The notes under the pieces were generated by a model, which saw nothing but the letters and a program-made list of their open reading frames with translations, made no database searches and was not told the DNA's origin. Below, in pieces: positions 1 through 64,000 of a stretch of DNA of 64,000 bases. Made by a program: the position numbers and the translations under genes. Source of the stretch: a virus. Its lineage: Duplodnaviria > Caudoviricetes. The stretch's first letter is position 1. The number at the start of each line of letters is the position of its first letter. The DNA lies in the IMG/VR virus record IMGVR_UViG_3300005076_000003, positions 17,911-81,910 of that record; one strand, written 5' to 3'.

Positions 1-1
1 G

Positions 2-3000
2 GCAAAAATAGTCGCTGAGAAAGAATACTCTCGATATATTGCTGGTAATAGTCTAGCAATGGAGATTGTTCAATCTAAGCAACAACAAGCCCGTATAGAT
101 TATCTTGCTTCCCTATCAATAGAGGAAGAGTTACAAGGTCGTATTAATGCTCTATTGAAGATAGGTGCTACATACGACCAAGCTAGAACTTTAGCTGAAA
201 GTAAGTTTGCGGATAATGCGGAAGGTCGCGCTGCTCTTGGGCAAATGATCACTAATACATTATTCACTCAAAACCAACAACTAGATGATATGATTAGCCA
301 ACAAGCAAGTATTAATGGTTATCTTGAAAAAGGTAAGACATTAGAACAGGCTACTATGGAAGTCACTAAAGCTCGTCTGCAAATGATTGCTGGTGGAAAG
401 CTGACAGAGGAACAGAAAACTCTAGCGGATGCTGTATTACAACAACAGTTGAAACTAAAAGCTCTTGAAAGAGAGAAAGAGTTGCTGACCAATCTTAATA
501 CGTTGGAAAAGCAAAAGAATGCATTCGTTGTCGCACAATCTAGTAGTTATTATAAGTTAGCTCAGAATATAGCAATTGCCAATAAGGTTGCAGCAAATAC
601 AGACATGACTACTGCTCAAGCTAGACGTTTAGTTGAAGCAGAAGAATTGTTAAACTTTGAGAAAGAGATGTCTTCTCTTAAAATGCAAACTTATATTCTA
701 ACTCTCAACGAAAGCGATGCTGTTAAACAATTACTAAGTAACTACACAACCTTAGACAGTGTACAAGTTGGACAATATGATAGGCAACAGAAGCTTCTTG
801 CAATTGCTAAAGAGTTGTCTGCGGAAGCTGAAAAGCAACGTAACAATCCTATTGGTGACTTTAGTAGCGTTGATTTTAATGTGTTTGGTGATTTTGGTAA
901 TCCGTTTGAAGCTGCGCTAAATGGTCTGAATGAGTTTGTGACTAAGACTCAGGAAAGTCGTGGTTTATTGGCTTCACTTGAGAAAGATATTACTGCTGCT
1001 AAACAAGCTGGGTTAGATGTTACGAACTTAGAGTTGGAAAAGGTACAGTTATTAACTAAACAGGAACAGGACAGAAGTAAGGCTGTTGATCAAGGAATTA
1101 CAAGCACTTTATCACTAACGAAGTCAATGTTTAACGAGGAAAGTAAGGGTTATAAAGTAATTAGTAAGTTAGAAAAAGCTTACCAAGCATCTAAAATCGC
1201 CTTTGCTCTTTGGGAAAAGAAAGACGCTATCGCCACCTTAGCTCTTGAGTTAAAAGGTATGTTAATGAATGCTGCAACTTTTGTCTCAACAACAGCAACT
1301 AAACTTGCTGCACAAATGGGATTCAACGTTGCGAAAGGTACTGAAGCTGTATTAACTCAAGGTGGTGGTGATCCATACACAGCGTTCCCTCGTATGGCTG
1401 CAATGGCTGCTGCTGTAGCTGCTTTAGGTATTGCTATTGGTAGTATCTCTGGTGGTAGTACAGGAAGCTTCACTGCTTCTAACTCTGGAACAGGAACAGT
1501 CTTTGGTGATTCAGAGGCTCAATCTACCAGCATTGCTAATTCGATTGAATTGTTATCTGAAAATAGTGACTTGATGCTCCCATTAACCACTTCAATGTTA
1601 CGTTCTTTAAGAAATATTGAAAGTAGTGTTGGAGGTGTTACAAACCTAATCCTTCGTCAAGCTACTGGTGGAAGTTTCAATGTTTCTAATGGGTTCACTC
1701 AGAATGCAATTGGTGGATTCCTTGAGAAAGCTGGTAATTCGTTCTTTGCAAGTATTGGTGACTTCTTAGGTGTCAACAAGATGCTTGGTGGTTTACTGGG
1801 AAGTTTGTTTGGTTCTAAAACATCTATACAAGGTCAAGGTTTATTTGGCGGGGCACAGAGTTTAGGTAACATCATGTCAGGAGGTTTTAATCTTCAAGAG
1901 TACATTGATGTTGAAACTAAGAAGAAGACGTTTGGTATCACAACATCTGTAAAGAATAGTACACAATTCTCCGCTGCTAATAAAGAGTTAGAGAAGCAGT
2001 TTACATTAATCTTCTCAGGGTTCTACGATTCAATTCTATCTGCTACAGATATTCTTGGTGCAAATACTAACGAAGTTAAGAACAAGTTACAAGCTGCCAT
2101 AATCAATATCGGTAAGATTGATTTGCAAGGTTTAAATGGTGAACAAATCCAAGAGAAGCTAGAAGCTGTTTTTGGTGCTGCTGCTGATAATCTTGCACAA
2201 CAAGGTTTTGCTGGTCTAGATGCTTTCCAGAAAGTTGGTGAAGGTTACTATGAAACTCTGATACGTGTAGCTTCTGCTGTTGATGAAGCAACATATTACA
2301 CAGAACGTTTAAATGTAACCGCTGTTGACTACACTGACATCTTGAATAAACAAGGTGATGTAGCTGCTGAGATTGTTCGTCAGTCTGTACTGTTAAACAA
2401 TAGTACAAAAGACATCAAAGGTGGCTTCTATGATTTAGTTAATTCTTTTGATGGTACAGCAAGTGAATTGACAGACTTTGTTCTGACACTGAAAGACTTA
2501 CAAGATCAGTTGTTTATGACTGGTAAGAATGCTGACTATTTAACATCATCAATGATTCTCGGTGCTGGTGGTTTAGACAGCCTAGCTAGTGGTTTAGATG
2601 CTTATTTTGAAATGTTATCTCCTGCTGAACAAGCTGCTGAGTTGACACGTAGATTGACAAATGAGTTTGCTATCTTTGGTAAGGAATTGCCAGCAGATGT
2701 CAAAGCATTTAGAAATTTAGTGAGCAGTATTGATATTAGCACAGAAGCTGGTCAAAAGCTTTATGGTCAAATCATTGCGTTAGCTCCTGAGTTCAACGAT
2801 CTTCAAGATGCTATTAAGAATGCGAATGGTGATGTGAATGCTCTTGTGCAATCTCTACGCGATTTAGCTGAACAAGCTAGAGCTGCTAGAGGTGAAACAG
2901 AACAACCACGTAACTTAGCTTACCTTCGTAATGAGTTCCAGAATGCTTCTGCTTTAGCTCTACAAGGCGATACGGAAGCTGCTGCTAGACTTATTACTAT

Positions 3001-3379
3001 CGGCAAAGACTTGATGTCTATGAGCAAGCTATACTCTGTAACAGGTAGTGATTATGCTAAAGACTTAGCCTTCATTCAAGGTATCGCAACTGTTGTAGCT
3101 GACATTCAAGAGTCTGGCTTAGGAACTTCAATTAGTCCTGATCTAACACCCTCTACTGGTACGGGAACAACTACACCAACTGTTGAGACAGTTAATAACT
3201 CAACAGATGCTCGTTTAGATGCGCTTTCTGAGAAGTTAGAAGCGGGGTTATTTGCTATTGCTAAGTATGCTCAAGTTACAGCAACTAAGTTAGAGAATTG
3301 GGATGATGGTAATCGTATCATGGTTGGTATTCAACCTGAGAATGGTGACATACCTGTTCCAGTTAAAATCACATTATAA
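2..3379 (+). CDS. Tail tape measure protein, C-terminal part (5' truncated by window edge)
   Basis: Frame is open from position 2 to the stop at 3379. More than 1100 aa of Ala/Gln/Leu-rich helical sequence with Gly-rich hydrophobic patches, directly upstream of tail and lysis genes. Confidence 0.85.
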   Translation, partial: AKIVAEKEYSRYIAGNSLAMEIVQSKQQQARIDYLASLSIEEELQGRINALLKIGATYDQARTLAESKFADNAEGRAALGQMITNTLFTQNQQLDDMISQQASINGYLEKGKTLEQATMEVTKARLQMIAGGKLTEEQKTLADAVLQQQLKLKALEREKELLTNLNTLEKQKNAFVVAQSSSYYKLAQNIAIANKVAANTDMTTAQARRLVEAEELLNFEKEMSSLKMQTYILTLNESDAVKQLLSNYTTLDSVQVGQYDRQQKLLAIAKELSAEAEKQRNNPIGDFSSVDFNVFGDFGNPFEAALNGLNEFVTKTQESRGLLASLEKDITAAKQAGLDVTNLELEKVQLLTKQEQDRSKAVDQGITSTLSLTKSMFNEESKGYKVISKLEKAYQASKIAFALWEKKDAIATLALELKGMLMNAATFVSTTATKLAAQMGFNVAKGTEAVLTQGGGDPYTAFPRMAAMAAAVAALGIAIGSISGGSTGSFTASNSGTGTVFGDSEAQSTSIANSIELLSENSDLMLPLTTSMLRSLRNIESSVGGVTNLILRQATGGSFNVSNGFTQNAIGGFLEKAGNSFFASIGDFLGVNKMLGGLLGSLFGSKTSIQGQGLFGGAQSLGNIMSGGFNLQEYIDVETKKKTFGITTSVKNSTQFSAANKELEKQFTLIFSGFYDSILSATDILGANTNEVKNKLQAAIINIGKIDLQGLNGEQIQEKLEAVFGAAADNLAQQGFAGLDAFQKVGEGYYETLIRVASAVDEATYYTERLNVTAVDYTDILNKQGDVAAEIVRQSVLLNNSTKDIKGGFYDLVNSFDGTASELTDFVLTLKDLQDQLFMTGKNADYLTSSMILGAGGLDSLASGLDAYFEMLSPAEQAAELTRRLTNEFAIFGKELPADVKAFRNLVSSIDISTEAGQKLYGQIIALAPEFNDLQDAIKNANGDVNALVQSLRDLAEQARAARGETEQPRNLAYLRNEFQNASALALQGDTEAAARLITIGKDLMSMSKLYSVTGSDYAKDLAFIQGIATVVADIQESGLGTSISPDLTPSTGTGTTTPTVETVNNSTDARLDALSEKLEAGLFAIAKYAQVTATKLENWDDGNRIMVGIQPENGDIPVPVKITL

Positions 3380-3449
3380 GTAGATGGAGAGTTTAGGCTC
3401 TCCTGATACTCTTTAACACACTAGAGCATTTTAATATTGAGGAAATTAG

Positions 3450-4346
3450 ATGAGAGTTATTAAAAGTATAGTGACTACGGACGCTATTCTAACTTCTAGT
3501 AACATCCCAGAGGATGAATACCCCGATTGGGTATCTGGTACAAGTTACACTGCTCTGGATAAAGTTATTTATGAACACAAGATTTATGAAAGGATTATAA
3601 CTGGTACTGGGACAACTCCTCCAAACATAGATCAAATTAATTGGTTAGATTTAGGTGCTACAAACAAATACAGAATGTTTGACAATATCATTTCAAGTGT
3701 TAGTAGTCGAGTTGGTGGCATTGAGTTTACTCTTACGCCGAATCAGGTTGTTAATGGAATTGCTCTTTTAAACGTAAACGCTTCACTGGTTAGGGTTGTT
3801 GTAACTGATCCGATTGATGGTGTTGTATATGATCAGACTAAAGAGTTAAGAGCTTCAAGTGAAGTTATTGATTACTTCTCATACTTCTTTGCCCCATTAG
3901 TATCTCTAACAGATTTAAATACAGCAGTATTCTTAGACTTACCAAACAGACCGACAGCAACTATTACAGTATATATTAGCTCAGGGACAGGTTTAGTAGA
4001 GGTTGGTGAAGTTGTGTATGGTATTCAGAGTGTGGTTGGTAGAACTAACTATGGCACAGCTATCGGGATTAAATCTTATTCTCGCAAGGAGGTAGATGAG
4101 TTTGGTAAAGTTACGGTAATTAAAAGAAAGAACAGTAAGTATGCTGATTATGATGTGGATATTGACAACACAAACTTAGCTTTTGTTCAAAGGTTGTTCC
4201 AAGATATCGATTCGATTCCGTGTGTATTTATTGGGAATCCTGAAATGGAAGAATTGATTGTCTATGGTTTCTATAGCGATTTCAAATCAACCATTAGTTT
4301 TCCAACAGTTAGTAAGTGTACGTTACGTGTAGAGGGGTTAATCTAA
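3450..4346 (+). CDS. Virion tail-tip (distal-tail-like) protein with N-terminal carbohydrate-binding-like W..G.Y...D.V.Y motif
   Basis: Immediately after the tape measure gene, GAGGA RBS, beta-rich composition. Confidence 0.55.
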   Translation: MRVIKSIVTTDAILTSSNIPEDEYPDWVSGTSYTALDKVIYEHKIYERIITGTGTTPPNIDQINWLDLGATNKYRMFDNIISSVSSRVGGIEFTLTPNQVVNGIALLNVNASLVRVVVTDPIDGVVYDQTKELRASSEVIDYFSYFFAPLVSLTDLNTAVFLDLPNRPTATITVYISSGTGLVEVGEVVYGIQSVVGRTNYGTAIGIKSYSRKEVDEFGKVTVIKRKNSKYADYDVDIDNTNLAFVQRLFQDIDSIPCVFIGNPEMEELIVYGFYSDFKSTISFPTVSKCTLRVEGLI

Positions 4347-4963
4347 TGTCAGCACCAAATGTAAATCCTTTACCTGCATCACCATCAAGATTGAGCAGAC
4401 CTAGTAATTTTGTTACCGAAGCTACAGTGTTCCTAGAGGCATTACCTACATATAGATCACAGGTTAATTTTTTTAACACATATATTAACTCCAATATTGT
4501 GAACAAGTATAATTTCGGGACAATACTTGGAATAAGAACTTTCCCTAACATATCACAAGTTCCAGCAAATGATATTATTTTCGACGGAGATAATATTTCT
4601 TTTACTAGCGCCTTAGACAGTCTCTATAGTGCGTTAGAAGCGCACAGTTTAGTTATAAATTCTACAGGTGTTTGGTATGATTCCGTACTCAGTGAAGTGG
4701 GCTCTATTCCTTACGATTTAGATAAACCTATTACCTCAGGGGTGTCTCAAGCAATGACAAGGAATCAGAGTCGAGAAGATTTCAACGAAACAGCTCAATT
4801 ATTCACAACAACAAATCAAGATAATATTAACTCATTATTTCAAAGTATCTGGTATACCTACAGCACCTCATGTGGTGATAAAAGTTGTGGGTTAGTTACA
4901 GACACAACAATTATTTCTTTTTTAGATGGCGGTTCGGTTACTGACCACACTATTACTTATTGA
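4346..4963 (+). CDS. Putative tail structural protein
   Basis: ATG at 4346 overlaps the upstream TAA. N-terminal PLPASPSR...NF...FLEAL motif is typical of phage tail accessory proteins. Confidence 0.5.
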   Translation: MSAPNVNPLPASPSRLSRPSNFVTEATVFLEALPTYRSQVNFFNTYINSNIVNKYNFGTILGIRTFPNISQVPANDIIFDGDNISFTSALDSLYSALEAHSLVINSTGVWYDSVLSEVGSIPYDLDKPITSGVSQAMTRNQSREDFNETAQLFTTTNQDNINSLFQSIWYTYSTSCGDKSCGLVTDTTIISFLDGGSVTDHTITY

Positions 4964-4970
4964 GGGTTAT

Positions 4971-5609
4971 ATGGCTTTACAATTTCAATTAAGACGCGGA
5001 ACAACAGCAGAGACTAAATCATTTACAGGGGCTGTTGGAGAAGTAACAGTAGATACAACAAAGGATGTTGTTGTTGTTCACGATGGTGTGACAATCGGAG
5101 GCTTCCCTGTTGCTGCACGAGCAAATGCTGACGGAACAATCAGTTTAATTAAGAAAGATGGTACATCTGCGGGAGAGATTAACGCATCAGGTTTATTTAA
5201 TAACACATTAACTTCTACAAACACCAACCAAGCTGCAACAGCTGCTCAAGCTAAAATCTTGAATGATGGTAAGTTAGATAAATCAGCAATTACAATAACA
5301 GGAAATCCTCCTGTATACGGATGTAGGGCTTGGGTAAACTTTAACGGGGCAACAGGCGCTATCCGAAATCAAGGAAATGTCATGTCGGTTGTACGTAATG
5401 GTGTTGGTAATTACACTATAAATTTTATAGTATCAATGCCTGACGATAATTACGCTCCACAAACAACAATGTCTCATATTGGAGCGGGAGCAGGCTTTGG
5501 TATAGTGTCACAAACAAATACATCGATCACATTGCAGGCAACATATGGGGGGGATAACACAATTGGTGTATTTGACCCATCGATTTGTTCTTTATCTGTG
5601 TTTTGTTAA
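4971..5609 (+). CDS. Short tail fibre with Mtd_N-like N-terminal domain
   Basis: LQFQLRRGTTAETKSFTGAVGEVTVDTTKDVVVVHDGVTIGGFPVA closely resembles the N-terminus of BPP-1 Mtd as I recall it. C-terminal RAWVNFNG...GNV.SV..NGVGNYTINF is a tail-fibre motif. Confidence 0.75.
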   Translation: MALQFQLRRGTTAETKSFTGAVGEVTVDTTKDVVVVHDGVTIGGFPVAARANADGTISLIKKDGTSAGEINASGLFNNTLTSTNTNQAATAAQAKILNDGKLDKSAITITGNPPVYGCRAWVNFNGATGAIRNQGNVMSVVRNGVGNYTINFIVSMPDDNYAPQTTMSHIGAGAGFGIVSQTNTSITLQATYGGDNTIGVFDPSICSLSVFC

Positions 5610-5622
5610 TTAGGGAGCGATT

Positions 5623-5916
5623 ATGCAAGAAAATTTAAATGATGCGTGGGCTGTGGTATTAGAATATTGGTTTTTAATAGCAGCGCTTACAACAACATTC
5701 ATTATGGCATTGATCCGTACAGCAAAGAAGAACGGTAAGATCGATTGGCTTGAGTCGGTGATGTGTGCTTTATTTACTTATGGGATCTGGTTTGTCCTGA
5801 CATGGTTGAATCTACCTGAAGGTATTGGTGTACTTATTGGTGGTTTGGTGGGGTATTCAGGCACGCATATTACAAGTAAGTGGTTGTATAAAAAACTTGG
5901 TATTGATTTAGAATAA
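5623..5916 (+). CDS. Holin
   Basis: 97 aa, 2-3 hydrophobic segments, charged C-terminus, directly upstream of the endolysin. Confidence 0.75.
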   Translation: MQENLNDAWAVVLEYWFLIAALTTTFIMALIRTAKKNGKIDWLESVMCALFTYGIWFVLTWLNLPEGIGVLIGGLVGYSGTHITSKWLYKKLGIDLE

Positions 5917-5940
5917 AAAGGTTAATTTAGAGGAAATAAA

Positions 5941-6504
5941 ATGACAAATAAAACTTATATTATTACGAATACAAGTGGACATTCTGAAAAAGATAGTGGT
6001 GCTGTAACAAAGAAAGACGGTAAGTTAATTAAAGAGGCAGATTTAGCAGTTAAATTCCGTAATGCTGTCTTGCACTACCTACAACAAGATAAGAGTATTA
6101 TCACACGTACAGACGGCTATGGAAAAACAAACCTTAGTTTAAATGACGCAGCTAAATTAATAGAGGGTGCAGATTTAAGTATCGAGTGGCATCTAAACGC
6201 ATCAAGTAATCCTACTGCTACAGGTGTAGAGACAATCGCTCTACCTGAAGACAAAGTATTAGCTCAAAAGATTTCATCTGTTGTGGCGCAAGCTTTTGAG
6301 TTGAAGTTACGAGGACAGGACGGGTGGATAGATCAGTCAGAATCGGCTCGTGGTAAATTGTTATTTGTAAGCAAAGGAGGTCTTATTGGAGAGCTTGGTT
6401 TCATCAGCTCAACTAAAGACTTAGAAGCTTTTGAATCTCGTTACTGGGTTGCAGCTAAAGCTGTGGCAGAAGTGATGATTGAATACGTTAAGAATAAGAA
6501 ATAA
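5941..6504 (+). CDS. Endolysin, N-acetylmuramoyl-L-alanine amidase (Amidase_3 type)
   Basis: Zn-amidase motifs GH..KDSGA, EADL, SIEWHLNAS, GVET, GELGFI. Confidence 0.85.
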   Translation: MTNKTYIITNTSGHSEKDSGAVTKKDGKLIKEADLAVKFRNAVLHYLQQDKSIITRTDGYGKTNLSLNDAAKLIEGADLSIEWHLNASSNPTATGVETIALPEDKVLAQKISSVVAQAFELKLRGQDGWIDQSESARGKLLFVSKGGLIGELGFISSTKDLEAFESRYWVAAKAVAEVMIEYVKNKK

Positions 6505-6521
6505 CAAAAGAGGTAATAATT

Positions 6522-7097
6522 ATGAATGTATTACTTATATTAAGTGCATTAAAGAAAGGATGGGAATATACAAAAGGGTTCTTAGCTTTAGCTGTGAAAT
6601 ATTGGTACATTGTAATCATTACCCTTTTACTTGCTATCGCTACTTCTTTAAGACATGATGTTAAAACTCTTAATGCTGAGAAAGATGTACTAAATAGTAA
6701 CATGGTTGCTTTAGTACAGAAGCAGAAAGTAGATTTACTTGAAGCTCAAAAGAAAGCTCAAGAGAAAGAAATTGAGATACTAACTAAACAAAAAGAAGTA
6801 GAGGTTAAATACAATGAACAAATCAAAGCTCTCAGCAATGATGTTATTATTGCTCGTAATTCCGCTAACAGCTTGTCAAAGCAACTTGCAGACAACGCCA
6901 TTAAATTGTCCACAGCTTCCAAAACAGAAGTTGACGCTTACAACAAGTCCATCTCAGTCGTACTCGAAGATAGCACAAGAAAATATCTCGATATGGCAGG
7001 AGAAGCTGACGCTAAAAGATTAGCAGAAGAACGGTGTGTTGGTTTATACAACGCTTTAGTGGATGTAGATAATCCTGATACAAATAATAAAGAATAA
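6522..7097 (+). CDS. Rz: i-spanin (Rz-like)
   Basis: N-terminal transmembrane segment plus long coiled coil, after the endolysin, with an embedded lipoprotein ORF. Confidence 0.75.
   Translation: MNVLLILSALKKGWEYTKGFLALAVKYWYIVIITLLLAIATSLRHDVKTLNAEKDVLNSNMVALVQKQKVDLLEAQKKAQEKEIEILTKQKEVEVKYNEQIKALSNDVIIARNSANSLSKQLADNAIKLSTASKTEVDAYNKSISVVLEDSTRKYLDMAGEADAKRLAEERCVGLYNALVDVDNPDTNNKE
6814..7023 (+). CDS. Rz1: o-spanin lipoprotein (Rz1-like), embedded in Rz in the +1 frame
   Basis: Signal peptide MNKSK-hydrophobic-LTAC lipobox, Pro-rich mature part, GAGG RBS upstream. Confidence 0.8.
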   Translation: MNKSKLSAMMLLLLVIPLTACQSNLQTTPLNCPQLPKQKLTLTTSPSQSYSKIAQENISIWQEKLTLKD

Positions 7098-7345
7098 CAA
7101 TAATAAGAAATGAAAAAGGAAACTATTAAAGTTTCCCCTCTCCTCGCCTGACAGCTAATCACTGTTGGGTTTTTATGGCTTACGTTATCGCTTAATAAAA
7201 CCCTAGCATCGTCAATATCATACTTCTCAACACAATAGTGCAAAGCTTCACCACCATACAATACTTCAATATAAGCTTCCGTTACTTTGACAACTTCACC
7301 TAAGTAACCTTCAACCTCTACCATATCACCATGTTTAAATTTCAT
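6938..7345 (-). CDS. Hypothetical protein (KOW/SH3-like N-terminus); C-terminal half overlapping Rz is doubtful
   Basis: AGGAG RBS and MKFKHGDMVEV start. The 3' part runs antisense into the spanin genes. Confidence 0.45.
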   Translation of the reverse strand: MKFKHGDMVEVEGYLGEVVKVTEAYIEVLYGGEALHYCVEKYDIDDARVLLSDNVSHKNPTVISCQARRGETLIVSFFISYYCYSLLFVSGLSTSTKALYKPTHRSSANLLASASPAISRYFLVLSSSTTEMDLL

Positions 7346-7369
7346 TTCATTTCTCCTTTATAGTGAAAA

Positions 7370-7660
7370 CTATATTATCCGATGCAAGTCTTTCAGCGAT
7401 AAACCTTGCTCATGTAAAACTTCATCTAGCATTTTTAGCACATAATCCGAAGTCACCATATCACCGTAACATTCACCATTACTATTCCAAAAAGCTTTAT
7501 CAAGTATATTCTCACCAAGAACAAGAGTGTAGTCTTTGATTTCATTAAAACCAACACCATTAAAACACTCTAAAACTTCTTGTACATCACAACAGTCAAA
7601 CCAAGCAAAACACGAATATTTATCGCTGACATCACCTACAGACACAACATATTTACTCAT
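7370..7660 (-). CDS. Hypothetical acidic protein
   Basis: AGGAG RBS, operon context. Confidence 0.6.
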   Translation of the reverse strand: MSKYVVSVGDVSDKYSCFAWFDCCDVQEVLECFNGVGFNEIKDYTLVLGENILDKAFWNSNGECYGDMVTSDYVLKMLDEVLHEQGLSLKDLHRII

Positions 7661-7677
7661 TTTATTTCTCCTTTAAA

Positions 7678-7923
7678 TTAATCATACTTCAAATATGTAT
7701 CTTTCAACTGCTTTCTCAAACTTCTAACAGAATTAGCATAGAAAGTGCAGTCAATAGTTTTAATATACTCACCGTTATCTTCATAATACTTTGAATAATA
7801 TGTTGTTGCAATATACAAACTATTTACTCTAAGGGAGGTAATGATTTCAATATTAATTGAGTTGTCAACCTTTCTTAGAATAGGGTAGCTTGCGTTATAA
7901 AACTCTTGTAACTTGTTACTCAT
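7678..7923 (-). CDS. Hypothetical protein
   Basis: RBS, operon context. Confidence 0.6.
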   Translation of the reverse strand: MSNKLQEFYNASYPILRKVDNSINIEIITSLRVNSLYIATTYYSKYYEDNGEYIKTIDCTFYANSVRSLRKQLKDTYLKYD

Positions 7924-7934
7924 TGTCTTTCCCT

Positions 7935-9845
7935 TTAAATTTTACCAATAATTAAATAACCACGTACACCATTTCTTGATGTACTCTTTACAGAGTAAAC
8001 ACTCTGAACATCGGTAGCCTTAGCCGTGCACTTAGCACTTAATTTATCATAAGCACATTTAACTAAATCTTTTAACTCTTTAAAACTGTAAAAAGTATTG
8101 TGTTTAAGTTTAATAGTTTTTAAAGCCGTCTTTTGTGCTTTCGATTTCTGATCGACACCAACAGCTTTATTAAACTTAGCCTTAGTTTTTGTCTTATGAA
8201 AATGCGTTGCTTTAATTGCTTCAATACCTAACACATCAACATAAGATTTAAACTCACCATCTAAAGATAACAAGACTTCCATCTTTTTACTAACATCTTC
8301 TTTAACTGAATCATCTATTTTCAATAATTCATATAAGTCGTAATACTCCATAGCAAGCTCTTTGAAATTTAACTTCTTCTCCATCTTAGCTAAATCTTCA
8401 AGTTTAATATCAGGTATTTGGTAGTTATCTGTTTCGGAAAACAACTCTAGTTTATCCTCTAACACAGTCTTATCATCATCAACCATAACATTAACATAAT
8501 CAGCATTTAAAGCAGCATAACTAATACACAAACCATAAACGGCATAATCATTTGTTTGCGCTTCACCATCAACTTCTAAGAAGTAAGGACTGCTGTTGAA
8601 ATCAATCTTCATACTTTTTAACTTGTCTAAAGTATATCGTTGTTCCATATCTTTTGCAATAGCTAACTCATTCTTAACGTACTCCTCGTAATCTTCTTCA
8701 CTTAAAGAAACACCACTAAACTCATCATTCCATAAGAACACAGCTTCTCTTTTAACAAGTGGGTTTTGGTTACGACATCTTCCTGCAATCTGCTGTATGT
8801 CTGTACTAATATCAATCCTTGTGTGGTGCTTACTTCTGTTCTTAACATCTGAAATAATGTAAGTATGGGCATCCTCAACACAAAAATCTAAACCTTCAAA
8901 AGCATATTTAGTACAGAACTGGACTGGTTTGTTTCTTGGATTTAACGTAGTAACACCATCAACATTTTCTTTATACAAAGGTCTTTCAGGTTTCCACTCA
9001 GCACCTAACTGCTCTTTTAGGTATGTTCTGTTTCTATCATTATCAGCACAAATTATCTTAATATCTTTATGTGTTAAACCTCTAGCTTTAATTAACTGCT
9101 TAACACAAGGAATAATTCCCCTTAAAGAGTTATAGAAGAATAATGGTGTACCTTCTGTATCTAAATGTCTCAAAGCAATCGCAACCACTTTAGAAGTCAC
9201 ATCACCTTTCATCTTAGCCTTCTTAATGTGCATAACACTACTACCTTCCCACACTAAACGGATATACTCTAGTTTAGCTACTTCAGGTGGAAAGTATTTT
9301 CTAGGTGTTGGTGTAGCAGTCATAAAACACACAGATTTAAACTCATCTACTAATCTAAATAATTTAGTTACTACAACAGGTTTAAAGGTATCTGATGCTT
9401 TTAATAATACTTGAAGTTCATCAACCAACAATTTAAAGTCTTTAACACTAGCACCTAGAACATCAATAACTCTTGGCAAACTATCGTAAGTTACCATAAT
9501 CTTAATAGGTTGTTGTGTTAATCTTTTAATATTAATACTGTTTTCTATATCTTTTATAGAAACATCTGCATATACTGGAATCAAATTCTCATGCTGTTCT
9601 GATTTGTTAATAATTAGCTCAACACTACCAACAGCTATAACATAATTCTCATCATCGGTTATGGCTAGAGAAGTTCCTCCAACACCTGCAACAGATTTAC
9701 ACAAGAATGAGTTATCAGGTAGAGTGCTAAAAACTTCACTCATGTATTTGTATTCTTTAGGTATGTTAATTACAGTTTCAACACCTGTGTCAGTATCTAC
9801 TTTTGCTTGGTTTAAGTGAATACCTTGTTTAACGAAGTCTTTCAT
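7935..9845 (-). CDS. SF2 helicase-like protein, putative replication origin-binding protein
   Basis: Degenerate Walker A (SVAGVGGTS), Walker B (LLVDE), motif III (MTATP), FEGLDF, and QQIAGRCR motif VI. Confidence 0.6.
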   Translation of the reverse strand: MKDFVKQGIHLNQAKVDTDTGVETVINIPKEYKYMSEVFSTLPDNSFLCKSVAGVGGTSLAITDDENYVIAVGSVELIINKSEQHENLIPVYADVSIKDIENSINIKRLTQQPIKIMVTYDSLPRVIDVLGASVKDFKLLVDELQVLLKASDTFKPVVVTKLFRLVDEFKSVCFMTATPTPRKYFPPEVAKLEYIRLVWEGSSVMHIKKAKMKGDVTSKVVAIALRHLDTEGTPLFFYNSLRGIIPCVKQLIKARGLTHKDIKIICADNDRNRTYLKEQLGAEWKPERPLYKENVDGVTTLNPRNKPVQFCTKYAFEGLDFCVEDAHTYIISDVKNRSKHHTRIDISTDIQQIAGRCRNQNPLVKREAVFLWNDEFSGVSLSEEDYEEYVKNELAIAKDMEQRYTLDKLKSMKIDFNSSPYFLEVDGEAQTNDYAVYGLCISYAALNADYVNVMVDDDKTVLEDKLELFSETDNYQIPDIKLEDLAKMEKKLNFKELAMEYYDLYELLKIDDSVKEDVSKKMEVLLSLDGEFKSYVDVLGIEAIKATHFHKTKTKAKFNKAVGVDQKSKAQKTALKTIKLKHNTFYSFKELKDLVKCAYDKLSAKCTAKATDVQSVYSVKSTSRNGVRGYLIIGKI

Positions 9846-10072
9846 TAGTGTTCCTTTACTTATTACATTAACTTAATTATAACTTTTCTTAGTAGAGAAT
9901 GTCAATAAAAAATGTAAAATATTAACACAAAATATTGACATTCAGCTTATGAAAAGATTGTAAAAACTGTTTGTGTTTAAGTAAATAAAAAGAGGTACTA
10001 CCTAAACAGATAATACCTCTATTGTGCCACTTAATCTCGTTATACTTCAACATTAGTGACATCATTAGTGAC

Positions 10073-10174
10073 CTAACTAGTTCCTCCTAATTCTTTCTCA
10101 TAACAAATACCTTGTTCATCTTCAATAGCAGACATTGTTGGTGTACCTGTTTTCTTAACTGTTACATTACTCAT
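10073..10174 (-). CDS. 33-aa mini-ORF, possible deletion remnant
   Basis: MSNVTVKK...ICYEKELGGTS. Shares a 23-nt repeat with the gene at 10610-11022. Confidence 0.35.
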   Translation of the reverse strand: MSNVTVKKTGTPTMSAIEDEQGICYEKELGGTS

Positions 10175-10188
10175 TTAATTAATAATCC

Positions 10189-10623
10189 TTATCTTAATTT
10201 CCAAAATACAGCAATATCAACCCTACCATCCCAAAACAAGGCATGTTCTTTACTCTGATCAAACATTACCAAATCCCCCTCTCTAAGAGATATAAACTTA
10301 CCACCTTGATATAACATAGGTACATCCATAGAATCCCTGTACTCCCTCCCCTTCCCAACAGATAGGACAAGTAGAAATACTTTACTACAATATTCATAGA
10401 TATTGTCCACATGAGGAGGGATGCTGCCAACAATCCTACTAATCATTGTGTGATGCTTGTGTTTCATATTATAAACACCAAGCTCTTTTAAGAAATTCAT
10501 ATCACCGCAATAGTTTTGTGATGAATCATTCACATCACTTATTACAGAAGTGTTCAAATGCTTTCTCAGCTCAGTGAATACGTGTTTATAATTGTTGTGA
10601 CAATTACTCTTAACAATTTGCAT
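10189..10623 (-). CDS. Putative 2OG-Fe(II) dioxygenase (double-stranded beta-helix fold)
   Basis: PPHVD (HxD), beta-strand run, distal EHAL His and following Arg (GRVDIAVFW). Confidence 0.6.
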   Translation of the reverse strand: MQIVKSNCHNNYKHVFTELRKHLNTSVISDVNDSSQNYCGDMNFLKELGVYNMKHKHHTMISRIVGSIPPHVDNIYEYCSKVFLLVLSVGKGREYRDSMDVPMLYQGGKFISLREGDLVMFDQSKEHALFWDGRVDIAVFWKLR

Positions 10624-11022
10624 GATAATCTCCTAATGGCAAAATCTGCTGCTTAATTTGTTGTGCATAATAATCTCCTAGTTCTTTCTCATAACAATTA
10701 ACTAAGTGCTTAACTAAATCTAATCTTAATTCTAGTTGTTCACCAATCCAAAAGTTATCTGTTTCATTATAAACACCTTGACCTAACACAGGGTAATCCT
10801 TATCACCATAATAAGACTTCCAAGATTTAAAATGCCGTTTATCTACATCATGTCTATACGATAAGTTGTTCCTATATTACCACAAATACTACGGTTTTTA
10901 TCTAATGAGTAACAACCATCATCTGTAGTAAAGAACACAACCATATTGTCTTTTAGTGCAAGCTCTTGTTCTACGCTTAAAATACCTTTCAAATACTCTA
11001 AGATTTCTTGATCTTTATTCAT
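10610..11022 (-). pseudogene. Frameshifted conserved phage hypothetical gene
   Basis: Frame 1 (MNKDQEIL...SICGNIG) stops at 10843. A second frame with no start codon continues FKSWKSYYGDKDYPV...NFWIGEQLELRLDLVKHL to 10610. Confidence 0.55.
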
Positions 11023-11315
11023 ATTAAATACTCCTTGTACAGCACTATTGCTGTTTGTGTATTTATCTTAGTTGTTTGATTATGTTGTGTCAACAATTAT
11101 TTAACTTGTTTCAACACCCTTATTAAAACATTTTAGTATATTTCCTTAGACAAATAAAAAGAGGACACTATAAAGCATCCTCTTATGTTGTGTTATGGTA
11201 TTGTGTTACTGTTTGTGTTATGGTGGTTTATTAAAGAACTTACTTAGCACCAAGATAAACCAATTCATTAAGTATTCAAATAATACTACCATATTTACCT
11301 CCTCTTGTTAAAATC

Positions 11316-11513
11316 CTATCTACCCCATACTTGATCAATCTTATCTAATGTGTTTAATATATCAGATTTGATTTCATCAACTTGTGTTTTATGTTCATCT
11401 AAATCTACTACAAACACTTCAGCTTTTAAATTCAAGTTGTGTAGTGCTTTTGTTAAAGTATCTAACTTCTCATGTAGTTTTAATAACTCATGTGTTTCGT
11501 TTGGTGTTAGCAT
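11316..11513 (-). CDS. Hypothetical coiled-coil protein
   Basis: GGAGG RBS, heptad pattern. Confidence 0.6.
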   Translation of the reverse strand: MLTPNETHELLKLHEKLDTLTKALHNLNLKAEVFVVDLDEHKTQVDEIKSDILNTLDKIDQVWGR

Positions 11514-11522
11514 GTTACCTCC

Positions 11523-12221
11523 TTAACAATAATCTGATAGTTTAACAATACTCAATTTATAGCCATTGTCGAACTTCTGAAATACGCCACCTGTATCTAA
11601 GAAAGTACAGTTACCAACTTGAGTAACTTCATTCAGAATAAACTTGAAGTACATCTCATCCATTAGTTGTGATAACCCTACATTAATATTACTGCTGAAA
11701 ATATCACTTCGTATTAACTTATCAATCTCCAACATCTTTACTGTTTTAGCAAAGAACACTGCTTCTCTTTCTGTTGTGAATCTGCCTATATTAATCCGCT
11801 TACCACAATATTTCTTAGTATAAGATTGGTGTTTATCCCGTGTTGGGTCGAAATAACTTCCGCACTCCTTACGAACACTTGTTAAAAACAGATTCAACTC
11901 CTTCGGAATATATAAACAAGTGTTTTCAGAATAAACCTCTCCACTTAGAACATCTTTGTCTAGCACGTACCCTTCAACACAGTTTTTCTCAAACCAAGCT
12001 TTGAAGTTAGATAGTGTCAACCAACTCTCACTGACCGAAACATTACCTAAGTAATCTCCTGTGGTGCAGTAGCATCGTTTCAACATATTCTTCCAATCTC
12101 TATAATACTTAAAGGAATGTCTTTTACCGTTCACAAGCCACTCTTTAGACCCATCAACATCGTCGATACCTACACCGTATACAAGGTTTCTTTTAAACGT
12201 ACCATCTTGATTTCGCATCAT
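11523..12221 (-). CDS. HNH-type homing endonuclease fused to the C-terminal remnant of a metallophosphatase
   Basis: W.NMLKRCY...W..LSNFK.WF...LDKD.L...YS..TC.YIP family motif. Tail [17 protein letters not shown] matches the PPP phosphatase C-terminus. Confidence 0.8.
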
Positions 12222-12370
12222 ACCAAATCACCAACGGCAATTAGTAAATCTGTGTTGTAGTTAAAACCAACCTCTTTTAGCTTGTCTTTGAGTTGTGTAT
12301 ATTCTCCATGAATATCTCCAACAACAAACACATTGACATCATCATCAACTTCTAAATATTTAACTTTCAT
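12218..12370 (-). pseudogene. N-terminal 50 aa of a NinI/PphA-like Ser/Thr protein phosphatase
   Basis: VFVVGDIHG...[10 protein letters not shown] then stop, exactly where GDLVDRG is expected. The stop overlaps the HNH ATG. Confidence 0.85.
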
Positions 12371-12951
12371 ACTACTCCTCCATCGTCTAAGAACTTTTTA
12401 ATACTTTGTAAAACACTTTCTTTATCTTTAATACCAAGATTAAACACAGGTATGTCATATTTCATAGCAATACGAATAACTGTTGCCGTACCTCCAACCA
12501 CAGCACCATCAGGAGTCCAACATATCACAGCATCAACAGGAGATTGTAAATCATACCCCAATATTTGATGACAGTTTCTACTGTGCATACCTCTAGACCA
12601 TTCATTGCATCTATCCCAAGCAGGATGTACTTCTGAAGCAATACGTTCTGTTTCAGAAATCAAATCTTTATTACGAACAATAGCTAGGTGTTTACGTGGT
12701 AGTGTCGATCTACGAATGTTGTATTGATCAGCAACATACACTTCAAACTGAGATTCTTTAGCTAAACCAAGATCAACAGCTTTACTATAAGCTTTCTGAG
12801 CAATACCATCCATACCCAACTCACACAAACCTGATGTGAAAGTAATACCCAACTGTGCTAACCTCATGCAAACATTATAACAAAGTTTAATGTCCTCAAA
12901 ATACTCTTGTTTCTGTTCTAACTGCCTAGAACCAATTAAAGCAATTCGCAT
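12367..12951 (-). CDS. SLOG-superfamily (DprA/YspA-like) nucleotide-binding protein
   Basis: [49 protein letters not shown]. Confidence 0.7.
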
Positions 12952-13220
12952 CAATCCTCTCCTAGTACTTCCATCCACAAATACAAACCCTCTTTCATCT
13001 CCTCAATAGCTAATAAAGTCTGTACAGGGTTAAGAGCATGATATGGATGATCTAGCATCTCTAAATGAGTTATATAACATAATTGCTCTACACTTACGTA
13101 ATAACCTACGTGCAACTGCTTACCGCTACAATTATCGTATAGGTGCAAGCAGAAAGGGTAATGCTGTTCTTTGTTGTAGAACACTTGTGCTGTGTAATCT
13201 AATAGTTTAAATGTTTTCAT
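12951..13220 (-). CDS. Hypothetical protein
   Basis: RBS, TGATG coupling to the next gene. Confidence 0.6.
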   Translation of the reverse strand: MKTFKLLDYTAQVFYNKEQHYPFCLHLYDNCSGKQLHVGYYVSVEQLCYITHLEMLDHPYHALNPVQTLLAIEEMKEGLYLWMEVLGED

Positions 13221-13328
13221 ATTACTTCTCCTAGTGGTTTATGCACGTTGCATATCTATTTCGATATAGAGAGGATACTTCACTTATTATCCTCTTGTCA
13301 ACACAATAACACAATATTTAGATAAATA

Positions 13329-13360
13329 AAAAGAGAACAACCCGAAAGTCATTCTCTTTT
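13329..13360. terminator. Intrinsic terminator hairpin (bidirectional-like)
   Basis: aaaagagaa...ttctctttt inverted repeat. Confidence 0.5.
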
Positions 13361-13365
13361 GTTTG

Positions 13366-13623
13366 TTATTTACTATATTTAGTAGCAAGCACTTCTTTTA
13401 ATTCAACTAAACCACCAATGTATTCTTCCATCTCAACACCGTCATATTTAACCAATATGGTAATCATAGGCATTGTCTTGTGGTTTTTATTAATATGAAC
13501 AAACTTACTTAGATCATAGTCCTTACCAAACATTAGGTATTCGTACTCACAACCTTTAGTTTCTAATAACTGCTTCGCTGATGTACAACTTGGGCAATTT
13601 GTTTTACCATACACTTTAAACAT
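13366..13623 (-). CDS. Glutaredoxin (RNR reductant)
   Basis: VYGKTNCPSC, TMPMI, YIGG motifs; adjacent to nrdAB. Confidence 0.9.
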   Translation of the reverse strand: MFKVYGKTNCPSCTSAKQLLETKGCEYEYLMFGKDYDLSKFVHINKNHKTMPMITILVKYDGVEMEEYIGGLVELKEVLATKYSK

Positions 13624-13639
13624 TACTTACTCCTTTCAA

Positions 13640-15385
13640 TTATTCACAAACACTACAAACAGGTTCAAAACTAGTCTTAATACTAGCATCACGTAAACCT
13701 GTATGATAGTACAAACTAACAATATTAGGTTTAGCATAAGCATAGAAATAAATCTTACTAATATCTTTACCTGTAGCATTAGCAATAAACAGATTACAAC
13801 TTTGTGCTTGGCAAACAAACTTTTGTCGGTAATCAACTAAATCAATATGGTCGTACATATTAATCTCAAAAGCTGTACGGAATACTGCTTTCTCATCTGC
13901 TGTAAATTCAGGTCGATGTTGGATACTACCTTTATGTCCACTAATGTCACTTAAAAGTTTCTTAGTTTCTAAATCATCTTCATTAACATACAAACCTTTT
14001 TCTTTTAACAACTCTAAGAAAGATGGGTCAATACGGACAACCTCACCTGATGGTGTTGATTGTGTAAACACAAACGCTGGTTGAGGGTTAATACCTTCAC
14101 TAACGCCGCCTAGAATCAATGCTGTTGATTTATTTGGTGCGATAGCTGTTAAGTGTGTATTACGCACTCCTGTACCTTTACACCATTCAGGTTCACCAAA
14201 TATTGTAGCTAACCATTGTGAAGCTTGTGTCGCTTCATCTTGAACTGTAGAGTAAATCTCATGGTTTAGTAATTTACTTTCCAAACTTCCGTAAACAATC
14301 TTATTGTCTAACAGGAGTGTGTGGAATGCCATACTACCTAACCCTAATGCTCGACCTTTCTCAGTAAATCGGATAGCTTTCTCAATACCTTTCAAATCTT
14401 TAGCTTTCTGAATAAAGTCTTCACAAACACAATCTAAGAAAACTGTATTAATAAACGAAAGCATTGGTGGACGAGAGAACCATAACCGTAAGTTTTCACT
14501 TCCTAAAACACAAGTATAAGTGTGCTGTTGATCAGAGAACAATGTGATTTCGGTACACAACTGAGACGCTTTAACATCTAGGTTGTTATTAATATAGGCT
14601 TGAGGTCGTTGACGTTTAGCCTTATCAACAAAGAACTGATAACCACTACCTACACTTGTCTTACAAGTCAGCATTTGACCCCAACGATTAATAGCATCCT
14701 TATCACCACTCTCTAACCGTTCTTTGAAAGCATCAGTTAAACACCAACCGCCATTGTTACCATCTGTATCTGTTTCTAAGTAATGTACAAGCTCATTGAA
14801 ATCTCCACCATCAATAGGATAGTACCATGCGGTAGCTCCACGTCTTGTACTTCCTTGTGAAATCTTCTTACTGTCATCCACAAACATTTCAGCTACAGGT
14901 TGAGCACCAGAAGCTTCACCTCCTTTCATTGCACTACCACGAGGTCGAATATCACCAAGATAAGTTGATGTACCAAACCCCTCTTTACTAAGTAAAGCGT
15001 TTTGCAACCGACTCTCGTAAAAGTCGTAAACACTGTCACCAACATAAGTACCTGAACAAGATACTGATTGTCCTAAGTCTGTCCCCGTGTTAGATAGTAC
15101 AGGTGTCGATGGGCTTAAATACCCATCCCACAAAATTGAATAGAAAGCATCTTCCCAGCTCTTACCTTTCCAATATTCAATCTCATCCCACCATTCAGGG
15201 TAATTATCACCAACATATTGAGATAAAGTTTTCGCAATTCTTCGGTATTGATCAGCAGGGGATTTACTTCCTTCGTTTAAATACTTTGTTGCTAACAATT
15301 GATACCCTTGTGTGGTTAACCAATTAGGAGCTAAACCTTGCTTCTGCAACTCTTTACGCTCTTTACTAAAATTACGAACTCTCAT
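13640..15385 (-). CDS. nrdA: Ribonucleotide reductase class I alpha subunit (short, no ATP cone)
   Basis: SPSTPVL, SVSC, SQLCTEI, RALGLG, IAPNKST, SEGINP, SLYY motifs. Confidence 0.92.
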   Translation of the reverse strand: MRVRNFSKERKELQKQGLAPNWLTTQGYQLLATKYLNEGSKSPADQYRRIAKTLSQYVGDNYPEWWDEIEYWKGKSWEDAFYSILWDGYLSPSTPVLSNTGTDLGQSVSCSGTYVGDSVYDFYESRLQNALLSKEGFGTSTYLGDIRPRGSAMKGGEASGAQPVAEMFVDDSKKISQGSTRRGATAWYYPIDGGDFNELVHYLETDTDGNNGGWCLTDAFKERLESGDKDAINRWGQMLTCKTSVGSGYQFFVDKAKRQRPQAYINNNLDVKASQLCTEITLFSDQQHTYTCVLGSENLRLWFSRPPMLSFINTVFLDCVCEDFIQKAKDLKGIEKAIRFTEKGRALGLGSMAFHTLLLDNKIVYGSLESKLLNHEIYSTVQDEATQASQWLATIFGEPEWCKGTGVRNTHLTAIAPNKSTALILGGVSEGINPQPAFVFTQSTPSGEVVRIDPSFLELLKEKGLYVNEDDLETKKLLSDISGHKGSIQHRPEFTADEKAVFRTAFEINMYDHIDLVDYRQKFVCQAQSCNLFIANATGKDISKIYFYAYAKPNIVSLYYHTGLRDASIKTSFEPVCSVCE

Positions 15386-16410
15386 TAAACACTTTCCTCA
15401 ACTTTCTGTAACACTTCTTTATAACTTCCATCTGTAAAAATATCGAAGTCTTTTGCTGTAAATTCCTTTTTGTAGTTTCGACCACGAGTAAAGAAATTGT
15501 CATTAAACTTAAATGAGTTCATAGACGAGTAGAACCATTCGCTAATTGTGTCTGTACTTTCATCAAAGATTGGTTTGTACCCTAAACCTTGTAGAACAAG
15601 ATTACAACGATGAGAAGCAAAACCTACTAGGTCATCATACGACGCAAAAGGAATATCTCCTTCGCTTAACATAGCTTTGATAATCAATTTCTCATGTTCT
15701 AATACATTACGAGCATGATTATAAATCTTTTCCTCTAACTCTCTCAACTCGTCCTTACTACGTTTCTCTTGCTTCTTTTGTAGTTTAAAGATTTCAGCAG
15801 CCATTTCAAAGTGATGACTTTCATCAAGACAAGACATATCAATACCAGCAATTAGGTTAGGCATGAAGTTTTGTCCCTTAACACCTAACGACTTAATCAT
15901 AGCGAATGCTGTAAATAACACAGCACCTTCCATGAAAGCAAACCCGCCCATTGATGCTAGAGAATCTTTCTCTCCTACTAATTGGTGCATAAACTGTACA
16001 CGATCAATTAACAATGGGTCAGTTTCAAACAACTGATAAAATTCATCATTATGAGTGCCTAGCACTTCATTTACTCTACGGTAGAAAGGGAAGTGAATGT
16101 TCATCTCTACATCAGAGAAGCATACAGCCATACGTTGAATCTCGTGTCGCTTGTAACGCTTTAGAACAATATTAGCCCAGTAATCCACCCCAATAACACT
16201 TTCATATTTAGTGAATAGTCGTTGATTGAACGACACAGCATGTCGTTGTGCAGGAGAAAGCTTCTTCCGTAAGTCATGCTTATCTTTGTTTAAATCAATC
16301 TCTTTTTCTGTCCAAAACAAGTCTTCTTTCTGTTTAATAATCGCCTCAACAAACTGTGGGTATCGGTCAACAAAACTACTTGTTTCTGTTTGTAAATCAC
16401 TCTTTTGCAT
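15385..16410 (-). CDS. nrdB: Ribonucleotide reductase class I beta subunit
   Basis: FWT..EI, E.NIH..FY, FMEG..LF..F, DESHH, NFF di-iron motifs. Confidence 0.92.
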   Translation of the reverse strand: MQKSDLQTETSSFVDRYPQFVEAIIKQKEDLFWTEKEIDLNKDKHDLRKKLSPAQRHAVSFNQRLFTKYESVIGVDYWANIVLKRYKRHEIQRMAVCFSDVEMNIHFPFYRRVNEVLGTHNDEFYQLFETDPLLIDRVQFMHQLVGEKDSLASMGGFAFMEGAVLFTAFAMIKSLGVKGQNFMPNLIAGIDMSCLDESHHFEMAAEIFKLQKKQEKRSKDELRELEEKIYNHARNVLEHEKLIIKAMLSEGDIPFASYDDLVGFASHRCNLVLQGLGYKPIFDESTDTISEWFYSSMNSFKFNDNFFTRGRNYKKEFTAKDFDIFTDGSYKEVLQKVEESV

Positions 16411-16430
16411 TTAATCCTTTCCTCTATTTT

Positions 16431-16799
16431 CTAAACCAATTCAATACTATTAACAACATCAAATGAACGTTGATTTGTAATTCCATCCATCTCACGCATC
16501 ATACTAACATCATCTGTTAGACAACGTACTTGATGTGAAGCAAACCTTGTCTTTAACCAGCTCTCGTCAACTCGCTCAAAACAACTGATACGAGGGCTAT
16601 CATCCTGTTCACCAAACTTGTTTAAAGTGAGTAACCCCTCATCAATCTCAATTTTATCAGGTAAAGTACAACCTAGATTAAAGAATAACTTATCCAAAGC
16701 TTCTTTAACTTTAGGATTATCTGATTTGAAATGCTCAATCTCAAGAGAGGGCACAATCTTCTTTAACTCATTGAGTGTAAAAATGCAACTTACTTTCAT
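16431..16799 (-). CDS. Conserved phage hypothetical protein
   Basis: ATGA coupling, operon context. Confidence 0.6.
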   Translation of the reverse strand: MKVSCIFTLNELKKIVPSLEIEHFKSDNPKVKEALDKLFFNLGCTLPDKIEIDEGLLTLNKFGEQDDSPRISCFERVDESWLKTRFASHQVRCLTDDVSMMREMDGITNQRSFDVVNSIELV

Positions 16800-17293
16800 C
16801 CATGTTCTCCTAACAGTTTCAATACTTTCTCTTTCAACTCTGTACTTCCTTGTTCACCATAAACTTCATAAGAAGCTAGTAGAGCGTAATGAATTACTTT
16901 AGCTAAATCTTCAATACCGTTCTTACTCTTATAGCGAGAGATATACTTTACAACATTACCTTCACAAAAAGAAAGATTATTCTGCATTGTATATTCTAAA
17001 GGTTGAATACCTCGATTCTTGTAGTGACCCCCTCCTTCTTGAGCGATTAAAGGGTTGTATGTTTGTGTTTCTAACACTTCGTTTTTAACTAGGGTAAGAT
17101 CGTCAGCGTGGTATGAGTAAATATCCGTGTCAATCTCAACCTCCTCTCCTGTTACGTCAACATAAGTAATGGAAGCTTTTGTCCCTACAGGAGACAGTAT
17201 CCCCTCTCCACCGAAGTGCTGTATTGTTTTATCTAACTTTACAATCTTAACTTCATCACCAACTCTAAACTTATTTGCTTTTAAAGCATTCAT
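16796..17293 (-). CDS. DUF3310-family protein with N-terminal KOW-like domain
   Basis: GGGHYK..IQPLEY...LSFCEGNVVKYISRYKSKNGIEDLAK. Confidence 0.8.
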   Translation of the reverse strand: MNALKANKFRVGDEVKIVKLDKTIQHFGGEGILSPVGTKASITYVDVTGEEVEIDTDIYSYHADDLTLVKNEVLETQTYNPLIAQEGGGHYKNRGIQPLEYTMQNNLSFCEGNVVKYISRYKSKNGIEDLAKVIHYALLASYEVYGEQGSTELKEKVLKLLGEHG

Positions 17294-17428
17294 TCAACCT
17301 CTCCTCAAAATATTTTAACACAAAGTTGTTACTCGTAATGTCAAAATAACAGCTTAGAAGAATATTATACAACTTCTAACTACGAATAACAACTCTTTGT
17401 GCCTATTGATTTACTCTTTGCTTAATGT

Positions 17429-18394
17429 TTAGACAACACGTACTAACTTGTTATTAACACCAATTCGACTTGTTGAGCGCAGCTTAGTGTTGCAGTGATT
17501 GCACACATAAACTTGATACTTACCATTTGGTGTAAATGCAAACTTATCTTCGAGAGGTGTAATATCATCACTACAACACGTAGTACAAATAGCTCCAACA
17601 TTGTCAGACATGATTGCTAAGTTTACAGCATTGTTATCAAACCCGCGTAAACGTTTATATAACTCTCGTGTAATTTCTACATCGACACGGTTATACTTCT
17701 CCATATGAATCAGTGCTTCATCATCACCAGCACAACATTTCTTCCATAGTGAGAATCCGTCATGTGGTAACTTCTCACCAATGTCTAAGTATTCACACAA
17801 ATCGTTAAGTTTGTTGCTAGGGAAAGCAAATCGAGCTTTTGCAATCTCTAGCGTGTCAATAATCTTGTAAGGAGATGGTGATGGAAGATTGTAGTAGGCA
17901 AAGCGTGAGTTGATCTTCTTAATATCAAAACGTCTCAAGTTATGTCCAACTACCACATTACTGTTATCTAACACATGCCATAACTTAGTGATTAAAACCT
18001 CGTCATCTTCGTTTAGAGCTTCATTAGAGGTTAGGCGCAAGCTATGTACCTCGTTCTCGTTAAAAGCCCAAGAAGCCGTTAGAAAGAAGCTCTCAGAGAG
18101 GATTTGAGCTTGACTAATGTTCTCTTTAAAACGTCTCCATGTGTAACTCTTAGTTGGTGAACATTCAATGTCTAAGTAGCAAATCTTAGGTTGGTTGTTC
18201 TCAACTTTATCAACAGATGTTTCAGGAAGTTCAAGATATTGTTCAGCGATCTCGTCTTTATCTACCATACGCTTTAAATAACCTTGAATTGTGGTTCTTG
18301 GGATACCTAGAATCTTAACTGCTGATCTTTGTGAATGACCATCGTTAATAAGTTCTAGGTAGTCGATGTAATCTTGCTGGGTAATCTTACTCAA
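17429..18394 (-). CDS. DnaQ/RNase H-like 3'-5' exonuclease with N-terminal HTH and C-terminal Zn ribbon
   Basis: YLDIECSP, VVGHNLRRFD, IIDTL, YNRVDV; CTTC...CNHC. Confidence 0.8.
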   Translation of the reverse strand: MSKITQQDYIDYLELINDGHSQRSAVKILGIPRTTIQGYLKRMVDKDEIAEQYLELPETSVDKVENNQPKICYLDIECSPTKSYTWRRFKENISQAQILSESFFLTASWAFNENEVHSLRLTSNEALNEDDEVLITKLWHVLDNSNVVVGHNLRRFDIKKINSRFAYYNLPSPSPYKIIDTLEIAKARFAFPSNKLNDLCEYLDIGEKLPHDGFSLWKKCCAGDDEALIHMEKYNRVDVEITRELYKRLRGFDNNAVNLAIMSDNVGAICTTCCSDDITPLEDKFAFTPNGKYQVYVCNHCNTKLRSTSRIGVNNKLVRVV

Positions 18395-18770
18395 TTGTAA
18401 ACTCCTTTAAAACATCTGCTTTAATAATCTCTTGTAAGTTACTCTCGTACTCGTAGAAAGGTAGTTGTTTCAAACCTAGTACATCAGAAGCATTCCGAAT
18501 AAACTCTTTCTCTGTAATTAGATAACACTTGTAGTTTTTAACTTCTGATAGGTTATTAACACCAAAGAAATCTAAACAAGCTTTAATCATTTCACAACCA
18601 TAAGCTGTTCCTACACGTTTCTGCTTATCTTTATCGTATGTATCTAAGACAACATTAAATACAGATAAACCTCCACCATCAACTAACTCTACATTCACAT
18701 CTAAGATAAGAATCTTTCGGTCTTGATAGTTAGTTGTAACACTCTTTACGTTACACAATTGGTAATTCAT
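18387..18770 (-). CDS. Hypothetical protein
   Basis: Overlapping start/stop coupling. Confidence 0.6.
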   Translation of the reverse strand: MNYQLCNVKSVTTNYQDRKILILDVNVELVDGGGLSVFNVVLDTYDKDKQKRVGTAYGCEMIKACLDFFGVNNLSEVKNYKCYLITEKEFIRNASDVLGLKQLPFYEYESNLQEIIKADVLKEFTIE

Positions 18771-19269
18771 TAATCTTCTCCTTCATTATTACTTCAAGTA
18801 TTTCGTCCATACTGTGTGTTCGCTTTAGTATGAACTTTTTAAATATTAACTTACGTTGAGTTCCATTGCAACCTTTTTCTTCATTAAAATGCAATAAAAT
18901 ATTCTGTTTCTGTTTTTCATTTAGTTTGTTGAATTGAACTTGAAGTTTCTTAATGAATGCAGGGTGTAAATACTTTTGCTCGTGTTCCTTGTCAAGATAC
19001 TCAGCACAACCTCTAAGGAAGTCTGAAAGTGTACCTTCATACCACCACTTTATATAACGAATATAAGCGTTTTCTATTTTACCCAATAAAACATTAGTCT
19101 GTCGGTGTAACACTCCCCTAACAAACTGTGTATTATGGTCATGATCAAGTACAGCTTGGTTTGGTGGTATCGCAAGACCCGTAATTAAGTCAAGCCCCTC
19201 TTGTTCAATAAGTAAATCTTCTCGAACTTTCTGAACATCTTTCACTGAATATAAATGTTTTGGATTCAC
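18751..19269 (-). CDS. Recombination endonuclease VII-like
   Basis: CLITG-like LITG, VLDHDH..QFVRGVLHRQTNVLLGKIE. Confidence 0.8.
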   Translation of the reverse strand: MNPKHLYSVKDVQKVREDLLIEQEGLDLITGLAIPPNQAVLDHDHNTQFVRGVLHRQTNVLLGKIENAYIRYIKWWYEGTLSDFLRGCAEYLDKEHEQKYLHPAFIKKLQVQFNKLNEKQKQNILLHFNEEKGCNGTQRKLIFKKFILKRTHSMDEILEVIMKEKINELPIV

Positions 19270-19850
19270 TTTTTAACCTCCCACAATAACAAGGCTTCGA
19301 AAACATGGTTATCTAACATATCTTTCCACTCTAAAGCAACCTCTTTAACATAAGCTTCTTTAAAATTTTTATACGAGATAAAAGCTTCCTCTGGATTATC
19401 AAAATATCCCAAGTGTTTCTTTTTTCCTTTATACATACAATCTGCTTTGAATAACCCAGTACGTTTGTAAAAACTAACACCTGTTGGGAATTTCCCTTTC
19501 GATGTTACCTTGTTAGTGATTAAGCTATTAATGGCTTTTGGTATGAAACAACAAGTTTCCTCTGAATATAGGTGACTGTCTCCTAATAAATCTTTATCTA
19601 ACTCAAACCCATTCTGTAAAAAACCTTTTTGTGTTTTACACCAATTGTCAAAGGAAGAAAAAACCTTAAACCCTTCTGACACCCTACAATTCTTATAACA
19701 AACCCTCTCATACGTTCTGTAACACCGATCTAACATCCTCGTCCAGTAGCGGTAAGATTTGGTTTTAGACTTTCTTCTAGCAACAAGTTTTACATCTAGA
19801 ACACCCACACTTGCATTTGTTGGTAAAATTTCTTGATTATCTTCAATCAT
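19266..19850 (-). mobile_element. Free-standing HNH homing endonuclease gene
   Basis: W.RMLDRCY, ELDKDLL, YSEETCCFIP, AP2-like C-terminus. Confidence 0.8.
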
Positions 19851-20781
19851 TATTAACTCCTTTCATAAATAAATCCAAATCAAACACCTTACCACGCTCT
19901 TTAGTAATATAAACCAACTTACCAGTGAGGGTTAAAGCATCTTTCCAAGTATTACCATACGTTAGTTTATAGATTTCAATAACACGTTTTTTCATTTCTA
20001 TTTTAGAGTGCTTAACATCCTCTAATAACTTCTCTGCTGTATTCTTACCAATAGATTTAACCTTTACATTAAACGCTTCTCTAAGCTCTGTAGAGACAAA
20101 ATCAATGCCACGTATGAAGTCAGTGCTGTCACCAATTAACAACTGTGTACTTAGGTTATAGAAGGCTTGTATGGGGTTAATGTAGAACACGCCCAAACCA
20201 AGATTATTGTAGTTTAAGAACAAACCATGATGTCCTTCTAAATCCTTGTCAATGTAAGCTCGAATACCTAATGGGTCTAAAGCAGCATCAGCGATTACAA
20301 AATCTTCGCTCTCATAACCATGTACAACTTCAATCTTCCCTTTGTATTTGTTCAACATATAGTTGAAGCAGTGTTTGTGTAGAGCTGGTTTTGCTCCACG
20401 ATTAGATTTATATTCAGGGTAGACATCATAACGGAAATTGTCTTTACCTTGAATATACAACCTATAATCATTAACCCAATCGAAACCAACAATAGAATCA
20501 ACCTTACTCTTAACATTAGATAAAGCAAAACCGATAGTTGGTATAACAAAATCGTTTACTTCAAAGTTCTTCCCTTTTGGGTCATTTAATAAGAAATCAT
20601 CAAAAGAATTGAAGTTTTCAAACTCTTTCTTTCTACCACTTGCTTTGTGTGTAACAACACAAGAGTCTTTGGAACAAGCTGCTGCACATGCGTAGGCGAT
20701 TGTGTCACAGTCGATATATAAGTTATATTTCTGTGTTGGGTCAAACTTGGTGAAGTCATAACGACTAAAATCTCGACTCAT
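19843..20781 (-). CDS. 5'-3' exonuclease / flap endonuclease (T7 gp6-like)
   Basis: YIDCDTIAY, NFRYDVYPEYKSNR, YESEDFV, IDKDL, LLIGDSTDFI.GI. Confidence 0.85.
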   Translation of the reverse strand: MSRDFSRYDFTKFDPTQKYNLYIDCDTIAYACAAACSKDSCVVTHKASGRKKEFENFNSFDDFLLNDPKGKNFEVNDFVIPTIGFALSNVKSKVDSIVGFDWVNDYRLYIQGKDNFRYDVYPEYKSNRGAKPALHKHCFNYMLNKYKGKIEVVHGYESEDFVIADAALDPLGIRAYIDKDLEGHHGLFLNYNNLGLGVFYINPIQAFYNLSTQLLIGDSTDFIRGIDFVSTELREAFNVKVKSIGKNTAEKLLEDVKHSKIEMKKRVIEIYKLTYGNTWKDALTLTGKLVYITKERGKVFDLDLFMKGVNND

Positions 20782-20863
20782 ATTCACTCCTCATAAACAA
20801 AGAAAGGAGAACACCTGTTAGAGTATTCTCCTTGTGTTAAAACTAATTACTTAACTTAATTGA

Positions 20864-20971
20864 TTAACTATTAACAGCTTCTTCAAGCTCTAAGAACGAA
20901 TTAAGTTTAGCTACTGTTTCACCTAATTTTGATGTAGCAGTTAGTTTACCAATCTTATTCAAATCAGTCAT
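20864..20971 (-). pseudogene. 35-aa orphan, diverged duplicate of the C-terminal half of the GapR/DsbA-like gene at 21741-21971
   Basis: MTDLNKIGKLTATSKLGETVAKLNSFLELEEAVNS aligns with NNLNKVAKLKATQKLGETMLKMAEFSELVESLD. Has a GGAGG RBS inside the HNH 3' end. Confidence 0.75.
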
Positions 20972-21728
20972 TGTAGTCAACCTCCCAATTTATTAAAGCT
21001 TCATAAACTCTAGGATCAATCTGTTCTTTCCATTTATTAGCAACCTCTTTGATGTAGGTTTCTTTCGCTTGCTTGTAAGCTAGGAATGCAGACTCCTCGC
21101 ACTGGTGTAATCCTAAAAATACAGATTTACCTTTTATACTCAGAGATGCAGAATATTTTAATAAAGCTTTATTAAAATAGACACCTAAAGGTTGCTCTCC
21201 TCTGTGGTTTTTTCTTAAAGTGAATAACCCATTAATCTCTTGAGGTACAAAACAACAAGTTGTTTCACTATACACCTTATTACCTTTCACCAAAATATCC
21301 TTATCTAAGTGGAACAGTGCCCCTTTTTCATCTATAGAGTTAAAACCAACTTGCTTATTACACCAATCTTTGAAATAAGTAAAGTATTTAAAGTTATCAG
21401 ATACTTTACAATCTACGTATGTGGTACAATGGTATTGTTGAGACTTTCTTTCATAGTAACACCTCTTTAACACCTCTACCCAAACAAGATAGTGTGGTTT
21501 ATCATCTTCAGATATTGTACAAAAACCTGTTACACCAACACCGAACACGCTAGGTAACAAGTAGTCTTTTACTTCTCCTTTGTTTATGCTTGATATATCA
21601 ACACGGTATTCACAACCTGTACTTAAGAATCGTATTAGCCTTTTATTATCGTTCCCAGTCTTGCTCAATATCTTAAAAACTCCACAATTGTTGGAATGTA
21701 CAGTGTCCCCAACTCGGTATCTACCCAC
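20964..21728 (-). mobile_element. Free-standing HNH homing endonuclease gene
   Basis: W.EVLKRCY, LDKDILVKGNKVYSETTCCFVPQEIN, C-terminal EVANKWKEQID. Confidence 0.85.
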
Positions 21729-21740
21729 CCCTTATACTCC

Positions 21741-21971
21741 TCAATCTAAGCTCTCAACTAACTCTGAAAACTCTGCCATTTTTAACATAGTTTCACCCAA
21801 TTTCTGTGTTGCTTTTAATTTAGCTACCTTGTTCAAATTATTCCATTTTACTTCAGGTAATTCTTCATCTACTACAGTTTTAATATCTTTAAGTTCTTCG
21901 TTTAAAGTATCAATCTCTTGGTGAATTGAAATGATACGCTCTAGTAGTTGCTTTACTTTAGTTAAATTCAT
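21741..21971 (-). CDS. GapR / T4 DsbA-like dsDNA-binding protein
   Basis: KQLLERIISIHQEIDTLNEELKDIK helical pattern, 76 aa. Confidence 0.6.
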   Translation of the reverse strand: MNLTKVKQLLERIISIHQEIDTLNEELKDIKTVVDEELPEVKWNNLNKVAKLKATQKLGETMLKMAEFSELVESLD

Positions 21972-22040
21972 TTGTGTTACTCCTTAATTAATTTAAATAG
22001 TGGAGAGCATATTGCTACACCCTCCGTTTGTTACATCAGA

Positions 22041-23003
22041 TTAGAACGGAATTTGATTCTCGTCATCTTCTTCAGGTACAGTTGTTGGTTTTGGTTGTGT
22101 AGGTTGTTTCACTACAGATTGTTCTTGTGATTCACCATTGTTCAAAGCTTCATACGCTTCAATTGCTTTCTGCATCTTACTACCTTGATAGTTGTTAGCT
22201 TGTTTAATCTTCTTAATGATACTACCACGAATACCAGCAGCTTTAAGAGATTCAACACTCACATCATCAAAAGAAATACCCACAGGATTAACCAAAGAGT
22301 AATCAATCATTTTAGCTAAAGCAGAAGGTACAGAAGAAATCCCTTTCACATTAACATAAACCTTATCACCATCTTCTGTCTTAACAACATCAACCATTAA
22401 CGACTTACCTAAGATCAATCCAATATTGTTTAGATCATTCTTAACTGTACCATCTGTAATAGTGTTTTGACGTGTAACCTTAGCCAATTCAGTAAGCATC
22501 GAGTTAGGAGCAAATGTCCATACTCCACCTTGTTTTTGAGGTGGTACAACAGCTAACCCTAAACCTCGAATTTCTCCTTTCCAAGTTTTGTTAAGTAAAG
22601 CTCGATAAGGTTTTTGACCAATCTCGCTACCATAATCAATTACGTTACCAACAAGGTCAGCGAATACGGCAACTTCTTGACGATCTTTAGGTTGACGTAC
22701 TTGAGCATTTACAATGAATTTATCTCCTTGCTCTACAATCTTAACTTTTTCAAAATCAGATTTCTTCAACATTGTTTCTACTTGTGCTACTAGAGCTTCA
22801 GCTTCTTCTCGTGTATCAAACTCGGTTGATTTCTCAATATTAGCGGATAGTGGAGGAGTATGAATACCTAAGTCTACAATTTGAGAAATAACAGCAGTGT
22901 GGTTATCTGTTTCAACTTGTTCATTAATTGCATTCCAATTAACTTGTGGAGCGTTGCTTGAGTGTTGTGTTGTGCTACCTTGTGGTTTTAGATTAAAACT
23001 CAT
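22041..23003 (-). CDS. Putative single-stranded DNA-binding protein
   Basis: Adjacent to the polymerase; acidic tail ending EEDDENQIPF. Confidence 0.65.
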   Translation of the reverse strand: MSFNLKPQGSTTQHSSNAPQVNWNAINEQVETDNHTAVISQIVDLGIHTPPLSANIEKSTEFDTREEAEALVAQVETMLKKSDFEKVKIVEQGDKFIVNAQVRQPKDRQEVAVFADLVGNVIDYGSEIGQKPYRALLNKTWKGEIRGLGLAVVPPQKQGGVWTFAPNSMLTELAKVTRQNTITDGTVKNDLNNIGLILGKSLMVDVVKTEDGDKVYVNVKGISSVPSALAKMIDYSLVNPVGISFDDVSVESLKAAGIRGSIIKKIKQANNYQGSKMQKAIEAYEALNNGESQEQSVVKQPTQPKPTTVPEEDDENQIPF

Positions 23004-23110
23004 AATTTAATTTCCTTTGTTTGGTTGATTTAATATAATCAAATGTTCTTGATTATGAGGTGTATTGTATATCATCATTTAAACATACGCAACACCTTTT
23101 TCAAAATAAT

Positions 23111-23326
23111 TTAAATATTTTTACTAATATATTCACACATCCCTAAAACAAGCTCTGTGTAATCTGGTGTATCATACTCCCAACGTGTACCAACATAAAA
23201 ACCCTCACACCATTGCTCATATAACCTTTGTGCTCTGTTTACCTGATCAGGGCGACAGTTTAGTCTATCCCCATTTTTAATCAATTGTTCAGCGTACAAC
23301 ATTGTAAATATTACTGCATCATTCAT
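23111..23326 (-). CDS. Hypothetical protein
   Basis: GGAG RBS. Confidence 0.55.
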   Translation of the reverse strand: MNDAVIFTMLYAEQLIKNGDRLNCRPDQVNRAQRLYEQWCEGFYVGTRWEYDTPDYTELVLGMCEYISKNI

Positions 23327-23338
23327 TTCATACTCTCC

Positions 23339-23716
23339 TTATTTATTTGACATTCGTTGTAAAGTGTCTTTATGACGTTCTTTAACACTGTTCCAAGCTT
23401 GTTGTAGAACTTCGTTTGTGTACTGCAAGTTTTCATCATTATGCTGTGAGAACATATCCTCAACATCGACATCCCGAATCCAAACTAACCTTGTTGTCTC
23501 TGCTGTTTGTTTTGGGCTGTGTTGTATACCTCCAAGATGATGTTTTAATACTAATTGCATATCTGATGCAATCTTAATATTCTCCATTGTTTTAGGGACA
23601 TCGACAACTTCTGCATCTAACCCATCGTACTGAGAGCAGATATAATTACTCAAAGCTTTGATGATGGTGCTTAGGTGATTCTTTTCAACTGTTAATTCAT
23701 AAAATTGATCTTGCAT
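23339..23716 (-). CDS. Hypothetical protein
   Basis: AGGAG RBS. Confidence 0.6.
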   Translation of the reverse strand: MQDQFYELTVEKNHLSTIIKALSNYICSQYDGLDAEVVDVPKTMENIKIASDMQLVLKHHLGGIQHSPKQTAETTRLVWIRDVDVEDMFSQHNDENLQYTNEVLQQAWNSVKERHKDTLQRMSNK

Positions 23717-23728
23717 TTTGTTACTCCT

Positions 23729-26110
23729 TTAGTGACATCCAAACCAGTTCTTGTGTACGACCCATTCGTATCCAAGAGGTACTTTTAGTTTAACTTCTTC
23801 TACAGCCATGTCAATAGCTTTAGTGATTGCTTTTGATACAGGGTTTGGTAAAGCTATAACAAGTGTACCATTCTTACCCTCTACTGCGCTACCTAACTGC
23901 TCGCCATCCCATGTTGATTCAAACTCTTTCAATTCATCTTCAGTTTTAAAGATTTTATATTGAATAAGTTTAGGGTTTACTGCTAATTGACATTCATCGT
24001 GGTACTCAATCATACCACACATATCAATCGTTTTTTCCTTAAACGGGTTGCACTTATACCCTTGTTCCTCTAACAACTGATAGATAAATATAGTAGCATA
24101 CTTAGCACAAATAACACCTCCTGATTGAAATAAAGCATTTAGGAGCGAGTGCTTAGATCGAGTAACAATCTTACGTCCATCAACACCAATTACAAATGAT
24201 TTACCACGAGCTTCCCATGAACTTCCTACAGCGTCACGCAAGTTCTTCAACGGCTCTACAGCATCCCAATAAGCATCAAACAACGCCTTAGCCTGTTCAT
24301 CTGTCAAACCTAGCATCTTCTTCAACTTCTGATAAGCAGCACCATACATTAATGCATACGATACAGATTTAGCTTGGTCACGAGGAATACCTAACTTCTT
24401 AGCATTTAAGCTGTGAATGTCATTAGGCTTACTTGCAAGGAGTTGTTCAGCTAAATCATCTCCATTAAAAGGTAAGATATAATGCCCTTGTATACGAGCC
24501 TCTAAAGATGAAAAGTCAAACCCAAGTTGTACCATACCTTCACCACAACCGAACAAACTTCGCATTTCTTTACCATAAATAGAAGATGCTCGTGCAATAT
24601 TACACACACCAATATGGCGGTAACGGTTTGTAGACGCTCCAATCTCGATAGCAGGGGTTGCCACACGACCATCAATATCACGGTACATGGATAAGAAACC
24701 AGTGTTAGGAGCTTCTTCATCGAAGTCCATATCGTCAATATCACCACCAGCAATACTACTTTTACGATGTCGGTAAGTTAAGTACAATGAAAAGTCATTA
24801 GCAAATGCAACCTTATCTCCAAGAGCGACTAAGTTCGGACAAAGTTCTTTCTCTACCCCTACACGTACAGCAGGGGATGTAGGAATACGAACAGGTTTGT
24901 TATCCGCTAACTTCTTTAACAACTTAGCCCGTATAGATGCTTTATTGTAACCCATATCCAACTCAAGTAGACGAGCTTCTTTATACTTACCCTCATCAAA
25001 TGTTTGGTTTAACCAAGTGTCCGTAGCAGCAACTCGTTTCTCATAAGAAATTGATTGCTTCTTAGAGTCTTTAGTTAAATCCCTTACCTTAAACTCTGTA
25101 GGTTTCCACCCTAAGTTGATCAAGTGCATCTTAACATGATCTAGGTCATCAATGGACGCTGTCTCGTGGGTTTCAATTGGCTCTTCAAAAGGCATCTTAC
25201 GGGCATAACCGTTGTAGATAAACAAATCGTCATCAATTTCAGCACCATGTTTTGCAGCAAAGTTTTTCATGTGTGCAGTAGGTGTGCCATCTTGCTTCAG
25301 TTGGTTTTTAGGTGGAGTGTAAGCTTTCAACGTACCTTTGTTCATTGGCTTAGGCGGTAAGATTGGATTAACCTTATCGGCTAATGATTGCATCTTTTCT
25401 TGTAAATTTTCAAGACATGCAATAGCAGCTTCTTTATCAAACCAAAAACCATAAGATTCTCGTCTAATAGCTAAGTCAGCTAACTTGTTTTCAAGTTTTT
25501 CAGGTTTAGCCCATTTAGGGTAAGAGGTAAACTCTTGCTCTAACTCTAAATAAACAAGCTTCGTTACTAAAGTATCTTGTTGACAGTAACTAAGCATAAT
25601 ATCTGAATACTGTCTGAACTCCTCGCCTTTTGGTGTATTACTTGGGATTAATCCTGCATCAATAGATTGTTGGCGGAAGTCATCTTTAAAACTACCTAAA
25701 CGTTTACCCCAAGCTTCAAGTGAGTGACCACCATAACGGTCAGGGTTAAACAGACGAGAACGAATTAATGTGTCTGTAATCTTAACTTCCTTACCAAACA
25801 ACTTATCAGGTTTGCCAAGATAACCGACTTCATAGTCCAACACACCGAATAAATCCAAAGCAATAAAGTCGAACTTAATGCCATTGTGTGCAATAACTTC
25901 TGTACAACCTTCAAACGCTTTCTGTACTTGATCTTTAGTGATCGTGCTTCCTGTTGGACTGAATAACGATACTGTTTCATCCGTATCTACGTCACGGACA
26001 ACGACACACCATAAACGAGCTTCATTGTTCATCTTGTATGGCAATGTTGAAAAATCTAGCATGTTTGCTAGTAAATTATTTGCTTCAATGTCTACTACTA
26101 ATCTTTTCAC
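23729..26110 (-). CDS. polA: DNA polymerase family A (T7-like) with 3'-5' exonuclease
   Basis: ExoI VVDIEAN, ExoII AHNGIKFD, ExoIII YCQQD, motif A FDFSSLE, motif B RDQAKSVSYALMYG, motif C YHDE. Confidence 0.95.
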   Translation of the reverse strand: MKRLVVDIEANNLLANMLDFSTLPYKMNNEARLWCVVVRDVDTDETVSLFSPTGSTITKDQVQKAFEGCTEVIAHNGIKFDFIALDLFGVLDYEVGYLGKPDKLFGKEVKITDTLIRSRLFNPDRYGGHSLEAWGKRLGSFKDDFRQQSIDAGLIPSNTPKGEEFRQYSDIMLSYCQQDTLVTKLVYLELEQEFTSYPKWAKPEKLENKLADLAIRRESYGFWFDKEAAIACLENLQEKMQSLADKVNPILPPKPMNKGTLKAYTPPKNQLKQDGTPTAHMKNFAAKHGAEIDDDLFIYNGYARKMPFEEPIETHETASIDDLDHVKMHLINLGWKPTEFKVRDLTKDSKKQSISYEKRVAATDTWLNQTFDEGKYKEARLLELDMGYNKASIRAKLLKKLADNKPVRIPTSPAVRVGVEKELCPNLVALGDKVAFANDFSLYLTYRHRKSSIAGGDIDDMDFDEEAPNTGFLSMYRDIDGRVATPAIEIGASTNRYRHIGVCNIARASSIYGKEMRSLFGCGEGMVQLGFDFSSLEARIQGHYILPFNGDDLAEQLLASKPNDIHSLNAKKLGIPRDQAKSVSYALMYGAAYQKLKKMLGLTDEQAKALFDAYWDAVEPLKNLRDAVGSSWEARGKSFVIGVDGRKIVTRSKHSLLNALFQSGGVICAKYATIFIYQLLEEQGYKCNPFKEKTIDMCGMIEYHDECQLAVNPKLIQYKIFKTEDELKEFESTWDGEQLGSAVEGKNGTLVIALPNPVSKAITKAIDMAVEEVKLKVPLGYEWVVHKNWFGCH

Positions 26111-26192
26111 TTTTACTCCTTATAAAACGCAAAAGAACAGATGAAGCAATAATACCTCATCTGTTCTAGTGTTGTCTATACGTGTTTACACA

Positions 26193-26963
26193 TTAGTCAG
26201 TTATTTCTACCTCATACTTCATTAAAGCTTCATAAACTCTTGGGTCAATTTGATCTTTCCATTTGTTAGCTACCTCTTTGATGTAAGCTTCTTTTGCTTC
26301 TTTGTAAGCTAAGAACGCACCTTCAGGTGTGCTAGAGTACCCAAACTTTCTACGATCTTTCCCTACATTTAATTGGGCGAAAAAGTTACCCCCTCTCTTG
26401 TCAACAGTTACTCCGATAGGATACGCACCTCTGTGGTTTTGTCTCTTAGTTAAAAGATTGTTAATCTCTCTTGGAACTAGCACACAAGTATCTTCACTGT
26501 ACACCTTATTGTCTTTTACTAAAATATCTTTATCTAAAAACCAATCATTATCTGCACCGATCTGACTAACATACCAATTTTGAAAATAAGTGTAATCTGT
26601 AAAATTGTCAGATACAGTACATCCTACATAAGTCGGGCACTTCAACTTATGATCATCAGCGTAACATCTTTGAAGCATGTTGCGCCAAGCATGGTATTCC
26701 TTTCTAATCTTACCGTTTAACTTTACAGGGGCATCGCCTACAAAACCAACCCCACACACTGTTGGAGCATACCGATCTTTAACCCCTCCTGATTTAATAT
26801 CACTAATACGAGCAATTGTGTGGTTTCCAGTGTTTAAAAATTTAACTAGAACATCATTCCATTTTCGGTAATCAACAATGATCAAATCACCGTAATTCTT
26901 TGTTGGATATACTTTACCATCTTGAATTTTCTTGTTTATTTCATGTCGCCCGTTACTTCCCAC
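26193..26963 (-). mobile_element. Free-standing HNH homing endonuclease gene
   Basis: Same family as 20964-21728; WRNMLQRCY, LDKDIL, VEITD end. Confidence 0.85.
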
Positions 26964-26975
26964 GTTTCACCTCCT

Positions 26976-28847
26976 TTAAAAATTAGTTTTTTGGTTTAGT
27001 AAAAAAGTTTCTAGGTTATATTGTTTACGAGTTAACGGGTCATAATATAACTTACAAACATCACTACCTGTTAAACCTCCACGACACTTAGGCATGTCTA
27101 CATAAGTTGTATTCTTAATAATTGGGTCACTTGCCATTTTATTACGATTTAACACAATGTTAATATCAGCAGATTGTGGGATAGTCCCGCTACCCAAGAT
27201 GTCATACTCCGAAACACGTTTAAACTTAGTATCATCTTTCACCTCATCTTGCTTTTTGCTACCCATTTCAGGTGACGCTGCGTTTTTGGTAGTGTGCAGT
27301 ACGTTCACAAATATAGCACCTTCTTTCTTCATTTGTTTCTGCCAAAGCATGTGCTCTTCTTGCTTATCCAAAGGTAAAGATCGAATTACGTCCGTCAATA
27401 CATCAAGTACAAAAAGCCGAGAACCTAGACTCTTCATAGCTTTTTCCAACTGCTTTTCAAGTTCTTTAATATCCCCTGTGCGAGAATCAATGATGTGAAA
27501 ACGAGGTTGTCCGTACTCGTCAACTAGCATATCTTCACACATAGTCTTAACGTCTTCTCGATCTAAGTAAGCTAAAGCGTCTCTCCCGTCCTCAAACCAA
27601 GTCAAGTTCTGCTCAATGTGGTATGAATATAAATCTAAGATTAACTCAGAAGCGGTACGCTCAATTGTCAAAACTGTAGGTACTAGAGGACTATGGTAAA
27701 TCCAATGGTGTAAAAGGGTATCTGAGAAAAACGACTTACCGATAGATGTTAAACCGATAATGTTTACTATCGCCCCACTTGATTTGATACCTCCTCTCAT
27801 AGCTGTTTGTAGTTCGTGCATTTGTGGTGGAAGTGTAATCTTCTCAGCCAATAAGTGTTCACGAACCCCTTGCGCGGCATCTACAGATGTCATTATTCCA
27901 GTTGAAATTAAAGGTTTTGCGCTATAAAAATCACTGATAAATTGTTTCTGTTTTCCTGTTTGTAGCATCTCAGAGCAGTCTTTAAGTGAAGTTACCATGA
28001 CCTTTACTTTGTTCTCTGGCAGAACTTTAATAGCTTCTTGCACAGCTTTACGCCCAGCTTCGTCATTGTCCATACAAAGAATAACTTCTTCGAAACTATC
28101 AATGAAATCATAACTATTCGCACAAACTTTAGATAAGGTTGCTTCACCACAATGAATACCAACAACAGCAATGCGGTCATAATCTTCTTGTTTACGTTGA
28201 ATTTGATAATCACGTAGCATTTGAGCAGCAGCTAATTTGTCTTCTTCACCACCAACAATCAGTAACCACTTTCCTCCTGAAGTAAACTTATGACTTCCGC
28301 TCAAATCATTGCTAGTACCAACTATACCAATGTTGTGACGACCAAACGCTTTAGGTAAATCTCGTGACTTGTAACCACGTAAAGAATTTAGCTCACCTTT
28401 GAACGTTGACTTAGTTTCAGGATAATACGTTCGTATAATTTCACCACTAGAATCACGCTCGAATAAATGACCGTAGAAGTGCGCTGTTTCAGGTTTAATT
28501 GAACGATATAGACTACCATCCTTCATAGTCGTATCGTGGTTAGAACGAGCAATAAGAGCTTTGTACTCATCTTTTGTAATAGCTGTACGGGTAACAGGTT
28601 TTACTTTAGGAACAACGAACCCTTCTTCAAGAACTCCTTGCTCTTTCAGCATAGCTTCAGTCATATACTTATTCTCACAGCTAGGTGTAAAACAACTAGC
28701 ATCAAGGTACTCTTCACCCTGCTCGTTATGCTTAACATAGACAACTAAATTATCCTGTGAACCACAGCTCTCACACGGGAACTTCCCAAGAACAGTACCC
28801 TGTACCAATTCTTTAACTTCTTTCGTATCTTTCATTTCTTTACTCAC
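26976..28847 (-). CDS. DNA primase-helicase (T7 gp4-like)
   Basis: Zn finger CESC...CFTPSC, TOPRIM GGEED and MDNDEAG, DnaB Walker A GLTSIGKS, LDVLT, LGSG.IPQSAD, KCR. Confidence 0.92.
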   Translation of the reverse strand: MSKEMKDTKEVKELVQGTVLGKFPCESCGSQDNLVVYVKHNEQGEEYLDASCFTPSCENKYMTEAMLKEQGVLEEGFVVPKVKPVTRTAITKDEYKALIARSNHDTTMKDGSLYRSIKPETAHFYGHLFERDSSGEIIRTYYPETKSTFKGELNSLRGYKSRDLPKAFGRHNIGIVGTSNDLSGSHKFTSGGKWLLIVGGEEDKLAAAQMLRDYQIQRKQEDYDRIAVVGIHCGEATLSKVCANSYDFIDSFEEVILCMDNDEAGRKAVQEAIKVLPENKVKVMVTSLKDCSEMLQTGKQKQFISDFYSAKPLISTGIMTSVDAAQGVREHLLAEKITLPPQMHELQTAMRGGIKSSGAIVNIIGLTSIGKSFFSDTLLHHWIYHSPLVPTVLTIERTASELILDLYSYHIEQNLTWFEDGRDALAYLDREDVKTMCEDMLVDEYGQPRFHIIDSRTGDIKELEKQLEKAMKSLGSRLFVLDVLTDVIRSLPLDKQEEHMLWQKQMKKEGAIFVNVLHTTKNAASPEMGSKKQDEVKDDTKFKRVSEYDILGSGTIPQSADINIVLNRNKMASDPIIKNTTYVDMPKCRGGLTGSDVCKLYYDPLTRKQYNLETFLLNQKTNF

Positions 28848-28860
28848 AATATTCTCCTAA

Positions 28861-29187
28861 TTAAATCGTGTCACGCTCTTTCAAAGCTTCCAAAGCTAAT
28901 TGTAAGTTTAGAATTTGATCTTTTAATCGATCTTCTAAATTGTCTACAGCGCAATGTTCTTCTAACTTTTCTTCCAAAGGACACCAGTCGTAATAAATCT
29001 CGTTTGTATAAATATCGCAAAATTCTGATTGTGTAAATTTTATGAAGTTACCAAAATCAGTTAATACTTCGTACTCCCTACGCTCAGGTTGAGAGTATTG
29101 AAAGATACCTGTTACAACACCGAAACCAACCATCAACCCTTGTTTAGGTGCTACTCGACTACCAATAACAACTTTATCCAAATACAT
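28861..29187 (-). CDS. Hypothetical protein
   Basis: AAGGAG RBS. Confidence 0.6.
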   Translation of the reverse strand: MYLDKVVIGSRVAPKQGLMVGFGVVTGIFQYSQPERREYEVLTDFGNFIKFTQSEFCDIYTNEIYYDWCPLEEKLEEHCAVDNLEDRLKDQILNLQLALEALKERDTI

Positions 29188-29372
29188 TTTGTTCTCCTTA
29201 GAACTTCTTTGCTCAATGTGAGCATCTTCGATACGAGCATCCTACACCCAACACCTCAATTCTGTCAACACCAATGTTGGATTAATTTACACAGGTTAAT
29301 TACTAATCAAATAGTAAAACTAAATTCATTTGTAAAACATCATCTTAACAAATCTCTTACTTCTGAAGGGGG

Positions 29373-29401
29373 TTGACAAGATAAAAGGTCAGCCCTATAC
29401 T
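29373..29401 (+). promoter_or_regulatory. Sigma70-type promoter
   Basis: TTGACA-N17-TATACT. Confidence 0.8.
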
Positions 29402-29660
29402 GAACTGAGGGGAAGGGGAGGAAGTTAGTTATTTAAAACAAATAATATTACTATATTGAATACATGAGCTATGTATGATCATATGATATATAATTAATTA
29501 AATATATTTATACTAATTATATAACTTATAGTATACCTAAAGTATTACATTTAGTTTACTATTAAGTATTAACTATACATACTGTATTAGATATATAACT
29601 ATAATTAATATAAGATATGTATATACATTATTTTGTGTTATCAATTATAAATATATTAAA
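29402..29660. other. Candidate replication origin element 1: G-rich tract, conserved 33-mer, very AT-rich region
   Basis: GAGGGGAAGGGGAGGAAG, then aaataatattactatattgaatacatgagctat, which is shared with 63273-63305. Confidence 0.5.
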
Positions 29661-29687
29661 ATATATGTTGTTTTATCATCATAGGTG

Positions 29688-29716
29688 TTGACATCATATT
29701 TGTGTTTGTGTAATAT
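29688..29716 (+). promoter_or_regulatory. Sigma70-type promoter for the rightward early region
   Basis: TTGACA-N17-TAATAT, then AAGGAG RBS of 29744. Confidence 0.75.
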
Positions 29717-29743
29717 CTAAATAATCAAATAAGGAGATGTGTT

Positions 29744-30337
29744 ATGATTTTTGAAGACTTACATAAAATGATGTTAAATGTAAACAAAGATAGTTTAGAT
29801 AAATCCATTGCTGACTGTCATGTTAAAGATGTGTTTTCTTTGGTTGTTGGCGGTACAGAGCATGGTAATCTTACTCGTGTGTTCATTGCAACAAAGAAGA
29901 TTAGACCGTTTGATATTCAATTTCACTCACACCGTTATGGTTTAAGAATAGGGGTTATTAACGGTGTGTTTGAACACCATGTGGCTATTAAAGCCAAAGG
30001 TAAATCCAACACTAATCGCGTCGGTTTAATTGAGTATGACTACAAATCACCTTTGAATGGTGGAAACGGGTTAACTAAGATTGGTCAAGGTGTTTACGAC
30101 CTTACTTCTTATAAAGTTCCTGTTGGTGGAGAGATGTATTTACCACACGATTTAGTTCACTCTGTTTCGTGTTCCAAAGGTTCTATGTGGGTTGTGCAAG
30201 AGTTAGGTTTTAGAGATGATTCTAGTGTTGTGTTAGGAACAGATTTCTCAACAGTAGGTTTGTACAATGCACCAAAACAGTTTCAAGTGAACAATATGTA
30301 CGAACAAGTGCTTGAGAAATTGAAGAAGTTAGTTTAA
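29744..30337 (+). CDS. Cupin-like (cysteine-dioxygenase-like) metal-binding protein
   Basis: FHSHRY..IGV.NG.FEH and LVHSV motifs. Confidence 0.45.
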   Translation: MIFEDLHKMMLNVNKDSLDKSIADCHVKDVFSLVVGGTEHGNLTRVFIATKKIRPFDIQFHSHRYGLRIGVINGVFEHHVAIKAKGKSNTNRVGLIEYDYKSPLNGGNGLTKIGQGVYDLTSYKVPVGGEMYLPHDLVHSVSCSKGSMWVVQELGFRDDSSVVLGTDFSTVGLYNAPKQFQVNNMYEQVLEKLKKLV

Positions 30338-30348
30338 GGTAGATTGAT

Positions 30349-30910
30349 ATGAACAGCATATACCAAGAGACTATCAACAAACTTAAAAATGAATTAGATT
30401 ATCATCCATTACTAGAAGAAGCTTGCAAGCTTCTTGTTTTAAAACATAACCCTTGTCCAAGTCAATGTAATTTAGAATATTACTACTTTAATGGAACTAA
30501 CAAACTTAAGAAGGTTTATATAAAAATTGATGATATTATTCATGCAATTGTTTTCTGTGGTAACATTGTGATGAATGATGATCCAAATGTGTTAGTACAT
30601 ACAAAACCGTATATAATTTATTTAGGAGATTGAGATGGGTTTATGGGCTAGAGCGATAATTGTGTGTAGTAAACCTAAAAAGATTAATTTAAAAAGCGTT
30701 GTCAGTGAAAGTTTAAAGAGTAATTTTGGAAAATTAGATGAAACTTGCATTTCTTCAAGATATTCAAAAGAGAAAGGGGTTGTTGTTGATATAAGTACCA
30801 CACATGTTGGTGAGATATTTAACCAAATCATAGAGCAGATGATTAACGATCTTAAAAAAGAAGACGTTGGTTATTTTTATGTAGAGGTGGAAAGCAACTA
30901 TTATATTTAG
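30349..30910 (+). other. Two hypothetical CDS (30349-30633, 30635-30910)
   Basis: Tightly spaced ORFs with RBS. Confidence 0.55.
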
Positions 30911-30957
30911 GTTGTGCTTAATTTGACAACCTTGTTGCATTAGGTTAACATACACAT

Positions 30958-30986
30958 AAGGAGAAGCTAAATGCTTCTCCTTTTTT
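30958..30986 (+). terminator. Intrinsic terminator
   Basis: aaggagaagc-taaat-gcttctcctt followed by a T run. Confidence 0.75.
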
Positions 30987-31011
30987 ATTAACATGAATAC
31001 AGGAATTAATT

Positions 31012-31506
31012 TTGACATATATTAAACAAATACATAAACACTTAACAACCGCTATCAAATGTGCTGTTATTGCTCTCTCATTGTCACTTGTAGCGACTTT
31101 ACAGGCTAAGGGCATAAATGATAGCTCTCAAACACAAACACTCTCTAAACGTCAAATAGAGTGCTTATCAAAAGCAGCTTACTTTGAGAGTAAAGGAGAA
31201 AGTGATAAAGGAATGTTAGCGGTCATACACACAACACTGAATAGGGTTAAAGACAACAGATTCCCCAAGACAGTTTGTGGTGTAGTGTATCAAAAATCTC
31301 AATATTCTTGGACGAAGTACAATCCTAAAGTAAAAGAACAAGAGCAGTACGCAAGAGCTGAGAGATTAGCTAAAGAAGTTGTTGCTGGTAAACACAAAGA
31401 TAACACTCAAGGTGCTTTGTATTTTAACTCATTACACCGAAAACCAAGTGGAACAGTGTGTACTGTAAGGATCGGAGGGCATAGTTTCTACAAACCTGTT
31501 AAATAG
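31012..31506 (+). CDS. Cell wall hydrolase (SleB / Hydrolase_2) with signal peptide
   Basis: CLSKAAYFESKGE...AV..TTLNRV.D.RFPKTVCGVVYQKSQYSW, GALYF, IGGHSFY. Confidence 0.9.
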   Translation: MTYIKQIHKHLTTAIKCAVIALSLSLVATLQAKGINDSSQTQTLSKRQIECLSKAAYFESKGESDKGMLAVIHTTLNRVKDNRFPKTVCGVVYQKSQYSWTKYNPKVKEQEQYARAERLAKEVVAGKHKDNTQGALYFNSLHRKPSGTVCTVRIGGHSFYKPVK

Positions 31507-31612
31507 TTTAAATAAAATGTAATTTCATCTAATTAAAACCTTTACAATTTAAATCAGTTTATATATGATTGTTTTATCGAAATGATTGTGAAGGTTTTAT
31601 AAGGAAAGAGTT

Positions 31613-32056
31613 ATGAATGACTTAACATTGCAACAAATGGAAAAACTTGGTCTATCTAAGTGGATGAATGAAAAAGAGCGAGAGAAGGTTATTGAAAAAG
31701 CTCTTGAAGAGCAAAAGGAGTTGATTGCTAATGACTCACACAAAGAGGTATTTGATGCTTTACGAACAACAGATGAAATCTTAGTACAAGGTGGTTTGTT
31801 TACTTGGAAATTGGGAGATCGTACTGTACGTTGTTCTGTATTAACACCACAAGATATGCAGTTACTAGATAATATTAGTAATGATGTAGAACAAGGTGTT
31901 GAATATAAAGAGTTACCAATTAAATACCGCTACCATGTAAAGACTGCTTTAGGGAATTATTTATTTATTAAAGCAAAATCTTATGATGAAGCTAAGAAAG
32001 TTGTTGACAGCATACTCGGTACAGGGTTATACTCGCCATCAGCAGGCAATATTTAA
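31613..32056 (+). CDS. Hypothetical protein
   Basis: ORF with RBS downstream of a promoter-like intergenic region. Confidence 0.6.
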   Translation: MNDLTLQQMEKLGLSKWMNEKEREKVIEKALEEQKELIANDSHKEVFDALRTTDEILVQGGLFTWKLGDRTVRCSVLTPQDMQLLDNISNDVEQGVEYKELPIKYRYHVKTALGNYLFIKAKSYDEAKKVVDSILGTGLYSPSAGNI

Positions 32057-32095
32057 TTAGTGCATTAAATTAATATTTAAATTAGGAGAAACAAA

Positions 32096-32962
32096 ATGAA
32101 ATACAAAGTTGGTGATAAAGTTAAGATTGTTTCACTACAGAGTGTAGATCGAGGTTATTGTATGGATGTTGTAGGTGATATCGTGGAGATTATTAAATAT
32201 GATTCATCCGATATTTTGAAATATAAAGTTAAAATCGAAGACGGTGGTCGTTGGTGGTGGGAAGAATCTAACTTAGAATTAATTGAAGATGTTAAACCAA
32301 ATACAATTAAAGAAGAGACAGAGATGAATGCAACAAAGGTAGAAAATACAACACCAAAATTTAAGAAAGGTGACAAGGTTGTTCGTGTAGGTGACACATT
32401 AGCATTAGGTGTTGAGTTGGGTGAAGTGTATACCGTAGACAATCCAAGTAGTCATAGTAGTTCTTACGGGGGTGAATTACATAATCACGTAACATTAGTA
32501 GAAGTCGAAAGTACACCTAGCGACAAATACCTTGAGTTGTATAATCACGTAATATTAGAAGAAGTTGAAAGTATGCCTATTGATAATCACCTTGTGTTGT
32601 GTATTGAAAAACGCAACTATCGTGAAATGAGTCCAAACGATTTAATTACAATCTCAATTAATGGTGTTGAATCAGAAGTACCTCTAGGAGATATTGTTCA
32701 TGCCGTAGCTATTCTTGGTATTACGAACGGTTATCATGGTGCTCGTATTTGGGATGCTTTACGCAAACCTTTTGACCCTGAAGGTTTTGTAGGAGATATG
32801 GATACAGTAGTTGAGTTTAGAGATAAACAAAAAGAAGCTCTTGAGTATTTCTTTCAACCATGTTATGATAAGCAACAACAAGAGAAAGATGAATTGAAAA
32901 CTCTTATTGCTTCTAAAATGGAAGAAGTAGATTCTTTGGTTAAACAGCTAAATCAGATGTAG
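32096..32962 (+). CDS. Hypothetical protein with two KOW-like modules and an internal 60-bp tandem duplication
   Basis: KYKVGDKVKIV and KFKKGDKVVRV; repeats at 32481 and 32541. Confidence 0.65.
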   Translation: MKYKVGDKVKIVSLQSVDRGYCMDVVGDIVEIIKYDSSDILKYKVKIEDGGRWWWEESNLELIEDVKPNTIKEETEMNATKVENTTPKFKKGDKVVRVGDTLALGVELGEVYTVDNPSSHSSSYGGELHNHVTLVEVESTPSDKYLELYNHVILEEVESMPIDNHLVLCIEKRNYREMSPNDLITISINGVESEVPLGDIVHAVAILGITNGYHGARIWDALRKPFDPEGFVGDMDTVVEFRDKQKEALEYFFQPCYDKQQQEKDELKTLIASKMEEVDSLVKQLNQM

Positions 32963-32971
32963 GGAATACAA

Positions 32972-34483
32972 ATGCGTACATACAACAAAGGTAATACACA
33001 AAACGTAAAGCAAGCTCGTAAACAGAGTAAAGAATTGCGTAAATTGAAGATGGCTAATGGAAGCACAATCACTTTTATTGGAGAGACTGATGAAGCTTTC
33101 AAAGGGTTACAACATAGTTATCATTATGAAGATGATTTTGTTTATGAAGGAGATTGGTGATGAAACAACTACCTGAAACACCAACAGAAGATATGTGGGG
33201 CGGTACAGCTCGACAATTAGTTAAGTATATGCAGATGAAAGATCGTTATTGTCCTGCTTCATTGAAGAAACACTTTGATCGATTTATTGGAGAAATTCCT
33301 GAGTGGTTAAATGAAGAAGTAAATGATTGGACATCTGAACACGCTTTTGCAACTGCTGATCTTGGTGTGTTTATTTATAAAGCAATGTATCACGAATTTA
33401 AAAATTAACTATTTTAAAAGAAACTTCATTTATGTGTTGTTTCTTTTATTTTATCTTGATATACTTATCACACACAAATGAGATTAGTTATGAAAATATT
33501 AGAGAATTGTAAGAACTTGGTTAAGTTGTATATTAAGTTATTTAAGCAAAGTTGGAGGTTGTAAGATGATTGATTGGATTCGTATTGAAGAAAGAACACC
33601 TGAACTTGGTGATTACTCTGTACTAATTTGGTTTGAAGATGGTTCTTGGGATATGGTACACGTTGAAGACTGGTTTGGAGATATTACTAATGGTCTTGAT
33701 GAGAACGGTGTACTACAATATACTAAATGGTATCTAAGACAACCTGTAACGCATTGGGCTTACGTTAATACGCCAGAGGATTTATTGTGAATAATCAATC
33801 TTATTTTACAACATCATCTGTACAAACAATGCAAGGGTTACTAGGGCAGCTAGGAGTTAAAGTAGATTACTCTAAGCACAAAGAAGCTAATGTTTTAATA
33901 TTATTAGATACAGGTGTTTATTTATTATCTTCTGTTAATGCACCAGATCGTAGTTGTAAGACGTATTTAAGTGATAAAGATATTGCAATGCAGGTTGATG
34001 TAGTGGATATTATGAAAGTTACCCAACAGAGTGTTTGTTGGTGTGAGTTATACTAACTACGTATCAAAATTAATTAAAGGAGATTTAAAATGACAGTTGT
34101 ATATGAAAGTAAATATATTACTATTGAGGAAACACCTGCTGGTTGTTTTATTTCAGATGAACGTAGAAACACTACAGTTCAAGTAGGTGAACTTGCGGAT
34201 ATTAACGCAATTGTTAACAGTTTAGAACGTCTTAAATCAGAATGGTATAGTGAGGAGAAGTAAAATGAACAGTATTGAAAATCGTTGTGTGATGTTAGAT
34301 CAAGAAATTGACGAATTAAAAGCTGAGATTCTTGGTGAGTTTGTTTGTAACGATGAAGAAGATAAGATTGACGAATTAATTGATTTAGCTATGATGTTAG
34401 GAGAAGCTTATGTTTATCGAGATAACACTGTAACAAAGATTGTTAAACCAGAAGATGTGGCTGAAGCATATAAACAAGATTAA
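32972..34483 (+). other. Cluster of small hypothetical CDS (32972-33160, 33160-33408, 33566-33790 DUF551-like, 33787-34056, 34090-34263, 34265-34483)
   Basis: RBS and overlapping start/stop codons. 33566 has W...EERTPE...V.HW (DUF551-like). Confidence 0.6.
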
Positions 34484-34494
34484 GGAGAAAGAAG

Positions 34495-34647
34495 TTGAAA
34501 CAAGTTGTATTATTTGATGCACCAGAGAATATTGATCAGAAAGTGGTTTTCTTAGCGCGAGTATCGAGTGAAAACCAAGACAATCCTAAGTATGAAGGTT
34601 TGATGAACTACCTTATTCGAGAAGGTCATGAAACATATGGTAAATGA
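34495..34647 (+). pseudogene. Orphan N-terminal 50-aa fragment of a second, diverged thyX allele
   Basis: AAGGAG RBS plus TTG start. VVFLARVSSENQDNPKYEGLMNYLIREGH aligns with LSYAARVSSPSNQENFDTAGKLLAYCVKHKH of the intact thyX. Confidence 0.8.
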
Positions 34648-35185
34648 AGATTCAGCTTTTGATGAAAAATACAGTATCGACACATTTGGAAATCTTGTGA
34701 ACTTAAAAACAGGGAAGTTCTTAAAGTTCAGAAAAGATAAAGACGGATACTTGGTTTGTAATTTACGTATAAACGGAAAGAGGGTTACAAGATTTCAACA
34801 TAGGTTATTAGCAATAAAATATCTAGCAAATCCTGAAAATAAAACGCAGGTTAACCATATAAATGGGATAAAACACGATAATAGCTTACACAATTTAGAG
34901 TGGTCAACGAGAAGTGAGAACATGCTACATTCAACACATGTTCTAGGTAATCCAAAACCCCCAAGTAATAAAGGTAATACTGGCGTAAAATCTCCTTTGA
35001 GTAGACATATTGTAGGTATAAGTGTTTTAGATGACACATGTTTAATTTTTGCAGGTCAAAAAGATGCTCAACGACAAACCAATTCGCATTTTAAACAAAG
35101 TAATATTTACACAAGCATAAAAACAGGCTGCTCACATAAAGGGTATATCTGGTCATTTTTAGAGGAAGTTGAAGATAATGTTTGA
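34628..35185 (+). mobile_element. HNH homing endonuclease (NUMOD4-HNH_3-NUMOD1 type)
   Basis: HRLLA..YL.NPENKTQVNHINGIKHDNSLHNLEWSTRSEN. Confidence 0.9.
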
Positions 35186-36830
35186 TTTTAACAAAGTAAA
35201 AGTAATTGGTGTAACACAACCAGTTGTAGATTTTATCCCAGATAGTGAAGGTGTTTTATCTTATGCTGCTCGTGTATCCTCACCAAGTAATCAAGAGAAT
35301 TTCGATACAGCAGGAAAGTTATTAGCTTATTGTGTAAAGCATAAACATTACTCTGTATTTGAAACGTGTTCCTTAACAATGGAGATTGAAACACCGCGAG
35401 ATATTGCACGACAAATCTTACGCCATCGAAGCTTCTCATTCCAAGAGTTTTGTGTAGCTGAAGGGACTAAAATTTCTACTATTGTTGGAGGCTCTACCAA
35501 GAAAGTAAAAATTGAAGATTTATATAAACGCTATAAATCAAACCAGTATTGGGATATGTCAGATAATATGGTTCGAGTATTTGATGAAAAAACAAGTACC
35601 TTAGTTCAAGCAAAGATTAAAGAAGTTTTCAAAACTGGTGTCAAACCTGTGTATAAAATGACATTAGATAATGGTCGAACTATCGAATCTACTCTTGAAC
35701 ACAAATTCTTAACTCAAGAAGGGTTTTCTGAACTTGGGGATATTGAAATTGGAGATTTTGTTGGGTGTAATGGTATTCCTGTGTGGCAAATGCAACAGTG
35801 GTTAGCTGAAGCTAAGTTTGAAGCTATTGAGAACGGAACTGGTTTACAAGGGATTGCCGATAAAGCTGGAACAAGTATACACACAATCCGTAAGTGGTTG
35901 AAGAAACACAACCTACAATTCACTAAGAAACAGGTTGCGGTGTATACTGAAGTTTGGAACAAAGGTTTAGATTCAGAAAAACAACCAATGTACGGCAAAC
36001 TTATTTCTGAAGAAACTCGTATGAAAATGCAGGATTCATCTAAGAAAGGTTCTAGCAGCGTACTATTTAAAGGTGGGAATCCTAGAAGCTTCGGGTTAGA
36101 GGTTAGAGATTATTGGTATAAACGGAAAAACAACCTGATTAAAACATTAGGCAGTGTTTGTGCCGTTTCAGGAAAGGAGTGTTCATTTGAAGAATTAGAG
36201 ATTGATCATATCAAACCTTTATCAAAGTTTCCTGAACTTGCTTACGAAGCTTCTAATATTCAGTTGTTGTGTAAAGAAGAACATCGTAAAAAGTCAGCAC
36301 TTGAATCTTCCAAACGCTTATTAACTGCTAGTTGGCATAAGGTTGTTTCTATTGAGTTTGTTGGTGATAAAGAAACTTATGATATGGAGATTGATCACGA
36401 TTCTCATAATTATGTTGCAAATGGGATTATCACACACAATAGTCAGCGATATGCTCAATCTACAGAGTTTATTAGACGTGAGTGCAGATTACAAGACACT
36501 AAGAACCGACAAAACAGTTTTGATTGTTTTGATGAAGATACAGCACACGTTTGGAAGGTTATGCAAGAAGAATTGCTAGAGGTTGCTGAAAAGAACTACC
36601 AACACGCTTTATCAATCGGTATCGCTAAAGAAGTTGCTCGAACTCTTTTACCTGAAGGTTTAACAATGAGTAAGATGTATATGCAAGGTTCTGTACGATC
36701 TTGGATTCACTTTATCCAAGTTAGAAATGATTACGGTATTGCCCAAAAGGAAGTGGTTGACGTTGCTCGTAAAGCTAAAGTTGAGTTATTAAAACACTTC
36801 CCTTGTTTAGAAGAAGTTTTAAATAAATAA
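35178..36830 (+). CDS. thyX: Flavin-dependent thymidylate synthase, intein-interrupted
   Basis: ARVS, HYSVFE, RQILRHRSFSFQEF-[intein]-SQRY, ARTLLP, GSVRSWIHF. Confidence 0.93.
   Translation: MFDFNKVKVIGVTQPVVDFIPDSEGVLSYAARVSSPSNQENFDTAGKLLAYCVKHKHYSVFETCSLTMEIETPRDIARQILRHRSFSFQEFCVAEGTKISTIVGGSTKKVKIEDLYKRYKSNQYWDMSDNMVRVFDEKTSTLVQAKIKEVFKTGVKPVYKMTLDNGRTIESTLEHKFLTQEGFSELGDIEIGDFVGCNGIPVWQMQQWLAEAKFEAIENGTGLQGIADKAGTSIHTIRKWLKKHNLQFTKKQVAVYTEVWNKGLDSEKQPMYGKLISEETRMKMQDSSKKGSSSVLFKGGNPRSFGLEVRDYWYKRKNNLIKTLGSVCAVSGKECSFEELEIDHIKPLSKFPELAYEASNIQLLCKEEHRKKSALESSKRLLTASWHKVVSIEFVGDKETYDMEIDHDSHNYVANGIITHNSQRYAQSTEFIRRECRLQDTKNRQNSFDCFDEDTAHVWKVMQEELLEVAEKNYQHALSIGIAKEVARTLLPEGLTMSKMYMQGSVRSWIHFIQVRNDYGIAQKEVVDVARKAKVELLKHFPCLEEVLNK
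35451..36440 (+). mobile_element. Intein (330 aa) in thyX carrying an HNH nuclease domain
   Basis: Starts CVAEGT; block B IESTLEHKFLT; ends TYDMEI...HNYVANGIITHN with +1 Ser. Internal CAVSG...EIDHIKPL...NIQLLCKEEH. Confidence 0.92.
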
Positions 36831-36929
36831 CAAATACAACGCAATGACTTAAATAGTTGTTGCGTTTTTATTTTACTTGTTTTATGATTGGTGTACTTAG
36901 AAAGTACGTTTATCAAATAGGAGTTGTAG

Positions 36930-37479
36930 ATGACAACTAAACAATCACAATACATTATCACATACGATGATTTTAATGATGCTTTCTTATGTGTTATTGA
37001 TGGAGAAACAATCTCAGCTAACTTTGTTGGAGAGATATTAAGTTATATTGCTAAGTTGTATGATTATGAACCAAAGATTATTTATTCAGAGTCGTATTTT
37101 GTTACTGTGTTGCAAGATGAGTTAAATATTAACATTAAACTAGAATTTGATTATTGATAGGTGTATTATGAAACTACATATTGTTCGTAAGATAACACGG
37201 GAAGGTGTTAAAGAGTACGCTATGCAAGGAATGCAGTTCTCAACACGTACATCTAAAGCTTGGGGTTTAGGAGCTTTAAAGAGTGCTTTGTGGAATGCTA
37301 TTCACTATCGTAGCTACTTAGAAACAAAAGAGAACGCTATTATGCGTTATTATGACAGAGTGTCAGAAGGTGGCAGATTAAAAGTTGACGTCTTAGTTGT
37401 AGATATTGACAATGTAACAATTGAAGAAACACCTATTTTAGAGTGGTGTATGGCTAATTTAATTAAAGAAGGAAAATGA
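36930..37479 (+). other. Two hypothetical CDS (36930-37157, 37168-37479)
   Basis: RBS, operon context. Confidence 0.55.
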
Positions 37480-37480
37480 A

Positions 37481-37903
37481 ATGACAAACGTAACAGCAAT
37501 TGTAGTACCAACGGAGCAAAACCAATCAATCTCAGAATTAACATCCTTGATTCACTGTTTAAATGTTCAAGCCGGTTGGTGGAAAAACTTAGAGACTGGT
37601 GAAGATTTAACATCTAAGTTAGGAGAGAAACCTAAACGTAATATTCCTGAGATGCTTTGTTTAATTCACTCAGAAGTGTCAGAAGCAATGGAGGGTCATC
37701 GTAAGAATCTAATGGATGATAAACTACCTCATCGACCTATGCTTGAAGTAGAGCTTGCTGATGCTGTTATTCGTATCTTAGATATGTGTGGTGGTCTAGG
37801 GTTAGATTTACAAGGAGCTATTTATGAGAAGCTTGCCTACAATGCACAACGAGCAGATCATAAGGTTGAGAATCGCTTAAAAGAGAACGGTAAGAAGTTT
37901 TAA
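37481..37903 (+). CDS. MazG-like NTP pyrophosphohydrolase
   Basis: LIHSEVSEAMEG.RK...EVELADAVIRILD (ExxE...ExxD). Confidence 0.85.
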   Translation: MTNVTAIVVPTEQNQSISELTSLIHCLNVQAGWWKNLETGEDLTSKLGEKPKRNIPEMLCLIHSEVSEAMEGHRKNLMDDKLPHRPMLEVELADAVIRILDMCGGLGLDLQGAIYEKLAYNAQRADHKVENRLKENGKKF

Positions 37904-38014
37904 TCGTAATAACCCCAAGCATGTTAGCAATTTTTCATTAATTTGTTGACATGCTTTTTCTATTTGTGTACTATGTATTTATCGAAACGAAAATGTTATC
38001 TAAAGGAGATTAAC

Positions 38015-38583
38015 ATGAAACAAGTTGATGAAGATATGTTAATTATTAAAGCGATGGTTGGTGATGACTTTGAGAGAATGAATAATCTTATTGTTGAGAT
38101 GCAAAAGTCTTATCAAGATTATTTTAGAAAGTCTCAACAAGAGCTAGTTAATGCAATGTATTCAATGGGTGCTGTTATTGTACACACCAACACAAGAAAG
38201 AATCAGCACACTTTAAGTTGCGCTTTAAAGAACTTAGAGGACTGTGAAAAATTAATTCCAATTCAAACTAATTGGCTAAAAGATAAAATTCTTGAAGATT
38301 TAAATAAAGTGAAAAACACTTGTGATTGCGATATTTGTACAAAGTATATGTCAAGTCTGTAAGGAGATATGTTATGAAATTTAAAACAATTGAGCAATTT
38401 TTAATTGGTAAAGAAGCAAAAGCAGACCACCCAATTACTTGTATGAATCCAACAAAAACATTTATAATTGTTGATGTAAGAGTGGAAGAAACTACACCAT
38501 CTTATAAGGTACAAGGTCATAAAGTTTTTGTACGTGGTGAAAACACAATGTGGTTTGGGTATAATACTTGGGAGTTAGTTTAA
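38015..38583 (+). other. Two hypothetical CDS (38015-38362, 38374-38583)
   Basis: AAGGAG RBS before each ATG. Confidence 0.6.
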
Positions 38584-38858
38584 TGAATACTGAACAACTA
38601 CGTAAAGAAATCAACAAAACAAACGCTTCATTATTCCGTGTATCTTTTGTTAAAGCTAACGGAGAGAATCGTACTATGTTTTGCAAAACTAAAATCAAAC
38701 GTCATCTCAGTAAAAAGCCAAACAAGCAAGTTATTAAGAATGCTAACCAAGATATTGTACGTGTGTTTGATTGCCAAAGTAAATCATACAAAAGTTTTAA
38801 GCTATCAAGTGTTACTGAGTTTGTTGGTAATAATAAAGTTTTTGAAATAAGGACATAG
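38583..38858 (+). CDS. WYL_2/DUF2693-like SH3 beta-barrel protein
   Basis: FRVSFVKANGENRTM...VRVFDC...YKSFK pattern. Confidence 0.6.
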   Translation: MNTEQLRKEINKTNASLFRVSFVKANGENRTMFCKTKIKRHLSKKPNKQVIKNANQDIVRVFDCQSKSYKSFKLSSVTEFVGNNKVFEIRT

Positions 38859-38860
38859 TT

Positions 38861-41695
38861 ATGCAATTAATTAAATTTCAAAACACCAAAGTTAATCGTA
38901 AAGCTTTAACTGAAGCTGGTTATAAAATATATGATCCACACGCAACATTTAATCGAAAATCATGGATTATCATTGGAGATGATGGTATGTTATATGGTGT
39001 TGAAAGAAGAAACTTTGTTGTTGTAACTGCTGAAGAATATTTGGAGAAATTAAATGAAACTACTAACTAAACAACAAGCATTAAAAGCTTATCTAACAGG
39101 TTATACAATTGTGTACAATGCAAATGGTAAGTTTAAACAAGTTAATCAGAATACACGATTAAATGCTTCAAACGAATATTATGTATTAGGGTGTTAAGGA
39201 GATTTAACATGAGTGATCAATACGATGATGGGTTTTACGATGGACAACAAGAGCGGCAAGCTAATATTGATAAGGCCTTATATTTAATTAAGAAGTTTAA
39301 ACAGAACACTTCAGATGATCAAAGGTTGTTCTTAAACGATTTGTTTAATAAAATAGAGGATGTATTAAAATGATTAAATTCAATATGAATAAGTATGTAT
39401 GGTTTGAACCAACAGAGTTAGGTTTGCAAGTATTTGTAGATTATTATAAAGAATTTTCTTTTGATCATAAATTAGAAGTTGTAAACGGTAAGGCTTGTTT
39501 GTAGTTTCATGAGTTTATTCAAATTTATGGCGACTATATTACGTCTTATATTTGTAAAGATAAAGAAGTCTTTAAAAGGTATGAAGTGTGGATTGATGAG
39601 GAGAAGTTGTTATGATTGATATGTATTGCCAAGAAGTTGGTGTTGGAGATAAGGTTTTAACTTGGGTTAAGGAGGGTAAAGGTATTGAACTTAAGCACGT
39701 TGTAATCACTAAAGTAAATCCTAAGACAATTGAGTTTACTTATGATTATGTACCAACAGCTAAATACTACTCACCAAGTACAAATGTAGCTAAACGTAAG
39801 AGTAATCAGATTATGCTGTTACCACCATTTTAAGGGGGATGAAAATATGATTAAAGATGTAGACGGTAATGACATTAAGTTGCCTTATGGAACAATTGAA
39901 TTAGACGTAGATCAAGGGGGTTGGTGTTCCAATTATCGCGTAGACATTACGTGGACAGTTGACTACCATCGTCCTGATTTAGATTTATATCGTTATGAGA
40001 CATGTTCTAGTTTAGAGGAAGCTTTAGATTGGTATAAGAAGCAAGATTTGAAGACAAAAGGTGCTTAATTACAAAAGGGATTGACTTTAGGGTTGATCCC
40101 TTTCTTATTTTGTATTACACTTAAATCATAAATTAAAGGAGATGGACTATGAAAGGTAATAAGAAAACATCGCGCTACTTCTCTTGGTTATTACGAAGCA
40201 AGAGAATTCAGAACGAGTTCAAGGACTGGTTAGTAGACTGTGGATATGATGTGTATGAAGGTAACGGTTTATCATTTAATGAAGTTATTAAATTTAAATA
40301 CAAGAAAACAGAGGGTGTGTTGTGGGTGACAGGTTACGCAAATCCTGTGTTTATTATGTTGATGAAGAAATTTAAGGAGAAATGAAATGACTAAAGAATA
40401 CAAATCAGAGCTTGGTAAACTATACCAATCTAAACGAGAAGAAGCTCCACTAAACAAGATTGTATTTGACATATATAAAATGTTTGAATACTATATCGAA
40501 GTAGGGGAAACATTACCTATTCAGATTTCAGCGAAAGAATATAAAACCCTCACATCAAGACAAATATTGTGGGTGGTTGATCAACTGAAACAAAGAGGTT
40601 GTGTTGTTGAATATGCGATTGAGAAACGTCCTAATGGGGATAATAATTTTGTCCTTACTGATTTAGTTTGAGGGGCGATTATGAATTTTATTTGTGATCA
40701 ATGCGGGAATATTACAGAAGAAGATACATCACAATGCAATTGTTGTGGTTCTTATTGGTTTAGTGATTTTAGTAAAAATGAAGTGGTTTGCTCTAAATGT
40801 GATGTGATTATTCAAGATGGTTGGTCTTGTAAATACTTTGATGGTGATATATACTGCTTACATTGTGATTATTAGTAGGGGTACTATGTTATGAAATTTA
40901 TTAGTTTATGGAATAATTACGAATTTGACTCAATAGATTGGAACAATAATTTAATTGCTCTGTATATTGAGAGTCAATACTGCGTATTTCGTTATACAGG
41001 TAACGTAGAGTTATTTAAAGATGGTAATGGTGCAGGAGAGAGTTGGGACGATTTCTCACATGATATTACTACAGAGTTGGTGCATGAGTTAAGTGACGAG
41101 AATATTATATTGTTAAACTTCCATGAAGAGTATGTTGTTGAGTGGATTGCAGAACAAATTTATTTAGACAAGGAGAAAGGTAATGAGTGATTATGAGAAC
41201 ATTAAAGTAGAAATTAACAAAGAGCAAACGCTTGAGGATATTGTTAATGTTTTAGAAAGTAAAGGTTATGGTGTTGTGAATCATTACTTGCGTAACCACA
41301 ACTTTATAGTTGCAACAGTCAACTACTGCGGAGCTTTGAATTTTGATTACTGGAGTGAAAATATTAAGTTAGTCACACTAGCAGGAATAAAGGAGATGAA
41401 AATGACTAAAAGTTTTGAACAAGTGCTAGACCAAGAGAAGAATGAGTTAACAGAAGCTTTAATTCTATTTGGTGAAGGGAAGCGTGTAAATAAAGCTTTA
41501 GCTGATTTAGAAATGAATCGTCCTGAGTTTTACAAGTTTTATGAAGCAGGCAAACAATCCAAACAAGCTGAGATTGATGACCTAAAGAAGCGTATTGATG
41601 ATGCTTTGGAGAAGTGCTATACAGGTATTAGGAAACAAGGCGGTGACTACTATTTAGAGTTGGTTGAAGGTATTCTAAAAGGGGATACCAAATAA
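38861..41695 (+). other. Cluster of small early hypothetical CDS (38861-39070, 39054-39197, 39209-39373, 39612-39833, 39847-40068, 40149-40385, 40387-40671, 40681-40875 Cys-rich, 40891-41190 acidic, 41183-41695)
   Basis: Consecutive same-strand ORFs, mostly with RBS. Confidence 0.6.
39370..39615 (+). pseudogene. Phage hypothetical gene interrupted by an in-frame TAG at 39502
   Basis: MIKFNMNKYVWFEPTELG...KACL*FHEFIQIYG...EEKLL. The downstream half is coupled (ATGA) to the next gene. Confidence 0.65.
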
Positions 41696-41931
41696 TCTTA
41701 CAGGTTTTTGATATTCAAAATTGAATTGCAGATACTTTTTATTTAGGAGGTCAAGGTCACATACTTTGATTTCCTAAGATAATTTAAATCAGTATTTAAA
41801 AATCTTGAATATTTTGTTTTTAAGAGGTATTTCCCTAGTAATATCAAAACGTTGCAATATTTTAATTCGTTGCGGTACACAGAATAGGAAGTCAAAATCC
41901 TATAGAAAAGTTTAATTAGAGGAGTAAAGAA

Positions 41932-42708
41932 GTGAAAAGAGAAGAGCAATTAGCTTTGAAGAAAAGTGAATATGAGGGTAAGGTTTATCCAACAAAGAGT
42001 TATGGTGATATACTTGTGTTAGAGTATATCAACTATAGAGATGTTACCGTTAAATTTTTAAACACAGGAAACATCCGTAAAACAGCAACATCAGAAATAA
42101 GGAAAGGTGAGATCAGAGACAATGAAGCTTTTCCTGTATATGCAGTTGGTGTTATGGATATGCCTAACGAACTGAGAAGATGTCATCCTGTACCTAAAGA
42201 ATATAGCGTTTGGAATGGAATAAGACAGCGATGCTATAATGAGAATACTAGGGACAAACTTCCGTCATATAAAGACGTTGAGATGTCGGAGAATTTTAAA
42301 TTCTACTCTTATTTTAAAGAGTGGTGCAATCAACAGGTTGGATTTAACGAAGATGGTTGGCAATTAGATAAAGATATTCTTTCCAAAGGAGTTAAGCTTT
42401 ATTCTGAAGATACATGCTGTTTTGTTCCTGCTGAAATCAATTGTGCATTACCTAATAATAAGAAGGTTAGGGGAGCTTTCCCACAGGGAGTTATTTATAA
42501 TAGCACTAAGACACGTTATAGAGCTAGAATACAAAGAGGAGATAAGTGGGAATCGTTGGGTACTTATGATACACCTGAAGAAGCTTTCTATGCCTATAAA
42601 CCTGTTAAAGAAGCTCATATCAAATCTTTAGCAAACAAATGGAAAGATCAAATTGACCCTAAAGTTTATGACGCTTTAATGAATTGGACAGTTGAAATTA
42701 CAGATTGA
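41932..42708 (+). mobile_element. Free-standing HNH homing endonuclease gene
   Basis: WNGIRQRCY, LDKDIL, YSEDTCCFVP, VEITD end. Confidence 0.85.
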
Positions 42709-42731
42709 GAGCTTAGGCTCTCTTTTTATTT
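42707..42731 (+). terminator. Intrinsic terminator
   Basis: gagagc-ttag-gctctc followed by tttttattt. Confidence 0.8.
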
Positions 42732-43356
42732 ACCCATATTTAACTGTGAGTGCTTTTAGTATTGAGACCCTAAGTCCTTGATAAACATGACTAATGCCCA
42801 CTTTGGTTCGGACGCTTCGGTTACTGATTTTTTTGGCATTTGCTGTTTGACCTAGCGATTCTAAAAATTTTGTCACTTCATGCCAGACCTGTTTTTCCCC
42901 TAAAAGTTTTAGGTATCTGAATTTCGGTATAACTTCTTTCAATTTCAAATTCATTGGTACAAATAAAAAATATTTATCAATAATTAAAAATTTATAACTT
43001 GATTTAATTATAACTTTTAGTTATTAATGAATTGATTATTCATAACCTTAAATTCCTAGCTTGTATAAGCTTTACAGTTACAAAAAACTTTTAAAATAAA
43101 TTGACTTGAGTATGCTTATTAGTGTATTCGCATAGGCGCGTTTCCTTTATAGTGAAAAATGAGTTTTATAAGCTGCCAGCAGGTAACGCCACGTTTTAAG
43201 CCTTTCCTTATGCACTAATAATAAAACAAGCATTGAAAAAACACGGCACAACGTAAAAACATGCAAGGGATGCAAAAAACATTGTATTTTTAAAAGATAA
43301 TTTTATTTAATATTCAATTACTTATTAAAAACTTTATAATTAATTTAAAATAGGTG

Positions 43357-43385
43357 TTGACGCGGTTTTATAAATTTACTAATAT
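43357..43385 (+). promoter_or_regulatory. Sigma70-type promoter heading the pre-early-like block
   Basis: TTGACG-N17-TAATAT with AT-rich upstream element. Confidence 0.65.
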
Positions 43386-43434
43386 GACCACATCGGAAGC
43401 AATCAAGCTAAACGAACAAATAGGAAATAGTAAA

Positions 43435-43626
43435 ATGCGTTTTGAAGTGTCTTATCAATCTGAAGTTGCTCAACAAAACTTTGATGAAGCTAACACTGAA
43501 GTTGTGTATTGTTTTGAAAATAAAGCTCTAAAACAAGCTAAATTGCTAAAAGAAGCTGAACGTTTTGGTCGAGGCGTCTTGTTTGTTGTGAATGGTAAAG
43601 ATGTGCTAGAGCAAATTTGTTTTTAA
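43435..43626 (+). CDS. Hypothetical pre-early-like protein
   Basis: AGGA RBS; first ORF after the promoter. Confidence 0.6.
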   Translation: MRFEVSYQSEVAQQNFDEANTEVVYCFENKALKQAKLLKEAERFGRGVLFVVNGKDVLEQICF

Positions 43627-43709
43627 GTTTATATACAGTGCAATTTACAAGCTAGATTGCATTAATATATAAACACCGTGCAATAATGCACATTAAAAGG
43701 AAAATCACC

Positions 43710-44069
43710 ATGTCAAACTTTACTTTAAGCACTGTACTTGATTCTATTAAATCAGATGCTCAGGATGTTTTAAGCCGATTATCACAAGACGAAATCAACG
43801 AGCTAACGCCTAGTGATGTCTGTGACTTATTGGATGAGAATAGTTACTGTGCTCCTGAAGTTATTTACTATGCAGATGCGTGGGAAGTAGTAGCAGGATC
43901 GTCTTTTAATGAGTACAGTGCAGACTGCCTAGACTTTTCAGGATGTGAAAACTCTTTAGACTGCGTCATGCAAGAAGCCAATAGTTTAGTGAATGATGCT
44001 TATTATAGTGAACGTGAAGCGATTGCAGCCGACATTTTAGACGGTTTACAAAATGAGCCTCAAGACTAA
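43710..44069 (+). CDS. Ocr (T7 gp0.3)-like DNA mimic anti-restriction protein, putative
   Basis: 119 aa with about 26 D/E versus 3 K/R. MSNFTLSTVLD resembles Ocr MSNMTYNNVFD; VIYYADAWEVVA resembles Ocr PHYYADIFSVMA (Ocr sequence from memory). Confidence 0.65.
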   Translation: MSNFTLSTVLDSIKSDAQDVLSRLSQDEINELTPSDVCDLLDENSYCAPEVIYYADAWEVVAGSSFNEYSADCLDFSGCENSLDCVMQEANSLVNDAYYSEREAIAADILDGLQNEPQD

Positions 44070-44084
44070 TAAAAGGAAAGTAAA

Positions 44085-46699
44085 ATGAAAAAGCTTAAAT
44101 ATACATATTGGAGAATATTGCAACAAAATGGCGGTTATGGTTGGGATGATGTAGAACATTTTGACTTACACGCATCTACACTAACAGAGCGTAAACTGGT
44201 TGCTTTAGAATACATTAAAAACATGCCTAACTGCTCATACCGTTGGGTAAGCCGTAGGGAATTAAGCAAATAAACATCAAACAATGTGCATTGTATTAAG
44301 GTATTTAAAATGAAAATATTAACTTATGTCGATTATAAAGAATCTAACGTGGATAATCAATTATATTTAGATGATGACCTAATTTGCAACGAATTAAGAA
44401 ATTGCAGGGCGTTTCTAGTTTGGTTAGATTTAGAATTGATCAGCCAAGAAACCGTTTGCGACTCTTTTTGTGGGGAAAGAACGATTTACAAATATAAGCG
44501 CAAATGATTTAGGGTTAAACAAGCGTGCATTGTATTAATAGAGATATGATGCACACAATTTAAAACGATTTATATAAGTTTATTTTCGTAAACTCAAATA
44601 AGTGAGCGTATAAAATGATCAATCAAAAGCAACTAGCGTTAGAATTGAATGAAATATATATAGAATACTACAATGACTTTTTAACAGTGGAAAGATTTGC
44701 ATCTTATAAAGGTTGGTCATTATGGTTCACTAAACAAGCGATTAATTCAGGCAGAAAGATTAATCATAATCAAAAGTTATTGAATGAATTGTATTCTAAA
44801 TAAAAGGCATAAGACAATGAAACATATTAACGAATTAAACTTGAAACATGCTTTTATAGTAAATGATAAGTTTATTGCAATAAAAGCAAATAAGCGAAAT
44901 GTTTTAAAAGTACGTTCAAAGTGTTTTAGTAATTACCCTTTGTTGTATGTGGTTTTGAACGGTACACGATACCAAATTAGTGATAAACAATTTGATTTTA
45001 AACATGGCATTATATAAGGAAAGTTAAAATGAGTTATTTAGAAATTATGCAAGCGTTAGAACAAGGTCAAAAAGTATATTGGATTAATTCAGCTTATAGG
45101 GTACTTTTAGAAAATGGCAAGTTATACGAAATTAATGTGTACAATGAATCAATGTGCAGCTTGCAAGAATCACAATATAAAGATTGTTTTATTAAAGGTA
45201 TTTAAACAATGCTAGTAGTCAATAGGTACGAAAATAGACAGACTGGAAAGGTAACAATACAAGCTCACGTTATAAAAGGCAAAAAGCTTATTAAATCCTA
45301 TGCACCATGCTGTTATAGTTTAATCGATATGATTGCACAAAATTATAGCTTTTATTTATTGTGTGATGTTGATTATTATTCTAAACTTAAAAAAGTTAAT
45401 ATTGTTAATGCATGAAAATGGAAGGCTTTTAAAATGAGAGTTAAACAATTTAAACACTTTAAACACGTTGGTAAAGTTTACTGCCTAAACATTGGGGATA
45501 GTTTTTATATAAAATGTGGAAGTATTTTAAAAGTTAAAAATAAAACTTTTGATTATATATTCACACTAAGCGATGGTAAAAACTATACACCAAATCAATT
45601 GTATAATTTAATCAAGTAATAAAGTTTTAAAAGATTTACTGTAATTAAACTTTTAAAGGTGAAATATGAAAAGCTTAAACAAGCAACAAATTATTGAACA
45701 ATACAACAAAGGCTACACAATTGTCTTGTTTACTTGTAAAGATACTCTTCTTTTAAAACTAGACTATACAAGCGGAAACACATTAAACGAAATCTTAAAT
45801 ACTGGTTTATATCGTCATAATCAAGTGACGCATGGGAGAATCTTGTGATGAACTTTAAACAATATAAAATCACATTGAAAGAACAAGCTTTACGTTTAGA
45901 CGATAAAGGTATGTTATTCTAATAAGAGGATTAAAAATGAAAAAAGGTTTTCGACTAAAAGACGGTAGTGTTTGGACTATTATCAGTTATGACACTACGG
46001 AAGAATACATTGATAAATGTGACAGGGATGTATTCCCAAGTAACGTGTTAGAAGTAACAGGCGTTAAGTGGGAGAAAGGCTACGATCAAACACATCCATA
46101 TAATGCTAACTTCTCAGATTGTTTCTTTGATCATTTCAAAGTAGATGATGAACGTATAGACATTATTGTAGCAGACGTATTTGATTTAATTAATTGGGAC
46201 TAAAGATATGAATGCTAAACAGTTACAACGCATAAAACGTATAAAACAGCGTGCTTTATATGAATCGAAAGACTTACTATCCACTAAATTATTCAGCACA
46301 AAGAAGCATAGCTACACATTAGGCGATATGATAACGCTATTCAGCTTTATGATCCTACTATGTGCTTTTGTTTATATCAGTTTGATAATAGGTATTAAAT
46401 AATGAAAAAATAGTTTACACTTTCTTTTTAATTAATGTATAATCATCTTATACCGCCTAGCAAGGCAATTACTAAACAAGGGTAACAAAATGAAAACTCT
46501 AGTATTAAACGTAAACGGTAAAGATGTTTTATTCAGTACGAAAGATTGTACGTCTTCAGCAGACTTTTATTTTAAAGCTTATGATCTTGTATATAAGGCT
46601 TTTAATACAAGTAAGGAGCAATGCGAAATTGATCATGATTTATTTATGAGTACATTGTCAGTTATGAATAGTATATTAGACCATTTTTTAAGTAATTAA
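44085..46699 (+). other. Pre-early-like cluster of small CDS (44085-44273, 44310-44507, 44615-44803, 44817-45017, 45029-45205, 45209-45415, 45434-45619, 45666-45848, 45937-46203, 46208-46402, 46490-46699)
   Basis: Dense 58-88 aa same-strand ORFs with RBS, ending at a strong terminator. Confidence 0.6.
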
Positions 46700-46717
46700 A
46701 ACCACCCTTCACACAAT

Positions 46718-46739
46718 GCCCCTTAACTGGGGCTTTTTT
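46718..46739 (+). terminator. Intrinsic terminator
   Basis: gcccc-ttaact-ggggc followed by tttttt. Confidence 0.85.
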
Positions 46740-47039
46740 ACGTCTTAATAAAAGTATTCTATACAATGCACTATATAAGCGTATATAAAGTGATTATGTC
46801 ATACCGTAGCAGCTTAAACTATTAAACACGTTATAATAAGCATATATAAGTATATACGGGCATGTATTTAATTTAGCTTATTGAATTATTATCTTATAAT
46901 GATTATATTGTTCTATAAAATCTATCTGCTAATGTTATCTCTTATTCATTCTATTGTTTGACAACCTCTACCCCTTAAACAATTCTCCACTGGCTATACC
47001 AATAGTACCCTAACAAATACTAACAAATACAACTAAAAG

Positions 47040-47101
47040 TTATCCCTGAACGGATGTGAATATCCACAGTTTACTAATAGTTATCCACAGAGTTACGCAC
47101 A
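47040..47101 (+). repeat. Cluster of DnaA-box-like 9-mers
   Basis: TTATCCACA at 47081 (perfect), ATATCCACA at 47060, TTACGCACA at 47093, TTATCCCTG at 47040. Confidence 0.55.
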
Positions 47102-47168
47102 AGTACATCTGTTATGAATACATGCAAGAATGATAACTAAATTAAATGAATAAATATGCATGAAAGTG

Positions 47169-47197
47169 TTGACACTGTATGTGCAATTAACGATAAT
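47169..47197 (+). promoter_or_regulatory. Sigma70-type promoter
   Basis: TTGACA-N17-GATAAT. Confidence 0.7.
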
Positions 47198-47267
47198 GAA
47201 TACATACAAAGACAGTAAGTCTTAGTGATTAACACAACCAAGACACACCAACGAAAGTGAGAACACT

Positions 47268-47462
47268 ATGAACTTTCCAGTGGTTTTAATTGTAGTTAAC
47301 TTTGAGTTAGGTATATCATCAAAGAATAAATTTAGATCACGTACTGAAGCATTCACTTGGTTGCAAGATGAATTTGGTATGTCGTTAGATGAATTGCAGA
47401 ACTTAGAGCTCAACATACAATGGAAGAAAGAACACAAACGCATCTATATGATTGAGTGGTAA
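47268..47462 (+). CDS. Isolated small hypothetical protein
   Basis: ORF downstream of its own promoter. Confidence 0.5.
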   Translation: MNFPVVLIVVNFELGISSKNKFRSRTEAFTWLQDEFGMSLDELQNLELNIQWKKEHKRIYMIEW

Positions 47463-47467
47463 CATAA

Positions 47468-47521
47468 CCTAGCGACGGCCTAACTTAAGAATAGTATCAC
47501 TTAAGTTAGGGTACTACTAGG
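47468..47521. repeat. Inverted repeat / cruciform
   Basis: cctaacttaag (47479-47489), 10-nt loop, cttaagttagg (47500-47510), with outer cctag/ctagg. Confidence 0.8.
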
Positions 47522-47542
47522 AAAGGGTAGAATATTTTCTAT

Positions 47543-47994
47543 TAGATATTTCTATATTTTAGAGGGTTTTGATAATGAGGTGATGGTGCTTGTTAAACAA
47601 CACTTCTATAAAACTGGATATTTCTGATAGACCATAAAAATACGATAAGAAAAGCACTACTTCCTAAGAAATAATTTTTAAGGTAGGAATCCAATAACCA
47701 TAGGGGGTTAACAATAGAATAATAACAATAGAATAACAATGAAAGAACAATAGGATTGGTAGATATTTTGATACTAATTTTATTGTTAACTGATAGAGTG
47801 CTAGAGGTGCTTTTGATGTGGTGTATTATATTGATTTATTAACTTTGTTAGTATGGATATTTTAAGAATCTTCTTTATTAGTATTATTTATTTTATTATG
47901 TACCTATGGATATTTTTATTATAACAATTATTATCTTTTCTAACCAACACCCTTATCAAATTTTATGTGGTTAGATATTTCTGTGTTGATATTT
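47543..47994 (+). repeat. Array of seven T(A/G/T)GATATTT direct repeats plus AACAATAGAAT repeats
   Basis: Copies at 47543, 47615, 47760, 47854, 47907, 47972, 47986; taacaatagaata at 47709 and 47723. Confidence 0.6.
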
Positions 47995-48162
47995 TTCTTA
48001 CATATTTACTATTATATAAAGAAATTTTAAAGGAAAAGGGACAAAATGTCCTACCTAGAGAAAAATTAGATAAAACACAACTTTAGTATCGGAATATCAG
48101 ATAAACGCTAGTAACCACATAAACAAGAAAAAGAGAACAAGATTTCTCTCATTCTCTGTACT

Positions 48163-48963
48163 TCATTCAATAACACCTAAACTTCTTAGTTCGGATAACC
48201 ATCTTCTAATCGTTCTAACATTAACACCAATCTCTTTAGATATTTCAGAGTTAGTTGTCTTCTTATTAGAAGTGTAAAGAGCATACAACTTTAACTTCCT
48301 GTCATCCTTAACTTTATCTTCAACTAAAGCTAACCTTGTATGTACTTCTGATAGTTGATGGTTAGTTTGATCAACTTGTAAAGACAATCCGATTTGATTA
48401 ACAGCTAATAAGCTAATCATATGGTGAGCTTCAGCTAAAGACTTCTCTATCTCTTTCAACTTGTTATCTCTATCACTATTACTCTTAGCTGTATAAACAT
48501 AATTAATTGCTTGCATTGGTGTTTTCTGTTTGTTTGCTTGTCTCTTTCCTAAGTGCTTAGTCTTAGTTAATAACTTTTGAACAGGGTGTTCTAAGTGTTG
48601 TTCAAAGACTTTACCAGTGGGGAAGTAGTTGGTGTGCTTGTTGTCGTACAACAGTTTAACACAATCTTCTGTAGCTAAAGACATAAGAATAATATCCTCT
48701 ATCGTAGATACTTCTGTGTCAGATTCTAACACACCACTCCAAACCTGACAAACAGAATTAAATATATCAGCTTTCTTTTCTGGATCAGAGAAAGAACTTA
48801 AAATAGCTAAGTTCTCCCTATTGATAGTTTTCTGTAATCTATAGTTTTGAACTAACTGTTTTATTTGTTCATTCCTAAAGCTTTCAGATTGTAAGTGCTC
48901 TGTGTACTCCTTAAAATCAAACGGTTTGTATTCTTCTTCAGTCATCAAAATCCTCTTCTTCAT
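48163..48963 (-). CDS. Putative DNA-binding protein, coiled coil plus C-terminal HTH
   Basis: TNSEISKEIGVNVRTIRRWLSEL helix-turn-helix. Confidence 0.65.
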   Translation of the reverse strand: MKKRILMTEEEYKPFDFKEYTEHLQSESFRNEQIKQLVQNYRLQKTINRENLAILSSFSDPEKKADIFNSVCQVWSGVLESDTEVSTIEDIILMSLATEDCVKLLYDNKHTNYFPTGKVFEQHLEHPVQKLLTKTKHLGKRQANKQKTPMQAINYVYTAKSNSDRDNKLKEIEKSLAEAHHMISLLAVNQIGLSLQVDQTNHQLSEVHTRLALVEDKVKDDRKLKLYALYTSNKKTTNSEISKEIGVNVRTIRRWLSELRSLGVIE

Positions 48964-50437
48964 AATCGTTTAGAGCTTCATTAAATACTTGCTCAAATTC
49001 TGCTGGCAGTTGTATATTCAACTTAGCTCGTGTACAAGCTACATAGAATAAGTTAATTTCTTGTTGGTTGTAACCTTTCTCATGTGGAAGTTTTAGAATA
49101 GTTTCTACAGGAAAGTCATCACCAACAATTACATTATCCCACTCCATACCTTTACTCTTGTGTGCTGTAATCAGAAGAATATCAAAATCACTTGATTGTT
49201 TCTTCATCTTGTTCAAAGCTGATAAGTAGCGTTGTGTTTGATTACCTAATACAATATTTACAATCCGTTTGTATTCTATGTGTTCATCTAAAGCTTCCAG
49301 CAAATCGTTCCATGTACCATATAGAGAAATATCTTCATCTTTTACATTCTTAGAATCTCCAATGAATAAAGCTTCAACACTCTTTAATAAGCTTTCAAAC
49401 TTAGTTGTGTCGATCTCGCACTTAACACGTTTACCAGCAGATAATAGGCGTACAGCATTGTCAATCAAACAAGCATTGGTGCGAAAGATCATTGTGTACT
49501 GTTCTGTGTTCACTTGGGTAACACTGCTCTCAATTGTTGGTGTTCCTTTAATATGTATCTGCCCATCAATAATGTATGTAGCTAACTCAGCAATGGAGTT
49601 ACCAAAGCGGAACGATTGAGACAATACCTTTGTTGGTGCTTCAATATTCTCCATAGCGTTTACAGCCTGTCGCCACTGATAGATACTTTGAAAAGAATCT
49701 CCAACATAGACAATCTTACAGTGCTTCTGATTCATAATAACATCTAGCATTACAGGGTTAGCATCTTGTGCCTCATCAAAGTAGATAATATCATAAGGTA
49801 GTTGTGGTTTAGATAACTGCCATAGTTTTAAGTATGTATCATGCTCTGCCATAACTACAGAGTTTGGATTAATACGATCACACCATAAAATATTTGCATA
49901 TCGAACAATCTTATCTTTAAGAGTAGGTTCATCAATATCAGGGTGTGTATCTAAAACTTCTTTTAACTGTTTATACGGAATGTTCTTAATTGTGATGTGT
50001 TCATCCATACTGTTCTGAAAGCGATTCACAGTATCTTTGATTAGTGTTGCAATTGTACGTGCTGTAACAGCTACACCTTCTCGTGGTGTAATATCTTCAA
50101 TGCGATAATACTTAACAATCTCTGAAACAGTTTTAGCTACATTAATATAACCAATACCCTTCACTCTACTTAGTTTGTGTTGTAACATACTTCCAAAGAC
50201 ACTGTAAGCTAGTGAGTGTGTTGTTCTACAGTTTACATTCTTAGGGAATTTGTTTTGTGCTTCTGTAGCAACAGTTTTGTTATAACAAACATACAACGAT
50301 GGTTGGTTGTTTTGTTCAGCTAACATTTTCAATGTGCTAGATTTACCTGACCCAGCACATGCGTTTACTTTAAGAATACGATGTTCTTTGAATGAATCTA
50401 AGATTGTCTGTTGTTCGTGTGTTGGTGTTAGTTGCAT
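48938..50437 (-). CDS. SF1 (UvrD/Rep-like) DNA helicase
   Basis: ACAGSGKSS, FDEAQD, VGDSFQSIY.WR, SFRFG, TAHKSKG.EWD, YVACTRAK. Confidence 0.92.
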   Translation of the reverse strand: MQLTPTHEQQTILDSFKEHRILKVNACAGSGKSSTLKMLAEQNNQPSLYVCYNKTVATEAQNKFPKNVNCRTTHSLAYSVFGSMLQHKLSRVKGIGYINVAKTVSEIVKYYRIEDITPREGVAVTARTIATLIKDTVNRFQNSMDEHITIKNIPYKQLKEVLDTHPDIDEPTLKDKIVRYANILWCDRINPNSVVMAEHDTYLKLWQLSKPQLPYDIIYFDEAQDANPVMLDVIMNQKHCKIVYVGDSFQSIYQWRQAVNAMENIEAPTKVLSQSFRFGNSIAELATYIIDGQIHIKGTPTIESSVTQVNTEQYTMIFRTNACLIDNAVRLLSAGKRVKCEIDTTKFESLLKSVEALFIGDSKNVKDEDISLYGTWNDLLEALDEHIEYKRIVNIVLGNQTQRYLSALNKMKKQSSDFDILLITAHKSKGMEWDNVIVGDDFPVETILKLPHEKGYNQQEINLFYVACTRAKLNIQLPAEFEQVFNEALNDYEEEDFDD

Positions 50438-51822
50438 TTTATATCTCCTATAGATTGTGTGTAAGTGTACTTGGGTTTTTATTCTGTGTCAACATTTAGG
50501 GTAAAAATCCCCAAAGTTCATAACCACAATATAAGTGTTCGTAGTATTTCATTTCAAGATCATCTCTGTCTGTGTAATTCTCTCCTGTGTGATAAGCATA
50601 AGCTAATAGTTCTAAAGCATCAGTCAAATACCCAACTAACTTACCATCTACAACAAGAACATCATAACCACAAATCCAATGATAATAAGATGAGATTTTA
50701 TTCGCATGAGGATATAGAGATTTCATATAAGGATCATTGTAGATAACCTCATCATCTGAATACAACTCATTAACACCATCTGATATTTCTTTCTGTTCCT
50801 GTACTTTTGAATATCTATTTAATTTAGTAAAGTTGAAGGCAGTGCAGCATTTACAACCTAGTCGTCTAGTCAACTTACCTTTCATGTTTACTTGACCGTA
50901 ACCTTGCATTTCATATCTCCTCTGTTTTTGCACTAATAAGCTTTTCTTGATACTTCTCAATATCAACATAGAACATTTGTTGCCAGTAGTGTCCAACTCC
51001 GTTCCATAAGTAGACATCTTCACCATCTATTTTCCAATAGATGTTATATGTTCTCATTTTTTCATAGTGCGTGTGGTCTTGTGGAACTATATCCAGTTTT
51101 CGGTTTCTAAAAAGTTTTTTAAACATTAAAATTCTCCTTTGTTTAATTAAATTGATTATACATATTTCATTTCTGTGTGTCAAATAAAAAGAGAGTGGTT
51201 AACTCTATCCATTCATTCGTTCTATACATCTTCTAACTTGTCGATACGCTCTAACTCATCGTATAAGTCTTCAATATCTTTAGATGTAACGCCTTCAACT
51301 ACAGCTTTATTTATTGCTTGCTGGTAGACATCTTCCTTTACCCACTTAATTATCTCATCACTGCTTGAACCAAAACTCATGATTCATCTCCTACTCAACA
51401 ACTTCGAAACGTGACATAGAAAAAGAAAACCGTTTCCACTCTTTAATAAATACTCGATTATCTAGCGCATTAAAGGTTGTATCAGCTGTGTAGATTTCTC
51501 CTACCTTTAAGACTTTCTGTTTACTATCGTCAATACATTTGATCTTTTGGTTATGCTTAAATTTCATCTTTACTCCATACAAATTGTAACGTATCAATAT
51601 GAGCTTCTAATAAAGATTTCAAAGCTATCTGTTGTTGTGGTGTTAAAGTGATATACATACCATCTTGTAAGATCATAATGTTCCCATCTTCATCTTGTAA
51701 GTATGTTACTTCTTCTGTTACTAATGTTTGTGCAGCTAAGAAGTGTTCTTCTGCGTTCATTTAATAATCTCCTTAAATTGAATATATCAACCATATTACA
51801 CCCATATTTTCAATAAAGCAAG

Positions 51823-51845
51823 AAAAAGGGGACATAAAGTCCCCT
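51823..51845 (-). terminator. Intrinsic terminator
   Basis: aggggac-ataaa-gtcccct with an A5 tract on + (U tract on -). Confidence 0.7.
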
Positions 51846-52118
51846 AATTTTCATTTAATCGTTATATTGCCACCTAAACCACTTATTTATTTTCATTTTA
51901 TGAAAATCGTGAGTACATTCGTGCTCAGTCTTTAACACCAAACATTTAACAATGATAAGGTTCAACCAAAGGTGTTGTAGATATGCTCTAACGCCCATAC
52001 CTTCTCCGTTACATGAATAGTGACAATGTTTTTCATAAAACCAAGAGGGTAATATTCCAAAATACAGGGATTTAAATATGGCGTAACCCCTTTGTCTTAA
52101 ACTTAACATTACTGACTA

Positions 52119-52133
52119 CCCCCCCCCCCCCCC
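52119..52133 (-). repeat. G15 homopolymer (C15 on +)
   Basis: 15 consecutive C, encoding KGGGGG at the end of ORF 52109-52399. Confidence 0.85.
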
Positions 52134-53260
52134 TTAATCACCAATTTATCTGTTTTATGAGATGTTTCTCCGATTAGGTCATGCACTTCGTAATGAAGTT
52201 TAAAAGTCTCCATCAGACTCTCTAGGTTGGTCTCTTTCTTAAATACACCATATATCTCGTTTGAGGATTCATCTAATTCTGATTCATAACCATGTTCATT
52301 CTTTAACCATGTAACCATTGCTGAAAAAGATGAGAATACACCTTCTGTGTATTTATTTAATTCCCAATCTACAGACTTTAAGATATAAACTTTACTCATC
52401 CTTCAACTCCTTAACATTACGAATTGGTTTACCTACATATTGGTAATCACTTAATTCTAAGTTATTCAAAAGACAATATCCGACAGTTGTTTTATCCAAG
52501 AAAAAACTCTGCTCGTTTATTTAAAAATTCTAAATCCTCTGAGCTTCCTGCAACGGTTGCGATATACTCTAAAAACGGTTCTTTAGGGTCAGTCCCTTCT
52601 ACATAAAAAGTATGGGTTGGAATCTTACTTCCACTATTCTTCCACAATAAATTTACATAAGTTGTGTCTTTAGATAGTGCCAGTTTAAGCACTCTGTTAA
52701 TTAACTTGAGTCGATCTTTTAAAGATAAGACATTCATTTTTTCTTACCCTTCTGTTTATTTCGTAATTTACGAGAAGCTCGTAGTTTAATACGTGTTGAA
52801 TGTTTAGGTACAGTCTCTTTCCACTTCTCTTGTGTTTCGTTCACTTCTCGTTGATACCAAGAAGTTTCAAACTTATAAGTAGTTTTACCAACGATAACAT
52901 CGTGCATCTTTCCATCAGTGTAAAGTTCAGTAGACTCATAACCTTGTCCTAACATATCTGAAACCCAACCAATGTGTTTAGAACCTTTAGCTACTTTGCT
53001 TTTCATTTTCCGCTTTTTATAAAGGCTCATCACAACAAGTGTAACAATTAAAGCTATAAACGATAAAATAAATAATAACACAAATACATCCATAAACTAA
53101 TTCTCCGAACAGTGCGCAATCGCTTCTTCTAATGTGTCAAACCATCTTGTTTCAACATAAGATTTAGAACAACGAAAACATTTATCCCAAAAGTGTATTT
53201 CAACCGTCCAATCTTTTATGTACAAAATATTTTTATCGAACTCTGCTTGCGCTTCAATAC

Positions 53261-53632
53261 TCATATCCAATCTCCGACACATATCAGATAAACTTGTTTA
53301 CTAAACTCATTACTTAAATAAGCTTTACCGTATCTACTCTCAACAATATTTAATTGCCAAGCAGCGTATGTAATTTCATCTAAGATAAGTTTAATATCTT
53401 TCTCAGCTTGTGTTGTTGGTGCAGGAGCTACTGAAATAGCAACTTCATAACTAACTCCATTCTGACGAGCATTAGATACATCTTCTGCAAACTCAGCAAT
53501 ACTCTCGCAGAGAGTCAATTCAACACCAACAGGGTTTAAGGTATTATCTACTATTTGTGCATACACTGGTGAATACTGACAAGAGAGTAGTAGAATTGCA
53601 CCTATAGATAGTAATTTGTTTTTAAGTTTCAT
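53261..53632 (-). CDS. Exported / lipoprotein-like hypothetical protein
   Basis: MKLKNKLLSIGAILLLSC signal peptide with a possible lipobox. Confidence 0.55.
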   Translation of the reverse strand: MKLKNKLLSIGAILLLSCQYSPVYAQIVDNTLNPVGVELTLCESIAEFAEDVSNARQNGVSYEVAISVAPAPTTQAEKDIKLILDEITYAAWQLNIVESRYGKAYLSNEFSKQVYLICVGDWI

Positions 53633-53678
53633 GGTAAATCTCCTTAATTAGTCTGTTATTCAAATATAATACAACTGA

Positions 53679-54095
53679 CTAAGTGTTGTCAATCATTTGT
53701 TCAACAATAACCCCGTTTTGTTGTAAGTGCTTTAACCCGTCATCACTTCGGTAAGTGTGCTTGTAGATGAAGTGCGTGATTCCAGCATCTACAATATCAA
53801 TAGCGCAGAAATAACAACATGCATGAGTACACAGCATTGTTGCACCAACAGCATTTTCATTACTTTTAATCAAACCCATTAACGCATTTTTCTCACTATG
53901 CCTAACACGAGGGTCGGTTTGCCCATTGGGTAGTTGATTTGGTGCTGTGATGTGCTCGGTGTGTGCGTTATACCCCGTGCTTACTATGTTGTTATTTTTT
54001 ACAATAACAGACCCGACTTTCAAACGATCATCGTTTGAACAATCCGCTAAACACTGAGCAATATTCATATACATTTTCTTATGTTTATTTTTCAT
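53679..54095 (-). CDS. dCMP deaminase
   Basis: LKVGSVIVK, GYN, HSEKNAL, CTHACCYFC Zn motif. Confidence 0.88.
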   Translation of the reverse strand: MKNKHKKMYMNIAQCLADCSNDDRLKVGSVIVKNNNIVSTGYNAHTEHITAPNQLPNGQTDPRVRHSEKNALMGLIKSNENAVGATMLCTHACCYFCAIDIVDAGITHFIYKHTYRSDDGLKHLQQNGVIVEQMIDNT

Positions 54096-54601
54096 TTGCA
54101 ACCTCCATGAAAAACGCTATAACCAAGCTTCTCTTTAATATCATCCCTCCAAATTTTCGCTAATTCTAGAGCTTCTTCTAAAGTGTACTTATTTAAGGAA
54201 AACACTCTACGCTTGATTTTACCTTTATCGGAAATACTGCAAACTAATATATCCGAACCTCTACTCTTAGATAAGTAACACCCTGCAACACCTAGTTTAT
54301 TACTTTTGTAAACTGTTTTATTTCTCTGTTGTTCTTCTTTTGTAATCCACCTACAATTCTCTACGGTGTAATTCCCAGTAGGGTCGATTCTGTCTAAAGT
54401 TAAGTGATTCTCATATGTGTGCTTCATGTCATCCCAAAAATTTTCAAAAAACTCCCATGAGTTTTGGTAGGTAATTCCTCTTTCTTTGTAGAATTTAAAG
54501 GACTTTCTTTCGTTACTATTACAACGTCTTTTCATGTCTGCCCAAATGTACCAAGGTCTACTGTGAGACATACCATGTTTTTTGTTCCCGTGTTCTTTCA
54601 T
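54092..54601 (-). mobile_element. HNH-AP2 homing endonuclease gene
   Basis: WADMKRRC...YKERGI...LTLDRIDPTGNYTVENCRWIT..EQ.RN. Confidence 0.85.
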
Positions 54602-54741
54602 TTCAACCACCACACCCATCCGATTAAAATGCAGATGCTAACGCCTAGTACCATCTTCATAATGTCTCCTGATATTTCTTGTGTTGTCATCCCTACTGTA
54701 CAAAGTAAGCAGAGAAGTAATCCGAATATTAACCAACCCAT
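54598..54741 (-). CDS. 47-aa two-TM membrane protein (absent from the ORF track)
   Basis: MGWLIFGLLLCLLCTVG...MVLGVSICILIGWVWWLK; ATGA coupling to the HNH gene. Confidence 0.55.
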   Translation of the reverse strand: MGWLIFGLLLCLLCTVGMTTQEISGDIMKMVLGVSICILIGWVWWLK

Positions 54742-54753
54742 TCAATCTTCTCC

Positions 54754-55641
54754 TTAACTAATATCTTCTATGTGTCTAAACCAAACAAAAGAAGGGCATC
54801 TCGGCTTATCTTTAGCCCCCACACTCATATAGCGAATTGATGCTAACTTTCCTAAATACTTATCTTGATTAGACCAGATTTCATACCTAAGAGCATCCGA
54901 AAAACCCGTGCCACAGTTAAATGTATCATCACCATACTTCAATACTAAACTACCTAGTGTATTTGTAGGGACTAAACCATCTTTTGCGCTACTACGTTCA
55001 GCATAACCTAATTCATCACGCTTCTGTTCATTTGTGTTGTGCATACGTTCATTAAACCCTACAACCTCAAAGTCTTCTTGTTGAAAGAACTTAAACTTAA
55101 TAGATAACTGCTCTTTAGGTGTTGATCTTCCATACTTATAAACACCATCAGGATTCCTGCCAATCAAACCTTCACCACCTTTTACTTTCTCCTTACTTAG
55201 TAACTTTGTTAGTTCTTCCTCTGTTTTAATGTACCACTGTTGTGTAGCTACCACATTAGGGAATTGATCTAATACAAGTTTGTCATTTAAGGTGTACAGA
55301 CGTTCTTTATATGTTTCTGTATTATTTGTAAAGACATCAAAAACATAATAAGTTACATTAGGTGTTCCATCTGTAGACATGACACCTGATGTTGTCTTTT
55401 GAAAAACATCTTTAGCATAAATATCACCAACGATTAGTTCACCATCAAAACCGTTGTACTCCTGTTTACCAAAAAGCTTTTGTACGTGTTTGTTGCGAAT
55501 AGGTTTTAAACTTCTGCTGTAAACAACCCCATCAATTACTAAAGCTCTAATACCATCAAATTTGGTACTTACGTAGATAGGGAATTTAATCTTATCGAAA
55601 GGTACTTCACATGATAATAGTGGGCGTATATTGTTAATCAT
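54754..55641 (-). CDS. lig: ATP-dependent DNA ligase
   Basis: STKFDGIRA (KxDGxR), FDGEL, YVFD, EGLI, KFKFF, CGTGFS, PRCPSF. Confidence 0.92.
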   Translation of the reverse strand: MINNIRPLLSCEVPFDKIKFPIYVSTKFDGIRALVIDGVVYSRSLKPIRNKHVQKLFGKQEYNGFDGELIVGDIYAKDVFQKTTSGVMSTDGTPNVTYYVFDVFTNNTETYKERLYTLNDKLVLDQFPNVVATQQWYIKTEEELTKLLSKEKVKGGEGLIGRNPDGVYKYGRSTPKEQLSIKFKFFQQEDFEVVGFNERMHNTNEQKRDELGYAERSSAKDGLVPTNTLGSLVLKYGDDTFNCGTGFSDALRYEIWSNQDKYLGKLASIRYMSVGAKDKPRCPSFVWFRHIEDIS

Positions 55642-56440
55642 TTATATCAACCTTGTAATTTAATAGTGCAACATAAGAACGTTCATCAATATCATTCATG
55701 TATTTTTGCGCTAGCTCTTTCACATATATTTCCTTTTCAACTTTGTAAGCGCTAAATGCGTCTAACTCGGTGTCAAATAGCCCCACATAAATGGGTTTAC
55801 TATATTTTTTAATGTTTGCTTGATACTTGTTTAATTTCTTATTGTAACACACGCCAATCAGGTGTTCCCCTCGTATACTGTTACTTTTTACTAGTAAAGT
55901 ATTCAGTGAATGTGGTATGAATACACATCCGTCTTCTGAATAGGCCTTGTTATTTTTAATAAGTAAATCTTTATCAATTTCAAAGTATTTTCCTTTTTCG
56001 TCTAATGAATTAAACCCCACTTGGTTATTGCACCATTCGTAAAAATATTCATACGATTTGAAATTTTCCGATACTTCACAACCCTTATATGTTGATAATG
56101 ATTTCCTTTCACTTTTACTATAAACTCGACTAAGAATTGATAACCATAGTGAATATTCTCTTATCTTCTTCCCATTCATTGATGTTGGATATTTACTACC
56201 TATGACACCCACACCATAAGCTGTTCTAACCATCTTATCTCTAACTTTACCGTATAATATATTGTCGAATTTCGCATTAGTTACCCAACCCGTATCCTCA
56301 AATTTAACACAGCAGTAACCACCACTCAACCTCTCTGTTACTGTTAAGTATCCGTAACCTTTGGTTTTTAGTTTTATATTGCCATCAATAATTTTATCTA
56401 TATCTTTTATATAGTAATTATTTAGTTTGTTACAACCCAT
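55634..56440 (-). mobile_element. Free-standing HNH homing endonuclease gene
   Basis: EIDKDLLIKNNKAYSEDGCVFIP; AP2-like tail. Confidence 0.85.
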
Positions 56441-56488
56441 TTATTTATCCTCACTATTTAAACTTTTACTCTGGTGTTTAATTTTCAT

Positions 56489-56959
56489 TTATTTCTCCTT
56501 AGACATTATCTCAATATGTTTACCCAGCACACCGATGTATTTCATATACTTAGCAAATCGTTCCAAATCCGTACAAATCAAACTCTGTGTGGCATTCTGC
56601 GTAGCATCGTGTAACTTAATCAGTGCAGCTATAGGTGATGTACATACACGCTCTAAATATGCCTCTCTTGACTCACCTTTACGTTTAGTTAAGCAGTCAA
56701 CATAAAGTGCTACACTTGTTCCAAACTCTTTACTAATCTCTTCAATTGTTACATCACAATCTTCAACACAATCATGTAGGTAAGCAGAGATTAAGATTTC
56801 TTCCTTGTGTGCTCCATAGCAATATTCTTGATTAATTGAACCATCAAGAGAGTATACTACACTACATACATGGTATAAGAAGTAATCTTTGTTTCCATAC
56901 TTTTGTCCTTTATGCTTATCTTGTGCGAATAGCATAGCTTTCTTAACTTGATTACTCAT
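56489..56959 (-). CDS. HD-domain hydrolase, RelA/SpoT hydrolase (Mesh1/SAH)-like
   Basis: FAQDKHKGQ...YHV..V...YLHDCVED...V..LT...IKLHD..QN. Confidence 0.8.
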   Translation of the reverse strand: MSNQVKKAMLFAQDKHKGQKYGNKDYFLYHVCSVVYSLDGSINQEYCYGAHKEEILISAYLHDCVEDCDVTIEEISKEFGTSVALYVDCLTKRKGESREAYLERVCTSPIAALIKLHDATQNATQSLICTDLERFAKYMKYIGVLGKHIEIMSKEK

Positions 56960-56969
56960 TTAACAATCC

Positions 56970-57955
56970 TCAATACTTCTTAATACGAATACCTGATAAT
57001 TGGAACTCATCGTCAGATACTCTTGTATAAAAGTTACTTGCTGAACTAACCCCACTATCTAGGACTGTTTTAAAATATGCAAATTCGCTGTTAGGTAAAC
57101 AAACAATTAAATCATCTTTATCTTTACCTAATTTAGTCAATGCTCCGTTTATTGACATAAGACCATCTTTTAATTTCTTGAAAGCTTCTAGTTCTTTAGT
57201 GTCCATTTTAAACTCCTAAATTCCTTGTTTAAACTTACCATTTTCAATAAACCAAACTTCTTCTGTACCCCATTCTCCCTCGTGTAAACCTGTTTTCAGC
57301 AAATCTAATACGAATACTACATCTACGTCATCCTCGTCTTCAGATAGTACTTCCAATTCTATGAGGCTGTAAGCAATTCCAATCCGATCTTCTACAAAAG
57401 ATTCGATACTATCGTAGATCTCAGTTTCTAATCCGTTATCATCGAAATCAGCATTAATATATAAAAGTTGCATAACATATCTCCTTAAATAATAACTTTC
57501 TTAATCTTTCGTATTTTACCACACTTTCTACATACTTCATACCACTCGTCTGTCAGAATACAGCTCTCACATTCCCAGCGATGAGGTATACAGAATAACC
57601 TTCGTAGTAGTTTTAACATAACTTAATCCTCTCATAAATTATAAGTTAACAACATCTGTGTTCCTTGATCAGATAAAGCAGACTCTTTGTATAAATCATA
57701 CAAGCATCGTACATCATCTGAATCCCAACTACGTTCTCTACGAGCTTCATTTGAACATAAAGAGATTTCTCTCATTTCTTCGAGTAATTCTTTTTCAGAT
57801 ACTCCATAAATTTCTTGCGTACTTCCGTATTTTAAGAAGTTCTCCAATAAATCTTCTTTAGACTTAGAGATATAGACGCCATCATCGTCAATGTCAAATA
57901 TTTTATACCCGTTTACTTGTAAATTACAAGGTTTACCGTTATTTAAACAACTCAT
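56970..57955 (-). other. Four hypothetical CDS (56970-57206, 57216-57473 very acidic, 57485-57619 Zn-ribbon, 57632-57955)
   Basis: AGGAG RBS before each start. Confidence 0.6.
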
Positions 57956-57956
57956 T

Positions 57957-58147
57957 TTAACTCTCCTGATCATCAAATGTTACTGTTAATAGGTACTTTG
58001 CCTTAGTACTTCCGAAACTTGCGTCAAAATCATAAGCTACACTAGAACATTGTTGAATTATGTTGTGCTTATATTTGGAGCAATACTTGTCCAAAATTAC
58101 TTGCAATTCACTTTGACCATCTGCTGCAAATACTTAATATATTTCAC
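57957..58147 (-). pseudogene. Small gene with a -1 frameshift near its start
   Basis: Adding one A (ATT AA to ATT AAA) gives MKYIKVFAADGQSELQVILDKYC...FDDQES. The span is 191 nt. Confidence 0.55.
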
Positions 58148-58327
58148 TCTTTATCTCCTTTATAAAATAAACTTAAAACAAACAATATCACTAAGAATAT
58201 ACTAGCTACAATTAAAACTTGTAAAAAGAATATCACAAGTGTAGGTATTAGGAAAGCAATTCCTGTAATAATTAGAATTGTTACGATAAAACGTAGTATA
58301 TAATCTAGCACTCTTTAATCTCCTGCG

Positions 58328-58744
58328 TCAATAGTAAAAGTAAATTCTATTTAAGTTTGGATCAGCTCTTCTGTAGACATTTACACAACAAAAATCATAA
58401 TCCTCTATAACCCACTTCTTTTCGAACCAACTGTTATCTTTATAACTTTTTGGCGCACCAAGTCTGTACCAGTCTAGGTAGTATTTTTCATCTAAGTTCC
58501 AAATGCTAAACCAATCTAACCACCAAAAGTAAGGACTCTCAACTTTCTTATACTCTTTCCAAAACTTATAACAATCTTTAAGGAATTGTTTTCGTGTAAT
58601 TGAATCTTCACGTTTCTTAATCTTAGCTAGAGTACATTTATGTTTCTCTTGTTCAACAACATCTTTAATCACAAGTTTATCACCTTTAATTACTCTGATC
58701 GGTGGTGGAAGCGGTGGCGGTGGAATTTCTTGATTAGGTTTCAT
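58328..58744 (-). CDS. Hypothetical protein with Pro-rich N-terminus
   Basis: GGAG RBS before ATG 58744. The upstream ORF extension lies in a terminator hairpin at 58763-58799. Confidence 0.6.
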   Translation of the reverse strand: MKPNQEIPPPPLPPPIRVIKGDKLVIKDVVEQEKHKCTLAKIKKREDSITRKQFLKDCYKFWKEYKKVESPYFWWLDWFSIWNLDEKYYLDWYRLGAPKSYKDNSWFEKKWVIEDYDFCCVNVYRRADPNLNRIYFYY

Positions 58745-58816
58745 TATATCTCCATTCAAATAAAAAGGATAAGGCAATCATACGTCACCTTATCCTTTTG
58801 TGTCAACCAATATTAA

Positions 58817-59536
58817 TTAAGATGGAAGAATCTTCTTTTTCTTAGGTTTGATGTAAGCTCCTTCAATGTCATCTTCCTGTTCCTTTTGAAAAGCTTCTAA
58901 TTCAGCTTCAAACTCAGCTTCAAACTTCTTCTGTTGAAACTCTGTGTAAGCTTCTAATCGTTCACCCAGTTCCTCCGCATCAAAGTAGTAGTCTTGACCT
59001 TTCAACACATCATCAATCTCTTGTTCTGTCAAAAGTCCCTCATAAGCATCTCGAATCATCTTGTGTACACGTTTGCGATCAAACATAATTGAAGCGTAGT
59101 TCTCATGCTCCTTCCCGATCGTACCTGACGAAGCTGTGTGCACGAAGAACTCAGCTCGTGGGGAGATAGAGTATGTATGACAATTCAGGAAAATGATTGT
59201 TGAAGCGCTACCACACAAACTTTCAATATGTCCATGAACACGTGCTTGTGTATTCTGAATCGCATTGATGATTACGTCTGCTGTACCAAGTAACCCACCT
59301 CCTGAGTGAATACGGATGATAAACTCATCATCAGGTGAAGCATAGTTCAGAGCGTCAATTAAATCGAAGTAATCGTCTACCTCTGTAATTTCACCAAACA
59401 GCTTATAATCATAAGTATTAAATGTCGTTTCTTTAACCTGTAGACGGTTGGGTTTATCTAACGGGAGCATCGGAAACACATCAAAATCTGAATTGTTTGT
59501 GGTTTTACCAACTTTACCTAAAGTTTTATGTTTCAT
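58817..59536 (-). CDS. ClpP-like serine protease
   Basis: IRIHSGGG...I.NAI...SLCGSASTII...FFVH. Confidence 0.8.
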   Translation of the reverse strand: MKHKTLGKVGKTTNNSDFDVFPMLPLDKPNRLQVKETTFNTYDYKLFGEITEVDDYFDLIDALNYASPDDEFIIRIHSGGGLLGTADVIINAIQNTQARVHGHIESLCGSASTIIFLNCHTYSISPRAEFFVHTASSGTIGKEHENYASIMFDRKRVHKMIRDAYEGLLTEQEIDDVLKGQDYYFDAEELGERLEAYTEFQQKKFEAEFEAELEAFQKEQEDDIEGAYIKPKKKKILPS

Positions 59537-59546
59537 TTCTTTCTCC

Positions 59547-59968
59547 TTATTTAATTAAACTTAGCAATGGGTAAACAGTATACAAGAAGTACAGGAAAAC
59601 AACAAACCTAAAGTTAGTTCCAATTATTAAACCCAATTTAGAAGCCTTCTCTGTATTCAGTGTAGTCAATCTATAAAACTGGTAAATTGTTGATAATACC
59701 GTTACACTAACTAAATACCAAAACACAAAATAAATCATTTTAAACCTCCCTATTTGAATTTAGACACTAACACAGCAATCGTTACTTCATCACTGTACTT
59801 ATTATTAATTAAACTTAGTACAGTTTCAAGCGAATCTTGACTAAAGTATTCACGCAATGTCTCATCTTCAAACAACTGACCGATTTGTTCAATCAAATCT
59901 TGAGCTTCTTTGAAATCATCTTCTGTTAGTGTGCTAACAACATCTATAAATTTTTGCTGTGTAATCAT
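59547..59968 (-). other. Two hypothetical CDS (59547-59738 membrane, 59750-59968 acidic)
   Basis: RBS; hydrophobic segments in the first. Confidence 0.55.
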
Positions 59969-59969
59969 T

Positions 59970-60620
59970 TTAAATCTCCTTTATAAAACCATAATATTTA
60001 AGCTCACCTTGCTCTCTAGCAAGGATTGCATCTTCTTTCTTTTCAAACCTACCTAGATTAATCTTCTTACGGTCTTTCATAATGTAGGCATCCCATTTAA
60101 GTTTTTGTTTGTTCCAAGAAACTCCTGTTCGACCAGATGTATTGTTTGTGCTTTTTCGTTGATTAAACCCTTGCACACTTGCATCAGCCCAACGACAATT
60201 CTCAGGAGAGTAGTCTCCATTAATATCAATACGGTCTAATGATGTACCCTCTGGTCGTTCACCCATATCTGTGAGGAAGTCTTCAAAAGACAACCATCTT
60301 TTACAGACGGTAATACCCCTACCTCCATAATCAGGATAACCTACTGAATTTGGATTATTACACCGTTGTAACATACCTTCCCAAGTTCCGTAAGACTTAG
60401 TGCCCATCTTTCCATGTGTTGAAATAGTTTCACGAAGTCTCTCTAATCTAAAACAACCACAAGAAACCCTTTCCTCACTCTTTAAAGCATCTTCACGGAC
60501 TTGTTTGACTGTCCCACAGTCACATTTACAAGGTGTGTAAGCTCTGCCATTTTTGATAAAGGACTTACCAATTACAGTAAGTCGATTTATTTTATCACCA
60601 ATATTAATACTAACTGACAT
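59970..60620 (-). mobile_element. HNH-AP2 homing endonuclease gene
   Basis: [18 protein letters not shown]...YGGRGI.VC.RW..FEDF..DMGERP..SLDRID.NG.Y..ENCRWA. Confidence 0.9.
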
Positions 60621-61422
60621 AACCACCTTCTCGTTCAAATGCAATAACCAGTTGCTTAACCATCTCAGAACGAACAATATCATCATGGTTGAATCGAATA
60701 ACACCAACATCAGGGATATAATGTTTTAACACAACACCCTCAAACCACTTTAAACCGTTATCTTTTGTGTCAGACTGGGCGTTATCACCTATACAGACCA
60801 AACGACAGTTTTCACCAAGTCGTGTTGTTAGTGCTTGCATCTCTCCAATAGTGGTATTAGAAGATTCGTCAACAATTACTATACAATTATCAAAGCTACG
60901 ACCACGAATTGATTCCAATGGGGCTAACTCAATCTTGTCAGCAAGTAGTAGTTGTTCCTCAACCATACCTTTACCTAGCACATCAGATAAATAGCCAATC
61001 AGAGGTAACACAAAAGGACGTAGCTTCTCAAGATCAGAGTTTGGTTTAAACCCTGTAGTACGCCCTGACACAGCAACATAAGGTCGAGTAATCACAATCT
61101 TTTCAATATTACCTGATAACAATTCAGAAGCAGCGTATCGGCAAGCTAAGTAGCTCTTACCTGTCCCTGCACTACCAGTACCAATAGTGATGATATTTTG
61201 TCGCATACTGTTTAAGAATTGTTCTTGGTGTTGATTCTTTGGTTGAATATGAATTGCTTTACCACGTTGCTGACGATCTTCTTCCCATTTCATCTTCGGT
61301 TCACTACCTCCAACATGATTCTTCTTGTTTTCACGGTTATTGGTACTGCGATTGTTATGCTTACCATTCCCTTTTACACCTCGATCACCATGACCGCTAT
61401 ACCGTTGCGCTGAATTTGACAT
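60610..61422 (-). CDS. phoH: PhoH-like ATPase
   Basis: [48 protein letters not shown]. Confidence 0.92.
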
Positions 61423-61547
61423 ATTACATTCTCCTACACCCTTGTTAAATAATTAAATTGTTATGCACTATCTAAGGTTTTAAAGTAACACTAAACTTAA
61501 CACACCTAAATACGATTAGCAATAGGTGTGTTGGTGTTATTTAATGT

Positions 61548-62243
61548 TTATCTCCAACAACGGTGTTGAAGTTGGAGAATACTACTTGTTGAAAGTTTTA
61601 CATCGTTTAAAATGACAGAACTAACTAATATCCCTACTAGTTTCTCTTTAACACTCTCATCAGACACAACCTTAAACATCAACTTTGAACCTTCTAAATC
61701 AATCTCACCTTGATGGTGTCGAACAGTAAAGTCTATTTGCTCGTCTCTCAAGAAGTTTACAAAATTGCCTAATTCATGTCGTACTTCTTGAGGACTATTA
61801 AAACACAATAAGATTTGAGTACCAAACGATGTCTGAGTTAGTCTTAGCATCTCAGAACGTGAAATATTAGTTATAATCATATTAAACCTCTATGTAGATT
61901 TCTTTGTTGGTGTTCGTTTTACTGCTGTTTTAACCGTATTTGCAGTTTCAGCTACGTCTGTACCACCTACACCACTAACATCGCTAGAATCGTCTTTTAG
62001 AGCTGTTTCCTGTGATGTATTCGGTACGTTTACATGATTACCTTCTTTGTCGATGTAATATCCATGTCGTGGTACAAGAATCGCTTGGAACATGCTTCCA
62101 GAAATACCACCAAACGGGTACTTATCATTTTCGTAGCTTACGGTATAACCTTTTGCACCCATATCTGTTAATTCAAATGCAAACTCTGCCAAGCTGTAAG
62201 CTACTACAGTGATTGAGTTATCGTGGTTTAATGTTGTAGCCAT
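61548..62243 (-). other. Two hypothetical CDS (61548-61880, 61890-62243)
   Basis: GAGG RBS. Confidence 0.6.
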
Positions 62244-62265
62244 GTTTAATTTCCTCTCTAATTAA

Positions 62266-63008
62266 TTAATCGTTAATTTCAACTTCATAGGTAGTAAGAG
62301 CTTCGTAAACTCTGTTATCAATTTGATCTTTCCATTTGTTAGCCACCTCTTTAATATAAGCTTCCTTAGCTTCTTTGTAGATTTGGAATGCTTCTTCTGG
62401 TGTAGAGAAAGAACCTAAACGCTTTCTCTTCTTTCGCCCCACAGATACATCAGCTTGATATTTTCCTTTCTGCTTATCAAACCAAACACCTATTGGTAAG
62501 TCGCCACGAGCAGCATCTCTTTTAATAAACAATCCGTTAATCTCTTGAGGAACAAACAACAAGCGTCTTCACTATATACTTTATTACCTTTAATTAAGAT
62601 GTCTTTGTCCAAATGCCAACCATCTTCGTTAAATCCAATTTGCTTATTACACCACTCTTGAAAGTATGGGTAATACTTAAATTTCTCTGAAACCGAGCAA
62701 TCTGCATATGTAGGAGACTTTTTGTGAAATTCACTATCGTAACACCTTCCAATCACCCCTTTCCATAGGGCATACTCTTTTAAAACTATACCACCAACAG
62801 TAGTTGAAGCATCACCAACTACACCAACACCGTGTAGGCTTGGGAATAACCTGTCTTTAACTAGTCCGTTTCTTATATGGCAGATATGTGCTGTTGTTTC
62901 ATAGTTAGTGTTTATGAACTTAACACATACATTGTGATTATTGATATACTTGGTTACTACCAAGTCGCCATATTTGATAGTTTTAAAAATCTTTCCTTCG
63001 TACTTCAT
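62266..63008 (-). pseudogene. HNH homing endonuclease gene with a single-base deletion near 62554
   Basis: TGT TGT TT GTT CCT, whereas paralogs read CCFVP. The two ORF-track pieces join into one HNH. Confidence 0.8.
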
Positions 63009-63200
63009 ACGAACCTCCCCTTTAGAATTAAGTTTAAAACACAAGTCTCCTAACTCTTATGTTTTCTTGTTTACATTTACTAGTATATGTCACTAAATTC
63101 AATACGTCAACCCCTCTAGCACACAAACATTTAAATTATTTTAAATACAGCAAAAACAATACCTTATCTAAAAACACACCATTGTTACAAAAAATAAAGC

Positions 63201-63230
63201 TTGACAAGATTCAACAAGAGGGGTTAATAT
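63201..63230 (+). promoter_or_regulatory. Sigma70-type promoter overlapping a G4 motif
   Basis: TTGACA-N18-TAATAT. Confidence 0.6.
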
Positions 63231-63480
63231 GGGGACATAGGGGTTACGGGGTTGGATATATCTATCTAGTTTAAATAATATTAATATATTGAATACATGA
63301 GCTATCTAGGATTCAAGAGCTTTTATATAATTATATATATATAACTAAATATAAATAATATTTATATACTAATAATATACTTAATATAAATACTTACTGT
63401 AAGTATAACTTATGTATATCTAAAGAATACTTTAAGTATTACATACTGTACTAGATATAATTAGATTTATATACCTGTCT
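63220..63480. other. Candidate replication origin element 2: G-quadruplex motif, conserved 33-mer, AT-rich region
   Basis: GGGG-N7-GGGG-N5-GGGG-N4-GGGG, with homology to 29440-29595. Confidence 0.55.
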
Positions 63481-63516
63481 TAGGTGTTGTCTTGTTTGGG
63501 TTTAAGATCATACTTG

Positions 63517-63667
63517 TTTGGTGTTAGAGCATAGCGATCTGCTTGGTGTACTAGGTGCTAAGAAGATACCTGATTGAGTTAAACACAACAAACTCAATTA
63601 AACTCAATCTTTTGGTGTTTCTTGTTAATTTGGTGTAATTTCTACAGATTTAACCTGTTTTTGGTGT
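63517..63667 (+). repeat. Five TTGGTGT direct repeats
   Basis: Copies near 63518, 63543, 63612, 63630, 63661. Confidence 0.55.
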
Positions 63668-63716
63668 AAAAAGATAAAAATATTTGTGTTTTGTGCAAGA
63701 ATCAACCTGAAAGGGG

Positions 63717-63744
63717 TTGACACCATATGAACTTATGTTAAACT
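63717..63744 (+). promoter_or_regulatory. Sigma70-type promoter with extended -10
   Basis: TTGACA-N16-TAAACT preceded by TGn. Confidence 0.6.
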
Positions 63745-64000
63745 GTGTCTATACCCACAAGAAAACATGCATTACTTCTTGTTTGGTTAAGGTGTTATAT
63801 CGGAGTTCTCCTACTCCCTTGATAACGTGTTGCTGAATTAAGCTCTATGACACATTAAGGGAGTCACCACCTCCCTAACCAAATCTCCTATGTCGCTACT
63901 CGTTCATATTGAAGTTCATCTCCTTACTTTGATATGATTGCTAGGTAGTCCGTATAATCGTAAGCGGAACTGTTATTGTCCTTACTCCCCTCACGAATCT

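Follow-up and report, generated by a model that had tools for sequence, protein, structure and literature searches.

Introns, inteins or split genes are the usual explanation for endonuclease genes that lie inside phage genes. The locus described here raises the question of how a nuclease gene can occupy the middle of a 76-codon gene when that gene is left whole and needs no splicing. It lies in a 64,000-nt window (the whole stretch of DNA analysed, positions 17,911 to 81,910 of IMG/VR record IMGVR_UViG_3300005076_000003), which comes from a virus record of 81.9 kb that is rated complete; the phage is uncultured, and the stretch occurs mainly in wastewater metagenomes, with 14 studies represented. 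The answer that we consider very likely is an 883-bp homing cassette inserted at codon 41/42, comprising a foreign gene end, a free-standing HNH-AP2 gene and, between them, a spacer that holds a ribosome-binding site. The features of the locus, in order of transcription, are as follows.

22041-23003, minus strand: SSB-like gene of 320 aa with an acidic tail ending in IPF, an open reading frame; upstream neighbour, 97% identical in the related locus L012
21741-21971, minus strand: complete chimeric gene of 76 aa, an intact open reading frame for a weakly DsbA-like helical hairpin
21849-21971, minus strand: resident 5' half of this gene, codons 1-41, predicted helix 1 and loop, assigned by identity with relatives
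21741-21848, minus strand: imported replacement 3' half, codons 42-76 and stop, predicted helix 2, which continues the reading frame of the resident 5' half
21729-21740, minus strand: spacer of 12 nt, read directly from the sequence
20964-21728, minus strand: HNH254, an HNH-AP2 type homing endonuclease gene of 254 aa (phrog_953, E 7.7e-59)
20966-21848, minus strand: mobile block of replacement half, spacer and HNH gene, 883 bp, delimited by comparison with the empty allele
20981-20986, minus strand: GGGAGG in the HNH codons W-E-V, 9 nt ahead of the stub ATG
20864-20980, minus strand: displaced native 3' half (the stub), 38 aa from TTG at 20980 or 35 aa from ATG at 20971-20969
20804-20833, minus strand: terminator-like hairpin with a T-run, the terminator of the resident gene, now 3' of the stub
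19843-20787, minus strand: 5'-3' exonuclease/RNase H-like gene (phrog_107, E 5e-33), downstream neighbour

The original prediction had described a 76-aa gene, an HNH gene and a fragment aligning to about residues 44-76 of the former, and all three open reading frames are present on the minus strand; the ribosome-binding site and ATG that it placed within the HNH 3' end correspond to GGGAGG at 20986-20981, 9 nt ahead of the ATG. The HNH gene has its own Shine-Dalgarno-like motif, GAGGAG, which starts within the stop codon of the chimeric gene (21741-21743), extends into the spacer and stands about 9 nt ahead of the HNH GTG start. Since the 76-aa gene has its own stop codon ahead of this start, and no intron family matched within 20500-22300 at E <= 1, the gene needs no splicing, as had been anticipated; an intron or intein was rejected on the same two grounds. 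Only one terminator-like site was detected in 20600-22200, and none inside the unit. Relatives that lack HNH254 have this hairpin 3' of the gene too, with compensatory variants.

To establish which second half is native, we compared the small gene with homologs from 13 IMG/VR loci, 14 metagenome contigs and 3 further loci; the set lacking HNH254 comprised about 20 related loci. In the loci without HNH254 the gene is a single one of 77 codons. Its first 41 codons encode the same residues as the window gene (41/41) in most close HNH254-less relatives, and the window 5' half shares 91.7% nucleotide identity with L012 (3981-4123). The second half of the closer relatives, by contrast, corresponds to the stub (88-97% amino acid identity), whereas the in-frame second half of the window gene is only 53% identical to the stub. 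The stub aligns to residues 44/45-75/76 of the 76-aa protein with E 6.7e-6 against the whole 81.9-kb genome, and a second comparison of stub and full gene gave E 2.8e-8, so the match is beyond chance. At the nucleotide level, the stub differs from the native ends of the closest relatives at 5-11 of 99 positions, mostly synonymously, and from the in-frame second half at 39 of 96, with 15 non-synonymous and 8 synonymous codon differences. These comparisons support the reading that the stub is the normal 3' half of the relatives' gene and that the 3' half of the intact gene is foreign. The phylogenetic check suggested at the outset, of the 5' and 3' halves against HNH-less relatives, thus yields conflicting histories, the 5' half being resident and the 3' half foreign. 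One of the two observations named beforehand as speaking against the original prediction was a fragment in relatives without the HNH gene; these relatives carry no extra downstream fragment, and the first reading is not refuted on this point.

The limits of the insertion were defined against L012, the nearest backbone without it (SSB 97% and exonuclease 95% identical). Homology with L012 ends at 21849 and restarts at 20965, with 9 nt between the two points in L012; 883 bp (20966-21848) thus stand in place of 9 nt of the empty allele, the right edge being uncertain by about 2 nt because the first bases of native codon 45 also form part of the HNH stop codon. Public sequencing runs contain the same junction in its empty form: one contig each in X3 (DNA) and X15 (an RNA library) joins 20965 to 21849 through 9 other letters, which encode SYS or VWS, the native codons 42-44 of known empty alleles. 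For the occupied form, an independent 927-nt contig from X3 covers 20935-21861 with one differing letter, although it extends only 13 nt past the left junction, and 82 contigs from several sources encode exactly this chimeric protein. These 82 contigs and the independent 927-nt contig rule out an assembly artefact. Empty, carrier and mosaic alleles occur together in the same samples.

The empty allele also bears on whether the two second halves could have arisen in place, by tandem duplication of the gene followed by divergence, insertion of an HNH gene between the copies and loss of the 5' half of the second copy. Homology of the two halves (53% of amino acids) is what such a history would leave. 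But the stub is nearly identical to the relatives' native ends, the in-frame half groups with alleles of other lineages, and the empty allele has 9 nt at the site without a trace of a second copy; we regard this history as scarcely credible.

Comparison of related phages placed the locus in its wider context. The exonuclease gene is 92-97% identical in the backbones L010, L012, L014, L059 and L067 and only 53% identical in L006. The Acinetobacter phages BS46 and Phab24 are the closest cultured relatives, with 53% protein identity in the exonuclease; the small ORFs that they have in the corresponding place are not related to the 76-aa gene. Searches of deposited phages gave no match to the locus by megablast or to the 76-aa protein by tblastn.

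AlphaFold2, run with 36 homologs, predicted the 76-aa protein as a helical hairpin (pLDDT 92.8) with helices at residues 3-37 and 43-75 joined by a loop at 38-42. Because the junction at 41/42 sits in the predicted loop, the cassette swaps exactly helix 2. The imported half retains the family-invariant residues, among them K48, L52, K57-L58-G59, T61, K64, F68 and L71. Together with the recording of an identical protein on 82 contigs, this fits a chimeric 76-aa protein that works. The family label in the original prediction, GapR/DsbA-like, survived only in part. Neither the 76-aa protein nor any of the 36 homologs matched GapR/DUF2312 at E <= 0.1, so the GapR half falls away. The resemblance to DsbA is weak: the protein matched phrog_639 'transcriptional regulator' with E 3.8e-5 and Pfam Phage_DsbA (PF11126) with 16.3 bits against a cut-off of 25, and 24 of 36 homologs gave sub-threshold Phage_DsbA matches (best E 1.4e-4). 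PDB sequence and Foldseek searches with the 76-aa protein returned nothing usable. T4 DsbA is a small late-transcription-associated DNA-binding protein, and the T4 gene order is 32-59-33-dsbA-rnh. The protein described here resembles it in small size, in weak profile similarity and in its place between SSB-like and RNase H-like exonuclease genes, and differs from it in falling below the Pfam cut-off and in being without a solved structure for comparison.

Mobility of the block is indicated by its presence in a second, diverged backbone. Locus L006 has the same arrangement and differs from the window at 2 positions in about 980 nt (21878 to 20898); its HNH copy is 99% identical to HNH254. This near-identical tract consists of the cassette with about 30 nt to its left and about 70 nt to its right. 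Beyond it the two loci part: roughly 30 of about 200 nt differ upstream of the gene, and on the downstream side, where L006 has a second HNH gene that is not the same, identity drops to 65-70% and the exonuclease proteins share only 53% of residues. The L006 stub follows the window stub for its first about 70 nt, and its tail is that of the native genes of the L013/L015 backbone. A contig from run X15 carries the HNH 3' end and about 16 nt of stub, and then passes into a third native type (KLTVTQKLG). The stub tails of the window and L006 thus match the local backbone, and three stub types are found behind one HNH 3' end. Co-conversion in the course of homing yields just such short identical flanks with backbone-specific sequence beyond them (PMC2988022, PMC2790892). 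The same block in two diverged backbones, with backbone-specific stub tails, bears out the proposal of a homing cassette that invades mid-gene and carries a replacement gene end. Judged from these alignments, such an HNH-AP2 cassette is evidently real, well delimited and mobile.

The halves of the gene also tell conflicting histories across a wider set of 133 homologs, in which the native 77-aa alleles form three lineages (A, B and C). The 76-aa type, whose last residues are SELVESLD, occurs on first halves of lineage A (the window and P0006-P0011), lineage B (P0054, P0079) and lineage C (P0045). Every 76-aa allele has a native twin to which its first half is identical at 39-41 of 41 residues (mostly 41/41) and its second half at 17-24 of 36, and the switch point is residue 41/42 in every one. 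Across the three first-half lineages, the 76-aa second halves agree with one another at 28-35 of 35 residues, the first halves at only 22-27 of 41. As to the source of the imported half, residues 42-61 are native lineage-C sequence bar one residue, and the last 15 residues match no sampled native lineage. Searches for a donor among viral contigs (queries P0045 and P0079) and genome contigs, and a metagenome scan with N-terminal patterns, gave other native lineages or nothing. We predict that an HNH gene and a stub stand beside P0045, P0054 and P0079.

The gene is mosaic in general (P0101 and P0114 are examples), so some chimeras may stem from ordinary recombination. Several alleles without HNH254 (L057, P0013-P0019) carry the cassette's AAA TGG AAT AAT and then continue as native sequence; P0012 and P0006 have a patchwork structure, and P0077 is a 64-aa deletion form. 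Such mosaics are common, are also found in public runs and are candidate scars left by deletion of the HNH gene, although the KWNN-type mosaics could instead be a standing, older polymorphism.

This general mosaicism, and the fact that the spacer separating the small gene from the exonuclease is a hot spot for purely intergenic HNH-AP2 genes, would also suit a one-off accident, in which an intergenic HNH gene and illegitimate recombination between two phage lineages created the arrangement, with later inheritance and shuffling and with no targeting. Against it, the breakpoint at 41/42 recurs with the first halves of three lineages, in different backbones the tracts of identity around the cassette are short and end sharply, three stub types stand behind one HNH 3' end, and single samples contain empty, carrier and mosaic alleles together. 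An accident of this kind is in our judgement very unlikely.

The nuclease belongs to a family that is itself dispersed. The window has at least six HNH-AP2 paralogs and its relatives have many, in positions that vary, and HNH254 itself is present in some closely related genomes and absent from others. Other, purely intergenic HNH-AP2 genes occupy the space between the small gene and the exonuclease in L009, L013, L015, L057, L061, L065 and L068. HNH254 alone has a gene-end duplicate; none stands alongside the window's other five HNH-AP2 genes. One weak duplicate match near 26193-26963 was judged spurious, since it involves antisense ORFs of polymerase and primase genes.

In the AlphaFold2 model of HNH254 (pLDDT 91), an N-terminal SH3/Tudor-like barrel and a central region precede a C-terminal AP2 domain. 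Residues 178-254 superimpose on 2gcc_A, the GCC-box domain of AtERF1, with Z 6.6 and rmsd 2.1 over 57 aligned residues; the same fold matches 7wq5_B, and Foldseek assigned a probability of 1.0 to 1gcc_A. At the sequence level, the Pfam AP2 match is sub-threshold (E 0.066), a search of PDB sequences returned no match, and Pfam gave no HNH match, although phrog_953 is annotated 'HNH endonuclease' (E 7.7e-59). Among the matches listed by the fold search, all fall on the two end domains. In the family alignment, the central region has the invariants D-K-D ... N, and the canonical first His is not conserved. We assume that HNH254 is catalytically competent, on the basis of its PHROG annotation and the mobile behaviour of the block.

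In architecture, HNH254 can be likened to the 'IPA-HNH' proteins gp59 and gp209 of ICP1 (PMC10448857), with which it has a C-terminal AP2 domain in common, and to 'HNN-AP2' of the Xanthomonas phages Xp10, OP1 and Xop411 (PMC2248197); in both, the AP2 domain follows an atypical HNH-like core, to which the central region of HNH254 may correspond. The likeness extends to their occurrence in multiple copies, at variable positions and beside replication genes (PMC10448857, PMC2248197). The available parts of these two reports describe no replacement gene end carried by IPA-HNH or HNN-AP2 genes.

Taken together, these features suggest how the cassette may work. With the cassette in place, the reading frame of the resident first half continues into the imported second half, so that a complete chimeric protein of 76 aa is encoded, and the resident second half is displaced 3' of the endonuclease gene as the stub. 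During co-infection, the nuclease would then cut or nick alleles without the cassette, near codons 41-45. Codons 34-38 and 45-49 are conserved across lineages and codons 39-44 are variable; HNH254 probably recognizes its target through the conserved flanks, to judge by this pattern. The break would be repaired from the cassette-bearing genome, with the shared first half as the left arm and the stub and downstream DNA as the right arm, the imported half being too diverged (59% nucleotide identity) to pair with the recipient's native half. Such repair would copy the cassette in and recreate the same architecture. In the carrier, codon 41/42 is occupied and the site is disrupted: the left junction has 11 changes in about 30 nt, and the right one consists of HNH sequence. 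We infer a cut site near the empty junction, attacked by either a double-strand cut or a nick, and a carrier allele that would resist the enzyme. Recombination between the two second-half copies may delete the HNH gene and leave mosaic 'scar' alleles. Given the proposed repair and the broken-up carrier site, the stub is best read as a relic that also supplies downstream homology.

The stub could nevertheless be a gene in its own right, a putative micro-protein kept by selection, in which a free helix 2 pairs with or poisons the DsbA-like protein. Its target could be the DsbA-like protein of the phage itself or of a competitor, and such a role may coexist with homing. The HNH 3' end supplies GGGAGG 9 nt ahead of an ATG, in the window and L006 alike the reading frame runs unbroken as far as the native stop, and no terminator precedes it. 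The Shine-Dalgarno-like motif, however, arises from the W-E-V codons, which several other HNH family proteins share at that position, so GGGAGG may be a by-product of coding; only two full stubs have been seen (window and L006); and an intact stub is expected without selection, because the insertion is recent and the stub is only 5-11 nt away from living alleles. We therefore regard a selected micro-protein as unlikely. A combined version, 'helix-swap drive', would have the stub both kept as the right homology arm and translated as a free helix-2 peptide with the DsbA-like protein as its partner, and appears equally improbable; if true, carriers or the element itself would gain an edge over HNH-less competitors in co-infection.

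The preferred reading, a homing cassette with a replacement gene end, has a close parallel in fungal mitochondria, as the original prediction had surmised: mORF gene hybrids have the same layout (PMC3630166). The prototype is atp6 of Allomyces macrogynus, with further cases in atp6, atp9, cox2 and nad3 of Glomus sp. (PMC3630166), and in Endoconidiophora resinifera C-terminal duplications of atp6 and cob are associated with endonuclease ORFs (PMC6279837). The order is the same in both systems: gene core, in-frame foreign C-terminus, endonuclease ORF and displaced native C-terminus. The divergences are also alike. In Glomus atp6, the native copy shares 91% of nucleotides with relatives and 63.5% with the inserted copy (PMC3630166), compared with 89-95% (closest relatives) and 59% at the phage locus, and in both systems the two parts of the gene have incongruent phylogenies. 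They differ in that mORF hybrids reside in an organelle and use a LAGLIDADG or GIY-YIG nuclease, whereas here the host genome is that of a dsDNA phage and the nuclease is HNH-AP2. Unlike the mORF hybrids, the phage locus has a two-helix target of 76 codons with exactly one helix swapped; empty, carrier and scar alleles lie side by side, and the swapped half is found on three lineages. The phage cassette is a functional counterpart of the mORF, of separate lineage; the principle is known from mitochondria, and this locus is a phage variant of that known strategy.

Among phages, intronless homing by free-standing endonucleases is known from SegF, SegG, SegB and MobE of the T-even group (PMC2988022, PMC2790892, PMC2330249). 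As in those systems, the nuclease appears to be inherited with short co-converted flanks, and the version of the target that travels along would be a resistant one. The T-even endonuclease genes, in contrast, are intergenic, and their flanks are swapped by two-sided homologous exchange that leaves no duplicate; the present block lies inside a gene, and the displaced native half remains. Split phage genes, such as Aeh1 nrdA with mobE, T4 gene 39/60 with mobA and gene 43 with a seg gene (PMC2988022), resemble our locus in having a free-standing endonuclease gene within a coding region without an intron or intein. In these 'genes in pieces', two complementary polypeptides must reassemble, whereas here the spare end keeps the gene whole and the leftover piece is redundant. 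A 2010 review of mobile elements in T4-type phages treats introns, inteins, intergenic free-standing genes and split genes, and the word 'duplication' is absent from it (PMC2988022). Full-text literature searches found no phage description of the replacement-gene-end design, which does not prove its absence.

The cassette thus represents a fourth solution in phage to the problem of residing within a gene, in which the element supplies a spare, diverged gene end. The public data on it are unusually complete, with empty, occupied and scar-like alleles and one block in several backbones. For annotators, short 'orphan' ORFs 3' of nuclease genes may be displaced gene ends. A 254-aa enzyme and a target of roughly 30 bp offer a compact system for studying specificity in the little-characterised HNH-AP2 family. 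More broadly, cassettes of this kind would explain the conflicting histories of the halves of small phage genes.

HNH254, the 254-aa HNH-AP2 endonuclease of the in-gene cassette, has five paralogs of HNH-AP2 type elsewhere in the same 64 kb, which fall within a range of 40-48% identity to it.

HNH-AP2 paralogs of HNH254 in the window (identity range across the five, 40-48%)
19266-19850, minus strand, HNH-AP2 paralog
26193-26963, minus strand, HNH-AP2 paralog
41932-42708, plus strand, HNH-AP2 paralog
55634-56440, minus strand, HNH-AP2 paralog
62490-63044, minus strand, HNH-AP2 paralog

One of these genes has the primase/helicase gene on one side and the DNA polymerase gene on the other. Scanning the flanks of all five revealed no gene-end duplicate beside any of them (0/5).

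Among related loci, the spacer that separates the exonuclease gene from the small gene, the weakly DsbA-like gene holding the cassette, is a hot spot in which other HNH-AP2 genes, all of them intergenic, lie (L009, L013, L015, L057, L061, L065, L068 and L006:1394-2128), which share 41-48% identity with HNH254. Both kinds occur together in L006, the second cassette carrier, where the intergenic gene accompanies the in-gene cassette. In Acinetobacter phage BS46 (region L001:5815-6875), a further member of the HNH254 family, the HNH-AP2 gene gp75, is inserted at the 3' end of gp74, an annotated DsbA gene different from the small gene of the window. Relative to Acinetobacter phage Phab24 (L002:6017-6575), gp75 takes the place of the last few gp74 codons together with the beginning of the gene that follows, and this comparison showed no large duplicate at the gp74/gp75 insertion.

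Natural alleles of the small gene (homologs of window 21741-21971) are strongly mosaic. The homologs P0101, P0114, P0012, P0006 and P0077 include combinations of a lineage-B first half with a lineage-A second half, patchwork second halves, and a 64-aa form with an internal deletion. L069 (JACCDG011628054.1), a 1087-bp contig that appears circular (terminal repeat 1-127 = 961-1087), contains a fusion at 486-928: codons 1-40 of the small gene run in frame into the final ~106 codons of an SSB-like gene, at most one codon from the cassette junction. The fusion arose either as an artefact of assembly or through illegitimate repair at the presumed cut site.

The 320-aa SSB-like protein of the window (22041-23003(-)) matches only PHROG families of unknown function (phrog_32668, E 4e-56), and its acidic C-terminus, ...EEDDENQIPF, is typical of SSBs; it is probably a non-canonical single-strand DNA-binding protein. 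Between this gene and the small gene, L012 (3268-3981), the nearest backbone without the cassette, and the related locus L010 carry ~700 bp that the window lacks; the equivalent position of L069 holds two small ORFs, one of them hydrophobic. The ~700-bp difference is another indel polymorphism directly adjoining the cassette.

Follow-up and report, generated by a model that had tools for sequence, protein, structure and literature searches.

In the usual view, a homing endonuclease depends either on a self-splicing element that hosts it, an intron or an intein, or on target alleles similar enough to recombine, and I-HmuI-type endonucleases with HNH_3 domains are classically intron-encoded. Intronless homing by free-standing phage endonucleases has been described for SegF, SegG and MobE of T4 (PMC2988022, PMC2790892). 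In fungal mitochondria, mobile endonuclease ORFs carry a replacement gene end, as for atp6 in Allomyces and atp6, atp9, cox2, and nad3 in Glomus (PMC3630166). In phages, HEG islands have been described as well, and HNH_3-type and other endonuclease genes that lie beside essential genes delimit the alleles that are exchanged (Barth et al., 2023, PMC10448857).

We analyzed a window of 64,000 nucleotides (positions 17,911 to 81,910 of IMG/VR record IMGVR_UViG_3300005076_000003) from an uncultured wastewater phage, the host of which is probably Acinetobacter. Coordinates below are those of the window, and the features of the thyX locus lie on the plus strand. The initial annotation had described an orphan 5′ fragment of thyX, an HNH gene and a complete, different thyX, and all three were confirmed at the positions it gave. 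The locus has the appearance of a selfish cassette by which rival copies of thyX, a conserved thymidylate synthase gene, are overwritten with no need of an intron. We consider it probable that it is an intronless homing cassette, composed of an I-HmuI-like HNH endonuclease gene and its own B-type thyX, in which the 5′ fragment (hereafter, the stub) both provides the left homology arm and launches translation; from the sequence, we infer cleavage, homing, immunity, and translational coupling.

Like the T4 systems, the endonuclease gene is intergenic, lies beside a conserved gene of nucleotide metabolism or replication, and varies in presence among related phages, and co-conversion of flanking donor markers would be expected. 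Unlike in those systems, the donor and recipient thyX alleles are too divergent for recombination (~40-45% amino acid identity), a whole heterologous thyX replaces the resident while a 5′ stub is kept, and cleavage is deduced from sequence. As in the fungal mitochondrial ORFs (PMC3630166), an endonuclease ORF brings in foreign coding sequence that takes the place of a resident portion of an essential gene, and the displaced native part persists as an orphan duplicate. However, what the fungal elements supply is limited to a C-terminal portion, which is fused in phase with the 5′ part of the resident gene, and their orphan is 3′, whereas here, in a phage, the gene is complete with its own start and the orphan is 5′. 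The thyX cassette is thus an analog of these elements and not a member of the group. Barth et al. (2023, PMC10448857) report spliced gene fragments and allele swaps; a term search of their text for truncated or remnant genes revealed neither retained stubs of displaced alleles nor truncation of different alleles at the same codon.

The stub corresponds to codons 1-45 of an A-type thyX (34495..34629) and ends at the conserved ..LIREGH. It lies within an ORF spanning 34495-34647 that starts with TTG and is preceded, 7 nt 5′ of the start, by AAGGAG. The ribosome-binding region of thyX-A, AAGGAGAAAGAAG (34482..34494), was retained with the stub: blastn homology to the intact thyX-A loci L052 and L053 opens at 34482, directly 3′ of the stop of the upstream ORF and 13 nt before the TTG, and homology to intact alleles ends exactly at the CAT of the conserved His codon (34627-34629). 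Over 34482-34629, nucleotide identity is 93.9% to L052 (blastn) and 93-94% to the intact L052-L056 group. Across the 45 residues, the stub is 96-100% identical to many intact metagenomic ThyX proteins of 228-230 aa, and it shares 77% amino acid identity with the N terminus of ThyX from Acinetobacter phage Mithridates (tblastn, E = 9e-17). Compared alone to Pfam Thy1 (PF02511), it matched only weakly and stayed below the cut-off (13.1 versus 24.8 bits; profile positions 2-52, E = 0.085), and BLASTP gave no match to the window's own ThyX (E = 13), because the two alleles are too divergent for a 50-aa query. Its identity with intact ThyX N termini settles the origin of the stub, and a product of only 45 of ~229 residues cannot act as an enzyme. 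Megablast of 33500-37500 against isolated phages yielded no match.

The initial annotation was right about the strong ribosome-binding site and about the conserved ..GH, but the last five codons of its 50-aa ThyX N terminus (ETYGK) are not ThyX. Comparison with intact alleles and relatives revealed that these five codons and the stub's stop, a TGA (34645-34647) that overlaps the start of the HNH gene, form a junction (34630..34647). At this position intact alleles read CAT TGG TC.., while most relatives read CAT TGA and then directly ATG or GTG; the junction is rearranged in the subclade that comprises the window and L035. In all junction variants, the stub stop falls within 0-8 nt of the HNH start. 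A possible continuation of ThyX-A homology past the junction, ATATGGTAAATG (34635-34646), which matches the Mithridates codons D-M-V-N at 11 of 12 positions, was rejected as a coincidence, as M-x-N-x-D is the HNH N terminus in the subclade of the window and L035.

The HNH gene encodes a free-standing homing endonuclease of 182 aa (34637..35185). Its ORF opens at the ATG at 34628, which the initial annotation took as the start; however, the second ATG, at 34637, is the more probable start, because 182-aa relatives align from there. Members of the family range from 182 to 190 aa. The protein matches Pfam HNH_3 (E = 1.9e-8, 34.2 bits, cut-off 24.8) and NUMOD4 (E = 4.3e-5, 24.1 bits, cut-off 23.4). 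The motif VNHINGIKHDN..NLEW..SEN is intact, and in the family alignment N76, N89, and N98 are invariant and H77 is nearly so. Residues 7-96 match I-HmuI of phage SPO1 (PDB 1U3E, E = 2.3e-9), with the N-terminal NUMOD4-like region and the HNH motif aligning and the C-terminal halves not. While the I-HmuI gene lies within a group I intron that interrupts a DNA polymerase gene, the HNH gene described here is thyX-associated and outside any intron or intein, and forms a separate ORF that is bounded by the stub stop and the thyX-B start. Its 3′ end (35163..35185) contains the thyX-B Shine-Dalgarno sequence (GAGGAAG) and an 8-nt stop/start overlap (ATGTTTGA): as previously noted, the HNH stop (35183-35185) overlaps the downstream start, an ATG at 35178. 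phiAB441 has the same overlap, as do most contigs that we read, with three exceptions (L051, L065, and L067). The C terminus, ..NV*, is nearly invariant in the family, and overlap and C terminus are both kept down to 45% identity. In IMG/VR, a scan with the HNH protein alone recovered only distant relatives, and one with the upstream ORF (34250-34483) recovered none.

The downstream gene is a B-type thyX that is ~40-45% identical to A-type ThyX. It is complete and quite different from the stub's allele, as the initial annotation had it, but is interrupted by a 330-aa intein (35450..36439) that the interval given in that annotation, which ended at 35460, had just touched. The N-extein (35178..35449; 91 codons, Pfam Thy1) is 83-99% identical in amino acid sequence to thyX of phiAB441, TaPaz, and metagenomic relatives, and the C-extein (36440..36830; Pfam Thy1 positions 83-190) is 52-94% identical to its relatives. 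Thy1 is matched in two stretches (118.7 bits), and removal of 35450-36439 restores both the ThyX motif ..RHRSFSFQEF|SQRY.. and a full-length Thy1 domain. The intein carries an HNH nuclease domain (Intein_splicing, E = 1.2e-19, 71.1 bits; HNH, E = 5.3e-7, 30.1 bits; NUMOD3) and has Cys as its first residue, His-Asn as its last two, and Ser next (C..HN|S). Empty alleles exist: in runs X1 and X4, contigs pass directly from 35449 to 36440 and thereby skip exactly 990 nt. Beyond thyX-B, a terminator-like hairpin with a T-run (36838..36866; terminator scan) is the likely right-hand boundary of the cassette. Similarity to A-type genomes resumes there, with window positions 36819-36890 matching L053 2618-2688, where the gene next to thyX-A on its 3′ side ends.

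Since I-HmuI-type HNH_3 endonucleases are classically intron-encoded and the HNH protein matches 1U3E, the stub might be the first exon of a thyX-A that contains an intron or is trans-spliced. This appears highly improbable: cmscan of 33000-38000 against Rfam at E values up to 1 detected neither a group I nor a group II intron, an A-type exon 2 or any other 3′ part of thyX-A is absent from the entire 81.9-kb genome, a stop codon directly follows the stub, and the downstream thyX has a complete N terminus of its own. Contigs from RNA libraries, in which DNA carry-over is possible, are also collinear with DNA across the stub locus. The absence of both an intron signal and a second exon bears out the earlier view that the arrangement is splicing-free.

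The order stub, HNH, thyX-B recurs in ~20 independent wastewater contigs, which include L035-L043, L047-L050, and L060-L062. Conversely, in L052-L056 thyX-A is intact and the HNH gene is absent, and the flanks are syntenic with the window. Presence of the HNH gene is therefore polymorphic, both between L052-L056 and the window with L035-L062 and between TaPaz and phiAB441. The initial annotation had proposed a search of related phages for an uninterrupted thyX matching the stub at its 5′ end and the full gene at its 3′ end. L052-L056 fit the first half of this description, but the full gene is a different, B-type allele. In TaPaz, BS46, and vB_PsaM_M1, the upstream ORFs are neither HNH genes nor ThyX remnants, and the ORF upstream of the phiAB441 HNH gene matched no Pfam family. 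Short metagenome contigs may be chimeric, which bears on the contiguity of stub and HNH gene; contigs bridging stub, HNH gene, and thyX-B were found in four wastewater runs, and in two of the four (X2 and X4) other contigs depart at 34629 into intact thyX-A, such that invaded and intact alleles are directly observed in the same samples. The run contigs also contained a low-support joint of 34622 to 36618.

Truncation at this codon is not confined to A-type thyX. In the beta HNH clade (L044-46, L063, L064, and L067), the HNH gene follows a stub of a third, C-type ThyX (Pfam Thy1, E = 0.013), whose 47 residues are 100% identical to intact ThyX proteins of 210-226 aa. Its homology to the intact C-type genome L072 takes in the upstream gene and extends as far as 2-3 nt beyond the same His codon. 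In the HNH tree, the genes behind A-stubs form one clade (86/84) and those behind C-stubs another (97/97). Both clades have sisters that lack a stub, and the junction to thyX-B is already present in all of them. Thus the recurrence that the initial annotation had suspected holds within thyX itself, and the linkage of HNH gene and thyX-B is ancestral.

These observations suggest how the cassette could have formed. In the ancestor of the alpha HNH clade, an HNH and thyX-B pair would have replaced the resident thyX-A from codon 46 on, together with the following gene. The break, 2-3 nt past the conserved His codon (motif H-W/F-S/T-P-L), would most likely be at or beside the endonuclease cleavage site, and the left end of the cassette would have been joined illegitimately to the HNH start. 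Alternatively, the endonuclease target could lie elsewhere, and the common truncation point could stem from microhomology (..CATT..) or from selection on stub length. In the homing cassette that we favor, the strong ribosome-binding site and abutting stop of the stub would feed ribosomes to the HNH start, coupling translation from stub to HNH to thyX-B, and the stub would provide the left homology arm for copying the cassette into phages with intact thyX-A. ThyX-B, which reads H-Y-S-V-F at the site, would be both a functional replacement and a cleavage-resistant allele; its sequence at the His site did not differ consistently between HNH-plus and HNH-minus phages. Under this model, the cassette carries the whole thyX-B gene, contrary to the earlier proposal that the HNH gene travels with a gene half.

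Sequence variation among the stubs bears on whether they are debris. Stubs are coding-like, with a dN/dS of 0.025 at a dS of 1.18, and are interleaved with intact alleles as mosaics of local intact alleles. The window stub and intact L052 differ at 0 of 58 sites in the 5′ part and 9 of 77 in the 3′ part, and the L049 stub and intact L056 at 0 of 95 and 5 of 40; the corresponding Fisher p-values (0.01 and 0.002) are optimistic because the breakpoints were picked after inspection. In L036-L043, the HNH DNA is identical (1 SNP in 549 nt), yet the stubs fall into two haplotypes ~11% apart (L036 and L037 differ at 15 of 135 sites), there is also a recombinant within the stub, and two upstream flanks occur in all four combinations. 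We interpret the stub as a long-lived part of the cassette that has recombined repeatedly with intact alleles, with a single apparent origin for A-stubs on the HNH tree. If the cassette were preferentially inherited and flanking markers were co-converted, mosaics and four-gamete patterns of this kind would be compatible with it, although ordinary recombination among co-infecting phages could also produce them without an endonuclease.

A single illegitimate recombination might instead have left a dead 5′ piece of thyX-A that has not yet decayed, with the HNH gene a bystander. The highly mosaic flanking regions of small ORFs would fit such a relic, as would decay-like changes at the junction (loss of the TGA in the window, a frameshift in L035, REAF* in L047) and a promoter scan in which promoter-like sites were not enriched over shuffles. 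We regard a relic as unlikely, since stubs at a dS of 1.18 still evolve like intact genes, the accompanying HNH proteins have diverged to 70% amino acid identity, the truncation codon is shared by two different alleles, and two stub haplotypes lie beside identical HNH DNA. The initial description of the stub as a fragment of an older allele is apt insofar as A-type thyX is intact in sibling phages, but the stub is not simply a decaying allele of this phage.

The low dN/dS, the strong ribosome-binding site, an ORF that is open in all variants, and coverage by RNA-library contigs (again with possible DNA carry-over) could also indicate selection on the 45-50-aa N-terminal ThyX peptide, for example as a regulator, as a partner of the HNH protein, or to inhibit the ThyX tetramer of a competing phage. 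However, the stretches identical to intact alleles explain the low dN/dS by import through recombination. In this set, amino acid changes and frameshifts beyond the allele-variable N-terminal codons cluster at the junction, out of reach of import, and an unrelated C-type stub occupies the same position in the sister clade. A functional peptide thus seems improbable.

How tightly the HNH gene is bound to thyX-B is less clear-cut. In the three main HNH clades, the HNH gene overlaps a B-type thyX start, in line with the earlier claim that it is linked to a replacement thyX. An IMG/VR scan with B-type ThyX gave 80 loci, of which none exceeded 65% and none had an HNH gene of the present family, and thus yielded no thyX-B without an HNH gene from this phage group. 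On the other hand, dS is saturated between HNH genes and only 0.4-0.6 between the adjacent thyX-B N-exteins, even beside HNH genes of 51-58% nucleotide identity; therefore, the two do not have a single shared history and are not strictly co-inherited. HNH lineages may have replaced each other before a resident thyX-B, which weakens the notion that the HNH gene travels with the gene. Together with this discordance, the more distant family members that precede other thyX types (L068, L069, and L071), including an intact A-type thyX in L068, and the binding of each stub type to one HNH clade could mean that the mobile unit is the HNH gene plus a stub from an earlier thyX host, hopping among thyX types with thyX-B as backbone rather than cargo. 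We doubt this explanation: the L044 C-stub and its upstream gene are collinear with intact C-type L072, the gene upstream of L036-type A-stubs is also the one that precedes intact thyX-A in L052, and the overlap of HNH and thyX-B predates both stub events.

The interpretation given in the initial annotation is thus partly supported. We propose, more tentatively and at somewhat less than even odds, that the stub is an evolved component, not debris, that the cassette is a drive overwriting heterologous thyX alleles across the phage population, that the truncation codon is the footprint of the cleavage site, and that such an arrangement has evolved on two or more occasions at thyX and, as a mirror image, elsewhere in the genome. 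The locus suggests a third homing route, in which an endonuclease is coupled with a whole copy of its target gene that is probably resistant and with a short piece of the victim allele, such that divergent alleles could be replaced without loss of function. If so, this would explain the swapping of very divergent thyX types within one phage lineage, would allow endonuclease cut sites to be read from sequence alone through the common truncation points of orphan stubs, and would provide phage engineering with a natural model for cassettes that replace alleles. For annotation, short "hypothetical" ORFs adjoining endonuclease genes may be gene stubs. The mirror-image case, which the initial annotation had also pointed out, is the GapR-like locus of the same window (20864-21971); there the orphan is 3′, as in the fungal mitochondrial ORFs, but lies behind a whole gene and not behind a fused C-terminal portion.

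The window comprises bases 17911–81910 of an 81.9-kb genome of an uncultured phage in IMG/VR, a mosaic distantly related to the Acinetobacter phages TaPaz, BS46, phiAB441, and Mithridates. Its thyX locus consists of three overlapping reading frames, all on the + strand. The first (34495–34647) begins at a TTG with AAGGAG 7 nt upstream and encodes 50 aa. The second (34628–35185) carries Pfam HNH_3 and NUMOD4 domains, and its product matches the solved I-HmuI endonuclease structure (1U3E, E = 2.3e-9). The third (35169–36830) encodes ThyX (Pfam Thy1, 118.7 bits). The HNH stop (35183–35185) lies in an 8-nt overlap with the thyX ATG at 35178, and a Shine-Dalgarno sequence for thyX, GAGGAAG, lies within the 3′ end of the HNH gene. 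The initial annotation placed the HNH start at 34628 (GGTCATG). A second ATG, at 34637, is probably the true start: close relatives are all 182 aa long, and their alignments begin there. The downstream thyX is complete, as had been stated, but is split by a 330-aa intein (35450–36439, + strand; Intein_splicing 71 bits; boundaries C...HN and S) that has HNH and NUMOD3 domains of its own and interrupts the motif RHR..SQRY. Carriage of this intein varies: the window, L064, and L065 have it, the related loci L038, L044, L047, L051, L060, L067, and L070 lack it, and in sequencing runs X1 and X4 intein-less contigs (exact 990-nt skip) occur alongside intein-bearing ones. Thus, the locus hosts two unrelated homing elements.

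The first frame had been described as an orphan 5′ fragment of an older thyX allele, and the observation of an orphan 5′ fragment stands. Searched alone, its product fell under the Pfam threshold (E = 0.085), and no alignment to the window's own ThyX was found. However, it is 77% identical to the N terminus of Mithridates ThyX (E = 9e-17), and residues 1–45 are 96–100% identical to many intact metagenomic ThyX proteins of 228–230 aa, which continue ..REGH-WSPLDMVN... Similarity to intact loci of this type at the DNA level (L052 and L053) begins 13 nt upstream of the TTG, runs at 93–94% identity, and ends exactly at the His codon CAT (34627–34629). By these matches, the fragment represents the authentic 5′ end of a thyX of another allele type (A), roughly 40–45% identical in protein to the window's full gene (type B). 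An Rfam search to E of 1 detected no intron at the locus, and the 3′ part of an A-type thyX was not found in the 81.9-kb genome. Two contigs bridging the locus came from RNA libraries and were collinear with DNA, which speaks weakly against splicing, as DNA carry-over is possible.

Metagenomic contigs whose flanking genes encode proteins 76–100% identical to those of the window showed three arrangements: intact thyX-A without HNH (L052–L056); A-stub, HNH, and thyX-B as in the window (L035–L043, L047–L050, and L060–L062), with HNHs 70–87% identical to ours; and HNH–thyX-B with other left sides. Relative to the first, the replaced segment extends from thyX-A codon 46 through the next gene, with its right limit at a common gene-end and terminator module (36819–36890; hairpin 36838–36866). 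The HNH had been proposed to travel with a replacement gene half; a whole gene follows it. At the right limit (window 36819–36890, L053:2618–2688, L044:6500–6580), thyX-B and the gene that follows thyX-A, though different genes, end in a common 12 nt, TTAAATAAATAA, beyond which come a hairpin whose stems differ and a shared T-rich tail. This looks like a portable gene-end/terminator module acting as a recombination boundary. On the left (window 34046–34482), contigs from runs X1–X3 join the end of ORF 33787–34056 to the stub ribosome-binding site with only 13–31 other letters, skipping ORFs 34090–34263 and 34250–34483; both small genes are therefore an indel polymorphism. Upstream of the stub in L038, an inverted stretch (L038:2–160, - strand) resembles HNH residues 16–58 (57% identity) and is either a genuine inverted copy of part of the gene or a hairpin artefact of assembly.

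A second allele is cut at the same codon. In an HNH clade with 52–54% identity (beta: L044–46, L063, L064, and L067), the abutting ORF is again a ThyX N terminus, here of type C, distinct from A and B (Pfam Thy1, E = 0.013, profile positions 3–50). All 47 of its residues match intact ThyX proteins of 210–226 aa (100% identity), and these proteins continue ..AKHNH-FTPLAH... Starting in the upstream gene, L044 is collinear with L072, an intact C-type locus, until 2–3 nt beyond the His codon; from there it carries the leader that belongs to the HNH itself, GTGAGGTATT-ATG, also found in stubless L051. The A junction reads CAT TG, then A (A/G)TG, and the C junction CA(C/T) TT(T), then GTGAGG; measured from the conserved His, they fall within about one nucleotide of each other. 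Since recombination with intact genomes cannot turn an A stub into a C stub, two independent events occurred at one site. The simplest explanation of the shared cut point would be a site-specific break beside the conserved His codon.

Substitutions in the stubs depend on codon position, which would not be expected had a single old event left a neutral relic. Between stubs, mean dS was 1.18, with many synonymous differences, and dN/dS was 0.025, versus 0.009 for intact alleles. Codons 2–6 vary, as they do among intact alleles, and other amino-acid and frame changes sit beside the junction. By these measures the stub is not decaying. Stubs interleave with intact alleles rather than forming a separate group, and some appear mosaic: the window stub is identical to intact L052 for 58 nt from its start, with 9 differences in the remaining 77 (Fisher p = 0.01), and the L049 stub matches intact L056 for 95 nt, with 5 differences in the final 40 (p = 0.002), with breakpoints picked after inspection in both cases. 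Eight assemblies from one study (L036–L043) have a single SNP in 549 nt of HNH DNA, two stub haplotypes (L036 and L037 differ at 15/135 sites), a recombinant inside the stub, and two unrelated upstream flanks, with all four combinations represented. No more than one assembly k-mer separates their variable sites from the invariant HNH, which makes chimeric assembly a smaller concern, though still a concern. Mosaic stubs and haplotype mixing thus indicate that the stub is repeatedly re-sampled from functional thyX-A genes, the fate that would be expected for the left homology arm of a homing cassette. Contigs from four wastewater runs bridge stub, HNH, and thyX-B, and in two of these (X2 and X4) there are also contigs that part from the window sequence at 34629 and read on as intact thyX-A (TGGTCTCC..). 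Thus, invaded and naive alleles meet in nature.

In the HNH tree, A-stub genes form one clade (alpha; 86/84), sister to stubless L051, and C-stub genes form a second (97/97), sister to stubless L065 and L066. In the main HNH clades (alpha, beta, and phiAB441-like), the HNH 3′ end overlaps or abuts the start of a B-type thyX; together with the tree, this makes the linkage older than both stub events. The C-terminal ..NV and stop, encoded by the overlap, are nearly invariant in the family alignment. HNH synonymous divergence is saturated against all relatives, whereas dS of the thyX-B N-extein is only 0.4–0.6, even beside HNHs of 51–58% nucleotide identity, and divergence changes over ~44 nt upstream of the thyX-B ATG. 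Either frequent recombination may have homogenised thyX-B, or HNH lineages may have replaced one another before it. More distant family members (L068, L069, and L071) lie directly upstream of other thyX types; their placement and the dS discordance would weaken a simple account in which the HNH travels with thyX-B. Immunity of thyX-B (H-Y-S-V-F versus H-W/F-S/T-P-L) is a prediction only, and the His site in thyX-B did not differ consistently between HNH-plus and HNH-minus isolates. In L068 (2480–3668), a 47%-identical HNH lies directly upstream of an intact A-type thyX with an unbroken His-Trp-Ser-Pro site; either HNH specificity differs or this allele is resistant. In stubless L051 (239–781; P0011), sister to the A-stub genes, the catalytic VNHING of the family is replaced by VNRING, and this HNH may be inactivated.

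In almost all junction variants the stub stop is within 0–8 nt of where the HNH starts (TGA-ATG, TGA-GTG, TAA-ATG, and TAG-N6-ATG, with an ATGA overlap for the C type and ATG-N5-TGA for the window), and in the alpha clade most HNHs lack a leader of their own. Because the stub stop adjoins the HNH start and the HNH overlaps thyX-B, translation of the three could be coupled in series, driven from the thyX-A ribosome-binding site that the stub retains.

The proposed behavior matches intronless homing by the free-standing phage endonucleases SegF, SegG, and MobE (PMC2988022, PMC2790892). The locus also resembles those in which phage nuclease genes mark allele-exchange boundaries (PMC10448857), a report in which we found no description of retained stubs of displaced alleles. 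The nearest precedent in concept comes from fungal mitochondria, where mobile endonuclease ORFs bring a foreign C-terminal gene portion and orphan the native C terminus (PMC3630166). Unlike these, the proposed phage cassette brings a whole gene, leaves a 5′ stub that is kept in coding-like condition, and strikes two allele types at one codon.

The proposal that the pattern recurs in the window gained support from a mirror-image locus on the - strand (20864–21971). A complete 76-aa GapR-like gene (21741–21971) is followed by a 254-aa HNH (20964–21728) of the TaPaz_94-like family, distinct from the thyX HNH family, and then by a 38-aa ORF (20864–20980) whose residues 6–37 share 53% identity with the last 32 residues of the GapR-like protein (E = 6e-10). 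The window contains at least eight genes or gene pieces of this second family, related to TaPaz_94 and Mithridates_00144, at dispersed positions (11523–12221, 19266–19850, 20964–21728, 26193–26963, 41932–42708, 55634–56440, 59970–60710, and 62266–63044); in the last, 62266–62562 and 62490–63044 look like one gene split by a frameshift.

Follow-up and report, generated by a model that had tools for sequence, protein, structure and literature searches.

[quoted passage not shown] It is a homodimer that imitates a bent 24-bp DNA, and it is active only when each monomer has approximately 16 acidic residues and when both the fold and the dimer interface are preserved, the acidic residues of loop 2 being especially important (PMC4872106, PMC3439906). 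The literature that we could reach treats Ocr as a protein of the T7 group whose known homologues are all close, and its origin is discussed as an unsettled matter (PMC3439906, section 'How did Ocr evolve?'). Mobile elements carry additional acidic DNA-mimic anti-restriction proteins that are produced early after DNA entry, in particular ArdA (Tn916 Orf18; PF07275) and T4 Arn, which have been described as non-homologous to Ocr (PMC12707154). The small acidic phage protein that we describe here resembles ArdA and Arn as a putative functional analogue, whereas its resemblance to T7 Ocr (gp0.3; PF08684; PDB 1S7Z) extends to the predicted fold and to short sequence motifs.

The window that we analysed, a stretch of 64,000 nucleotides with a G+C content of 34%, corresponds to bases 17911-81910 of an 81.9-kb IMG/VR record (IMGVR_UViG_3300005076_000003) rated as complete by CheckV. 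The source is an uncultured relative of Acinetobacter phage TaPaz. When DNA polymerases are compared (64-68% identity), the closest isolates are Acinetobacter phages Ab5, Ab7, MD-2021a, and Phab24 and Edwardsiella phage ET-ABTNL-9, and the myovirus TaPaz is also among them; TaPaz encodes the closest isolate homologue of the protein under study (66% identity). The tail sheath families PF04984 and PF17482 gave no match in the record. The GenBank record of TaPaz (MZ043613.1) is linearised through its homologue of the gene, which for that reason is split over the two ends of the record (93405-93701 plus the record start) and carries no annotation. The window encodes a replisome, a ribonucleotide reductase, a tape-measure protein, and a thymidylate synthase (35169-36830, + strand; ThyX-type, PHROG 85) whose frame is broken at residues ~174-453 by an HNH endonuclease module, consistent with an intein.

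The gene of interest (43710-44069, + strand, stop codon included) encodes a protein of 119 aa with a predicted Ocr-like fold. It is a real and conserved gene, with 426 close homologues in metagenomes whose length is near-identical to that of our protein. The ATG at 43710 most probably is the real start, because the homologues open with MSNFTL and a ribosome-binding site, AAGGA (43697-43701, + strand), can be read directly in the sequence 8 nt upstream; use of another ATG located at 43686 is unlikely. The protein contains 26 Asp or Glu residues for only three Lys or Arg, no His, and five Cys (C38, C47, C73, C79, and C85), which give a net charge of -23.5 and a pI of 4.05. Among the 127 ATG-started ORFs of at least 60 aa in the window, it ranks within the top two for acidity per residue. 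These counts agree with an earlier note on this DNA, made from the sequence alone, which had reported 119 aa with about 26 acidic and three basic residues, several Cys, and a length similar to that of Ocr (117 aa in T7 gp0.3). Like T7 Ocr, the protein is thus strongly acidic with few basic residues, although Ocr contains 34 acidic residues and no Cys, and the poly-Glu/Asp C-terminal tail of Ocr is absent here.

A match at E 1e-15 between residues 4-113 and positions 6-120 of a 189-position profile places the protein in PHROG 22351, an unannotated family whose profile corresponds to a long form. Clustered at 50%, the family comprises 46 representatives, and a search with its profile retrieved 752 proteins, none of them with a functional name; one 1847-aa protein from the representative search was an Asp/Gly-rich repeat protein and was dropped as compositional. 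PHROG 22351 is represented in TaPaz-like phages of Acinetobacter, in Casjensviridae (Kokobel1 and Proteus phages), and in Ounavirinae (Hafnia phages), where its members are always annotated as hypothetical and placed among small genes. All these phages lie outside the Autographiviridae, in contrast with T7, and any anti-restriction role of the family is predicted. Approximately three quarters of the diverse members are 175-200 aa long and possess an additional C-terminal beta domain with a G-x3-H-x2-E motif (near-invariant Gly, His, and Glu) and a Cys, whereas the window protein is a short form devoid of this domain. In a relative of 198 aa (51% identical), residues ~120-185 are confidently predicted to form a packed beta sheet following helix D; this domain has no clear structural match, the best being the YjoB N-domain (Z 4.2), with weak similarities to pilin-like sheets. 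A comparable architecture is found in the long Ocr proteins of K1F-like phages (K1F gp0.3, 169 aa), such that both families include a short Ocr-like core and longer forms with a folded C-terminal addition. However, the added domains are without detectable relation, since hhalign of K1F gp0.3 against our long forms recovered only the helix-C motif (probability 0.4%), and the domain added in PHROG 22351 is a predicted beta sheet. We found no publication on this family or on Ocr relatives beyond the T7 group; subscription journals were mostly outside our search, so that an earlier description is possible.

The gene lies in a block of small + strand genes that spans from ~43354 to a terminator-like GC hairpin followed by a T-run (46718-46733, + strand). 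The preceding unit ends with an HNH endonuclease gene (41932-42708) and a terminator-like hairpin (42707-42722, + strand), which an AT-rich gap separates from the first ORF of the block (43354-43626, + strand), an orphan of 90 aa from a GTG codon, with a shorter ATG start possible and no family match. Our gene is the second ORF, so that, of the position at the start of a pre-early-like block proposed in the earlier note, the small-gene block holds and the first place does not. The next gene (44085-44273, + strand; 62 aa, no family match) begins 16 nt past the stop codon and is therefore probably co-transcribed with it. About 12 small + strand ORFs follow our gene up to the closing hairpin, and the neighbours within the block match no PHROG or only PHROGs of unknown function. 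A megablast search of the phage collection with the surrounding 8 kb gave no match. In two relatives of 96 and 91 kb, the homologue likewise occupies second place in a series of small genes on the same strand, downstream of a long gene-free stretch, and the position in the putative early block is therefore conserved. In the 96-kb relative, the block with the homologue is immediately preceded by ~2.3 kb without called genes (1465-3754).

Immediately upstream of our gene, inspection by eye revealed a sequence (43644-43673, + strand; TTTACA, 18 nt, TATAAA, or alternatively 16 nt, TATATA) that might tentatively be read as a sigma-70-type promoter. It is absent from the automated promoter list because the rule applied demands a T at position 6 of the -10 element. 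Several short repeats surround this site: the heptamer GTGCAAT occurs on either side of it (43638-43644 and 43678-43684), inverted arms TGCAAT/ATTGCA are found at 43639-43644 and 43656-43661, and the leader contains a potential hairpin, GTGCA-ATAA-TGCAC (43678-43691), that overlaps the unused ATG at 43686. These elements (43638-43691) may constitute an operator or a leader structure and are short enough to have arisen by chance; a search of the rest of the window for the inverted-repeat motif gave results at chance level.

An AlphaFold2 model of the 119-aa protein based on a 40-sequence alignment (pLDDT 94.4, pTM 0.83) contains helices at residues 6-21, 26-31, 34-43, 54-62, and 82-114, the last two of which are separated by a long loop (63-81). 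The elements thus follow each other in the order helix A, helix B, helix C, long loop, and long helix D, as in T7 Ocr, and the predicted monomer can be superposed on 1S7Z along most of its length. Comparison with the Ocr structure had been set beforehand as a refutation test for the earlier note; run at the level of the monomer, it gave Ocr as the top structural match. In a VIA search of the model against 48,161 PDB cluster representatives, T7 Ocr (1s7z_A) ranked first with Z 7.5 and an rmsd of 2.9 Å over 102 of its 106 residues (18% identity), bearing in mind the caveat of the search tool that Z values below 8 can arise from common helical arrangements. The runner-up reached Z 5.4 with just 60 aligned residues. 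Foldseek also placed six Ocr chains at the top (TM 0.40-0.52, probability at most 0.72, E 0.5-4), followed by matches with TM ~0.2. When all six Ocr chains were re-aligned with the model, they gave Z 7.0-7.9 over 95-105 residues, with residue 1 of the model on residue 3 of Ocr, and identities in the structural alignments ranged from 16 to 21%. The 198-aa relative, modelled from a different alignment (pLDDT 93.3), behaved similarly: Ocr was the only PDB chain at Z 5 or above (Z 5.6, 96 of 106 residues), and only Ocr chains obtained a Foldseek probability of 0.35-0.60. Among the viral models of BFVD, gp0.3 proteins of the T7 group were found among the top matches, the best match being an unnamed protein of 176 aa that probably is a long form of PHROG 22351. 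A feature search in the ESM Atlas gave no usable match. ArdA and Arn were absent from the fold-search lists obtained with the 119-aa model, which does not imply their formal exclusion.

At the sequence level, the similarity escapes direct searches. Pfam scans of the protein at E up to 10 gave no match, PF08684 (Ocr) and PF07275 (ArdA) included, nothing meaningful was found in nine relatives (again no match to PF07275), and across all 81.9 kb of the record the PF08684 HMM retrieved nothing with the same E limit of 10. The protein therefore falls outside PF08684 as delimited by Pfam (gathering score 25 bits). BLASTP against T7 gp0.3 was not significant, and querying the PDB by sequence, either with the protein or with the profile of its family, returned only chance-level matches. 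An HMM built from 20 Ocr sequences ranked the 119-aa ORF first among the 314 ORFs of the window, weakly (7.2 bits, E 0.083). Comparison of the alignment of our family (40 sequences) with that of the Ocr family (20 PF08684 proteins) by hhalign gave a probability of 73%, for a usual bar of 90-95%, with E 3.1e-5, and covered only residues 1-66 on Ocr 3-62; profile similarity to Ocr over the C-terminal half was not significant. This comparison pairs MSNFTLSTVLD with MSNMTYNNVFD of Ocr, and YYADAWEVVAGS with YYADIFSVMASE. It thereby aligns the two motifs that the earlier note had likened to Ocr (MSN.T...V.D and YYAD...V.A), which correspond to residues 1-11 and 53-62 of our protein and to MSNMTYNNVFD and YYADIFSVMA in Ocr, and chance does not account for the match.

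Our preferred reading, to which we give a probability of roughly 60%, is that the protein is a remote relative of T7 Ocr, small, all-helical, and with a strongly negative surface, and that it has, by analogy, an Ocr-like anti-restriction function. Its charge would be appropriate, as its 26 acidic residues, counted from composition, exceed the ~16 per monomer that Ocr needs. Four of them (E68, D72, D75, and E80) lie in the predicted loop 2, which is ~19 residues long here and differs in this respect from that of T7 Ocr. Acidic positions conserved across the family include D42, E50, D56, E59, D75, and E89, and the N-domains have medians of 25 acidic and six basic residues, compared to 30 and six in the Ocr family. 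Helix C is the most conserved segment common to both families. From work on interface mutants, F53 and A57 of helix C reportedly lie in the dimer interface of Ocr, and their aligned equivalents in our protein are W58 (80% conserved) and A62. The abundance of acidic residues, their conservation, and that of helix C together suggest a putative Ocr-like dimeric DNA mimic that would be produced early. In such a scheme, the gene would be transcribed by the host RNA polymerase from the promoter-like site just upstream, and its product would dimerise via the helix-C motif YYADAWEVVA (equivalent to YYADIFSVMA of Ocr). The dimer would mimic bent B-form DNA and fill the DNA-binding cleft of the methyltransferase core of the host type I restriction-modification enzyme, possibly also that of the BREX methyltransferase PglX, so that incoming unmodified phage DNA would be neither cut nor excluded.

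A second possibility, which we consider unlikely, is that the protein is a true relative with the Ocr fold that acts as an acidic decoy for another DNA-binding protein or defence of the host and confers no protection against type I restriction-modification or BREX. RNA polymerase, H-NS-type nucleoid proteins, DISARM- or Panchino-type methyltransferases, and RecBCD-like nucleases would all be candidate targets. This reading draws on the fold and profile results just as the anti-restriction one does, and several family traits depart from Ocr. C79 (90% conserved) and C85 (80%), located where loop 2 meets helix D, form a pair without counterpart in the Ocr family, and F76 and E89, also within the 80-100% range, differ from Ocr as well. 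The earlier note, too, had raised a possibly different specificity, pointing to the Cys residues. The C-terminal beta domain of most members, with its G-x3-H-x2-E motif and Cys, is a further such trait and hints at a function not identical to that of Ocr. Moreover, Ocr itself also binds RNA polymerase (PDB 6r9b) and the PARIS protein AriA (PDB 8v45), and DNA mimicry alone is no guarantee of anti-restriction (review PMC12707154). Against this, the DNA mimics known from phages and plasmids most commonly target type I restriction-modification, the short form has the size of Ocr and a similar charge, and the locus gives no hint of a different target. A related and equally doubtful proposal is that PHROG 22351 forms a separate Ocr-fold branch, older than that of T7 or parallel to it, which has spread through unrelated phage groups and whose Cys pair and C-terminal domain would reflect targets or a mode of action other than those of T7 Ocr; it might, for example, inhibit defences beyond type I restriction-modification and BREX, or evade Ocr-sensing systems such as PARIS.

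The least probable explanation is that the resemblance to Ocr stems from a generic helical arrangement and from composition, in which case the protein would be an acidic early protein without kinship to Ocr that contributes to host takeover in another way: taken one by one, Z values of 7-8 and Foldseek E values above 0.1 are weak, neither Pfam nor BLASTP detects the similarity, and the C-terminal half lacks a significant profile alignment, but Ocr ranks first out of 48,161 for two separately modelled members, over nearly its full length and with a clear gap to the second rank, the structural and profile alignments of the family with Ocr have an identical register, and the profile score lies above those of all 250 composition-preserving shuffles. 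Specifically, hhalign gave a score of 30.4, compared to a mean of 11.1 and a maximum of 22.9 for 150 column-shuffled Ocr alignments, a maximum of 17.9 for 100 shuffled alignments of our family, and 11.9 for the reversed profile; because none of the shuffles reaches 30.4, the match goes beyond composition. Returning to the preferred reading, the lines of evidence that are weak individually agree on one protein, named in advance, among tens of thousands, and a fold and an ancestry shared with Ocr are for that reason very probable, as far as models and profiles can tell. The divergent Ocr-like protein proposed in the earlier note has gained support from two independent search methods, two independently modelled members, and the profile link. 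We would accordingly describe it as part of a sequence-divergent branch with a predicted Ocr fold, outside PF08684 as delimited, whose function is assigned by analogy.

A well-conserved family with a predicted Ocr fold beyond the reach of Pfam, carried by phages that infect Acinetobacter, Proteus, Providencia, and Hafnia, would broaden the known range of this anti-defence fold and serve as a remote reference for establishing which properties of the mimic are indispensable. If it does constitute a separate branch, it could serve as an outgroup for studying how Ocr evolved. It would also offer candidate anti-restriction tools for hosts such as Acinetobacter, where restriction limits genetics and the choice of therapeutic phages, and ~750 phage proteins currently labelled as hypothetical may become annotatable.

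Two other acidic ORFs were observed in the window. One of them (40891-41190, + strand), an orphan of 99 aa with 21 Asp or Glu and five Lys or Arg residues and without PHROG match, lies upstream of the Ocr-like gene in the same orientation. The other (57219-57473, - strand; 85 aa, no PHROG match) is the most acidic ORF per residue in the window, with 23 Asp or Glu and four Lys or Arg residues, and is a candidate for another DNA-mimic or decoy protein.

Follow-up and report, generated by a model that had tools for sequence, protein, structure and literature searches.

Paired promoter and G-tract modules as candidate transcription-primed replication origins in a wastewater phage and its TaPaz-like relatives

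The primary origin of phage T7 consists of a promoter pair and an AT-rich region, and in phage T4 the origin transcript persists in an R-loop, from which the leading strand is primed; the T4 origins are not known to have a G-tract pair. In lambda and HK022, two sites each, nutL/nutR and putL/putR, lie behind early promoters. At ColE1, a G-run of RNA II anneals to a C-run of the template, and the persistent hybrid primes Pol I, a family A polymerase. That the T7 primary origin needs RNA polymerase is credited to Romano et al. (1981) and Fuller and Richardson (1985) in a passage of PMC12796468. Initiation of R-loops by thread-back of the transcript is favored by G-clusters near the RNA 5′ end, as at prokaryotic origins, and R-loop elongation is disfavored where G density is low (PMC4245955). 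A DNA:RNA hybrid quadruplex needs just two non-template G-tracts (PMC3664831), and it is by a hybrid quadruplex that the mitochondrial replication primer is made at CSB II, where the replisome is T7-like (PMC3488243, PMC4176368).

Here we compare with these systems two modules, elements A (29.4 kb) and B (63.2 kb), in the 81,910-nt genome (G000) of an uncultured phage from wastewater. Both lie in what we call the window, the whole 64,000-nt stretch of DNA that was analyzed, bases 17911-81910 of the IMG/VR virus contig. The modules may be two cis-acting replication origins, primed or activated by transcription and served by a T7-like replisome, a reading that we hold tentatively and place a little short of an even chance. 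The replisome is T7-like as far as its predicted proteins tell, a gp4-like primase-helicase and a family A polymerase, and element A adjoins the genes for both (Toprim + DnaB_C, 26976-28847, and DNA_pol_A, 23729-26110), together with a 108-aa ORF.

The phage resembles the Acinetobacter myovirus TaPaz, with 68% identity between the two PhoH proteins and TaPaz homologues also found for terminase, portal, primase-helicase, and other proteins. An exact 20-mer taken from the 33-mer common to elements A and B led to four IMG/VR contigs, a PhoH search to three more relatives, and the promoter-leader cassette of P2(A), used as a DNA pattern, to five further A-type elements; overall, DNA-pattern scans yielded more relatives than PhoH-based locus searches, which gave 3-4. 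One pattern match, L042, sits in coding DNA and was discarded as a false positive, and a nucleotide search of phage GenBank with 62900-64000 returned no match. Parts of the stretch are contained in 21 public wastewater runs, in Logan contigs fragmented by strain diversity, and the strain variants among these contigs include a 3-nt deletion at 63246, in the linker of the G pair, and an ATA insertion at 63365. Seventeen elements make up alignment A2, with the TaPaz copies and BS46_B counted beside it, and whole contigs were compared for G002, G004, G005, G006, and TaPaz.

Contigs of relatives connect the tail of our contig with its head, so that the map is circular, and the DNA right of element B runs on into a structured-RNA/tRNA region at the contig head. 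In these relatives, window position ~63975 is joined to contig position ~761, which identifies the first ~760 nt of our contig (G000:C1:1-760) as an insertion that they lack. The insertion carries an HNH-like ORF and interrupts the conserved structured-RNA region behind P2(B) (window side 63780-64000). The expectation that the contigs of all relatives would stop near element B proved wrong. Only those of G001 and G004 (L007, L008, L011) terminate within the AT block of element A, probably by an assembly break from k-mers common to elements A and B and not at a physical genome end.

Elements A and B have the same order of parts, namely, a leftward promoter, P1, G-runs, the 33-mer, an AT block ending in the ACATACTGTAYTAGATAT box, and P2 (Table 1). 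Part of this had been recognized in a preliminary description of the locus, and its account of the shared architecture stands: the elements are two copies with the same 33-mer and AT-rich blocks, each at a divergent strand switch, and the exact G-rich sequence differs between them. The copies are paralogous, with a 33-mer identical at all positions but one and equally AT-rich blocks; each switch has a leftward and a second rightward promoter (at 63110 and 63717 in element B); and the G-rich sequence has four runs in B and is a GGGG-AA-GGGG pair in A. P1(B) agrees with the consensus at 10 of 12 positions, its TTGACA is retained in all relatives, and in these, as in both copies here, P1 is followed by an AT-rich region; no ORF was found behind P1. 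The core of the 33-mer, AAATAATATTA, is nearly invariant among relatives. No stretch of the genome is richer in AT than the two AT blocks, and the conserved boxes flank ~200 bp of what is predicted to be its most easily melted DNA. The third most AT-rich stretch (42901-43121, 83% AT) lies upstream of a promoter at 43357 and an Ocr-like gene; having neither the G pair nor the 33-mer, it does not count as a further copy of the module.

Table 1. Features of elements A and B, with positions in the window
Feature	Position	Strand	Remarks
Leftward promoter of A	29239-29268	-	Drives 108-aa ORF, primase-helicase, PolA
P1(A) and G pair	29373-29418	+	TTGACA, 17-nt spacer, TATACT; then GGGG-AA-GGGG at 29409-29418
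AT block of A	29421-29741	.	87% AT; includes 33-mer at 29440-29472
P2(A)	29688-29716	+	Second rightward promoter, inside AT block of A
Leftward early promoter of B	63082-63110	-	GGGG-TTGACG, 17-nt spacer, TATACT; drives HNH/PhoH block
P1(B)	63201-63230	+	TTGACA at 63201-63206, 18-nt spacer, TAATAT at 63225-63230; sigma-70 type
G-run 1	63220-63223	+	GGGG in promoter spacer
G-run 2	63231-63234	+	GGGG in discriminator
Conserved G-run pair (runs 3 and 4)	63240-63243, 63248-63251	+	GGGG-TTAC-GGGG after invariant A
33-mer	63273-63305	+	32/33 positions equal to 29440-29472
AT block of B	63251-63491	.	87% AT; candidate unwinding element
Conserved box ACATACTGTAYTAGATATA	63441-63459		Closes AT block of B
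TTGGTGY array, five boxes	63518-63667	+	Starts at 63518, 63543, 63612, 63630, 63661
P2(B)	63713-63744	+	GGGG-TTGACA, 16-nt spacer, TAAACT; heads structured-RNA/tRNA region

The promoter-leader cassette at P2(A) (29688-29746) is conserved up to the start codon, running TTGACA, 11 nt, TTTGTGTAATATC, and then AGGAGATGTGTTATG, and it is present in L009, L041, L045-L049, L011, L021, and TaPaz (92355-92368). The first gene behind it varies among relatives, with products beginning MIFEDL, MGDNKS, MKTDYV, MSDNKS, and others, which suggests gene swapping behind a fixed expression cassette. Promoters of the switch regions (63110, 63713, 29368, and those of relatives) have GGGG or GGTG immediately 5′ of the -35 (GGGGTTGACA/G), a feature missing from most other promoters of the genome.

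What is conserved at the predicted 5′ end of the P1 transcript is a pair of G-runs. In the A2 consensus (columns 9-21), an invariant A precedes two GGGG runs joined by a variable linker of 2-4 nt, with G columns that are 76-100% G and linkers as diverse as aa, ta, at, tt, tta, taa, ttgt, ttac, and atta. The pair is present in 15 of the 17 aligned elements, an arrangement behind the promoter that matches a site of predicted hybrid quadruplex formation (PMC3664831), and in both TaPaz copies, as GGG-TT-GGG and GGGG-TCAA-GGGG. In 13 of its 15 carriers in the alignment, those in which the aligned pair is also the first, it starts 8-10 nt past the -10 hexamer; in G000_B and L017_B the first run is 1 nt past the -10 if the extra discriminator run is counted. 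In element B, the pair corresponds to runs 3 and 4 and would occupy roughly positions +2 to +13 in the predicted RNA. Three elements, G003_B, G006_A, and BS46_B, are without it, and the pair is therefore dispensable or replaceable. Beyond the pair, sequence diverges fast, the AT-rich boxes excepted.

Searched as a pattern (TTGACN, 16-18 nt, TAnnnT, and then a G3+ pair within 22 nt), the combination is confined to the AT-rich modules, with two occurrences each in G000, G002, G004, G005, and TaPaz and one in G006; G-run pairs of any kind number only 5-12 in total per strand per genome. Two promoter and G-pair modules are thus found in five of six complete genomes examined, and the second copy of G006, at 71.6 kb, has the promoter and boxes without the G pair. 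Eight cultured TaPaz-like phages each have exactly two places matching the TaPaz module, which in TaPaz itself stands at 14.3 and 49.8 kb. One copy is always near the genes for the T7-like primase-helicase and PolA. In TaPaz module A, P1 is at 49821 on the minus strand, 2.2 kb from the primase/helicase gene and directed away from it, as is also the case in element A. This module stands between two plus-strand genes, antisense to a 204-aa ORF (49046-49660), and being alone between genes and antisense, it is a self-contained unit and not simply the promoter of an operon. Paired copies within one genome share lineage-specific boxes, such as the 33-mer in G000, ~150 nt in TaPaz, and TATATATTAGAATCCTAGAC in G006, a likeness that suggests a shared trans factor or gene conversion.

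This anatomy of promoter, G-cluster at the RNA 5′ end, and unwinding block fits a transcription-primed origin best. At such an origin, the G-rich 5′ end of the nascent RNA would stay on the C-rich template or thread back onto it; alternatively, two G-tracts of the RNA and two of the displaced strand could combine into a DNA:RNA hybrid quadruplex. The anchored R-loop would then spread into the AT block, the RNA 3′ end would be extended rightward by PolA, and the displaced strand would be loaded with the gp4-like primase-helicase. Several comparisons seem to count in favor of this. Linkers vary while the G columns hold, down to the deletion at 63246 in wastewater strains; the modules coincide with the two AT maxima, one of them beside replication genes; the antisense position of TaPaz module A points the same way; and so do the confinement of the pattern to AT-rich modules and its presence twice per genome in the eight cultured phages. 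Against an origin, the G pair is missing from the three elements named above, the AT block is G-poor and low G density disfavors R-loop elongation (PMC4245955), and neither an initiator protein nor clear iterons were found. P1 in this window could also be an upstream promoter of the rightward operons.

Scans of the flanking small ORFs against PHROGs and Pfam gave no initiator or DNA-binding annotation, inspection by eye gave no convincing DnaA boxes, and no RNA polymerase gene is annotated in TaPaz. ATACT/AGTAT repeats lie above all 300 shuffles in G002_B and G004_B, and their level in G002_A is reached by 6 of 300; they are significant in these three elements only and not enriched in the others. 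In B-type elements, and in no others, arrays of two to five TTGGTGY boxes lie between the AT block and P2 (here and in L004, L006, L018, and L019). The array is enriched 30-50 times, with 0.1 expected per 250 nt, and is found on the P1 strand, with none opposite; its boxes could be protein-binding or primase-recognition sites. A comparable TAGTGT/TGGTGT array is seen in TaPaz at 91.8-92.3 kb. GC skew was set aside as evidence of an origin, as transcription accounts equally well for gene orientation and skew in the window; the TaPaz skew changes at the border of late and early gene classes near 47.3 kb, not at the 49.8-kb module.

Set beside T7, the module, as a candidate origin, has a promoter directly before an AT-rich stretch, exists in several copies per genome (compare phi1.1A and phi1.1B and the secondary phiOL and phiOR), and goes with a gp4-like primase-helicase and a family A polymerase, a combination for which a dedicated initiator is not needed. 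The differences are that P1 is of the host sigma-70 type, TTGACA/TAnnnT, instead of the phage RNA polymerase type of T7, that a G-run pair stands at the RNA 5′ end, and that the AT block measures ~200-300 bp versus 61 bp. The T4 origins ori(uvsY)/oriF and ori(34)/oriG similarly join a promoter to a downstream unwinding element and are multiple, but their promoters are MotA-dependent middle promoters and the replisome is of another type. With ColE1 RNA II, the module would share the pairing of an RNA G-run with a template C-run ahead of a family A polymerase, whereas RNase H acts on RNA II as a folded preprimer of ~550 nt and the predicted transcripts here are unstructured.

Mitochondrial LSP/CSB II resembles the module in its G-tracts, having a non-template pair downstream of a promoter and making, through a hybrid RNA-DNA quadruplex or R-loop, a primer for a T7-like replisome (PMC3488243, PMC4176368). 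CSB II, however, lies ~100 nt or more from LSP, and the G pair here opens the RNA almost at once; P1 would be read by the multisubunit bacterial enzyme, and the DNA downstream is AT rich. In its most specific form, the origin reading would make the module a phage counterpart of LSP/CSB II: with host RNA polymerase at P1, the first 10-12 nt (A-GGGG-NN-GGGG) and the displaced-strand tracts would give a hybrid quadruplex or anchored R-loop and, from it, a leading-strand primer at two origins per genome. This narrower version we judge unlikely. G-tract-dependent priming of that kind would be conserved in TaPaz-like Acinetobacter phages and wastewater relatives.

Of the competing explanations, control of early transcription survives best, as a possible but somewhat unlikely one. 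P1 would then be an extra-strong early promoter whose G-rich initial transcript tunes promoter escape or pausing; the boxes AAATAATATTA, ATGAGCTATGTATGAT, and ACATACTGTATTAGATAT would bind a phage or host switch protein or act in the manner of nut/put sites; and the AT block would be DNA that is curved or bound by nucleoid proteins. Both window copies do lie in clusters of divergent early promoters, with a second promoter and rightward genes downstream of them, and boxes of one genome resemble each other more closely than they do those of other genomes, as expected for coevolution with one trans factor. The GGGG right after the -10 in this copy and L017 also fits GGG, reportedly the optimal discriminator (Haugen et al. 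2006). Two copies behind early promoters recall nutL/nutR of lambda and putL/putR of HK022, which are likewise paralogous cis sites with a linear box and a possible hairpin, but the hairpin here has no statistical support: behind the 33-mer it is no better than shuffles in most elements, its best stems of 4-7 bp being equaled in length in 3% to 100% of shuffles (median about 35%). One apparent compensatory change was noticed by eye (TTGAAT/ATTCAA versus TAGAAT/ATTCTA). No N-like factor is known. Against control of early transcription, TaPaz copy A heads no operon and points antisense into a neighboring gene, the ORFs at the flanks include no identified regulator, and G-run starts are absent from the genome's other consensus promoters. 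A leader peptide encoded by the mini-ORF TTG-GAT-ATA-TCT-ATC-TAG after the G pair was ruled out, because the mini-ORF is present in B-type copies only and absent from A-type copies.

A short noncoding RNA from P1, regulatory or a decoy, with the G-rich 5′ end as its functional part and the AT block ending or spacing the unit, is improbable. It would agree with P1 being followed by no ORF and with the module standing alone with its own promoter in TaPaz, where the transcript folds somewhat better than shuffles, if marginally so (z = -1.64, 11 of 200 shuffles as good). Both predicted window transcripts, on the other hand, fold worse than shuffles (z = +0.95 and +0.83) and have no extra structure, which argues against a folded RNA gene. 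Rfam gave no match at the gathering threshold on the whole window, a tRNA scan of the window found none, and no supported covarying helix was found in the elements; by fold z-scores and Rfam, the transcripts resemble neither a ColE1-type RNA II nor a structured noncoding RNA. No terminator-like site occurs after P1 in the B stretch or on the P1 strand in the A stretch, and the fast divergence downstream of the G pair, outside the AT-rich boxes, also speaks against a functional RNA.

The preliminary description had centered on four GGGG runs at 63220-63251, and the runs are there exactly as it reported, separated by the loops TTAATAT, ACATA, and TTAC. Its further points, that the motif overlaps a TTGACA promoter and is improbable by chance, are also borne out. 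By the positions of the two hexamers, run 1 belongs to the spacer, run 2 to the discriminator, and runs 3 and 4 to the predicted transcript start, and 0 of 2000 mononucleotide shuffles gave the motif, which fits the canonical four-run pattern (G3+ N1-7), is the sole motif with G4 runs on either strand of the 81,910-nt genome, and has the second-ranking G4Hunter score there (2.0, behind a C15 run). G-richness behind the promoter, whose loss in relatives was to count against that proposal, is kept among them as the two-run pair. The four-tier quadruplex did not hold up as a conserved unit: within A2, 13 of 17 elements have two runs only and two have none, and four runs are found in this copy and its closest relative, L017 (GGGG/GGGG/GGGG/GGG). 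Runs 1 and 2 occur besides only in L017, with run 1 also in G006_B, and the alignment marks the extra runs as a lineage-specific addition, not the conserved mechanism. It is thus highly improbable that the conserved promoter or origin switch is a four-tier DNA G-quadruplex formed intramolecularly across the -10 region. In favor of one, the motif does exist and has no second instance in the genome, its two extra runs would allow an intramolecular quadruplex whose first loop holds the -10 hexamer, and L017 retains four runs. Against it, four runs are missing from 15 of 17 aligned elements, both TaPaz copies, and BS46, element A of the same genome carries two runs plus a GG, and only two of the four would be transcribed, so that an intramolecular RNA quadruplex is impossible.

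If the modules are origins, they would represent a bacterial-virus case of G-tract-anchored, transcription-primed initiation by host RNA polymerase and a T7-like replisome, and would tie the origin paradigms of T7 and T4 to the mechanism at mitochondrial CSB II. They would also be a new form of the promoter-plus-AT-rich type, distinguished by a host promoter and a G-tract pair at the RNA 5′ end. If they are transcription-control leaders, the module is still a conserved, unannotated cis element of the family; in the description of TaPaz, the words promoter, origin, and termini do not occur. The idea is directly testable, since the module occurs twice in cultured phages that are used experimentally (TaPaz, B9, Ab3/5/7, and phiAB441), and known origins and strongest early promoters would aid the engineering and annotation of TaPaz-like phages.

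Elsewhere in the window, a 15-nt homopolymer at 52119-52133, G15 on the coding (minus) strand, forms the 3′ end of ORF 52109-52399(-), where it encodes K-G-G-G-G-G-S-Q-stop with a TAATG overlap with the next gene. No other site in the genome reaches so high an absolute G4Hunter score, and the homopolymer could be a slippage/frameshift site or an assembly artifact. Four paralogous HNH/AP2-type homing-endonuclease genes (20963-21422, 26192-26633, 55633-56092, and 62265-62711) have 60-78% nucleotide identity, and one such gene lies directly left of element B.
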